From contig CAUYUJ010000155.1 of the NCBI GenBank assembly GCA_963575745.1, positions 1 through 64,000 of the forward strand: DNA of 64,000 nucleotides. Direction: 5' to 3'. The notes beneath the pieces were generated by a model. The model was not told the origin of the DNA. It saw nothing but the letters and a program-made list of their open reading frames with translations, and searched no databases. The position numbers were made by a program, and so were the translations under genes. The stretch comes from Prorocentrum cordatum. Lineage: Eukaryota. This document shows, one piece after another, positions 1 through 64,000 of the stretch; the first letter of the stretch is position 1; every line of letters starts with the position of its first letter.

Positions 1-1540
1 CCTCCTCCTCCTCCTCCTCTTCTTCTTCTTCTTCTTATTATTCTTCTTCTTCTTCGTCTTATTATTCTTCTTATTCTTATTATTATTATTATTCTTCTTA
101 TTCTTATTCTTCTTCTTATTATTATTCGTATTCTTCTTCTTATTCTTCTTATTCTTCTTATTATTCTTCTTCTTCTTATTATTATTATTATTTTTCTTCT
201 TCTTATTCTTCTTAATCTTCTTATTATTATTCTTCTTCGTATTCTTCTTATTCTTATTATTCTTGTTCTTCTTCTTATTATGCTTATTCTTCTTCTTCTT
301 CTTCTTCTTGTTCTTCTTATTCTTCTTCTTCTTATTATTACTCTTCTTCTTCTTCTTATTATTCTTCGTCTTCTTTTTCGTCTTCTTCTTCTTCTTCTTC
401 TTCTTCTTCCTCCTCCTCCTCCTCCTCCTCCTCCTCCTCCTCCTCCTCCTCCTCCTCCTCCTCCTCCTCTCCTCTCCTCCTCCTCCTCCTCCTCCTCCTC
501 CTCCTCCTCATCCTCCTCCTCCTCCTCTCCTCCTCCTCCTCCTCCTCCTCCTCCTCCTCCTCCTCCTCCTCCCCTCTCTCTCCTCCTCCTCCTACATCCT
601 CACTCCTCGCTCCTCCTCCTACTCATCCTCCTCCTCCTCCTCCTCCTCCTCCTCCTCCTCCTCCTCATCCTCTCTCCTCCTCCTCCTCCTCCTCCCTCCT
701 CTCCTCCTCCCTCCTCCTCCTCTCCTCCTCTCCTCCTCCCTCCTCCTCATCCGCCTCCTCCTCTCCTCCTCCTCCTCCTCCTCCTCCTCCTCCTCCTCCT
801 CCTCCAGGGGAGCCGGAGCGAGGGGGGATCCCGGCACGCGCAGGCCGCGACGGCAAGGCCGCCCGCGCCGCCGCCCGCCCGGCCCCGCCCCCTACCCATC
901 CCCTCCTCGGGGGCGGCGGAGAGGGGGGGTGGTGACTGGGGGGGGTGGTGACTGGGGATCCCCTCCGCCTCCTCCTCCTCCTCCTCCTCTCCTCCTCCTC
1001 CTCCTCCTCCCCTCTCCTCCTCCTCCTCCTCTCCTCCGCCTCCTCCTCTTCCTCCTCCTCCCTCCCTCTCATCCTCCTCTCCTCCTCCTCCTCCTCCTCC
1101 TCCTCCTCCTCCCTCCTCCTCCTCCTCTCCTCCTCCTCCTCCTCCTCCTCCTCCTCCTCCTCCTCCTCCTCCTCCTCCTCCTGCTCCTCCTCGCCTCCTC
1201 CTCCTCCTCCTCCTCCTCCTCCTCCTCCTCATCATCCTCCTCCTCATCCTCCCCCTCCTCTTATTAGTATTGTCATTAGTATTGTTAGTATGCTTACTAC
1301 TAGTAGTATTAATACTTGTTGTCTTATCATGGTTATCGTTTTATTCGTACTACTCGTATTAATGTCGTATTATTATGAATGGATTTCTTCGTGATTCTAC
1401 TATCATGATTCGTATTAGTATTATTCGTATAAGTATTCGTATGCGTCGTCTTACTAGTACTATGATTGTTTATTAGTATTAGCATTCGTATGATTAGTAT
1501 GATTCCTCGTCCTCTTCCTCCTCCTCCTCCTCCTCCTCCA
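1..1540. repeat. Compound microsatellite (TTC/TTA)n, (CCT)n and degenerate (TAT/TAG)n
   Basis: Directly visible. Similar (CCT)n/(GAG)n tracts occur at 2185-2590, 3905-4025, 21365-21690, 31670-31860, 37560-37950, 55110-55500, 57065-57600 and 62380-62510. Confidence 0.97.
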
Positions 1541-3436
1541 GGACCCTTCTCCTCCAGGACCCGGTGCCTTCATGCCGACCTTCGGCAGCCCTTGAGGCCT
1601 CCGAGAGGTCGCCGAAGGTCTCCACAGGCCCCCCCTGGAGGCCTCCAGAGGCCCTGGCAGGCCTCTAGAGGCCCCTGGGAGCATCAGACAAGGGTCCAAA
1701 ATCTGGCTTTAAAACCTCCATCCTCTTCCCCTTATAATACCTCGATCCTCTTCCCCTTCGCTCGATAATCTTCCTACTCCCGTTCCTCCTTCTCTTCCTC
1801 CTCGTCCAACTCCTCTCTCGAAATCCCCTCAAGTTCGGCCCTAGGACCTCCATCCTGGAGCTGCGTCTGGCCGTGGCGACGAGAACCTCTAGAAAGGCCA
1901 AAAACACCCCAAGACGACGACCACCACCACCACCACCACGACGGCGACGACGACGGATGAGAACAACAGCCGCCCGAAAGCCTTGCTTTCGCATGCTCAT
2001 GCTGTCGAGCATCGCTCCACATCGCGTGGCGGGGGGCGCAGCGCGTCATCTCTGCACAAGCCCTGGAGAGCCTCTTGAGCGCAGGGAGCCTCTTGAGCAC
2101 ACAAGACGCCCACAGAGAGAGACGGCGGAGGGGCAGCCGAGCCGCCGGGCCCAAGCCCACTCAAAACCGGTCCCTGGACCCCCTTGTCCTCCTCCTCCTC
2201 CTACTCCTCCTCCTCTCCCTCCTCCTCATCCCCCTCCTCCTCCTCCCTCCCCCTCTCCTTCCCTCCCTCCCTCCCTCTCCTCCTCCTCCTCCTCCTCTCT
2301 CATCCTCCTCCTCCACTCCTCCTCCTCCTCCTCCTCCTCCTCCTCCTCCTCCTCCTCCCTCCCTCCCTCCTCCCTCCCTCCCTCCCTCCCTCCCTCCTCC
2401 TCCTCCTCCTCCTCCTCCTCCTCACTCCTCCTCTCTCCTCCTCCTCCTCCTCCTCTCCTCCTCCTCCTCTCCTCCTCCTCCTCCTCCTCCTCCCCTCCTC
2501 CTCCGCCTCCTCCTCCGCCTCCTCCTCCTCTCCTCTCCTCCTCCTCCGCCTCCTCCTCCTCCGCCTCCTCCTCCTCCTCCTCCTCCCCGCCTGATCGGGC
2601 TTCCGACAGTCCAAAACGGCCCTAGAGGCCTCCGATGCGGCCCAAGAGGCCCTCAAGACGGTCTCGGAAGCCTCCAGGACGGCCCCACGAGGGCACCGAC
2701 ACGGCCCAGCAGACCTCCAACATGGCGACGCGAAAGCGCCCCAAGACGACGCCAAAATCTTGGCTACATCCTGACCCGCTTCGAGGCAGATCCAGCCGTG
2801 GCGACGAGAAGCTGGGACGAGCATGTCATGAGAAAGTTGGCTCAGGATGCGCTCCAGGTTTTCCAGAGAGTACCTAGCGACGTAGCCAGTGCAGAACGCT
2901 AGCAAGTACGGGAATTCCTGGGAACCTTGGAGAGTCCAGGAACGCATCATTATCTTGACCCCGTGCTCATCTCAGAAGCATCCATGGTGAACGTCATCTT
3001 ATTCGGCGGTTCGACATTGGGCGTAAGGAGGGGGTGGGAGGGGGGGGAGGTCTGGCTCTGGACCTCTGCTTAATGCGACTGTTTGCAACAGTGCGTCCTA
3101 TGGGGGAAACTCCACGTGCTTGAAACAGGCGCCAAAGACAGCCAAGATCTGCTACACGGGGGGGGAGGGGGTGCGAGGGCCCGCGCCCATCGGCAAAACA
3201 GTGGGCAAGAGAACGACCACGCGAAGCCCGACAACAGGACGGACAGATCGCCAGGAGATCGGCCGCCGCTGCCCCGTCGGGCCTGCGGCAGGTTGTCGTC
3301 GTGCCGACCCCTGGCGATGGCTCTCTGACACCGCGTGCATCGTTCAGCCTCGAAAGATCGGCGGCTTTTCGATCGCCCGATCGCTCCGTAGAGGCCGATT
3401 CTGGGCCACCGGCCGCACTCAACCTGCAAACCAGAA

Positions 3437-3655
3437 GAAGAAAAACCGGCATAAACATAAACTTTTGGCGCTCCGCGCCGATCTCTTGGATCCGCGCTGG
3501 GCCTCCCTCCCTGGCGCGCGGAGCGCGCCAGGGGCGGCGCCGGAGGGGCCGCCAGGGGGGGGGGGGCCAGCGCGGAGCCAAGAAATCCTGGACGAGCGCC
3601 AAAACTTTATCTTTACGCCGCACCAAAACTTCAATGCTTACGCCAGTGTTTCTCC
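3437..3655. mobile_element. Fold-back MITE
   Basis: AAAACCGGCATAAACATAAACTTTTGGCGCTC pairs with GAGCGCCAAAACTTTATCTTTACGCCG..CCAGTGTTT; inner arms CTTGGATCCGCGCTGG / CCAGCGCGGAGCCAAG. Confidence 0.65.
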
Positions 3656-4389
3656 TTCGATGAAGGCCCGCGGCGGGGTCGCCGCCGGTCGACGCGACGC
3701 GGGCCCACGGTGCCCCGCCCGGGGGGGCGGCGGCCGCGCCATTTCCCTGCCCCAGGCACGCACACCAGGGGTCCGCAGCAGGCCCGCCGCCAACGAGGGG
3801 CGCGCGCTCGCGCGCGCGCCGCCCCTTCGAGGGGCCCGGGCGGGGCGGGGCGGGGCGGGGCGGGGCGGAGGAGGAGCGAGGCGGAGGAGGACGAGGCTGG
3901 GGCCCTCCTCCCCTCCCTCCTCTCCTCCTGCCTCCTCCTCCTCCTCCTCCTCCTCCTCCTCCTCCCTCCTCTCCTCCTCCTCCTCCTCCTCCTCCTCCTC
4001 CTCCTCCTCCTCCTCGCTCCTCCTCCGGACGAGAGGGTGGCGGCGGCAATGGCAGTGCCGAAACGCGCCCAGAGTCCAGCAAGAGGGCGCAAACCCGACT
4101 CGTCTGCCTGATGCTCTGGGGGGGCCTGTGCTGAGGGGAGGCTGTGGCACCGCTCAACGATGTGCTGTTTAACCGAATCTGCTGGGTGGGCCCTTCTGTT
4201 GCTCTGCTGTGGCGCGGCACCATAGACGGCGTCGGCGATTTCGCCTCCACCGCTGCGACACCCCATCGTGCGCACTGAGCACCATGCCGCACCTGATGTC
4301 TCCAGCAGCCAGGTCGCACAACTTCGCACCAGCCCCACGCGACGACATCCAACACAACATGATCGATAATGTTTACTCCGCTTGCTTTC

Positions 4390-4595
4390 GACGCCCGAAA
4401 TGGGCACGGAAAAAATGGCCATAATGCCCAACAAAAAATGTTGTCCCAAATCAAGAGATGCCGCTGTTGGGCAGGCGGCCTTCTGTCTCGAATGGACGCA
4501 GGCCGCGGCGGCGCCGACAGCGAGTCCTGTTCAAAATGAACAAGATCCGCTGTTGGGCATTGGTACCCATTCTTTCCGTGCCCATTTCGTTCGTG
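4390..4595. mobile_element. MITE, ~46-bp imperfect TIRs (GACGCCCGAAATGGGYACGGAAA...)
   Basis: Self-complementary ends; homologous over its full length to 32079-32283. Confidence 0.82.
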
Positions 4596-4917
4596 AAGAC
4601 TTGCTTGTATCATGATACCTCGGAGTGGTTCATCTGGTTCTGCCTGCTCGCACCAGCAGGGATACCTGAGATCACTGGCGCGGCAAGGTCGGCGTCGCGA
4701 GTGCCCAGCCCAGGCCCCTGCAAACGGGGGGCGTCAGTGACCGGGGCGGCAGCTCAGGGGCCTCGTCGAGCGAGGACGGGGTGACGGGGCAGTTGCCTCG
4801 CACTAGTGCGTGATGAGTCGGGGCGACAAGCACGTCGAGACATCATCATAACTCTGGGCGGGGGGGGGGTACCTGGCACTTGTGCGCGGCAGATCAGATG
4901 TTTGAAAACAACATCAG

Positions 4918-5081
4918 GTCGGGCATGTCCTCCTACGGGCGGACTTTGGATGAGAAGGGAAAAAAAATGATCCAACAATGCTCAAAAACACTCCCCCCCA
5001 AAAGAAGGTCTTAGAAAAACCGTCCCCAGACTGTCCTTCGACTACGTTTGAATACTCCTCCTGTCGAGGGACACGCCCGAC
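4918..5081. mobile_element. MITE, TIR GTCGGGCRTGTCCCYCTAC, 4-bp flanks TCAG/TCAA
   Basis: Terminal inverted repeats; homologous to 5227-6566 and 40363-40508. Confidence 0.78.
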
Positions 5082-5226
5082 TCAAAAACACCACTGAAAA
5101 CGCACCCTTTGCTGCCAGCCCGTTGGCCAACGCCCCCGCTTGCAGGGGCTCCTCGGCCCAGCCGGACCTCACCTGCTGCGCTCCTCGCCGGAGGCCCGTA
5201 GGGCCGCCTGCCCCGCCTCGTCGTAA

Positions 5227-6566
5227 GTCGGGACTGTCCCCCATACAGGGGGGAGTTTGGACGAAAAATAAAAAATATTAAAAAAACACTCAAAACATGC
5301 CCAAAAATACTCAAAAAATAGCTTCCAGACTATTTCCCTACCTAGGCTCTGCCTAGAAGGGTTCTTACCGGGTAAGCTTAAGGGGCCGGGCAGTGTACCC
5401 CGCCCCAGGCGGTTCCCCCGGCATCCGCCCCGCGGTTCCCCCAGTTGCGCCCCCTGGGTTCACCCAGCTTAGCTTAGCTAAGCTTAGCTTAGCTTATCTC
5501 ATCTTAGTTTAGCTTAGCTTAGCTTAGCTTAGCGTATCTCATATTAGCTTAGCTTAGCTTAGCTTAGCGTATCTCATATTAGCTTAGCTTAGCTTAGCTT
5601 AGCTTGGTTTAGCTTAGCTTAGCTTAGCTTAGCGTAGCCTAGCTTAGCTTAGCTTAGCTTCGCTTAGCTTAGCTTATGTTAGCTTATCTTAGCGCAGCAT
5701 AGCGCAGCGCAGCATTAGCACAGCATAGCATAGCATAGCATTGCTTAGCATAGCCAAACATAGCATAGCTCAGCATATCATAGCATAGCAGAGCATAGCA
5801 TAGCGCAGCATAGCATCTCATAGCATATCATAGCAATGCTTAGCATAGCACAGTGCAGCATAGCATTGCATAGCACAGCATAGCATAGCATAGCATAACA
5901 TAGCATAGCCCAGCATAGCATTGCGCAGCATAGCATAGCATAGCATAGCATAGCACAGCACAGCACAGCACAGCACAGCATAGCATAGCGCAGCACAGCA
6001 TCCACTATTGCTGCTGCTAATGTTGCTTCCCTAGAGGCTCCAACTCCTAGGTAGGGTCGCACTGGTATAATTTTTGACTATTTTTGAACATTCCCCCTAC
6101 AGGGGGAGCTTGGACGAAAAATAAAAAATATTTGAAAAATGCTCAAAACATGCCCCTAACATATTCAAAAAATAGTCCCCAGACCATGTTTTGCCTATTT
6201 TCCCCAATCAGAGCTTGCCTCTGTAGGGGTCCTAGCGGATTCATATGGTTAGGTCAGGTTTGCCGCCGATTTTCGCTGCACGCCCGGGTGCCCGGGTGCC
6301 CGGGGGTGAGGTTGGCCGCCGATTTTCGCTGCACGCCCGGGTGCCCGGGGGGGGCCCGGGGGGCCCGGGTGCCCGGGTGCCTGGGTGCCCCGGTGCCCGG
6401 GGGTGCCCGGGGGTGCCCTATAGCCCAATAGCCCTATAGCCCTACAACACTATAGCCCTATAGCTCAAAAGCCCTATAGCCCTATAGCCCCCTAGCCCTG
6501 TAGCCCTGATTGGGGTTTTTCTCCGGTATCATTTGAACGTTCCCCCTGTAGAGGGACAGGCCCGAC
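5227..6566. mobile_element. Composite MITE (same family, TSD GTAA) containing two nested TIR elements
   Basis: GTAA at 5223-5226 and 6567-6570. Nested elements: 5336-6056 (TIR CCCTACCTAGG) and 6202-6515 (TIR CCCCAATCAGRGCT, TTTT flanks). Confidence 0.78.
5467..6000. repeat. Pentanucleotide satellite (CTTAG)n grading into (CATAG)n/(CACAG)n
   Basis: Directly visible; lies inside the TIR element 5336-6056. Confidence 0.95.
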
Positions 6567-6932
6567 GTAAGCCTCGTCGGCCTCTCGCTGCGACCCGGGC
6601 GCACGGCTCTCTCTCTCTCGCTCTCTCTTGCCGGCGCTCTCGACGGAGTGGAGGCGGTCCCTGGCCTCGGGGAGTCTCACTCCACCCGTCCCTCCCTTCC
6701 TCACCCACGGGCGTGGAGTCAGCGCGACCCCACCACACACACACACACACACGGATACGGAACTGATGTGCAGACCGCCACAGGTCGGAGTCGATGTGCA
6801 GATCTGCCACCAGGAGAGGGAGAGAGAGAGAGAGAGGGAGAGAGGAGAGAGAGAGAGAGAACTCTATATATATAATGAGAGAGGTAGAGGAAACGAGAAA
6901 GAGAAAGAGAGAGAGAGAGAGCGAGAGCGAGG

Positions 6933-6963
<31 letters not shown>

Positions 6964-8094
6964 CGAGGGAGAAAGAGAGAGAGAGAGAGCGAGAGCGAGG
7001 GAGAGAGAGAGAGAGCGAGAGCGAGGGAGAGAGAGAGAGAAGGAGAGAGAGAGAGAGAGGGAAAGAGAGAGAGAGAGATGGAGACACAGGGTGAAAAAAG
7101 AAAGACAGAGAGGGATAAATACAGAGAGAGAGAACAAAAAAGAGAAAGAGGGATATAAGCAGGAGGTGAGGAGAACATGCCGTTGAAATCCACCCGTCTC
7201 CCTCTGCGCCAGAGGCCTAAACGCCTGATCGGGCAAGCACGGGAAGCGCCGAGCTTGTCCACTGGGCTCGAAGGGGGGGGCAAAAGAAAAGGATGACGGG
7301 GACGACAAGGCGGTGGATGTCGAGGATGGCAGCGCGGACGACGGGGAGGGCAGCGAGGGAGGCAGAGGGACAACGAGCAGGAAGGCGAGCGCGACGACGA
7401 GGAAGCGATGGAGGAGGACGAGCACGAGGAGGAACGAAAGCGGAGGAAGAGGAAAAAGAGGAGGAGGAGAAGAAGAAGAAGAAGAAGAAGAAGAAGGACG
7501 ACGACGACGAGGAAGGACGGTAAGGAGCCCGACAAAAAAGGACGTCGAAGAAGAGTGGGGTCCTCGTGATCGTTTGAGGCTACCCTGTGGTCTGTTGAGG
7601 CCGTCTGAGGCTATCTTGGGGCATCCTGGGGGCCTCTTGGGGGCCTGTCGGGGTCCTCTTGGGAGCTACTCTGGTCTTCTGGGGCTGTCTGGGCATGTCT
7701 TAGGGTTCTATAGGGGGCTCTCTCAGGCCATCTTGGCGCCATCTTGGGCTGTTGTTGGCCGTCTTGGGGCCTTCTTGGGCAGTCCTGGGGACTCTTCGGG
7801 CGCTCCTGGGGGCCTCTGGGCGGCTCTTGGGGCATCTTGGGGGTCTTTTGGGGCACTTTGGGGGTCCATGGGAGGGCCTTCGGGGGCTCTCTGGGGCCGC
7901 TTTGAGGCTCTCCAGGGGCGATTCCAAAATAATGCTGGTTCGGAGCCCCTTCCCGAGCCGATTCTGTTGAGGATGTCCCTAGCGAAATGGTAATTTTTCA
8001 GACACCCATCCAGACAAGAGCGGAAGCGCCGCTTCTCTGAGTTGGAGTGCGCGCTCGCACGGCCTTGCACGCCACGCGACATGGGTACACATGG

Positions 8095-8720
8095 GGCACC
8101 CACAGTTCAACAGCTACCTGCTGCTACACCACACCATGGTAGCAAACGCACTCAGCAGCGAACGTGCCCGCAATACAATTGCCTCTGGCAGCGAACGACT
8201 TAGATTTCAACTGCAAACGAGCCACAGCAGACGTACCCGCATTTCAACAGCTACAAGCAGCTACACCACACCATCAAACAAACGCAATCAACAACAAATG
8301 AACTCACATGTAAATTAACACGGACAGCAAACGAACCATATTTGAACGGCAGAACGGCCGCAGCAAACGTACCCACACTTCAACAGCTACCAGCAGCTAC
8401 ACTACACCATGATGGCAAACGCACTCAGCAGCAAACGTGCCCACATTTCGATTACCGCGGACAGCAAACGAACCACTGTTGGAGGAGAAGGGCCGCAGCA
8501 AACGTACCCACATTTCAACAGCTACCAGCAGCTGCACCACACCATGGTAGCAAAAGCACCCAGCGGAAAACGTGCCCAGTTCAATTGCCACGCGCAGCAA
8601 ACGAACCATATCGAACGGCAGAAGGGCCGCAGCAAACGTACCCACGTTACAAACAGCTACCAGAAACTACAGCACGCCATGGTAGCAAAGCCACTCAGCA
8701 ACACACGTGCCCACATGTCA
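8095..8720. repeat. ~135-bp degenerate tandem repeat
   Basis: Recurrent GCAGCAAACGTACCCACATTTCAACAGCTACCAGCAGCT..ACCATGGTAGCAAA, about 5 copies. Confidence 0.8.
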
Positions 8721-9224
8721 GCCATTAATCCTCCTCCTTCTCATCCTCCTCCCTCCTCCTCCTCCTCCTCCTCCTCCTCCTCCTTCTCCTCCCTCTACTC
8801 CTCCTCGTCGGTTGTTCGAGGATGTCTCGAGCCAGAGCCTCATATACTCAACATAAACGTCTTATCTTGAAAGCAGCTCTTTCGACATCTCAGTTGTTCG
8901 AGGACTTCCCGAGCGAAGCGGCCATTTCTGCGACCGATCTGAACATCTCAATGTTTCAAGGATCTCTCGAGCGAAAGCCCCACTGTTGAACATAAGACGT
9001 CTTCAATCCTCTTCTGCAACATCTCAAAATGGTTGAGGATGCCTCAGGCGAAACGCCTAAAACAATGTAACCTGACCAGACAAGAACGGGAAGCGCCGCT
9101 TCTCTGAGTTCGCGTGCGCGCCAGCACGGATTCGCGCGCAACGCGGAACGGGTGCACATGGGGGTACTGTACCCACATTTCAAAAGCTACCAGCAGCTAC
9201 ACCATACCATGGTAAGAAACGCAC

Positions 9225-10035
9225 TCCTATGTGGTCTGCCGTGCTCCTATCTGATCTGCCGTGCTCCTCTGTGGTTTGCCGTCCTGTGTGGTCTGCCGTG
9301 CTCCTGTGATCTGCCGTGCTCTCATGTGGTCTGCCGTGCGCCTGCGACGTGCTTTGCTGTGCTCCTGTGGTGTGTCGTGCTCCTGCGTGGTCTGCCGCAT
9401 TCTGGTGATATCTGCCGTGCTCCTGCCAACTGCTGTGATCCCGTGGTCTGCCGTGTTCCTGTGGTCTACCGTATTCCTGCGTGGTCTGTTATGCTCCCGT
9501 GGCCTGCCGTCCTCTGATGATATACTGTGCTCCTCCCTGCTCCCATGGTCTGCCGTGCTCCTGTGTAATCTGCCGTGCTCCTGTGTAATCTGCCGTGGTC
9601 CGGCGGGGTCTGCCGCACTCCTGTGTTATCTGCCATGCTCCTATGACGTACCTAAGACATGTGCCGTGCTCCTGTGCGGTCTGCCGAACCATGTGGTCTG
9701 CCGTGATCCTCTGTAATATGCAATGCTCCGGTGTGGTCTGCCGTGCTCTTGTGGTCTGCCATGCTCCTGTGGTCTGCCGATCTCCTGTGGTCTGCCGTGC
9801 CCCTATGGTATGCAATGTTCCTGTGTGGTCGGCTGTACTCATGTGGTCTGCCATGCTCCTGTGGTCTGTCATGCTCCTGTGTGGTGTGCCGTGCTTCTGT
9901 GTGGTCTGCCGTGTTCCTGTGATCTGCCGTGTTCCTATGTGCTCCGTGTGTGATGTGCCGTGATGCGTCTGCTGTGCTCCTGTGCGGTCTGTCGCGCTCC
10001 TATGTGGTCAGCCGTGTTCCTGTGGTCTGCCGTGC
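9225..10035. repeat. 18-20 bp satellite (GTGCTCCTGT[GT]GGTCTGCC)n, left arm
   Basis: Tandem degenerate copies; the array continues at 13060-13355. Confidence 0.9.
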
Positions 10036-13000
10036 TTCCATGTTTCTGGTTCTGCGGGGCCTATAAAGGCTAGAGGGGCACCACTGAGGCGCCAAAGCCC
10101 GAAGCCACCACTGGGCCTGTCCCAGAGGGCCCACGAGGGCCGTCCCCGTGCAGGGCGTGCGCGGCGCAGCACGCGCGAGCCCCAGGAGGCAAAAAAAGGG
10201 CGCGGGCCGCTTCGGACCCAGCGCCACCCAAGGGCCTACTAGGGCCGTCCCCAGGAAGGGCGGAGCCCCAGGAGGCAAAAAAGGCGCGGGCCACCTCGGG
10301 CCTCGCGCCACCCCAGCAGGGCCAAGGAGCCCCAGGGGTCAGGGAGCACAGTCGGCGCGTAGCGGTAGAAACAGCACATCAACGACTCACTCACAGGACA
10401 GAGAGCGGCGCCGCGGACTCCCCAGGCGGGGCACACGCGGCCGCTCAGTCACTATCTCCAACGTCGTCGCGGGGCCGCTTCCTCCGCCTCCTCTCAGCTC
10501 GGGTAGCCTCGCCCACCTCCGCCCAGCTCTGCAGCGCCGCTTCGTCCAGGCGTACGCGTCGAGCCAGGCCTGCCGCGAGCTGGCTGCGTGCCCGCTCGCG
10601 CCTGCAGCGGGCGCCGCACTCGCCGCAGGGGCGGCGGCGGCCGCGCCAGGGCAGCCCGCAGGCCCACCAGCCCCAGCAGGCTCGCCGCCCTTGAGGCAAG
10701 GGGGGCGGATCCCGAGCCAGCCCAGTAAGCGGATCTTGGCATCCGAGGGGACCGACGCCTCCTTACGAAGACGGGGGGCCTCCGACTCCTTGGCCCGCTT
10801 GTTCCCGCTGTGGGCCTTGCCAGCAGGATGCAGGCCACGCGCCCACGGGGACTTCTGATTATTCATGGCCTTGGGCAGGCCAGCCGAGCCAGGACAGCGG
10901 CCCTCGAGCTTGGGCCTCACACCCGCCCTGCCACCGAGCCTAGCGCGGGCGCCGCAGTTGGCGCAGGCCACCAGCTCCAGCTCCTCGTCTGCCGCGCCAC
11001 ATCTGGCGCAGGAGAGGGAGTGGCCAGCGACGGAGAAAGCCACCGCTCCGAGGGCAACCCCGCTAGCGCTTGCAGCCGAGGCCCAGGCTGCCTCCATGCC
11101 AGCGCCGCTTGCAGCACCTCCACCTGGGTGCCGCTGGCGGCCCAGCTGCCCCTCCGCGGGCCCAGCGAAGGAGACGCTCCGCCTCTCGCTCGCCCCAGGA
11201 AGACCCCGGCAGTCCTTGGCCTCGATGCCCTGCCAGATGAGGGGGGCCTGCGCAATCCAGCGGGTGAGCTCCAGCATCACCTCCATCGTGCCGAAAAAAC
11301 TCCCTCCTCGCGATGGCGCTGCACCTGTGGAGGTGCGCGCTAGCCTTGGCCCAGTAGTCCGCGCGGGAGTTGCCCCGCCAGACAGCCTCCGAGATCCTGC
11401 CCTCGCGGACGCCCCGACACTGCAGTGGGCCGCCACCTTCGCGACCGTGAGCACGTCGAGGCCGAGCGATGCATGGATGGCCGACCGGAGGTGCGCGTTC
11501 GGCTTGCCCATCGCCGTCGCGCACCTGCGGCCGAGCTTGAGACAGCTGACGGTGGAGGCGCAGTCGATGCAAAGCTCCTCCACGTTGGGCCCAGCGAAGC
11601 GACTCAGCATCCAGACCGAAGTCCTCGCCGTCCTTGGCCGTCTGGAACGGGCAGAGGTCCATGCGAACGGCGCCGTAGACCGCTGTCTCCAGGTTGGCGT
11701 CCGCGTCGCACTGCACGATGCCCCAGCGCGCTCGGCGGAGGCTCTCGTGCTCGGGGTCAAGGGCTGACCCGTCCAGGAAGAGGCGGCCTCGCAGAAGCCC
11801 GCCCTCAAGTCTATTGACCCACATCACAACCATGTCGTCCGTGCGCCGAGCAGCACAGGGGGGGGGGGCAGGACAACCAGGCACACGCGAAGTTCTCGCC
11901 CGACGCCTCACTGCGGCCCCTGGCCCGACGGGCGCACCTCCGTAGACGATCCGGGACCGAGTCGCGGCGCGCCCCGTCGAAGACAGGGCACTCAAGGAGC
12001 CTGTGCCAGAGGTTGCCGCGCGCAGCTCCACAGGCGCAGCACCGAGGGCGACCCCGCTCGCCAGCGGCGCGCAGGCGGGTCTGCGACCAGCGCGCGTTGG
12101 AGAGGTAGCTCACGACTGCTACTTTCTCCCGCACATCTAACCTGCTGCGAGGGCCGAGAACCTCCGCGAGCGCCCCCCAAAACAACGGCATCGGAGGGGC
12201 AGCTCCGTGCCCCAGGCGCGCCAGCTCAGACCTGTCGGAGGCGCTGCGCGCCCCCGCCGCCGCCAAGAGTCCGAGCTCACGGGGCCCATGAGGAGGAGGG
12301 CCATGGAGTTGCCGTCCTCGGAGAGCAGGTGGCGGCCGTCGATCCCCCAGCCGATCCTGGCCAGGGAGAGGATCAGCGCGTCCACTGGCGTGCAGCAATG
12401 CGCCCACGGCGCCGCGGCGCTGGCGCGCCTCCTGACAGCCTCAGCCTGGCAGACCTCAAACACCCGAAGGGGCACCTCGCCTGTCCGCAGGAGGCTGGTC
12501 GCCAACTGGACTGCCTGGCGCACCAAGGCAGGGCTGGGGTCGAGGTCGCAGGACCTCGGGACCTCCGCCGCCCTGAGCCTCAGCCCGAGCGAAGCACCTT
12601 TCGGCACCTTCCCAGCGGACCTGGCAGCAGCAAGGCGCCAGGCATGCAGCTCTCCGTCTGGCACTCCCGCGACGGCCCGTCCCCGCAGCATTGCCGCCGT
12701 CGGGCCCGCGCGGTGCACCACGACAACAAGCGCCCCTGTCGACTGCAGGACACGCAGCCGCCTGGCACGGCGGCACGGCGCACCCACAGCCGAGACACGT
12801 GGTGCGCCAGTCCCAGTTCCATCCACCGCAGCTGCACATCCAGTAGGACCTGCTGCGCCTGCCACTGCTGCCGCCTCGCGAGGGGCGCGCCATGGCCACA
12901 GCAGCGCAGGCCGACAGGCCGCGCCCCCGCGCCGCGAAGACGGGGAGCACAACGCTGAAGTGCACTGGCTCAAAGCGCGGAGACCCTCGCGCTCGAAGCG

Positions 13001-13058
13001 CCGCGGACGACTCGCGGTCGTCGGGTGCTCCGTGGCCTTGAGCCAAAATGGCTACGGA
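10036..13058 (-). mobile_element. Internally deleted, non-autonomous RNase-H-type LINE headed by DinoSL
   Basis: DinoSL at 13058-13037. ATG 12893 gives MARPSRGG..YWMCSCGGWNWDWRTTCLGCG (RanBP2-like finger), fused to post-RT sequence (RRARRLRVLQ..VHRAG). Then CCACG..LWHRLLEC and RNase H (LFLDGS..QTAKDGED..IDC..KVAAH..GNSRADYWAK), with several frameshifts. No APE or RT motifs. Satellite lies on both sides. Confidence 0.88.
13037..13058 (-). other. Dinoflagellate spliced leader (DinoSL), perfect 22-mer
   Basis: Plus-strand CTTGAGCCAAAATGGCTACGGA is the reverse complement of TCCGTAGCCATTTTGGCTCAAG. Confidence 0.97.
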
Positions 13059-13059
13059 T

Positions 13060-13355
13060 TGCTCCTGTGTGGTCAGCCGTGCTCCTGCGTGGTCTGCCGT
13101 GCTACTGTTTGGATTGCCATGCTCCTGTGTGGTCAGCCGTGCTCCTGTGTGGTCTGCCGTGCTCCCCTGTGGTCTGCCGTGCTCCTGCGCGGTCGGCCGT
13201 GCTACAATAGTATGCAGTGTTCCTGTGGTATGCCGTGCACCTTTTTGGTATGCCGCGCTCCTGTGTGGTCTGTCGTGCTCCTGCGCTTCGCCGTGATCAT
13301 ATGGTATGCCGTGCTCTTGTGATCTGCCGTGCTCCTATGCTATGCCGCGCTCCTG
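13060..13355. repeat. Same 18-20 bp satellite, right arm
   Basis: GCTCCTGTGTGGTCAGCCGTGCTCC repeats directly abut the DinoSL. Confidence 0.9.
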
Positions 13356-14552
13356 TACATACATAGCGTCGGAAACAGCTCATCCGAGGCTGCATGCTTC
13401 GCGGATGTCTGCAGCGAGAGCCCCATTTGAAGAAACAAAGAAATCACGAACAAAAATAGCATATCGTCATCACGCGGATGTCTGCAGCCAGAGCCTCACT
13501 GTTTGAGAACATCGTCGTAGGGCCGATATTCCAACATCCCCTGTTGGGGAAGATGGGTCAAGCGAAACGCTTGGGTTTGAAAAGCCTATGCTGGTGTGAG
13601 GACTTCCCTAGCGAAATCGTCATTCTCAGTCGTCTCCGGGGCGCTGGTGGGGTCATGTTGGGGCCCGTTTGGGGGTCCTGGGGGCCGAGTTGATGCCCTC
13701 TAAAACCATGGCAATGCGATGGTAGACACATGTGTTGCTTGAGGATGTCCCTAGCGGAATGGTCATGTTTAGGAAGCTGGCCTGAGCCGGGTTGAAGCCT
13801 TTTTTTCGAAACCGGTTCCAAGACTACGTTAGACCCGCAGTTGTCGCAACGATGCTATCACGTGCGCCACTTGTTTGGCGATGTCCCCAGCGTAATCGTC
13901 ATTCGCGGCACTCCTTAGGGCGCTCTTACAGCAAGATTGGAGTCATCTGGCGGCTATGATTGTTCGTCTTCAAACACTTCGAGAACGACACCAATACGAT
14001 GGTGAGCACATATCATGTGTTGAGGATACCCCCTGCAACATGAACACACTGAAAAACGACGTCGGCACATACAGTTGTGTTTGCCTGCCGTGCTCCTGCT
14101 CATTGTCTGACGATGTCCCCAAGCGTCGGTTTAAACATAAGAGGTAGTGCAACACATCTGTCGGCATCGCGTCGCTTCGAAAATACTTCAGGCGAAACGC
14201 TCATGTTCGGAGATGTGCAATTGTTGCGACGTTCATGTTTTGAAGGGTCTCTCGCGCGACATGCCCATTGCCGCGAGGCTGCCTCCGGCGATAAACTCAT
14301 GTTAAGCAATCCGCCCATGAGAACTCCCGCGCGGTCCACCACGGTGCATAGCAAGATTTTGAACATGCGATGCATACTCAGGCAAAACGTCCAGCTCGAT
14401 TCTCGTTCCTCGAAGGCGCTTCCCGTCATCCACCGACCGATCTGCATTTTGCGGCCCCTAGCCGTTTGCCCCTCAGGTCTTATTTCTGCATTGATTCCTT
14501 ACCAAATTTTCTCCAATACTCCCATTACCTTCTCGCTCCGAGAAGCCGCTGA

Positions 14553-16176
14553 TTTTTGAAGACGCAACCCCGACACTGAGGTCTCGCGAGCATTCGCAGA
14601 GCCAACCGCAGGGTCGGCCCGCGCGCGCGCGCCCACGGACGCAACATACGAGGTTGACCACTCTCCGGGGGGGAGCCCACATCAGCACGCGACCCTCCGG
14701 TCACGGGCTGGCGGCGAACAGTGATTTTCAAACGGCGCAACGCAGCGTGCGAAGGAGAAGCATAGCACAGCATAGCGGGAGCCGCCCTTACCAGCAATGC
14801 GAAGTCGGCAACGCCCCAGGCCACACAAGGGCAGGGCTGCGGGCCGAGCCAAACTCAAAGTCACCAACGCAGCGGGCAAAGAAGGAAGGAGGGCGGACGA
14901 GGAGGCAAAAGCGTTGGAGAGAAACAACAACAAAACAAAAAACAGGCGCCTGCGGCAGGCTTTACCAAAGAAATGAGCGCTGGTGCATGCACCCCGGTGG
15001 ACTCACCTGAAGTAGACCCGACATCCGAGCTTACTACTTCACTTTCTTGACCTCACGGCGCGGTGCGAGGAGCATGGTCGTCGTCGATCATAAGTCCCGC
15101 AAGTTCCTGCCACTTCGACGCCCCACGGGGTGGGATGGGTTCGATCTGCACACGGTGGCGGCCAGTCGCTCCGACACAGCAGCGCGACGCCTGGAACGGG
15201 TTCTTCTGGAGGGCCGGGCCTTCTCGCTGGCAGCGGACGCCTCCAGGGGTGCCGCAGGGGCCTGCAGCAAGGCGCTCTCGGCCACGTTCTCCTCCACGGC
15301 GGCGCCATCCTTCAGGGCGGCTCGATGCCCTCGAAGTGCCAACTGTAGGTGGTACAAGTCCGCTCGGAGCAAGGCATCGGGGCGCATGCCCTGCGGGTGC
15401 CCCCAGCACGCCTCGCCCGCCTCCGCGGCCGCCGCCCTGGCGGTCTCGCCCTCGGAATTGTACGACTCCACCGCGCGGCCCATGTTCAGCTCCGTCTTGG
15501 CGTCGCTCTCGAGCTCCAGGGCCACGCGCAAAGGTAGGCGGTACTTGGGGGGCGATTTTGGCCATCTCCGTCAGCGGCGCCCTCCCTGCACAGGGCACCG
15601 GTAGGGGCACGTTGGTCGGCGAGACAGGTGGGCCACCCAACGCGTTGCCTACGCGCGTGTTGCATACGCATGCCCACCAGGTGCCCCATCTGCCATCGCT
15701 GCGCAACTGCGATACCGCCCCGTGAAGCAATCCGCGCGGATTGCAGCCGTGGGGAAGGCGTGATAACGTAGTTGGGGCGGCCCCAGATCCGAGCTTCAGG
15801 CGAGTAAGTTGCGTCGCCGTCTGGGGTGGCCACATAGCTGGAGCGCGCCGCAACGTCCTGGCCTTCATGAGGGTCGACCTCAGGCCACACCCGCCCTCTG
15901 GCGAGCATAGCACGGCGGGCGCGGTGATAGCTCCACGTGCTGTGCACTGGCTCGCTCCCGTCGTAGTAGTCATCCTGCGACGCGGAGCTCCACGGCGGTC
16001 GCGCCGCAACCGAACGCTCGGCCCTCCAGCGCAGTGAATTTCGGCTAGCGATGGCGCACAGAAGAGAAACGAAACATGACAAGCCCCGCAGTCGACTGAT
16101 GATCATGCTGCGCGGGGGCTTGCGACCCCGCAGACACGAGAAACGACGCCAGAATCGCTCGAACCAGGGCCTTGAG
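14553..16176 (-). mobile_element. Cassette 2 of a head-to-tail pair: SL-like 5' end, conserved N-terminal ORF, variable middle, conserved ~420 bp 3' block
   Basis: 15850-16176 is homologous to 17105-17435, and 14553-14940 is homologous to 16183-16600. ORF from ATG 16106. Ends in GGGGTTGCGTCTTCAAAAA. Confidence 0.55.
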
Positions 16177-16182
16177 AAGGCG

Positions 16183-17435
16183 TTTGTTCTGAAGACGCAA
16201 CCCCACCCTAAGAGGCCTCGCGAGCTCCCACATAGCCAGCCACAGGACCGACTAGCACGCGCGGGCGTCCGCGAGCGTCACATCCGAGGCGACCACCCAC
16301 CGGTGGAAGGCCCGCACGACAGAACACGGCCCTCTGGCCGAGCGCTGGCGGCAGGCCGTGGATTCAAACAGCGCAACGCGAAGCGTGCAGGATAAGCATA
16401 GCACGGTGCCACAAGAGCCGCCCTGACCAGCAGATGCAAGTCGGCAGCGCCCGACGTGGGATACGGAGAGGCGGCAGACAATCAGGTCGACCACCTGCCT
16501 GCGGCTGCAGGCCGAGCCAAACTCAAAGTCACCAAGCAGCGTGCCGAGGAATTGAGGCAGAGAAGACAAGTACAGGCGTTGGAAAAACACCAAACTGAAC
16601 AAGATGATGGTCGGTGCATCACTTGGCACGGCTGGGGCGTGGGATGTTGCGGGGCGCCGTCGCCCACGGAGTCAACTGTCCGCCCACGCACACACAGAGA
16701 TCACTGAACTGCGAGCCGTAGTCCGCCGCGAACCAGCGCAGGTTGACCGAATTGAAGCCGCACCACCGAGACGAGTAAGTGCCCCATATTTGCAACCTTG
16801 TGAACGCGATGCGTACCTTCCAATACAGTGTAGTCTTCGCTCGTGAAATGGTCTGGAGATCCACATCCACGTCGTCGAAGAAGCACTTCATACGCGCCGA
16901 CAGGCGCCGCTTAGCAGGTACAATCACAGCGGGAAACCTTTGTAGAAGCCATCTGCAAAGGCCTCGAGCCAAACGCCCGTACTGGGGCACCACTGTGGTG
17001 AGTACATTGCCCCACGTGGCAAGAAACATTAGACGCCGACCCGTGCGCCACAGTCCATCCGTTCGTTTGTGTCACACCGTAAGATGGATCCACTGAGCTT
17101 GACTATGCCACGACGTCCTGGCCTTCCGAAAGAAGGGTCCTGACCCATGGCCACCCCCTGGCGGCCAGGAGCCGGCTGGCTCGGTGATAGTTCCTCATGC
17201 TGTGCACTGGCTCGCTCCCGTCATGAGTGACATCCGACGAAACAGAGCTCCACGGTGCTCGTGCCGCCACCGAACGTTCCGCCCTCCAGCGTTGGGTATT
17301 TCGGCGAGCGGCGGCGTTAACAAGAGAATCGAAACACAACATGTCCCGCAATCGACTGAGTACCATGCTGTGCGGGGGCTTGCGACCCCGCTGGCATGAG
17401 AAACAATGCCACAATCGCTCGAGCCAGGGCCTTTG
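16183..17435 (-). mobile_element. Cassette 1 of the same head-to-tail pair
   Basis: ORF from ATG 17366 (MVLSRLR..RWRAERSVAARAPWSS..DGSEPVHS..EGQDVVA*). Ends in GGGGTTGCGTCTTCAGAACAAA. Confidence 0.55.
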
Positions 17436-18479
17436 AAGAGGAACTTCTCGTCATCCGCCAGCGAGCTTCCCGGTGAGATCGGCACCCTTCAATCAAAGAA
17501 AAGTAATACCCCTGGATCAACGGTGCACGCCAGAGGCGCTTCCCCGCAAACATACGCTTGTTTGATCCGATTCGGCCACTCGTGGAGGCTGCATTCCTGG
17601 TCTCCTCTGGTCCTGCGCCCAATCCTCTGAGCCTCAATCCTCAGTCCTGAGGCGTCTTCCAGGGACCCGGGCCCCAAATTCTGAAAATCTCCTGGGGCTT
17701 GCCGCGTCTGGTCGCTTAACTCAGTCGGGGCCAAGAGGACCCAAGACGGCCCAAGACGGACCCAGAGGGCCCCAGGAAGCCTTCGAGACGGCTTAAGAGG
17801 ACCCCGACCCGTCGAAAGATCGCCACAAGACGCCCAAAATGGTGCGATGACGGCCGAAGAGGCCTCGAGGACGCCCCAAAAGGCCTCGAAGAGGCCTCTC
17901 ATGAAGGCCCGAAGAAACCAAAATAGTTGATTGGCCTTAGGGTTCTGAAAGTTTCGGGCGTTCTCGCGTATTCGGCTTCCCGACGCTCCAAGACGGCCCA
18001 AGAGGCCCCCAAGATAGTTTCAATACGGCCCAAGAGAGCCCCAAGACGGCCCCAAGACGGCCCAAGAGAGCCCCAAAACGGCCCACCAGGCGCCCAGAAC
18101 GGTCCAAGAAGGCCCCAAGACGGCTCCAAGAGGGGCTCAAGAATGCGAACACGAAATGAAAAATCTAGCCTTCCACCCCGAGAGGCCCCCAGGAGGCCGC
18201 ACGAGGCCCTAAGAGGCCTCCAAGAGGCCTCCAAGAGGCCCCCAAGAGACCCCAAGAGGCCCCCAAGAGGCGAGAAAGAGGCTCCCAAACGGTCTTCCAG
18301 AGGCCCCCACGAGGCCCCCAAGAGGCTCCCAAGAGGCCCCCCTCCCAAGAGGCCCCCGAGAGCGCCCTGAAGAGGCCCGAGGAAGCATCTCTGCTGTTAG
18401 ATAAACAGGCAGCACAGCCTTCCAACGCGCACTGTGTCCATTATGTGCTCACCCCCATGGACAAGTAAGAACATGCAGC

Positions 18480-18512
18480 ATATATAAGTATAGATATGTG
18501 TGTTTGTATGCG

Positions 18513-18550
<38 letters not shown>

Positions 18551-18965
18551 TACATATGCATATGTACATACATATATATGTCACTATACATAATGCATAC
18601 ATGCATACAAACATACATGCATGCGTATGTGCAGACATGCGTACATGCATACATGTATATGCACATGTATACCTACGCACATGCATGCCTGTATGCATGC
18701 ATGCATATACATACATACATACAGGCATGCATGCATACATACACACATACGTACGTACACACGTACCTGCATACGTACGTATGTACGTATAACGCCATAC
18801 CTACATACGCACACATACAAACATACATACCTGCATACATACACACACATACATACATACATACATACATACATACATACATACATACATACATACATAC
18901 ATACATGCATGCATGCATGCATGCATGCATGCCTGCCTGCATGCATACACACAAGCATAAACATA
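18480..18965. repeat. (TA)n/(CATA)n/(CATG)n compound microsatellite
   Basis: Directly visible. Confidence 0.95.
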
Positions 18966-19899
18966 CAACGTGGGAAAGGATGGATTTGGGACCTGTCCCA
19001 AAAATACCAGCAGTGAAGGGCTATAAAACTACCCGACTAAACCAAAGAACACACACTACCCGCACACACAGACAACAACAGCAACAACAACAACAACAGC
19101 AGCAGCAACAACAACACAAATTATGCCGTCCCACGGACCACTTGGGTCCCCGAGCGCACGGTTTCAGCAAGCTGAAGGCGAAATTACGTGTCCCGCAAAA
19201 CGGCGACACTTCAACTTCGTGATCAAAGCTCGAAACCGGAATGCTAAAGGTATGGAACACATAGAAAAATTGAGGTATGTGTGGATTGTGGGCGTCCTCC
19301 AAGGGGAAGGGAAGAGGGAGGCAGAATGGGAGGGGAAGAAGAAGGGACAGGGGCAGTTGCAGGCGGGCAAGGGGGAGGGGGAAGGGGAGAGGGAAGGGGC
19401 GCAGGAGGGCGGAGGGAGAGGGAGAGGGAAGGGGAAAGGGAGGAAGAAAGGAGGGGGAGAGGGAAGGGGAAAGGGAGAAAGAGAAAAAAGGAGGAGGAAG
19501 GGGGAGGCGGCAGTGGCGCTCAAATGAGCTGCAAATCGCAAGCCCCGATGCCCTTGTCGTCCACGTATACCTTTGGGGCCCATGCACTTACATATGCGAT
19601 GTCTTCCCGCCCCCCATCCCCCACATCAACACTCCGTTCCTAAGTTCATGTTGGCCCAAGCGGTTGCACGGCCTTGCGCTTCCGTATCCTATCCCGCCTC
19701 CGAAAGATGTTGATGGAGGTCTCCGGAGGTCTCCGATGCCCTCGAGACCTGGAGGCCTCCAGAAACCCCAAGACGCCTCCAGACGCCCCGAAAGAATGCA
19801 TACATTACTCCGACGGTCGGGCCCGACACGAAAATCCATGTACCTTGCCCCTCGCCCTTTTCCTCTTCGACTGGCGCAGGCCCTCCTCCCGCTTCTGCG

Positions 19900-19935
19900 T
19901 CCTCCTCCTCCTCCTCCTCATCCTCATCCTCTTCC

Positions 19936-20007
<72 letters not shown>

Positions 20008-20008
20008 G

Positions 20009-20104
<96 letters not shown>

Positions 20105-20152
20105 TATAATCATCATCATCATCATCAGCAGCAGCATCAGCAGCAGCAGCAA

Positions 20153-20238
<86 letters not shown>

Positions 20239-20298
20239 TCATCATCATCATCAGCAGCAGCATCAGCAGCAGCAACATCATCGTCATCATCATCATCA

Positions 20299-20342
<44 letters not shown>

Positions 20343-20363
20343 CAGCATCAGCATCAGCATCAG

Positions 20364-20450
<87 letters not shown>
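19900..20450. repeat. (CAT)n/(CAG)n microsatellite
   Basis: Directly visible; another (CAT)n tract lies at 36540-37090. Confidence 0.95.
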
Positions 20451-20451
<1 letters not shown>

Positions 20452-20454
20452 ATT

Positions 20455-21330
20455 ATCCGCCGACCCCTTGTGGGTCTCTAGGCGTGTGAGATAGTTCCCC
20501 CCCCCTAACCCCCCCCCTGGGACCCCAAACCGGAGATTCGAACCCCCCCCCCCCGGGCCCACCACGAGCGCATCACGGGGCTCTTTTGGGCCCAAAAGGG
20601 GATCAAGACGGGCCAAGAAGGCCCCAAGACTCCTCCAAGACGGCTCACGAGAGCTCCGAGGCGCCAAACGAGCGCTCCCAGACGCCCAAGATGCCCCCAA
20701 GACGAGCCTAGAGGCCTCCAAGACGGCCCAAGAGGCCTCCAAGAGCAGTCCTGAGAAGGGCCGAAGCGCCGAAAATCGTCAAATTCCTATGGGAAAACGT
20801 ACATTTTGATCATATACTACCTGTCGGCCTTCACGGCGTTGAAGACGGTCCCAGAGCACCCCAAGACCGCCCCGAGAGGCCCCCAAGAGGCGCCCAAGTC
20901 GGCCCAAGAGGGCGCCAAGACGGCCCAAGAGGCCCCCAAGACAGCCCAAGAGGGCCCCAAGACGGCCCCAAAAGGTGCCCAAGAGGGGGAGCCCGAACCG
21001 ACAATTCGAGCCTTCCGCCCCAAGACGGCCCCAGAAGGCCCCAAGAGGCCCCAAGAGGCCCCCAAGACGCCCACAAGAGGCCCCAAGAGGCCCCCAAGAG
21101 GCTACAAAACGGCCTCAAAACGGCCCCCAAGAGGCTTCGAAACTGCCTCCAAGAGTCCCGCGAGAAGCCCCCCAAGAGATCCCAGGGCGTCGAGATGACC
21201 CCAAGCGGATTCCACATGGCCCCAAGAGAGGTCATTATGGACCCCTACACGACTCCCCAGCCCGATTCAAGCGAGCCGGCAAGACCGCCAAGATGAGGGG
21301 TCGGCGGATGTGGCGTAAGCCTATAGAATC
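20455..21330 (+). mobile_element. Helentron/DINE-1-like non-autonomous element
   Basis: 13-bp subterminal IR ATCCGCCGACCCC (20455-20467) / GGGGTCGGCGGAT (21297-21309); 5' hairpin; 3' hairpin GGCGTAAGCC (21312-21321); central CCAAGAGGCCC-type repeats. Confidence 0.65.
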
Positions 21331-22144
21331 ATAGTCCTTATCGCCCTACCCGTTACATTTCTTATCCTTCTCCTCCTCCTCCTCCTACGCCCCCTCCTCC
21401 TCCCTCCTCCCCCTCAGTATCCTCCTCCTCCTCTCCTCCTCCTCCTCCCTCCTCCCTCCTCCTCCTCCTCCTCCTCCTCCTCTCCCTCAGTATCCTCCTC
21501 CTCCTCCTCCTCGTCCTCGTCCTCCTCCTCCTCTTCCTCCTGCTCCTCCTCCTCGTCCTCCTCCTCCTCCTTATCCTCCTCCTCTTCCTCCTCCTCCTCA
21601 TTATCCTTTTCCTTGATAGTATCATTTTCCTTATCCGCGTCCTCCTCCTCCTCCTCCTCCGCCTCCTCCTCTTCCTCCTCCTCATCAGCATCAACATAAT
21701 CAGCAGCATCCTCATCAGCATCAGCAGCATCATCAGTATCAGCATCATCATCAGCATCATCCTACGTCTCCTCCCTCTCCTCCTCATAATCCCCCTCCTC
21801 TTCCTCGTATGCTTCTTCCTCCTGCTCCACTTTCTCAACCTTCTCGACCTCCTCATCTCCATCCCGCCTGCTCTCCTCATGCACCTCGCCTTCCTCATGG
21901 CAGGGGCGCGAATGTCGATGTTCTTCGACGCCCTCGCCGCCACGGCCAGCAGGGGACACGTTTTCCGACTGTAAAATCGCGAAGCCGTCGGGACAACCCT
22001 GCGGACCAGGCCGTTGGGACAACCACGCGAGTCGCTGGGGCGCGGGGGCAAGTCGTTGAGACAACCCCGCAGGCACCGAGCAAGCCGCGGCCGCGCTCAC
22101 GCGGGAGGCAGCACGAAGACCAGTTCTGCCGCGAGGGGAACCAA

Positions 22145-23600
22145 GCTCGGATTAGAACATGATGAAGTGCGGGTCCCTTTTAAGGAGGGGGCTCCCGCCT
22201 GAGACGTCCACGCGATTCACTCACAGACGAGGCTGCCGTCTGAGACTTCCTGTATGTTCAGGCCTGAGGAGCTCAGAAGTGACGACAGGCACAAGAGCTG
22301 GAGGACCCGATCGAAGTAGAACATCATGAAGTGCTGGCCCAATAGGGAGGGGGCTCCCGCCTGAGACTTCATCGCAATTCACTCACAGATGAGGCTCCCG
22401 TCTGAGACTTCCTCGATGTTCAGGCCTGAGGAGCCCAAAAGTGACGACAGATGCGAATCTGGATGACCCGCTCGGGCTAAAACAAAAAGTGCGGGCCCCA
22501 TAGAAAAGGGGACTCCCGGCTGGGACTTCCTCTATGTTCAGGTCTGGGGAAACCAAACGCGACGAAAATTACAAAATTTGGATGACCCGCGTGGATTGGG
22601 TGCTCCCGCATGGGACTTCCTCGCGATTCATTCACGGACGAAGCTCCCATCTGAGGCGTCCTCCATGTTCAGGTCTGAGGAGCCCAAGCGCGACGACAAT
22701 TACAAGATTTAATGACCCACTCGGATTAGAACATGAAGTGCTGGCCCCATATAGGGAGGGGGCTCCCGCCTGAGACTTCCTCGCGAGTCACTCACAGATG
22801 AGGCTCCCGTCTGAGACGTCTTCTATGTTCAGGCCTGAGGAGCCCAAAAACTGACGACACTTACAGGATCTGGGTGGCCCGCTCAGATTACAAGCATAAA
22901 GCGCGGGCCCCATAGGGAGGAGGCTCTCTCCTGAGATGTCCTCGCGATTCGCTAACAGACGAGGCTCCCGTCTGAGACCTCCTATGTCTTATGTTCAGGC
23001 CTGAGGAGCCCAAAACTGACGACAGTGACTGGGTCTGGATGACCCGCTCGGCTTAGCACATGAAGTGCGGGCCACATAGGGAAGGGGCTCCCGCCTGAGA
23101 CGTCCACGCGATTCACTTGCAGACGAGGCTCACGTCTGAGACTTCCTCGATGTTCAGGCCTGAGGAGCCCAAAAGTGACGACAGTTATAAGATCCCGATG
23201 CCCCGCGAGGATTAACACAAAAAGTGCGGGCCCCATGAAGAAGGAACTCCCGGCGTGAGTTCCTCGCGATTCACTCACTGACGAGGATCTCGTCTGAGAC
23301 TTCCTCTATTCAGGCCTGAGGAGCCCAAACGTGACGACAATCACGAGATGTGGATGACCCGCTCGGATTAGTACACGAAGTGCGGGCACAATAGGGAGGG
23401 GACTCCCGCGTAAGATTTCCTCGCCATTCACTCACAGACGAGGCTCCCGCCTGAGACTTCCTCTATGTTCAGGCCTGAGGAGCCCAAACGTGCAACAGTT
23501 ACAGGATCTGGATGACCCGCTCGGATTAGAACATGAAGGGCGGGCCCCATAGGGGGAAAACTCTCGCATGAGACTTCCTCGCGAGTCACTCACAGACGAT
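22145..23600. repeat. ~160-bp tandem repeat, about 9 copies
   Basis: TGAGAC..CGCGATTCACTCACAGAC at 22201, 22362, 22611, 22771, 22932, 23096, 23256, 23411 and 23569. Confidence 0.9.
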
Positions 23601-23969
23601 GATGATTGCCGACGACATGATGATGACTGAGTGGGTGATGAGTGCATGCGACTGGGTGAGCGAGAGGAAGCGTGAATGGTTGATGGCGATGATGATGATT
23701 GCCGATGACCATAATGGGAGCGTGACATGATAATGAATGAGTGGGTGATGAGCGAATAAGCGAGAAAGTGAACGGGTGATCATGATGATCGGTGATCATG
23801 ATGGGATGGTCATGACAGGAGGAGGGGTGAGGTGTGAGGCTTCTGCGTGGAGGTGTGCAGAGAAAACAAGAAGCCCACTCAGGATGTGGGAAAAAACAGC
23901 AAACGCCCGCTCGCGCTTCTCCTCTTACTCCTCCCCCGCCTCCTCCTCCTCCACCCATCCCTCTTCCGT

Positions 23970-24730
23970 ATCCGCCACCGTGCCGCGAGGCACGAGTTGC
24001 TGTTTTCAAATCCCTCGGATTCTCCGTCCTCAATCCAGGGATTAAATATTGAACGGCCATTGCCAGAGTTCTTGGGGCTTCCCGCGTGTTCTCCCGGGCT
24101 TGGCGCGTGCCCCCACGTGGCTTCTCCGGCGGCAAGAGGGCCCCCAGTCGGGCCAAAAAGCTCCAAGAGAGCCCCAAGACGGTCCAAAAAGACCACGAGT
24201 CGGCCCAAGAGCTTTCCAAGACGCCCCAGGCGACCTCAAGACGGCCCAAGAGGCCCCCAAGAAGCTCCAAGAGAGCTTCAATAGGGCACCCAAGAAGGCC
24301 CACAGAGCCCAAAATTAAGGATTTTCGCTTCCATCTTTCAAACATGCCAGCGTTCTCGCATTTTCGGGCTTCCGACGCTCCAAGACCCCAGAGGCCCCCA
24401 CAGTGGACACAGGCAGTCCAGGAGCGCCATCTGACGGCTCAAGGGGGCCGGGCCCCAGGTGGGGGAACGCGACTTGACATGTCGCGCCCTCCGCCCCAAG
24501 ATGAGCCCCGAGACCTCCAGCAGGCCCTCAAGGGGCCCCTCAAAAGCCACAGCGGGCCCCCATGAGGCCCAAATCAGGCTCCCAGAAAGAAGCCCCCGAG
24601 AGGCCCAAAGACACCCTCCAAACTGCCTCGCAGAGGCTTCCGAAAGGCCTTCCAAGATACCCCCACAGGCATCCAAGAGGCCACCGACCTACAACTTAGG
24701 CACGGTGGCGGGCTGGACCGACGGCCGCCA
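23970..24730 (+). mobile_element. Helentron/DINE-1-like non-autonomous element
   Basis: CCGCCACCGTGCC (23972-23984) / GGCACGGTGGCGG (24699-24711); 5' hairpin CGTGCC-GCGA-GGCACG; CCAAGA-rich core. The same 5' end recurs at ~34813. Confidence 0.62.
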
Positions 24731-25990
24731 GGCCCGCCGCCCTGTGCTTGCCACAGAGGTGCACAACATGCTAAATTTCAATGTGTGTTGCCCCTTCCAA
24801 AAGATTCCAAATGGGGTCTCGGCCTGACGAGCCACCGTGTCCAAAACCACTGGTAATCTGCACACAACGCCCGCCTCCAAGACGCCCAAGATGATCCAGA
24901 ATGGCCCCAAGTTCGCCCAAGACAGTGAAGATAGCCCCAACAAAGCCCAAGATGGCCCCCAGATGGTTCCAAGACGGCCCCTGGCATCAAGATGGCCCAA
25001 GAGGCCCCCAAGACGCCCCAGGAGGGCTCCAAGAGGACCTCCATGAGGCCAAATTCATAAGTTTCCCTCAGGCCTGCCCATGAGTTTAGCGTCCTCGCCG
25101 TTGCGGGTCTCCAGCGCACCAAGACAGCCCCCTAGGCCCCCAAGATCGCCCCATGACGGCCCAAGAGGAAGACGGCCCCATAGACCTCCAAGACGGCACT
25201 AAAGCGCCCAAAAAAGGGCCCACGACTGCCCAGAGAGGGTCCCAAGAGGGCCTCCGAAGGCCAGGAGGCCTCTTAGAGGCCCCCACGAGGCCTCAGGCCT
25301 CCAATGAGCCCCAGGAGGCCCCCAAGGGCCCCTCTGAGGCCCCCAAGACGCCTCCAGGAAGACTTGGTAGTATTAGTAATAATAGTCCGTGTGGTATGAT
25401 TATTCTTATGGCTAGTATGAGTATAATTAATAGTAATAGTATTATTACTGATTTTGGTAGTATTCGTATTCGCCTTACTCTTCGTAGAAGTAGTAGTGTT
25501 ACTAAAATGGTTGATCGTATTAGTCTTAATATTAGTTTTATTAGTAGTAGGAGTAGGAGTAGGAGTAGGAGTAGGAGTAGGAGTAGGAGTAGGAGTAGGA
25601 GTAGGAGTAGGAGTAGGAGTAGGAGTAGGAGTAGGAGTAGGAGTCGGAGTAGGAGTAGGAGTAGGAGTGGGAGTGGGAGTGGGAGTAGGAGTAGGAGTAG
25701 GAGTAGGAGTCAAGCTAGCCAGCTCGAGCGAGTCAAGCATGGCATGCCCAGTCCCACCCGCCCTCCCACAACATAAGAAGCAAAGCTGGCACAACTGGGG
25801 GCCGAAGTCACACCGGCCAGCCGGTTTGGTACAGCTGATGCGGCCGCGATGGCGGTTGCCGACGGGAACTGGCGAGCGCGTGTTGAATGCCGCGCACGCA
25901 TTGCCAGACGAGTCGAGAATGGCCCGGTACACCGCAGGAAGCCAGAGGTGGCCGGAGGAAGCCCGACGGTCTGACAGGACACCCCAAAGC

Positions 25991-26371
25991 ATTTTTGTGA
26001 AAAAGCATTGGGTTTTTGATGTTTTTATGTTGAAATGCTTGCAAACACACGGTGTTCGGTAGGATTCTGACATGAACGCGCGAGTGTGCTCTTTGTGGTA
26101 TTTTTTGCACAGGATTCGCGGCCTGGGTGCATGACAGAGCATCGCGAGTGCACCGCGCGATGACGTGAAATCGCTGGATTTGACAGAATTCTTAAGATTC
26201 CTATGGTTTTCCTATGATTTCAGCAAGAGAGCCCGGGCGGGAAATTTGTACAATTTTTGTGAAAAAGCATTGGGTTTTTGATGTTTTTATGTTGAAATGC
26301 TTGCAAACACACGGTGTTCGGTAGGATTCTGACATGAACGCGCGCGTGTGCTCTTTGTGGTATTTTTTGCA
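25991..26371. repeat. Near-identical ~119-bp AT-rich direct repeat (25991-26109, 26253-26371)
   Basis: ATTTTTGTGAAAAAGCATTGGG...TGTGGTATTTTTTGCA occurs twice. Confidence 0.9.
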
Positions 26372-26549
26372 ATGGATTATCGCCGTGGACGACAGGACGT
26401 CCATGTCGAGAGGAAAAAATAAGAAAAATGTTGATTTTGTATTGTTTTTTACAGGTTAGGATGGGACCACCCGGATGCGGCCCCTATCGGCCGGCCTGAG
26501 GGGGGAGTAGGAGTATATTCTAATAAGGAATAAGGATAGGAGTAGGAGT

Positions 26550-27735
<1,186 letters not shown>

Positions 27736-27846
27736 ATTCCTGCTTCTCCTCCTTCTCCTCCATCTTATCCTCCTTATCCTCCCTCTACTCCTCCTCCGCC
27801 TCCTCCTCCTCCTCCGCCTCCTCCTCCTCATGTCTCTCCCTCAGCG

Positions 27847-29312
27847 CCAGCTCGGCTCGAGCCTGCTTGGCTCGAACCCCGAGCCCGCGCGGTCGGAGCT
27901 CTCGCTCCGCCTCCATGTCCGGCCTCGGCGCTCCGGAGCGGCCGCGGCGGCGGCCCAACCGCACAGCGGCAGGGCGGCGCGCCCAATACCGCCGAGCTGA
28001 GGCACGTGCCGTCTCCCACCTCCTCGACACCTTCGCGGCGCTGGTGCACCGTGGCAGTGAGCCCACGCGGCTTGCCTCGGCGCTCGTCTCGGCGTTGCAG
28101 GCGTCCGAGGCGCAGGCGGCCACTCGAGGTGAAGAGCAGGAGGAGACGCGGGAGGAGTTCACCGAGGAGCAGGGCGTGGAGCAGGTGCTGTCCTGCCCAG
28201 GGTCCCCACGGGGGGCGGCTGCCCAGGGCGGAGGCGGCGCGGCAGGCCCGGTGCAGGCAGCGGACGTGACGGCGAACGAGGCGGAGGTTGCTCGGGCGGC
28301 GTCGCCCTCTGGCCAAGTCGATGCGGCCGTTGCTGGGCCTGTCGCCTCACCTGTCGGCGCAGAGCGCCAGGAGTCGACGGGTGCGAGCTCACAAGATCAG
28401 CCTGGCGCACCACGTGCTGAAGGAGGGTGCGAAGGGCCTGGAGGAGTGGGTTCGCAGGATCTCCCCCAGCCTCGCCCTGGCGCGTCGTCGGCCGACGGCA
28501 GCGCATGGGCCAGGCGGCGAGCGGCGCTGGTTGCAGATGGCGAGATTTTGCGGGGCGGAACCGCTGCTGCCGTGGCCGACCGTCGGCAAGGAGCTGCTTT
28601 CGCTTTCACGCCAGATGTCTTGGCCGCGTTGAACAGGGCTACGGAGCAGCAGGGGCAGCCTTCCACGTCTGCTTCGCCCTCCCCTTCAACGCCAAACGAC
28701 AACTGCAAGAACCAGTAGCTATGCTTTTTGGTGGGTGGAATTTTTTTCGCTCAGGCATTTTGTTTGGGCCACTGCAAGAGTCGGGCTCTCCTCCACGACA
28801 TCGAAGGGGCCTCGCTGTATTTTGGCTGAGCCTGGCCCAGGCCCACAGGGCAAGCAAGGCATATATCATTGTTTGTTTCTGGCTTGTGGGGACGTATATT
28901 CGGTGTTTGTTTGGTGGAGGAGTCGCTCTTGCGGTTTCAATTCAATTCCCAGCAGTATTGACGCTCGTCTTCCTGTGCTTCGTCGCGTTCGACTACTTTG
29001 TCGCCCAGTTCGGCTACGAGGTCAGGGGAGGCGGGGCTCTCTTTCTCACACGACTACGTCGTATAGCTCGCACCTCGCACCTCATGTCTCTCCCTCCCCC
29101 AAAGTGCTCCTCCCAAAGGTTTCACAACTGTTGGAGGAAGACATCGTGCAGCAGAGTGGCCAGACTTTGACCCAACATTTGGCCGCATGGGCGTTCCCAA
29201 AATGCACGGTGGGGCGGGTGTAATTCGCTGCGGGCGTCTTCGATAACTGATCCTCCTCGTCACACCACCATACATGTCGGTGATTAGGGTGGTCCAGGCG
29301 GTTCGCCTGTAA
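27847..29312 (+). mobile_element. Probable non-autonomous retroposon or retrocopy with two degenerate SL relics and a 267-aa ORF
   Basis: Two abutting 15-mers, CCAGCTCGGCTCGAG (27847-27861) and CCTGCTTGGCTCGAA (27862-27876), match CCATTTTGGCTCAAG at 11/15 and 10/15. The ORF starts at ATG 27915. The unit follows a (CCT)n tract. The 3' limit is approximate, set where a different repeat family begins. Confidence 0.55.
27915..28718 (+). CDS. Hypothetical protein, basic helical N-terminus (RRAQYRRAEARAVSHLL..HRGSEPTRLASAL), possibly LINE ORF1-like
   Basis: Intronless open frame of 267 aa, not microsatellite-derived, starting 38 nt after the SL-like relics. Confidence 0.5.
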   Translation: MSGLGAPERPRRRPNRTAAGRRAQYRRAEARAVSHLLDTFAALVHRGSEPTRLASALVSALQASEAQAATRGEEQEETREEFTEEQGVEQVLSCPGSPRGAAAQGGGGAAGPVQAADVTANEAEVARAASPSGQVDAAVAGPVASPVGAERQESTGASSQDQPGAPRAEGGCEGPGGVGSQDLPQPRPGASSADGSAWARRRAALVADGEILRGGTAAAVADRRQGAAFAFTPDVLAALNRATEQQGQPSTSASPSPSTPNDNCKNQ

Positions 29313-29359
29313 CTTCTTCACCGCTTAGGCCCTGAAGCTTGAAATCTCCGACAGCTAGA

Positions 29360-29844
29360 CGGATGGAGGGCTGATCGTTTTCAAAATGAGGCTCTCGCCT
29401 TAGCGCCGCGCACGTTCGCCTTAGAAGCTTCCAGCTACCAGAATGGAGGGCGGAACCTGTTCCAAGTGTGCCTCTCGCCTTGGCACCGCGCACATTCGAC
29501 TTCAGTGGTTCCGACAGCTACACGGTTGGAGGGCGGTTCCTTTTCAAGTTTGGGTCCTCATTTGCTGAACGTATGGCCCGAAATGCGAGATTGTAAAAAC
29601 ATGAAGGCGCTCCCATGTCAAAACGGGGCCTTCGGTGGAATACTCCGCGGCCCTTGGGTTTGATGACGGAAAGGTGTCCTGCAGCATCGCTGCCCCCATC
29701 ATCCTCCTCCTCCTCCTCCTCCTCCTCCTCCTCCTCCTCCTCCTCCTCCGCCTCCTCCCTCTTCCGCCCCCCCCGCGCGGAGGAACAGAAGGGGGAGGAG
29801 GAGACGACGACGAGGAAACGACGACGAGTAGACAACTACGAGGA

Positions 29845-29913
<69 letters not shown>

Positions 29914-29988
29914 CGCGGGCCCCAAAGCACCTGGAACATGACCAGCAGCCCGCGTTCCAGTCGAACGCCTCAAGCCGAAGGGGGGGGG

Positions 29989-30021
<33 letters not shown>

Positions 30022-30790
30022 GTCATCGTCGTCGTTGTGCGCTCGCGCCTTTCGGGAGGAGCGGGAGGAAGAGGAGGAGGAGGACGAGGAGGAGCAGCAG
30101 CAGCAGTGTAAACCCAAGAGACAGCAACGATGTTGGCATAAACCCTCCCTCCGAAGCTCCGTTTTCAAAGGCCCTTACAAGGGTCATTTCCACTGGGGGA
30201 ATTGCCTCGTTAGAAGACAACCGTTTGAAGACCCTGAAGCATGCCAAAACATTACTCTCGGGACTCCAACGCCACGGATCAACCTGACTGTTGCGTCTTG
30301 ACAATCCTGAATCGAGCCAGAGCGCCATTCCTCGGACTTCAACGCCGAGAATCAACGCAACTGTTGTACCCGCACAATCATGAATAGTTCCTCAACGCCA
30401 TACCTGGTACGTTGACCGTGGGAATCAGTAAAAATGTGCGCGGCGTTAAGGCGACAGCCACATGTTGAAAACGAACCGCCCTCCATGCGCGAAACCCTTG
30501 CATATGTTGTGTTCTATGTATTTGCATGTGTTTATATTACGCTTGCTCTAAATACACACATATACACTAAAATATCAGCTGCGCTAGGGCGGGAACCACG
30601 TTTTGAAAACAGCCCGCCCTCAATCCGCGAAACGCGTGCACATGTTTAAAACGAATGCTCACGGCGCTAAGGCCAGAACCACAATATGAAAACCACACGC
30701 CCTCACTCCGTAAAACTCTCGCAAATGTTGAAAACCGAATCTGCGCGGCGCTAGGGCGAGCCACAATTTGAAAACGACCCGCTCTCCATG
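29360..30790. repeat. ~80-bp repeat family present in both orientations (29360-29570 minus; 30435-30790 plus)
   Basis: GCGGCGCTARGGCGRGARCCACRTTTTGAAAAC..CGCCCTC and its reverse complement. Confidence 0.7.
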
Positions 30791-31869
30791 TGGAACTGCA
30801 GCCAATGATGTTTACGCCTCAGGGTCATAAAATTGTAAGGAAATCTCAGGGGAAATGCCTGGTCCGCCCATTCGACCGGCCTCGGGAAGCGACAGGGAGA
30901 AGTTGCTTAGAAGGAAACGGAATGGAGGAGGATAAGGATCAGTAAGGATAAGGCCCCTGGGGGGTCTGAGTTACTTCGCCTGCTAAAGGCAGGACCCCTG
31001 GGTAAACATTTTGATGCAGGCCCCCATTACTGCTATCAATACTGGGGGCTGCCTGGTGCGCGCGGCCTCCTACCCTGTGGTAGGGGCCGCTGCACCGCAG
31101 CAGGGGAACCCTGCCTTGGTGAGCTGGATCCGCGACGCAGGCGGGCAGGGGTGGCCCCCCGTGGAGACGGGCCCCACCCGCTGAGTGCGTTCCCCCCTCT
31201 CCCGCTCCCTCACTCCCCCACCCACTCTCCTCACTGCTGGAGGAGGAGAAGGGAGAAGGTATGAAGGCATGGAAGCCTGGTGAAAGCCAAGCTGCGCCAC
31301 GCAGGGCGGGCCCCCGGCCCCGCGGGACGGAGGATACGACAGGCATGGCCCCTTGGGCCTGGCCCTGGGCCAGCACGCAAACCAACCAAGGGCACCAAGA
31401 GCCCCCAGCTCACAAGCCGAGTCCCATCGTGGCGACCCAGAAGCACCCGGCCGAAACCCAGACAGACTGACTGCATCACCGGCGGCCCACTCAGGACGAG
31501 AGGTCAGCCTCCTGCAGCACTGCCGCGGCTTGCGCCTCGCGTCGCCGCTCCTGCTCCTCCCTGGGCCTCGCGGCGTTCCGAAGCGATCGCCGCCGGTGGG
31601 CCGCTGCACCCTGGGAGCGCTGCGACCGCTTCGAGGCCGAGGAGCCGCCGTGCCAAGCCACACCTTGCCTCCTCCTCCTCCTCCTCCTCCCCCCCTCTCC
31701 TCCTCCTCCTCCTCCTCCTCCTCCTCCTCCTCCTCCTCCCCTCCTCCTCCTCCTCCTCCTCCTCCTCTCCTCATCCTCCTCCTCCTCCTCCTCCTCCTCC
31801 TCCTCCTCCTCCTCCTCCTCCTCCTCCTCCTCCTCCTCCTCCTCCTCCTCCTCCTCCTCCGCTTCCGCC

Positions 31870-33750
31870 GCCCCTGCAGGGTCCAGCACGGCGGGCCAGC
31901 TGGCACGCGCTCCCGGGCCTGGGCACCTGGGCGCGCCGAGCCGGACGCGCTTCCGGCGCGGGTGCGGGTGCAGACTCTGTCTGAGTCGGCGCCTGGCCCC
32001 ACCCACAGGCCGGGCGCGCCTGGGCCTGGACGTGGCTCCAGCAGCTTGCCCCGACCATGCCGCTGGTGCTGCTCTTTGGACGCCCGAAATGGGTACGGAA
32101 AGAACGGGTACAATGCCCAACAGCAAATGTTGTCCCAAACCAACAGCGGCCGCTGTTGGGCAGGCGGCCTTCTGTCTCGAATGGACAAAGGCCGCGGCGG
32201 CGCGGACAGCGAGCCCTGTTCAAAATGAACAGGAGCTGCTGTTGAGCAGTGTACCCATTCTTTCCGTACCCATGTCGGTCGTCCCGATGCTCGTGCACAA
32301 GTGCGCGTCTGGCTGGCCGGCGCGCCCAGCCATCAGGATGCAGCGGCCCAAAAGCCACCGCGGGCTCTCCGCAGCGGCGTCGAGGGCCTGGCTGCCCGCA
32401 GCAGTCGGGCCGCATCCTCTAGGCGCTGCGGCGGAGACGACGCCAAAAACGTCGTCGCGCCCCAGCCCTGAGGGGGGCAGCGTCGCCACTGGACTTCGTC
32501 TCCGCATCCGTGACAGCAGGCAGGGCTTTCCGCTGGACGCGAGGGCACGCATCACCCATCCCTGGCGCGGCCGGCTTCTCTTCGCTGCTCTCCTGTTCCA
32601 GCCTCGCGGCCTCCCCGCAGCCTCCTCCTTCCCCTGGCGGGTGGCCGCGCCACTCGTGCCGCTGGATGTGGGCCTGCGCGTCGCCTAGCCACCAGCGGAG
32701 AGCTGCTTGGCACGCCGCCTGCATGTCGCAGCGAACAACTGTGCCTCCCTAGACACCTGCCAGAGCCTCGCGACCCGATTGGCCATTCGGTCGGCGACTG
32801 CATTGCCCGCCCGTCTCCAGCTGAGCAGCGGGGTTCTGGCCGCCTCTTCCGAAATATGGGCCTTCACCTTGATCACCTCCGCGTCCTGGTCCACCAGTGC
32901 GGCCCACCAGGCTCGCAAGAGGTGGCGGCGGACGTTCGAGTCCTTCATGGCGAACTCCGTCGCTGGCACACCTGACGTTGCCCTTACAATCACACTGCAC
33001 CCTCAGAGGTCTCTGGCCCAGCGCCGCGAGCATCTTGAAGGCATAGTCTTCCCCGTCTCTCGCCTCCTGAAGGGCCCCCTCAGACAGAGGTACCACCCGC
33101 CAGCCCGATGACCTCCTCCCTCTCATCGCTGATGGATATGACAGCCCAGCCTGCCCGCCGCAGCGCATCGTCGTCGACGTCGCACACGCTGCCGTCGACG
33201 AAGACGTCGCCCGTGAAGGCCCTCGGGAAACACTGGCCGGGGCCTGGCGGCAGGGATCTCGCGAGGAGCCCGCCCGCCGCCTCGCCGCACGCCCGCACGA
33301 CCGCTGCGGCTTCCACAAGACATCGAGGGGGCAGCGGTCTCGCCAGCGCTGGGCGGTGCACACACACACAAGCGAAGCATTGATGCCGCAGGCTGCCTCG
33401 CGCAGCCTGGCGCAGCATGCACCGGTCATTCTCCGCCTGGCACGCGTCGCACAGCCTGGCCCGCGCCCACTGAAAGCCCCCAACGTGGCTCCCAAGGGCT
33501 CGCTCATTGGGGGGCGCCCCACTCCTGCTCAATCTCCGCCACGCCTGGCCAGCAGCGCTGCCGCCGGTGCACAATTCGAAGGAGTAGCCCAGCTGCCGTC
33601 GCCCCGGGCTCGGGCGAGCGCACACACCTCAGCAGCCTGCTGGGCGCACCTCCGGATCAGCTCCATGGTTGCCCCTGGGGAAGGCCACTTCGTGCTCATT
33701 CCGCCTGCCGGGAGCTCCATGACGTCGTAGCTCGAGGGGCCTGTCCTCCC
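31870..33750 (-). mobile_element. 5'-truncated, frameshifted LINE fragment (RNase H region), interrupted by a MITE
   Basis: FTGDVFVDGSV..LRRAGWAVI; LQEARDGEDYAFKMLA..VQCDCKG; VIKVKAH..GNAVADRMA across three frames. It resembles the RNase H of the 10-13 kb element. Boundaries are approximate. Confidence 0.8.
32079..32283. mobile_element. MITE, same family as 4390-4595, inserted in the LINE fragment
   Basis: GACGCCCGAAATGGGTACGGAAAGAACGGGTACAATGCCCAACAGC ... GCTGTTGAGCAGTGTACCCATTCTTTCCGTACCCATGTCGGTCGTC. Confidence 0.85.
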
Positions 33751-36604
33751 TCGGGGCCTGCGCGACGATGCGCGCCCCTCTGCGGATTGGACCAGCCCGA
33801 TGGAGACCCAGGCAGGGGTCTGGAGAAGCTGGAAGGCTGCGGGCTACTCCCTCCTCGGGCCACCTGTGCCTCGGCGGAGGCCACGTCTGTAGTTCGCGTC
33901 CTGGAGAAAGTATTGACTTCCGAGCGCTCGGCCTGCCTGCGTGCAGTTGTGGGTGATTCCCTGGTGTCCCGCAGCGACGGAGCTACCAGCTTGGACTGCG
34001 AGCACGTAGGCCCTGACAGCGAGCGTAGATAGTCAACAGTGCTTTTCTCTGGTGTGTCAGATGAACGGTTGTGTAAGAAAGCAGCATCCTCATGATAATC
34101 CTCGTCATGAAGCCTCCTCCTCCTCCTCCTCGTGCTTCTCTTCCTCCCCCTCCTATTGCTCCTCCTCCTCCTCCTCCTCCTCCTCCTCCTCCTCCTCCTC
34201 CTCCTCCTCCTCCTCCTCCTCCTCCTCCTCTGCCCCGAGGGCCGCCGAAACGCTCGGCGCCGACTGAGCCCCGGGGGGGTGGGACCACGGGGCCTGGCGC
34301 CACGTCCGTATTCCGCACGTAGATGAGCTCGTCCTGGGAGCCGGGCGTGCCCTGCCTAGCGCGCCCCCCGCGGCGAGTTGGTGGCGCGCGGGGGGAGGAC
34401 GATGCACACGTCGTGGACGTCGTCGTTAGGGCCAGTATAGCGCGTCTCTGGAGATACTCGTCGCCACGAGTGACTGGACGCGCCTCGGGAAACCGGGCAG
34501 GATGAATCTGGGAGGGGTCTGGGGACTATCGTGTAACGATCTTGTCGCGGTCAATGGCCTTAGAACTCCCCCGAAAATGAATGATCCCCTGCGTGGACCC
34601 TGATCAGTAGGCTCTTCCAGCCGTGAGGGGCAACTTATGTGGCACAACATGTGTGTGTGTGTGTTGCACAGTGTGATGTGCAACATCTAGGTCGTAACAT
34701 GTGCAGTGCGATTTGAATGTGATGCGATCTGTGTGGTGAAGGCAGCGTGGGGCAACCTGGAAGGTGCACTGTATGTGGTGACATACGCGCAGTGCAACCT
34801 GTATAGGGCAACATCCGCCACCGTGCCACAGGCACTGAATGGAGATGACTGGAATGCCCTCAGGTCCGCTGATACCCTCAACAACGGATGTTGCAAATAC
34901 TGTTCGCGGGCCAGGACCCCCACTCGCGGGAATTCCTGCGGATGCCCACATGACTTGTCCAAAGGCCTCGGGAGCGAAATTGTCTTCCCACATGTCCTCA
35001 GATGGCATGGCCCCGTGGGACCGTCCTGGAGCTCTATTGGGGCCTGTTGGGCGTCTCGGAGGCCCTCGGGGCCCTCCCAAGAGACCGAAGACGTTGCAAA
35101 ACTATGTTTTGCATGGTTCAACAGGGTCGGCGTTTCGGTTTTTAGAGCGTCCAAGGCGGCCCAAGAAGCCACAAATATCTACCCAAGGCGGCCCTGAAGC
35201 CCCCAAGAGGGTCCTGAGAAGCACCAAAGTTGGCAACAAGAGGGGGCCGAAAGGCAAGGAGGAGCTCGAAGTGACTTCGGGAGCCCTCCATCCCAAGACG
35301 GCCTCCGAGACCGCCAGCAAGTCCCCCAAGAGGCGCCCAACAGGCCCCCAGGGCGCCTTCACGAGACCTTCCAATGCTTGCAAAGGCCTCACAAGCGAAG
35401 GAAAATAAGGCGGAGGCGGGGACGGTATAGCAGGAGGACGGACTGAGAATACACGATCGGAACGAAACAACAACGTGCAAAGCCGTTGCTGCACAAAAAA
35501 CTGGCGCAACCAGGTCGATCCTCGGCTGGCAGCTCTGAAGCACTTGTTACTCTGTTGTTTGGTCACATCGTGGAACTTCTGGCTGGCCAGATACTTTGAA
35601 GCCCAGCTCGGGGGTACACGATGGAGAGGAGAGGAGAAATAATGCCCGAGAAAGGGCGCGTCTAGACAGGATTCTCATGGCTGCATCCCCGAGCTCCCCT
35701 GGAACTTTCAGGGGGCTATGTTTTCCGACGGAGCCCGTGGCACGCCTGGGGTGGGGACGGAACAAACTGGGGACGAGGGCTAACGGCAGGTGCTCTCCAG
35801 AAGCGACGGCGGCTGCTGCTGGGACGGCGACGCGCGCTCCGCATGGACGGCGTCCGCGGCGGCACCGACGGCGGCTCCCGCCCAGAGTGGGGCAGAAGCT
35901 GTCCGTCTCCGCTCCTCGCCATCGCTCGGACGCCCAATCCCCGTGCGCGGTTCGGCTTCGTGCGTGTTGCTTATTTTCTTTGCAGGATGCGACAAGATGC
36001 TCCTCGATGGTCCTCGCCGAGAAGGCACACGTCGATGGTTCTCGATGATCCTCGCCGAGAATGCACACGTCGATGGTCCTCGATGGTCCTCGATGAAACG
36101 AGATGCTCCTCGATGGTCCTCGCCGAGAATGCACACGTCCGAGCGGTGCCGAGGCGCACTCCGTGCTGCCGCGCGCCTGGATCCGTGCTTGCGTCTCCTC
36201 GCGCCCTTCTCGGTCTGCACCCCCCCCCTCCCCCGCAGTGCCCCATCGATCCCCTCCCTCATCCCCCCTCACCCTCCACCTCCCCCTCCTCCTCCTCCTC
36301 CTTCTTGCTTCTCTCTCCCCCCCCTCTTCCTCCCCCATCCTGGTCATCCTCCTCCTCCTCCTCCTCCTCCTTCTCCTTCTCCTACTCCTCCTTCGCATCC
36401 TCCTCCTCCTCCTCCTACTCCTCTTCCCTCCTCCTCCTCCGCCCTCCTCCCCTCCTCCTCCTCCTCCTCCGCCCCCTCCTCCTCCCTCCTCCTCCTCATC
36501 CTCCTCCTCCTCATCCTCCTCCTCCTCCTCCTCCTCTGCTCATCTCATCCACCATCACCATCATCATCATCATCATCATCATCATCATTAATCGTCATCT
36601 CCAG

Positions 36605-36643
<39 letters not shown>

Positions 36644-36688
36644 ATCATCACCATCATCATCATCTATCATCATCATCATCATCAATCC

Positions 36689-36752
<64 letters not shown>

Positions 36753-36942
36753 TCATCATCATCAATCATCATCATCATCAGCATCATCATCATCATCATC
36801 ATCATCTTCATCATCCTCAGCATCCATCATCATCATCATCATCATCACATATCATATCATCAACATCATCATCATCATGCATCATCATCATCATCATCAT
36901 CATCATCACCATCGTCAATCAGCATCATCATCAGCAGCCCAG

Positions 36943-37019
<77 letters not shown>

Positions 37020-38268
37020 GTAGCATCATCATCATAATAATCAGCATCAGCAGCAGCATCATCATCATCATCATGATCGTCATCATCATGTGCACTCCTC
37101 TGATTAACATAAGTCGTATTAGTAGTACCACTAGTTCTAATACTACTAATAAGTCTAAGAATGACATTGTTACTCATCATATCAGTGCTACGTATTGCTA
37201 TACTCATTGTAGTGTGATTATGATTAGTAGCAGTGGTTGCAATAGTATTGGGAGTGTTAGTATTGGTAGTATGCTTCGTCTTCGGCGTATGATTAGTAAT
37301 AGTGCGATTATTACTATAGTTATCACGATGGAAACTACATCGTATGATTCGCCGTATCAATCGTCTTAATACTCTGAGTAGTATTATTCGTCGTAGTGGT
37401 ATTCGTCGTATGTGTCGTATTGGTTGTCTTCCTCCTCCTTCCCCTCCTTGTATTCTTCTTCATAGTATTAGTGCTGTTACCATTAGTGGTATTATCATTC
37501 GTATGGTTAGTAGTAGCAGTAATTTGTTTAGTGTTATTATTCTTATTCCTGCTCCTCAACCTTCTCCTCCTCCTCCTCCTCCCCCTCCCCTCCTCCTCCT
37601 CCTCCTCCTCCTCCTCCTCCTCCTCCTCCTCCTCCTCCTCCTCCTCCTCCTCCTCCTCCTCCCCCTCCTCCACTCTTCCTCCCCCTCCTCCTCCTTCTCC
37701 TCCTCCTCCTCCCCCCCTCCCTCCTCCTCCCCCTCCTCCCCCCTCCTCCCCCTCTTTCCTCCCCTCCTCCTCCTGCTCCTCCTCCGCCTCTCCCTCCCCT
37801 TCCTCCCCTCCTCCCCCTCTGTCCCCCTCCTCCTCCTCCTCCTCCTCCCTCCTCCTCTCTCCTCCTCCTCCCCCTCCTCCTCCTCCTCCTCCTCCCTCCT
37901 CCTCCTCCTCTCCTCCTCCTCCTCATCATCATCCTCCTCCCCACCTCCACATGGAGTCTTTGTGCCCACCGCCGCAGCGGCGCCGTGCTCTCCCTCTCCC
38001 TCTCTACCGCCCGCGCGCGCGCCCGGGCGCGAGCGGCGCGCGCGGGGCCGCCCCAGCGGGCGCCCGCGGGGCTTCGCCTGCCGAGGAGGAGGGAGGGAAG
38101 GACGCCCAGCGAGGAGGAAGAGGAGGACGGCCACCCCTGGCGAGGAGGAGGAGGAGGAGGAGGAGGACGAGGAGGAGGAGGAGGAGGAGGACGGCCACCC
38201 CTGGCGAGGAGGAGGAGGAGGAGGAGGCGAGGAGGAGGAGGCGAGGAGGAGGAGGCGAGGAGGAGTCG

Positions 38269-38798
38269 GATCAGGGAGAGCAGACGAGCAGCCTCGCGAT
38301 GGCTTCGCACGGCTGCCCCTCCCCCTCGCCACCCCACACGACAGCACGAGCACGAGCGAGGCGGAGGATCGGAATACCCGCTTCTGGGCTCCATCTCTTT
38401 CCAGCTATCTGCGGGACGGGAAAATGACCACAGCCACTGCTTCTTGTTTGCGCCGCCTTCCAGCGGGCCGAAAAAGAAGCAGTGGTTGTGGTCATTTCCC
38501 TGGTGCCAAGCTTAACGAAAATGACCACAAGCACTGCTTTCTTTCTGCTGGCTGGAAGGCGGCAACAAAAGAAAAGCAGTGGCTGTGGTCGTTTTCACGC
38601 CCCGAACTATCGTGGCACAACTTTGATCGTACTGCACTTTGTCGCGGCAATCGGTCATAGCTCGCCACGCCTGCTTCTCTCAGAGCAGCCTTCTGCGAAG
38701 GAGCTCTTGCTGTGGTCACGAACGCCACGGTCACGCTGGCCCAAGTGGGGTGGTGGGGGGCAAGCCATCGCGAGGCTTTTCGTTTGCTCCCCCTGATC
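38269..38798. mobile_element. MITE with ~38-bp TIRs and two internal ~80-bp palindromes
   Basis: GATCAGGGAGAGCAGACGAGCAGCCTCGCGATGGCTT / AAGCCATCGCGAGGCTTTTCGTTTGCTCCCCCTGATC; TCG on both flanks; palindromes at ~38419-38500 and ~38517-38597. Confidence 0.78.
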
Positions 38799-39149
38799 TC
38801 GCGAGATGCAGACGCAGAGGCGCCAGCCTATTCTCGCGCACTCTCTGGAATCGAGAGGTCAGTGGTTCCACACTGTCACATTCTGGCTGTTCGCGTTCTG
38901 CCACTGCACAGAATCTACGGCGGAACCAGCTGCCTCCGCAACGGGTAACCCTGCGAGGGTCGCCGCCGAGCGCCTCGTGGGAACGTTCACGCGGGCAGAT
39001 CGCGCCCCGCACCCAAGGCACCCCATTCCTCTCGGGGAGGACGCCTGGCTGCAGGCGCTCTCCCAGAGAGCAGATGCTTCCGCTGGTGATCGCTGATCAT
39101 CGCAAACGGCCGAACAGCTTTGCGAGAAGCTGCGGCCCCCAGAACAGCA

Positions 39150-39284
39150 CTCGATGGCTCAGAGATGGGGTCCCGAGGCGTGGGGTCCTGAGGACGGGGT
39201 GCCCGGAACATCGTGAATCTACTCCTGGATCCCGTCCTGTCCTCAGGTCCCCCTCCCTCAGGGCCCCAACTCTGAACCACCGAG
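39150..39284. mobile_element. Short fold-back MITE
   Basis: CTCGATGGCTCAGAGATGGGGTCCCGAGG / CCTCAGGGCCCCAACTCTGAACCACCGAG. Confidence 0.65.
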
Positions 39285-39295
39285 AAGTACATCGA

Positions 39296-39474
39296 TCGGG
39301 AGCGGCCAAGAGGGGGGTGTCCAAGAGGGGGGGGTGCAAATCATGACCGGCGGCATGTGCGGGGCCAGGGACGTAATGAAACAAGAAGGGGCGCCACGAG
39401 ATCTGGGGAAATATATGGGCCCCGCCATGATATCCACCCCCCCTAGTCATAATCCCCCTCTTTTCCGCCCCCGA
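39296..39474. mobile_element. Second copy of the same MITE family, not in a recognisable exon
   Basis: Same TIRs and internal GCAAATCATG / CCCGCCATGATATCCACC blocks. Flanks are ATCGA/ATGGA (5-bp TSD with one mismatch). Confidence 0.85.
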
Positions 39475-39669
39475 ATGGAGGAGCCGACGGAGCCCGGACA
39501 CGGCCGGCACCACCGAGCCGCGCAATATTACACGGGGCCAGCCGCGCGCACCTGCCGCAGGTCGGAGCACCCACGGCCGACGCACGACAAGGACGCCGCT
39601 TCGAGAACTCAGCCAAGTTGTGTTTCGGAAGCTGGGCGAGGGCTGGCAAATCCGTGGCTGCCAAAACTG

Positions 39670-39835
39670 ACTACCTACCAGACCCCCCCCAACCCAACCC
39701 GAAGACCCAAATTTCGGGTTGGGGGGGGGTACGGGTTCCATACGTGTTTTTTCTATGTTCCCCGACCCCCCCCCCACTGGAAATGGAGGGCATATGGAGG
39801 CCTTCGGGTTGGGTTGGGGTGGTTTGGTAGGTGGT
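39670..39835. mobile_element. MITE (TIR ACYACCTACCARACCMCCCCAACCCAACCCGAAG), possible decayed 9-bp TSD
   Basis: Inverted ends; homologous to 57933-58104; flanks CCAAAACTG/GAAAAACGG (6/9). Confidence 0.78.
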
Positions 39836-40362
39836 GAAAAACGGTCTTCCCGGAAGCAAGAACAACTTCCCGGAAGAATAAGACTCAGCGCGCAAAATAG
39901 TCAGCGGGCCGCTTCCCGGCAGAAAAAGAATAATTTCCTGGAGCTCCGTTTTAGCAGCAATGGGTTTGCCGCCCTTCGCCTGGCTTCTGAGTGCTGCAGC
40001 GGACTTTTGCGTGGATTCCTGTCAGTGCAAAAACCCCGAAGCGGCGAGCGAGAAAGGAAATTAATGTCACATGGATTTGTTGTAGTAGTCGTCATTCCTG
40101 GACCCAAAAAAACATACGAAACTCACTCCGAAGTCCGGAACGAAATTCTCCAGGACAATCCGGGTCCATCCAAGTGTTTTCCGAACGACGAAACCCTTTC
40201 AAAACGACGAAAACCCTTCCGAAAGCCTCCCGAAGCCCTCCGAGGAGCCTCAGAGAACCCTTCCCGGAGGGTTTTCGCATGGTTTCGGAAGGGGTTCGGC
40301 TGTCTTGACAGGAAACCAGCCCCTAGTGAATCCTGGATTTTCCAACGCTAGTGACCTGGTTG

Positions 40363-40508
40363 GTCGGGCATGTCCCCCTACAGGCGGATTTTGGGCGAAA
40401 AAAATATTCAACCAATATCCAAGAATAGACAAAAAATACTAAAAGAATCGTCCCCATACTATGTTTGGCTATTTTTGGATATTCCTTCTGTAGAGGGACA
40501 CGCCCGAC
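40363..40508. mobile_element. MITE, same family as 4918-5081
   Basis: GTCGGGCATGTCCCCTACAGG ... CTGTAGAGGGACACGCCCGAC. Confidence 0.78.
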
Positions 40509-40648
40509 TTAAATGATCCCGAAGGCTTCTCTGAACTGGTCGTCTTCGCGTCTCTGCCCCGGTCGATCGCCCAGATCCGCTCCTGTGGCTGCCCTTGCTG
40601 TCGCTGCTGGCTGCTGCTGTAGCGGCCGCGGTACGGCAGTGGAGCGGA

Positions 40649-40777
<129 letters not shown>

Positions 40778-41844
40778 ATTGAAAAAAAACAGCCCCCCAG
40801 AGAAAAACCTTACAAAGGGCCAGCCGTGGAGCCCCCCTATCGCGCTCCTCCCTGCTGGGAAGGAGCGAGGGGGGGAGGAGGAGGAGGAGGAGGAGGAGGA
40901 GGAGGAGGAGGAGGAGGAGGAGGAGGAGGAGGAGGAGGAGGAGGAGGAGGGGGAAGAGGAGGGGGAGGAGGATGGAGGAGGATGGAGAAGGATGGAGAAG
41001 GATGGAGGAGGAGGAGGAGGAGGAGGAGGAGTGGGATGAGGAGGTGGGATGGGAGGGGCGGGGGGGGGGGGCGGCAAGCGAGGTACCCGCCTAGCTGACG
41101 TCCTACCCCTCCCTCCCATCCCTTACGACGGCAGAGATCGCCTCTCTCTTCGCACAGTCGAATGTCGCAGCATGGCATAGCATTACATGGCGTAGCATGA
41201 TGCTGACGATCAACGCGTAGCATGACATAGCACGGAGAATGGGGGTGAACATGGAGATTCGGGAACCTCATAGCCCAACGCTTGTGGCCAAGCACCTTAA
41301 AAGCTTGAGGCGGAGCCGGAATCCCCAGCGCCCCTAGCCTCGCCGCAAAATGAGATCTTCACCACCGCATCACCTTGCACGGCCCCTGGACAGCCAAAAT
41401 CGCCAAAACTGAACGACCAAATCGCTGGAATATCACCGCATCGATCGCCAGCAACTGGCCAACTGAACCGCCGGGCGGGGGCTATTTCCCTGCAGCGTCG
41501 TGGTGCGATCGGGTAAACAAAAAACAGGCGCCATTCAGAATACGCACCGACAGCAAATCATAAAAATGGGCACGCAGGGGTACAAGGCACAGGATAAGGG
41601 TAACGCTGACAACTACGACGAATGACGACGACGACGACGACGACGACAACGACGTCATCGATGCCGATGACGATGACGATGACGCTAACGTGAACGATGA
41701 AGCTATTGATGGCGGTGATGATGTTCATGACAATGAGGATAACGGTCAAGACTGTGATGGTAGTGGTGGTGATGGCGAAGGTGGACGTCAGGATGAGGGT
41801 TGAGACGATGACGAGGATGACGCACGCAAAGCGGAGGGCGAAGC

Positions 41845-41884
<40 letters not shown>

Positions 41885-42812
41885 AAACACGACGGCCGCC
41901 GCGGAGGCGACGATGACGATGACTGCAGGGACCTCTTGTTGCCGCCGGCCCGCGCCTGGCACTCCCTCGGCGGGGCGGCGCGCGCGCGCGCCCCCACAAG
42001 AGCTCCCAACTTCGCGCTTCGCGCTGCGCGAAGCGCGAAGTGCGAATAACTTCGCGCTCTCGCGCCGCCTCCCAGGGGAGAAGGGGAGGAGGAATCGGAG
42101 CCGAACCGCGAAGCGCGAGTGCGCGAATAGCTTCGCGCCCTCGATGGGCGCCCTTGCCCCAGACCTCCGACGGAGGCGCCTGGAGCCCGCGGGCCCCAGA
42201 GGCCCCTCGGCCCCGAGGAGGCGGAGGAGGAGGAGGAGGAGGAGCGAGAGGGAGAAGGAGGAGGAGGAGGAGGAGGAGGAGGTGAGGTGTAGGAGGAGGA
42301 GAGGACTGCGCGGCGCGAAGAGGGCGAGGATAGAAGAAGGGAACAAACCGCACTTGTCTTAGATCGGCGGAGGGTTAGTGCCCGTTTTTGGCGTGCGCAG
42401 GCCCTTGCCGCGCGCGGATGGCGCAAGGGCGGATGAGCAGCCGCGGGGGGGGGCCTGCGCGGATCCAAGGCACGCGCGTGGGCGCCCAACGCTTATGTTA
42501 TGGCGCTACTTATTATTATTATTATATTATTCTTCTTCTTCTTCTTTTTCTTCTTCTTCTTTTCTCTCATTACGTCTTTTCATTTCTTCGAGGTGAGATG
42601 TCCAGGGGCTCTTACCCGCGCGGGCGCAAAGCCAGGCGCGTCACGAGGTGGCGCCCAGCAGGGCCTGAGCCTCGGCGGCACGCGGCGGACTGCGCGACTG
42701 CCCTCGACGGCGTCGTGGAGCCTCCCGAGCCCGGCAGGAGGGAACGAGGGAGAGGCGAGGGAGGAGGCAGGCGGATGGGGGGCGCTGGGGGGTGGGTGGT
42801 GGGGCGAAGTAG

Positions 42813-42968
42813 CTAGGAGGCCACATGCGACCCTACCCCACCACCCCACGATTTCTAAGGGGGGCAGGTGGGGTTCCCTGCGTTCGGGACCTCCCGAGCG
42901 AAGTGACCCCCACCTCCCCCCTTAGAAATCGTGAAGTGGTGGGGGAGGGTTCGCATGTGGCCTCCTAG
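42813..42968. mobile_element. Near-palindromic MITE (TIR GGRGGCCACAWGCGA...CACGATTTCTRAGGGGG)
   Basis: CTAGGAGGCCACATGCGA ... TCGCATGTGGCCTCCTAG; homologous to 61121-61270. Confidence 0.82.
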
Positions 42969-43739
42969 GAACACGGAGCACGGATGAGGGAGCAGGGAGC
43001 TGGAAGTAAAGAGGAGCAAGTGAGGGGGGAGCAGGGAGCAGGGAGAAGGGCTCTGGACAGTCCAGTGCAGGTGCGTCGCTGCTGCGCTTGATCCAGCACC
43101 GTCTGCTCTCTCCCTGCCGAACCCGACCCGATCGACCCTTCCCCAATCGCCTCCTCCTCCCCCTCCTCTGGCATCCTCTTCCTCCCCCTCAACTGCATCA
43201 TCCCTCTGTTCGGGGACAGCCGAGTGGGACCCCACCACCATCACCTCGTCTGGGTGCGCGTGGCCCTCGACTCCGCTGGACCTTCCAGGAGCCCACGAAC
43301 AGTTGGACAGTGCGCAGCAACCCAGGGAGCAGCGAGGTCTCAAGTGGGCCCGTTTACTCCCCGACTCCGCCGTGCCTCCCGCGAGCCCACGAAAAGGGCG
43401 ACAATTGCACAGTTCGCAGCCACCCAGGGAGCAGCGAGGTCTCTCGGTGCCGAGCCGCGCCGCGCGGGCCCCCGAGCCTCGGCATGCGTGCACCTCGGGC
43501 CGTGCTGGCGAGACCGGACGCGGGCGTGGCTCCTGCCTGGGCGTGGCGCGGAGTCCAGTTACCGAATTGCGCACAGGGAGCGGCACTCACATGTGACTGC
43601 TGGTGCTGTTGCTGCTTCGTCCCCGAAAAGGCGACCTCCTCCTCCTCCTGACCTCCTCCTCATCCTCCTCCTCCTCCTCCTCCTCCTCCTCCTCCTCCTC
43701 CTCCTCCTCCTCCTCCTCCTCCTCCTGCTCCGTTTCCTC

Positions 43740-43761
43740 TCCGTAGCCATTTTGGCTCAAG
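43740..43761 (+). other. Dinoflagellate spliced leader (DinoSL), perfect 22-mer
   Basis: TCCGTAGCCATTTTGGCTCAAG matches the DCCGTAGCCATTTTGGCTCAAG consensus. It is followed by GG, not the GT donor of an SL RNA gene. Confidence 0.97.
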
Positions 43762-43916
43762 GGCTTTGTCTTGGCGGGCTGAGCCCGCATAGGCAGAAAC
43801 GGACACCGCTGACACCGCGGCAGTGCGAGGGCGCTTGCGCCCGATCAGTTTCTTTGCAGTGCTGGTTCGCCCCAGCAACTGCTTCTCCACGGGGCTCGGA
43901 GTTCCCGAGCCATCCC

Positions 43917-44990
43917 ATGTCTTCGAAGGCGGCGAAGCGGCGGCAGAATGAGAGTGAGAACTGGGTCTGTCGTTTCTGCGTCCACGCTGTCACGAAGAAG
44001 CCCTGGTTCAACAAAGCAGGGGTCATGTACTGTCGCCAGTGCAGCCTGCACACGTCCGAGTGCTAGCATGAGAACTTAAGCCGACGGGTTCTCCAGATTC
44101 GAACTCGGTCTGCCGCTCGATGCCAGTGTTGCGGCAGCTTAAGAGGCAGTAGACAGCTAAAGCAGCAAGGGTATCTTTCTGATTCGTTACTGGGAAACCT
44201 ACTAATGGGCTTGTGATGCTAAGGCAGTGAGACAAGAGCAGCCGGGATTAAGTCAGGACGTCTCATCAAGCAAGAGGCGAGTGGAGGCTTTCCAGGACGA
44301 GGAGTGTCAGCCGTTACGAGAAGGAGTCAGCCCCTCGAGACGGCCTTGTTTGCTGACAGACCTGTTGAGGAGCAGGCTCGCAGTTTGGCAAACCGGCTTC
44401 AAAGTGCTCGGCATAAGGAAACGCAGCTGCAGAAGGCCCGCGATGAGCAGCAGAGCAAGATCAGCGAGCTCCAGAAGGTCTTGGAGAGCCTCGACACGCG
44501 TTTGGTTGAGGCCAAGGAGGAGGTCCTGCGGCTTGAATGTGAGACGAGGGCAACCATGTCCAAGGCTCAGCCACCCGACGGCAGTGGGGAAGGGCCTCCT
44601 TCGTTGCGGCAAATGCTCCCCACGCTCTCTGTGTCGGTCGAGCAGCTGGGGGTGGTCGCTTCTGGGCTGGGGGTTCCTCCAGACCTCTGGGAAGAGCTGC
44701 AGGCGATGGCGGCCACGATCAAGAAGCTCGCCGAACTCCCTGCAGCGCAGCCACCCACCCCAGAGCCACAGCAGCAACCGCAGACGCCCGTGGAGCCCGA
44801 GGAGGACCCCGAGGAGGACCCTGCGCCACATGTTGAGTCCATGGACGTGGATGATCTGCGGGATACTCTGGATGCAGCAGGGATACCTGCGCAACCCTCG
44901 GATGACGCCGAGGTGCTGCGTGGCAAGATCAGGAAGATGCAGACGAGCTACCTCTCCATGTGCAAGCGGCAAAAGCCGTCGGCCGAGTAG
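43917..44990 (+). pseudogene. LINE ORF1 (N-terminal Cys zinc finger plus coiled coil), interrupted
   Basis: ATG at 43917 gives MSSKAAKRRQNESENWVCRFC..WFN..YCRQC, with a stop at 44064-44066. After a ~240 bp disrupted patch, the frame 44304-44990 encodes a heptad-rich coiled coil (LQKARDEQQSKISELQKVLESLDTRLVEAKEEVLRLE). Confidence 0.7.
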
Positions 44991-45021
44991 GTTCTCGCTT
45001 GTGTTCAATGTGCTCAGTGTG

Positions 45022-48000
45022 ATGGTTGGAAGTGTTAGTGGAATGATGGTTGTTTCGGAAAGTGCAGGACCTTCCCCGCGAATGGAAGGAATATGGGGCT
45101 CGAGTGGCGACCGCTGTGTACTCGGAAGCGCTGGACCTGTTGTTGGGATGACTGGCACTGGTGATTGCGTGGAGGAGGCCAGCGGGAGCCCTTTCTCATT
45201 GAGTCGATGTGCTATTTCAGATGATGGTTCTAATTTTGCAGGGTTGGGACCTGCTTCTGTCCCATTGGCTTATGTGAATGCTGGTAGGTGGAGTACAAGG
45301 GCTTCCACCAGTCTTTTGTCTGCCCCTGGTAGTGGGCCAGGTGCTGGGGCTTCGGCGTCGGCCTCCTGTTCAGGGACAGCGTTGAGTTCGGCGACTCGGC
45401 AGTTCTATGCATTGGGAGCAGTTCTGGGTCCTGCCATCGTCCCTTCGCTAATGGAGGGCGACCGCTGTGCTCTCGGAAGCGCTGGACCTGTTGTCGGGCT
45501 GACTGGCGCAGGTGATTGCGTGAATGAGGCCAGTGGAAGCCCTCCCTCAGGGAAGGCTTTTATTCGGAGTACTACGGCTTCCACCAGTCTCTTGTCTGCC
45601 CCTGGTAGTGGGCCAGGTTCTGGGGCTTCGGCGTCGGCTTCATGTACCAGGACAGCGGCGAGTTCGGCGACTCGGCATTTCTCTGCATCTGGTGCTTTTC
45701 TGGAATCGACCTTCGTCCCTTCGCTTATGGAGGGCGGCCGCTGTGTTCTCGGAAGCGCTGGACCTGTTGTCGGGCTGACTGGCGCAGGTGATTGCGTGAA
45801 TGAGGCCAGTGGAAGCCCTCCCCCAGGGAAGGCTAGTATGCGGGGAACTACGGCTACCACCAGTCTCTTGTCTGCCCCTGGTAGCGGGCCAAGGGCTTGG
45901 GCTTCGGCGTCGGCCTCCTGTTCCAGGTCAGCGGCGGGTTCGGCGACGCGGCATTTCTCTGCCCCTGGTGGTGGGCCAAGTGCTGGCAGTTCGGCGTCAA
46001 GGTCAGCTGTTTCAGGAGGTTGGGGGCAGCCCGCGGTCATTGCCCCAAACGATGCGGCTGATGGTCCACCTCTCACTGGTACGAGGTCGGCTAAACGTTG
46101 CTGCATCACGACAGTCAATGCTGGCTCGCATGGGCCGCTGTTTGAGTATCTCTCGGAGTACCAGGGCTCGGTTCTCTTGGCGCAGGAGACCAGAGTCGTG
46201 GAGGCCCGTTTAGGAGAATTCCAGAATAGGGCGAGGGATGCAGGCTGGCACGGGCTGTGGTCAGCAGCGTTAGAGACGGGCGAGTCGGCCATGTCCAACT
46301 CGAGTGGGGTGGTGGTCTTTGCTCGCACCAACATCGCCATCACCGCCCCCCCTGACGGCAGCCATGTGATATATCCTGGAAGAGCGGTATGCGCCCACGT
46401 GCAATGTGGGGTCCCAGGTGGCATTGTCTTTGCTAGCGTTTACTTTGTGACGGCGATTGGCATGACTGGAGAAAATCTTGCTATACTTTGGGCAGTTGTG
46501 CAGAGGATTGCTCAGTGGCAGGCTCTGGGACTGGACTGGGTGATAGGCGGAGATTGGAATTGCGACTTCTATGCCGTCAATGTCAAAGGTTGGGTCGAGA
46601 AGCTTGCAGGCCTGGCGTTTGTTCCGTCGGAGGCCACGTGCATTACCGACGCTGGTTCGTCCAAGATTGATTATTTTCTGGCCGCCAGCAACTTGGTTCC
46701 AAGACTCGACAGGCAGGCGGTGGTGATGAATGCCCAAGCCACCATTCCACCTCCACATTTTCCCGTGCAGCTGGTGGTCCATGGGTCGGACAGGCCCATG
46801 TGGTGTCGAGTTGCTGATGAACCGAGGAAGTTTCCCCCGATCCCACCAGTAGGATGTGCGAGGTACCCTTACAACTGGGACGGGATCAAAGGCATGCTTG
46901 AGTCGGTGAAGGCGCCCAGTGACTTACCGCGTGTGTGGGATGCAGTACTTGATGGCGTTGATTTTGAGATCGCTGGGAGATTTGACAAAGTCGATGGTAA
47001 GGCCCAGGAATTCGTTGGACGAGCTGGACCCCCGAGATTCAAATGGGAACAAACGACATGGACTCCACCTCGAAAGCGAGAATATCGAGACTCCAGGGTA
47101 GCTGCGTGGGCCACGGCAAAGCGTTGGGTGGCCCACTTGCGGTCGGAGAAGGATAAGCTGCACCGTTTCTGTGAGCGGCTCCGAATATGCAGTGCGGTGT
47201 GCACGTTAACCGAGATGCAGTACTTCAAGGTGCTGCAGGCGTTCGACGAGGCTGGGAGATATTGTGTCAAGATTTCTGCTGAGCAGTGGGTGCTCAAGGA
47301 TTTGGGTGAGGAGTTCAGTGAATTTCTGCAAAAAGGGTTGGTGATGATTGTCGATCCAAACTTTGAGAGTATCACTGATGCCATTTCCGCCCAGGCCGAC
47401 AAGGTTTTAGGCCAGGAGCGTTCTAGAACGGAAAAGATTTGGAGAGAATGGGCTCGTGAGTCTTTCTTGGAAGGGGCCACTCGGGCCCATGCGATGTCCA
47501 AAGTCCGAGCACAAGCTGAAGTACTCCAATATTGTCAGGAGTCGCAGCCATACCAGCTTGCTGACCAGACTTTGCGGCAGTGGTCCAAGGTATGGACGCA
47601 CCATCGGCTTCAAGCGCCTGATCTTCCCTCGGATTCCAGTGAGTGGGACGCTCTTCCCCATATCTCTTTTACTGATGTAAGGAATGTCGTGAGGTCCTTT
47701 TCGACCAAGACAGCTGCTGGCCCTACGAGGTTGGCGCCGAGGAGTCTGGACGTCCTGTCCGACGGCGCGCTCCAAGCTATTGGCAACCTTTTCATGTTAT
47801 GTGAACGGTGGTTGTGCTGGCCAGCAGATCGAATATACAGCGAACTCGTGCGACTGCCGAAACCCGATGGCGATCACCGATTAATTGTTCTGAGTAACAC
47901 ACTGATACGTGTATGGGGGAAACTCAGGCGACCGATTTCGAGGGAATGGCAAGATAGATATGCCTGCCATGAGATGTGGGGCACGAAATCGGGGCAGACT

Positions 48001-48771
48001 TCGAGCGATTCGGCATTCGACCACAATTTGCAGCAGGAGATTGCCGAGTTGCTAGGGGAGAACACATGCACGATTCTTTTGGATATGTCCAAGTGCTACG
48101 AGATGGTAGACCCTCACGCTTTGTTGCGAGAAGGGAGAGCCTTGGGGTTCTCTATGCGATTGCTGTGGATGCTCGTGTGCAGTTACCAGCAGCCGCGAAG
48201 GATTCGCGCGTTTGGTAGCGTATCGGTTGGGCAGGTATCTTACCAAGGAATTTTGGCGGGTTGCACGCATGCTACTTTCCTCCTCTACCTGCTCACGTAC
48301 AGGGCTGTCAGTAGAGCAAACCAGGTCTCGGTCACGGTTACGCCCCGCACCCTCATGGATGATGTCGGGCTCCAGTCCATCTCGAAGGCCCCTGAGGACC
48401 TCAAGTATCTGGCCATTGCGGCCAAGGGCTTCGTCCACGATTCCAAGGGGCTGGGTATGGTTTTAAATGCTGCGAAGTCAGGCGGGATCCCTGGGAAAAA
48501 ACGTCTCTGGAAGACCGTCAGTAAGTACATGGGCTCCATGAATATCCCGTTCAAGGCCCACATGAGGAACTTAGGCCACGAGTTGTCAGGACCTCGAGTT
48601 TTGCGTAGGATCGAGAAGCGTCGCCTGACCAGTTTTAGAGATCGCCGCCAGCGTTTCACCAAGCTGCGAAGGGCGACAGGCAGGCGAGTGACATCGTTGT
48701 GGAGGACTGGGGCCCTGCCGTCATTGGCCAGGCGCCACTGTGAGGCACTCCAGAGCGACAAGGCTAATTGA
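45022..48771 (+). CDS. LINE ORF2 part 1: Ser/Gly/Ala-rich repeats, APE (EEP-fold) endonuclease, reverse transcriptase
   Basis: APE motifs: TVNAG, LAQETR, SSGVVVF, ASVYF, VIGGDWN, SKIDYF, PPHFPV. RT motifs: KTAAGPT, LPKPDGDHRLI, LLDMSKCYEMV, GILAGC, TLMDD, AKS. First Met after the ORF1 stop is at 45022, in frame with the 44227..48771 ORF. Confidence 0.92.
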   Translation: MVGSVSGMMVVSESAGPSPRMEGIWGSSGDRCVLGSAGPVVGMTGTGDCVEEASGSPFSLSRCAISDDGSNFAGLGPASVPLAYVNAGRWSTRASTSLLSAPGSGPGAGASASASCSGTALSSATRQFYALGAVLGPAIVPSLMEGDRCALGSAGPVVGLTGAGDCVNEASGSPPSGKAFIRSTTASTSLLSAPGSGPGSGASASASCTRTAASSATRHFSASGAFLESTFVPSLMEGGRCVLGSAGPVVGLTGAGDCVNEASGSPPPGKASMRGTTATTSLLSAPGSGPRAWASASASCSRSAAGSATRHFSAPGGGPSAGSSASRSAVSGGWGQPAVIAPNDAADGPPLTGTRSAKRCCITTVNAGSHGPLFEYLSEYQGSVLLAQETRVVEARLGEFQNRARDAGWHGLWSAALETGESAMSNSSGVVVFARTNIAITAPPDGSHVIYPGRAVCAHVQCGVPGGIVFASVYFVTAIGMTGENLAILWAVVQRIAQWQALGLDWVIGGDWNCDFYAVNVKGWVEKLAGLAFVPSEATCITDAGSSKIDYFLAASNLVPRLDRQAVVMNAQATIPPPHFPVQLVVHGSDRPMWCRVADEPRKFPPIPPVGCARYPYNWDGIKGMLESVKAPSDLPRVWDAVLDGVDFEIAGRFDKVDGKAQEFVGRAGPPRFKWEQTTWTPPRKREYRDSRVAAWATAKRWVAHLRSEKDKLHRFCERLRICSAVCTLTEMQYFKVLQAFDEAGRYCVKISAEQWVLKDLGEEFSEFLQKGLVMIVDPNFESITDAISAQADKVLGQERSRTEKIWREWARESFLEGATRAHAMSKVRAQAEVLQYCQESQPYQLADQTLRQWSKVWTHHRLQAPDLPSDSSEWDALPHISFTDVRNVVRSFSTKTAAGPTRLAPRSLDVLSDGALQAIGNLFMLCERWLCWPADRIYSELVRLPKPDGDHRLIVLSNTLIRVWGKLRRPISREWQDRYACHEMWGTKSGQTSSDSAFDHNLQQEIAELLGENTCTILLDMSKCYEMVDPHALLREGRALGFSMRLLWMLVCSYQQPRRIRAFGSVSVGQVSYQGILAGCTHATFLLYLLTYRAVSRANQVSVTVTPRTLMDDVGLQSISKAPEDLKYLAIAAKGFVHDSKGLGMVLNAAKSGGIPGKKRLWKTVSKYMGSMNIPFKAHMRNLGHELSGPRVLRRIEKRRLTSFRDRRQRFTKLRRATGRRVTSLWRTGALPSLARRHCEALQSDKAN
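45106..45965 (+). repeat. Three in-frame tandem repeats inside the ORF2 N-terminus (spacings 351 and 276 bp)
   Basis: G(D/G)RCxLGSAGPVVGxTGxGDCVxEASGSP...TSLLSAPGSGP..ASASASC..SATR begins at 45106, 45457 and 45733. Confidence 0.9.
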
Positions 48772-48909
48772 AGCAGTCAGGCAGATTCGTGCGGTCCTCA
48801 CTGGGGCTCTGAGATCCACACGAGGCTCCGGCGTACTTGCTCTCTGACCAAAGCGGACAGTATGACCCATATACCATGGGACGTGTGCGGTTTTGATTAA
48901 GTATTCGGA

Positions 48910-50865
48910 ATGGAATTGGGACACCACACATGGGACCGAGCATGTCCAGGGCTGGGAGAAGCTTCAACGAGAAGTTTCGGGGGTTGTGCAGAAGGCTTGT
49001 GGGCAGGCCAGGGGATGGCGGCCATGGTGTCGCTTCGAAGGATCTCTTGGGACCTTGTCGCCAGCCACGTTGTTAGGGACGACCTAGGCCGAGTCTACGA
49101 CCTCAGGACGCTGAGCCCAGCAGATTTCAAGCACTTCTTGACCGAGGGAGTGCAGAGGTGGCAACACGGCCGCCTCTTGCGGCATCTTTATACTGTGGGT
49201 GACGGAGTAGCTATTCCAGTCTGGCACAGGGCCCTCAGGTATGCGATAAAAGGGATTCGATGCGTGAAGCGTCTTGGAGCGATTCAGGCACACTGGGCCG
49301 ACGGTATCCCTATACCTGCCAGGCTGGATTTGAAGGCTGGAGGCCGATTCCGTCCCTGCGCAGCTTGTGGTCGCCAGATCAACGAATGCTGGGGACACAT
49401 TCTGTACGATTGCCCTGCTCTCTTGGTGGGCGTCCCCGATGATGAATTTGCTGCCCTGCCTGAACAGCTCGTCGAAGTGCGAGATCGCCTGGTGAATTCT
49501 GGAGTCGGGGCAGGTCGCCCCGAATGGGACTACACATACCCTGTCTATGGGATCCCTGAGCTTCCTGTCGGGCTACCTCCGAGAGATTCTGTGAGTTCTG
49601 AAGTTTTGTACTGGGGCGATACCGAAGGGCAATGGGGGCCAAAGTCGTACACGGACGGTTCGGGGTTCGGGTCGAATGTGCCAGAAACCAGGAGGTGTGG
49701 CTGGGGCCTATGCCAGTTGGACCCCGACACTTTCTTGCCGAAGCGGGCGATTTTCGGACCATTGCCGTATCTAATCCAGACAGTCGGTCGTGCTGAAAGA
49801 TATGCTATACGAATGGGGCTGGTTGTTCATCCAAACCACGAGGTTTTCGTGAGCGATTTACTCTCTTTGGTGGAGGAGGGGAATGCTTGGTTGGACGAAC
49901 TTCAGCACGGCCGAAAGCAGCATGCACGTGTGTGGCGAGATATTTTTATTGCAGCTGAGAGGCGGGACAAGAAGCTGCCGCCTCCAGCATTCCAGTGGAC
50001 CCCTGCGCATCGAGACATCGAAGCTGTGGTGTCGAGCGGGGCTGGTACTACGGAAATTCAAGATTGGCTCGGCAATGCCTGGGCGGATTTTTTCGCAAGA
50101 GTTGGCGCTGCTCAACATGCTGTCGCAAAGGTGACGACTGAGAGCGTGGCGTCCGCCCTGAAAGAGCACCGACTGGTTCTTCAGTATGTGTCCTGGGGAA
50201 TCCAGATGGTGGTGGAGTCTCAGAAGTACGGACGAGATGTGTTTCCAGGGCCCCGTCCAGTTGAGATTCGTGCGCCTGTGCTCTTTCAAAAAGCGGATGA
50301 TCATGTATTGTACAAGAACGTCAAGACGGGCGTTTTCAAGTGTAGAAGGTGCGGGGCCTCAGCCCGCACGCCTGCATCCTTCGACAATCTGCGTGTGGGT
50401 GGGGGTCGGAAGTGTGTGCCCAGCAAGATCACCCAGGCCCTCACAAAAGAGTTCTTCAGGACGTCCCTCGACGTGTGGGAGATGCCAGTGAGTGATGCGC
50501 GCGTGGCCGCTGCCCTCGATGCCGCTGCCGCCTTAGAGCCCCAAGGAGCCCCCGAGGAGGCCGAAGGAGGCCCCTCCCAGCCACCTGTGCTCGACGGGGC
50601 CTCTAGGGAGGATGCGGACCCCCTCATCCTGGAGTGTGGGGCTCTAGGGCACGATGTGTTCCGTGTTAATTCAATGTATTGCTGCCGTCGTTGTGCAGGG
50701 CATTGTTCAGTGTTGCAGGTTAATAGTCTCAGGAAGCTGAAGCGTGAGTGTGTAGGCCTCTCTGACACCCTCAGCACTCGGAGGAACCAGCTCAGGGCGA
50801 TCGACAGGATCAGCCGTGGGCTCGAGCCACGTCAGCGAGGAGGGGACCCCGAGCCCCCGCCGTAG
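48910..50865 (+). CDS. LINE ORF2 part 2 (after frameshifts): CCHC-like finger, RNase H, C-terminal Cys/His fingers
   Basis: CAACG..GHILYDC; RNase H motifs YTDGSG..CGWG..QTVGRAE..FVSDL..WTPAH..GNAWADFFA; C-terminal H..CRRCG..C and GH..CRRCA..C. Frame continuity with part 1 is broken in 48730-49010. Confidence 0.88.
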   Translation: MELGHHTWDRACPGLGEASTRSFGGCAEGLWAGQGMAAMVSLRRISWDLVASHVVRDDLGRVYDLRTLSPADFKHFLTEGVQRWQHGRLLRHLYTVGDGVAIPVWHRALRYAIKGIRCVKRLGAIQAHWADGIPIPARLDLKAGGRFRPCAACGRQINECWGHILYDCPALLVGVPDDEFAALPEQLVEVRDRLVNSGVGAGRPEWDYTYPVYGIPELPVGLPPRDSVSSEVLYWGDTEGQWGPKSYTDGSGFGSNVPETRRCGWGLCQLDPDTFLPKRAIFGPLPYLIQTVGRAERYAIRMGLVVHPNHEVFVSDLLSLVEEGNAWLDELQHGRKQHARVWRDIFIAAERRDKKLPPPAFQWTPAHRDIEAVVSSGAGTTEIQDWLGNAWADFFARVGAAQHAVAKVTTESVASALKEHRLVLQYVSWGIQMVVESQKYGRDVFPGPRPVEIRAPVLFQKADDHVLYKNVKTGVFKCRRCGASARTPASFDNLRVGGGRKCVPSKITQALTKEFFRTSLDVWEMPVSDARVAAALDAAAALEPQGAPEEAEGGPSQPPVLDGASREDADPLILECGALGHDVFRVNSMYCCRRCAGHCSVLQVNSLRKLKRECVGLSDTLSTRRNQLRAIDRISRGLEPRQRGGDPEPPP

Positions 50866-50891
50866 GCTGTTTTTGGTCTGGGCCCCCAGGT

Positions 50892-50991
50892 NNNNNNNNN
50901 NNNNNNNNNNNNNNNNNNNNNNNNNNNNNNNNNNNNNNNNNNNNNNNNNNNNNNNNNNNNNNNNNNNNNNNNNNNNNNNNNNNNNNNNNNN
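50892..50991. other. Assembly gap (100 N)
   Basis: Run of N. Confidence 1.
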
Positions 50992-51048
50992 TCCTCCTCC
51001 TCCTCCTCCTCCTATCCCTTGCCCTGACGGTCCGCGGAACCAGCGCAG

Positions 51049-62605
<11,557 letters not shown>

Positions 62606-62689
62606 AGCTGGTCTCGGAGAGGTGCGTCGAGCGGCAGAGCTGGAGTCCTCAAGCTGCGTCGGATCCTGCAGCTTGTCACAGGCCTCAGG

Positions 62690-64000
62690 AGTACGACAGC
62701 AGTACACATGTTTGCCCTAGTTGCTGATCGGTCGCAGCTGATAACCACAATGCGTTGTGTTCCTGGTCGTCGGCGCATTCGTGAATGTCCCTGGTGCGTA
62801 GGCAAAGGCTGATGTTGTCTGCCCACCGCTTCCGCCGTGGTCTTCCGTGCCGTCGCTGTGCTGGGCGTGCGTCGTGTGCGGCTGGCTCCCACGAGCAGGT
62901 TGAGGATGTCTATCTGTCGGACCTGTGCGCTGCCACACGGGATACCCACCACCATTCTCGCTTGAAGCCTGAAGCTCTCCATTCATCCACTTGCGCTCGA
63001 GATGCATGCTGGGCTGCTTCGCGTGTGGCTCTTCGCACTGAGTCGATCCACGGTTCCCGCCCGTCGCCCAACCACTCGTCTGTGCTGTCGGCTGGGTGGT
63101 CGGTGTTGTTTGCACTGTTGGTGTCGGCGGTGACGCGTCGGCGGTGGCGGCCGTGGTCGGAAGTGTCGGGGGCGTGCTGGCAGCAGTCGGTGCGCCGCCG
63201 CGGCACACCCGTGACACGCCTGAGCATGTTCAGTCGGACCCGCCTGAGAACAGCGAACATATTTCTGGTGATGGCTCATGCCAACCGTACACCACGGATG
63301 GCGTGACAGAGCCGTTGAGAGGCTTCAGTCTACACGCGTTTGTCAGTTCGTAACGAAGTGGGTTGAAGCGAGCTCACCCTGCGGCAATCCTGTTGCGTAG
63401 TGCTGCATCGCGAACGTCGAGGAAAATTAGCGTTCTATGTATATATGTATATATATATATATGTACCGACGCTATCGCCGTTAATCTCGACAGTGATTGT
63501 CTTGCCTCCCCTCTGGCTGATATTTGTCAGGATCTTGATGTTGTTCGGGTGTAGGGATAGACTGCATTTGGCTGCATAGGTTTGCGCGTCTCGAAGTCTG
63601 TAGGTAAACTGTCGCAGGCTGAGGGCGTAGAGCAGCACGTCGTCGGCGAAACGCAAAGTTGTGATCCGCATCTGCGGTGCGAAGCCAAGTTGAATCCCGA
63701 AGTTCTTGCGAAGCCTGAATGTCTTCGCTTGTCTGAATACATGCTCGACGATGGCGTTGAAGAAGAAAGAGCCTAGTGGGTCTCCTGGCTTAACGCCCGG
63801 TTCGATGTTGAAGGCTCTGCTGCCGGTATATGTTCGGACTGTAGCTGTTTGGGTGCTGTACAACTGCTTCAAGAAGGTGGTGCACGCGGATGGGATATGC
63901 TATTGTCGAAAACGTCCCATAAGCATTCGTGGTCCACGCAATCGGATGCTGTCCTGAAGTCTACCGCGACAGCCCAGAGATGCAGTAGCTGCCACTCGTG
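62690..64000 (-). mobile_element. Degraded RTE-like LINE: RT domain and C-terminus, running off the window end
   Basis: AVDFRTASDCVDH, GVKPGDPLG..FFNA, LRFADDVLL, LHPNNIKIL; downstream VTPSVVYG, EPWIDSVRRATR, GRPRRKRWAD. Contains stops, frameshifts and a (TA)n insertion at ~63440-63462. Confidence 0.85.

What the first reader, a model, noticed from the sequence alone, without database searches (positions are those of the whole stretch)
43740..50891. Full-length LINE capped by a perfect dinoflagellate spliced leader
Seen: the element's 5' boundary coincides to the base with a complete 22-nt DinoSL, followed by a 155-nt UTR, ORF1 and APE-RT-RNase H. Established: DinoSL is normally added to mRNAs by trans-splicing, and genomic SL copies mark retroposed mRNAs. 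Other LINEs define their 5' end with internal promoters or HDV-like ribozymes, while NeSL and SLACS/CRE insert into SL RNA genes. Here there is no SL RNA gene context (no GT donor after the SL; the flank is (CCT)n). Inference: the LINE RNA is itself trans-spliced and copied back in full. The integrated SL contains two AG dinucleotides (CCGTAG, TCAAG) that could act as trans-splice acceptors. The element could then regenerate a precise capped 5' end from read-through transcripts without its own promoter. I am not aware of this being characterised as a LINE life-cycle strategy, but I could not check the literature.
Basis: partly seen in the sequence, partly recalled or inferred. Interest (0 to 1): 0.9.

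Follow-up and report, generated by a model that had tools for sequence, protein, structure and literature searches.

The report
Dinoflagellate LINE starting with spliced leader
A jumping gene (LINE) in a dinoflagellate genome begins exactly with the 22-base leader that these algae splice onto their messenger RNAs, so its RNA was very probably processed like a host message and copied back whole; this is expected but seems not to have been described for LINEs.

Summary
A perfect 22-nt DinoSL lies at 43740-43761. A 155-nt leader follows, then an ORF1 (zinc finger plus coiled coil) and an endonuclease-RT-zinc finger-RNase H polyprotein. "Full-length" cannot be shown: 50891 is the edge of a 100-N assembly gap, and this copy has three stops in ORF1 and two in ORF2.

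- **Second case.** An unrelated 3-kb LINE derivative at 10040-13058 (minus strand) also starts with a perfect SL.
- **Independent reads.** Short-read contigs from two runs carry the same SL-to-leader join. They begin 3 and 7 letters before the second SL base, as expected if the repeat unit starts at the SL.
- **Context.** Flanks are simple repeats, not an SL RNA gene, and no ribozyme was found.

Best reading (0.75): the LINE RNA is trans-spliced and reverse-transcribed to its 5' end. Whether the genomic SL is reused as an acceptor, the "strategy", is untested; no RNA data were available. My literature searches found only indirect hints. Verdict: a new variant of a known kind, of moderate interest.

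The parts
43635..43731 (.). Upstream flank: (CCT)n microsatellite, 31.7 units, followed by 8 degenerate bases up to the SL
43740..43761 (+). Complete 22-nt dinoflagellate spliced leader (first base T); first bases of the element
   Evidence: read contigs X1 record 1 and X2 record 7 align from 43741 onward without a break
43762..43916 (+). 155-nt 5' untranslated leader
   Evidence: no Rfam family, so no HDV-like ribozyme
43917..44990 (+). ORF1 frame: N-terminal CxxC...CxxC finger (43917-44063), then a coiled-coil-like part. In this copy it is cut by stops at 44064, 44214 and 44220
   Evidence: residues from 44223-44987 match P0001 aa 1341-1539 at E=2e-43, and also P0012, P0004 and P0003
44065..44331 (+). 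Patch 1, where the window differs from contigs of X1, X2 and X3. 195 nt are replaced there by 207 other letters, followed by seven small indels with a net gain of 6 nt
   Evidence: tables 4 and 5
45276..45970 (+). 276-nt tandem repeat x2.5 in the stretch between ORF1 and the endonuclease. It has no homologue among the 157 family proteins
46138..46698 (+). Apurinic-type endonuclease domain (Exo_endo_phos)
   Evidence: E=1.1e-3, under the cut-off; ExoIII 6lpm, E=0.0059; family profile to ExoIII at 2.4e-4; 15 of 24 relatives at Pfam E<=1e-3
47857..48480 (+). Reverse transcriptase domain
   Evidence: RVT_1, E=6.7e-6; family profile to R2 at 3.6e-6 and L1 ORF2p at 5.5e-5; 14 of 24 relatives at Pfam E<=1e-3
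48724..49027 (+). Patch 2, where the window differs from the read contigs (304 nt against 319 other letters). It holds the two in-frame stops at 48769 and 48898 that split the polyprotein
49366..49413 (+). C-x2-C...H-x4-C finger behind the RT (zf-RVT-like)
   Evidence: C153, H163 and C168 are nearly invariant; zf-RVT found in 3 of 24 relatives
49648..50130 (+). RNase H domain
   Evidence: BLASTP to the Pfam RNase_H stretch of P0097 at E=2.9e-10; profile to MLV/XMRV RNase H at 6e-8; D249, E296, D316, H367 and D393 conserved
50131..50865 (+). C-terminal part of the polyprotein with further CxxC motifs; stop codon at 50863-50865
50892..50991 (.). 100-N assembly gap that hides the element's 3' end
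   Evidence: read contigs continue at least 144-146 nt into it
50992..51014 (.). (TCC)n directly behind the gap: the same microsatellite as upstream, so the element appears to sit inside one (CCT)n tract
10040..13058 (-). Second SL-headed element, about 3 kb. In order: perfect SL (13037-13058), 143-nt leader, ATG at 12893 with a RanBP2-like finger motif, then frameshifted zf-RVT-like (12065-11979) and RNase-H-like (11779-11672) pieces. No endonuclease or RT core and no poly(A)
   Evidence: (zf-RVT E=0.018)
9240..10035 (.). 20-nt minisatellite (GGAGCACGGCAGACCACACA-like) downstream of the second element. The same repeat lies upstream at 13059-13340

Best explanation
The element is one copy of a young, multi-copy dinoflagellate non-LTR retrotransposon. 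ORF1 has a zinc finger and a coiled coil; ORF2 is endonuclease-RT-zinc finger-RNase H.

Its RNA, like other nuclear messages of dinoflagellates, received the 22-nt spliced leader by trans-splicing. Target-primed reverse transcription then ran to the very 5' end of that RNA, so the new DNA copy begins with the leader.

Shown here: the DNA anatomy, the join in independent reads, the lack of SL-gene context, and a second independent case. Inferred: the trans-splicing itself, and the reverse transcription of a capped full-length RNA.
For: - **SL at the head.** A perfect SL lies exactly at the head of the element, followed by GG and not a GT donor.
- **Flanks.** (CCT)n lies before the element and (TCC)n behind the gap. 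The second element lies inside one 20-nt minisatellite. Neither shows SL intron or Sm-site sequence, unlike the 29 SL RNA genes sorted from the metagenome sample.
- **Independent assemblies.** X1 record 1 (1780 nt) and X2 record 7 (1815 nt) align from 43741 to 44064 with 3 other letters and no gap. They start 3 and 7 letters before 43741. A third, variant 51-nt contig starts 2 letters before 43742.
- **A repeat family.** All four runs share one consensus that differs from the window at about 0.5% of sites. Versions 91-96% alike also exist, for example X1 record 5 and X4 records 23 and 27.
- **Two separate acquisitions.** The two SL-headed elements share only the 22 SL bases.
- **A genuine LINE family.** The search found 3469 cluster representatives at E<=1e-3, and the profile hits RNase H, R2, L1 ORF2p and ExoIII.
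- **No other 5'-end device found.** No Rfam family, and so no HDV-like ribozyme, matched the window.
Against: - No RNA evidence: none of the listed runs is on record as RNA.
- The join between the (CCT)n flank and the SL is not bridged by any contig, because the tool skipped the microsatellite.
- The 3' end is in a gap, so neither a target duplication nor a tail can be shown for this copy.
- No other copy's upstream flank could be read: no genome is held, and a 24-mer from the leader found 0 metagenome contigs.
- None of 126 metagenome loci holding a DinoSL carries a relative of this family. None of 95 ORFs downstream of such leaders has an RT domain. Most of those loci are too short to reach one.
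- A preprint on Symbiodinium saw no overlap between genes with leader relicts and RT genes (passages).
Confidence: 0.75

Rival explanations
1. The leader is inherited as DNA and is not added anew each cycle. An ancestor captured an SL once, and an internal promoter now starts transcription at the first SL base, as LINE internal promoters do at their first base.
For: There is a single SL with no stacked relic behind it, in both elements and in the read consensus. Song et al. 2017 propose that the TTTT/TTTG motif of the leader acts as a promoter element (abstract passage).
Against: The two elements are unalignable outside the SL, yet both keep 22 of 22 bases. A variant contig differs just behind the SL (43763, 43766), though the places of its 3 other letters were not listed. 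This is easier to explain by re-templating from the SL RNA, although selection on the motif could do the same.
Confidence: 0.12
2. A chimeric retrocopy: during reverse transcription the enzyme switched template from the LINE RNA to an SL RNA or another SL-bearing RNA, as in the U6-L1 chimeras of mammals (recalled, from no call).
For: Template switching is a known property of LINE reverse transcriptases (established knowledge, not tested here).
Against: A switch to the SL donor RNA would also copy its intron part, and only the 22-nt exon is present. The same join recurs in contigs of two runs and in a variant contig, and a second family shows the same exact exon boundary.
Confidence: 0.05
3. 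A site-specific LINE that inserts into SL RNA genes, as NeSL-1, SLACS, CRE and CZAR do, so that the SL is target DNA rather than part of the element.
For: An SL sits directly against a LINE, which is also what those elements show.
Against: There is no SL gene context: (CCT)n lies upstream, (TCC)n lies behind the gap, and the second element is embedded in one minisatellite. No Rfam RNA gene was found in the window. The element has an apurinic-type endonuclease, whereas those families are recalled to carry a restriction-like one.
Confidence: 0.02
4. An assembly artefact: the SL was joined to the LINE by a mis-assembly next to a microsatellite and a gap.
For: The locus has a gap and two patches that disagree with the contigs covering them.
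Against: The SL-to-leader join is present in contigs assembled independently from two other runs. A second SL-headed element lies 30 kb away.
Confidence: 0.03

Closest known systems
[quoted passage not shown] 2017, PMC5585692, passages; PMC12014239, passages)
   Same: A genomic copy of the leader sits directly 5' of a transcribed unit, without donor site or SL intron. It is taken as the mark of reverse transcription of a trans-spliced RNA. The AG inside a relic leader is the known acceptor for the next round.
   Different: Here the retrocopied RNA is that of the retrotransposon itself, with its own endonuclease and RT, not a host message copied in trans. There is no stacked relic, and no poly(A) in the element whose 3' end is visible.
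SymbioLINE elements of Symbiodinium (de Mendoza et al. 2018, PMC5890265, passages)
   Same: Dinoflagellate LINEs with Exo_endo_phos, RVT_1 and RNase_H in ORF2, conserved 5' and 3' untranslated regions, target duplications and no poly(A) tail.
   Different: Their ORF1 encodes a DNA methyltransferase; here it is a zinc finger plus coiled coil. The paper's main text holds no 'spliced leader' or 'DinoSL'. Relatedness of the RTs was not tested.
SL-gene-specific LINEs (NeSL-1, SLACS, CRE, CZAR; recalled, not read here)
   Same: A LINE physically joined to spliced-leader sequence. SLACS RNA is recalled to start within the SL because it uses the SL gene's promoter.
   Different: Those insert into SL RNA genes and split the exon. 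Here the whole exon heads the element and the flanks are simple repeats.
SL-containing retrotransposons of Schistosoma mansoni (Boroni et al. 2018, PMC5832876, passages)
   Same: [quoted passage not shown]
   Different: It is a passing remark, with assembly chimeras named as the alternative. No element anatomy or exact 5' boundary is given, and the organism and leader are different.
Other LINE solutions for the 5' end: the Pr77 internal promoter of L1Tc/ingi (PMC1874656, abstract in the search listing) and HDV-like ribozymes of R2 and others (recalled)
   Same: All define a precise 5' end for a promoter-poor element.
   Different: Pr77 gives unspliced transcripts. No ribozyme family matched here. 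Here the 5' end would be defined by the host's trans-splicing machinery.
Viruses of dinoflagellates that carry the leader (dinoRNAV transcripts, as cited in PMC9651163, passages)
   Same: A genetic parasite whose RNA bears the host's leader.
   Different: An RNA virus, not a retrotransposon. How it acquires the leader is unknown.

Membership tests
Apurinic-endonuclease-type non-LTR retrotransposon (LINE) | Reverse transcriptase of the LINE / group II intron type | tested here: met
   RVT_1 E=6.7e-6 (26.4 bits, cut-off 29.6). The family profile hits R2 at 3.6e-6, L1 ORF2p at 5.5e-5 and a group II intron RT at 1.4e-4.
Apurinic-endonuclease-type non-LTR retrotransposon (LINE) | N-terminal apurinic-type endonuclease in the same polyprotein | tested here: met
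   Exo_endo_phos E=1.1e-3 alone; ExoIII E=0.0059; profile 2.4e-4. Relatives P0002, P0033 and P0067 score above Pfam's cut-off.
Apurinic-endonuclease-type non-LTR retrotransposon (LINE) | Target-site duplication and a defined 3' end | tested here: inconclusive
   The 3' end lies in the N gap and the flanks are one microsatellite. The second element shows a possible 6-7-nt duplication within its minisatellite.
Apurinic-endonuclease-type non-LTR retrotransposon (LINE) | Dispersed multi-copy family | tested here: met
   All four runs give a shared consensus that differs from the window, plus contigs 91-96% alike. Copy number was not measured; the tool warns that depth is not copy number.
SymbioLINE-type dinoflagellate LINEs | Exo_endo_phos, RVT_1 and RNase_H in ORF2 | tested here: met
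SymbioLINE-type dinoflagellate LINEs | DNA methyltransferase in ORF1 | tested here: not met
   ORF1 is a finger plus coiled coil with no Pfam family.
SymbioLINE-type dinoflagellate LINEs | RT groups with SymbioLINE RTs in a tree | not tested
SL-gene-specific LINEs (NeSL / SLACS / CRE) | Insertion inside an SL RNA gene, with gene sequence on both sides | tested here: not met
   The flanks are (CCT)n and (TCC)n, and for the second element a 20-nt minisatellite. Rfam found nothing.
SL-gene-specific LINEs (NeSL / SLACS / CRE) | Restriction-enzyme-like endonuclease behind the RT (recalled feature) | tested here: not met
   The endonuclease is apurinic-type and lies N-terminal. RNase H lies behind the RT.
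DinoSL-tagged retrocopies | Leader exon in DNA, directly 5' of the unit, without GT donor or SL intron | tested here: met
   By contrast, 29 SL RNA genes in the metagenome sample have GT and a T-run.
DinoSL-tagged retrocopies | Transcripts of the unit carry a new leader in front of the relic | not testable with these tools
   No RNA run is on record.
LINEs with a 5' HDV-like ribozyme | HDV-like ribozyme fold at the 5' end | tested here: not met
   No Rfam match at E<=1 in 43400-44400, nor at gathering score in the whole window.

The most novel reading that the evidence does not exclude
The genomic leader is a working, self-renewing 5' module. Any read-through transcript across a copy is trans-spliced at the last AG of the integrated SL (CTCAAG|G). 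This restores exactly the same capped, translatable 5' end without leaving a relic, so the LINE needs no promoter of its own and does not lose its head over many cycles. That would be a further solution to the LINE 5'-end problem, beside internal promoters, ribozymes and SL-gene targeting. The same young, abundant family would then be a prime candidate for the enzyme behind the mass retroposition of dinoflagellate genes.
Probability: 0.3. Interest if true: 0.8.

Novelty: new variant of a known kind. Interest (0 to 1): 0.6.

Why it matters
Dinoflagellate genomes hold thousands of retrocopied genes marked by leader relics. The papers I read say the enzyme responsible is unknown and tend to favour LTR elements.

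A young, multi-copy LINE family whose own copies carry the same mark shows that a LINE-type machine in these cells does copy leader-capped RNAs to their very 5' end. It thus gives a concrete candidate to test.

It also raises a question about genomes in which gene-specific promoters are scarce. A retrotransposon may rely on the host's trans-splicing to obtain a defined, translatable 5' end. SL-primed or long-read cDNA could test this directly.

Tried and rejected
- **Whole genome:** none is held, so copies and their flanks could not be collected.
- **RNA:** no RNA holder is listed among 15 runs, so expression is unknown either way.
- **Leader 24-mer:** a scan of metagenome contigs for a 24-mer from the element's leader gave 0 matches.
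  - tblastn with the window's ORFs and 7 proteins, then with all 157 family proteins, gave 0 hits.
  - Pfam on 95 ORFs of 150 aa or more behind non-gene leaders gave 0 RT and one endonuclease, at L002. That contig has genes on both strands and is not a LINE.
  - Most loci have under 2 kb downstream of the leader, so this is a weak test.
- **Relatives in viral contigs:** none found.
- **Structure:** a single-sequence fold of the RNase H stretch failed, with mean pLDDT 35. I did not use it and made no fold search.
- **Names and organisms of relatives:** The only organism names seen are 'Prorocentrum cordatum', on four of the seven hits.
- **Earlier findings of this scan:** five look-ups gave nothing relevant.
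- **RT tree:** not made, for lack of reference sequences, so the LINE clade is not assigned.
- **RanBP2 finger:** a RanBP2-type reading of the ORF1 fingers rests on the motif only; Pfam gave no match.
- **Rest of the window:** a Pfam scan of 34 other long ORFs gave only low-complexity noise.
Full report
**What is there.** At 43740-43761 (+) the window reads TCCGTAGCCATTTTGGCTCAAG, the full 22-nt dinoflagellate spliced leader as given in the papers I read (DCCGTAGCCATTTTGGCTCAAG, passage). The 21-mer with up to three mismatches occurs twice in the 64 kb, against none in 100 shuffles. The 15-nt relic form with up to two mismatches occurs only at the same two places.

Upstream lies a (CCT)n microsatellite at 43635-43731, then 8 degenerate bases. 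Downstream the leader is followed by GG, not a GT donor, and by a 155-nt leader up to an ATG at 43917.

**The coding part.**
- *ORF1.* The frame opened by the ATG at 43917 gives a 49-residue CxxC...CxxC finger and then a stop at 44064. The same frame continues, with two more stops at 44214 and 44220, to 44990. It there encodes a coiled-coil-like protein. This protein has clear relatives: P0001 aa 1341-1539 at E=2e-43, and also P0012, P0004 and P0003. The real ORF1 is therefore about 358 codons and is broken in this copy.
- *Polyprotein.* A second frame runs to 48771 and, after in-frame stops at 48769 and 48898, on to 50865. Alone it scores only weakly: RVT_1 6.7e-6 and Exo_endo_phos 1.1e-3, both under Pfam's cut-offs, with nothing for the last 651 residues.
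- *The last 651 residues.* They align to aa 1165-1614 of an uninterrupted 1811-residue relative (E=1e-52). Residues 247-407 align to the Pfam RNase_H stretch of P0097 (2.9e-10).
- *Family profile.* A profile of 14 members hits MLV/XMRV RNase H (6e-8), R2 RT (3.6e-6), L1 ORF2p (5.5e-5) and ExoIII (2.4e-4), in the order endonuclease, RT, RNase H. D249, E296, D316, H367 and D393 of the window's protein fall in invariant or nearly invariant columns.
- *Size of the family.* It has 3469 cluster representatives at E<=1e-3 and 167 at 1e-30. The only organism names I saw are 'Prorocentrum cordatum'.

**What is not as described.** The end coordinate 50891 is the last base before 100 N. The element is cut by an assembly gap, so 'full-length' cannot be shown. 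Behind the gap the sequence resumes with (TCC)n, so the element seems to lie inside one (CCT)n tract. Such tracts cover 4.0% of the window, and all short tandem repeats 12.4%.

**Independent reads.** Eleven of the 15 runs listed hold part of the element, and none is on record as RNA. I laid the contigs of four runs.
- They cover 43741-50891 at about 99.5% identity. They share one set of differences from the window, so the window holds one slightly mutated copy of a repeat family. Contigs 91-96% alike show older relatives.
- Two contigs, X1 record 1 and X2 record 7, run without a break from the second SL base through the leader into ORF1. They begin 3 and 7 letters before it. A short variant contig begins 2 letters before 43742.
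- In a word-graph assembly this is what one expects if many copies agree from the SL onward and differ upstream. It is not proof, because the tool skipped the microsatellite and no contig bridges flank and SL.
- Two patches of the window (44065-44331 and 48724-49027) are replaced in the contigs that cover them by other letters. The length differences are 18 and 15 nt, both multiples of three. All five stops of this copy lie in these patches. They are either private damage or local assembly errors.
- Contigs continue at least 144-146 nt beyond 50891.

**A second case in the same window.** The other SL (13037-13058, minus strand) also heads a retroelement.
- Its anatomy, in order: a 143-nt leader, an ATG at 12893 with a W-x-C-x-C...N-x6-C-x2-C finger, then frameshifted pieces. 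These pieces are collinear with the finger and RNase H parts of the first element's C-terminal protein, and with the post-RT part of P0002. Each match is weak on its own (E 0.002-0.08; zf-RVT E=0.018).
- It is about 3 kb long, has no endonuclease or RT core, and ends without poly(A). It is embedded in one 20-nt minisatellite that continues on both sides.
- Outside the 22 SL bases the two heads do not align beyond noise.
- It is best read as an internally deleted, non-autonomous relative from another family. It shows that the leader head is not a one-off.

**How it most likely works.** The simplest account is that the LINE transcript is trans-spliced like any nuclear message of these cells and that reverse transcription at the target reaches the 5' end of the RNA.
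- An SL-gene-targeting element is excluded by the flanks and by the apurinic-type endonuclease.
- A template switch to the SL donor RNA would bring intron sequence and variable joins.
- A ribozyme was not found.
- An assembly artefact is contradicted by the read contigs.

One alternative remains open: the SL may be inherited as DNA, with transcription starting at its first base.

It builds on what is known for retrogenes. One observation bears on it. Neither element, nor the read consensus, has a relic behind the SL, whereas several host retrocopies in the metagenome sample do (for example L005, L015, L054, L081 and L084). For a family that has gone through several rounds, this means one of three things:
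- re-splicing at the last AG (CAAG|G), which restores the same sequence;
- a master copy with its own acceptor;
- an internal start site.

In this copy the 97-nt pyrimidine tract directly upstream would make a good acceptor context. That may be chance.

**Literature.** I searched the full-text library six times and read passages, not whole texts, of 14 papers. I found no description of LINEs that begin with the DinoSL. The nearest statements are these:
- Song et al. 2017 report 'RNA-dependent DNA replication' enriched among genes with leader relicts and suspect retrotransposons as drivers.
- de Mendoza et al. 2018 describe SymbioLINE elements with the same ORF2 domains, conserved untranslated regions and no poly(A), without mention of a leader.
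- Boroni et al. [quoted passage not shown]
- An RNA virus of Symbiodiniaceae is reported to carry the DinoSL.

Supplements were not opened. Subscription journals are not in the library, so 'not in print' is limited to these searches.

**Verdict.** The element is a genuine, recently active LINE family. The leader head is best explained by trans-splicing of the LINE RNA. It is an expected consequence of dinoflagellate RNA biology, but it appears not to have been worked out. It names a concrete candidate for the retroposition machinery. The 'promoter-free self-renewing head' remains a hypothesis, which I put at about 0.3.

Noticed in passing
Viral-contig loci L127-L245; metagenome loci L002/L003, L017, L018, L043, L047, L061-L063, L074: The exact DinoSL 21-mer occurs in 119 stretches of IMG/VR contigs, mostly giant-virus MAGs, several with many sites each. 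Of 138 sites, 132 have A at -1 and 109 have T at -2. The 200 nt upstream are 87% A+T at the median, and only 3 sites are followed by GT. In 119 sites the first ATG (median 47 nt downstream) opens an ORF of at least 60 codons or one that runs to the flank's end. Pfam hits nearby include an NCLDV capsid, RecQ, PolX and FtsJ. This reads as giant viruses that hard-code the host leader in front of many genes. None of the 15 listed titles or abstract starts (16 papers hold the terms) is about this; the papers were not read.
   Followed up: partly
window 43405-43443: A piece of about 40 nt upstream of the element has far higher contig depth than its surroundings (about 200 in X1 and X2). It has loose ends on both sides in all four runs. 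It is a short, very abundant repeat of unknown kind.
   Followed up: no
window 44065-44331 and 48724-49027: These are two patches where the assembly disagrees with short-read contigs of the same family by many small indels: the first with contigs of X1-X3 (X4 does not cover it), the second with all four runs. The rest of the element agrees at about 99.5%. The length differences are multiples of three. They may be unpolished assembly stretches or conversion from a diverged copy.
   Followed up: partly
metagenome loci L005, L019, L054, L059, L084, L093, L096, L114, L116: Nine of 70 leader copies that are neither SL RNA genes nor AT-rich have a simple repeat directly upstream. Both elements in the window also sit in tandem repeats. 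This hints that the retroposition machinery favours simple repeats, or only that such genomes are full of them.
   Followed up: partly
window 58276-60693 (-): An open frame of 806 codons without any Pfam family. It may be another mobile element or a gene.
   Followed up: no
window 55737-56717: A 77-nt tandem repeat of at least 10 copies. The window as a whole is 12.4% short tandem repeats, and no recognisable host gene was found among 34 long ORFs.
   Followed up: no
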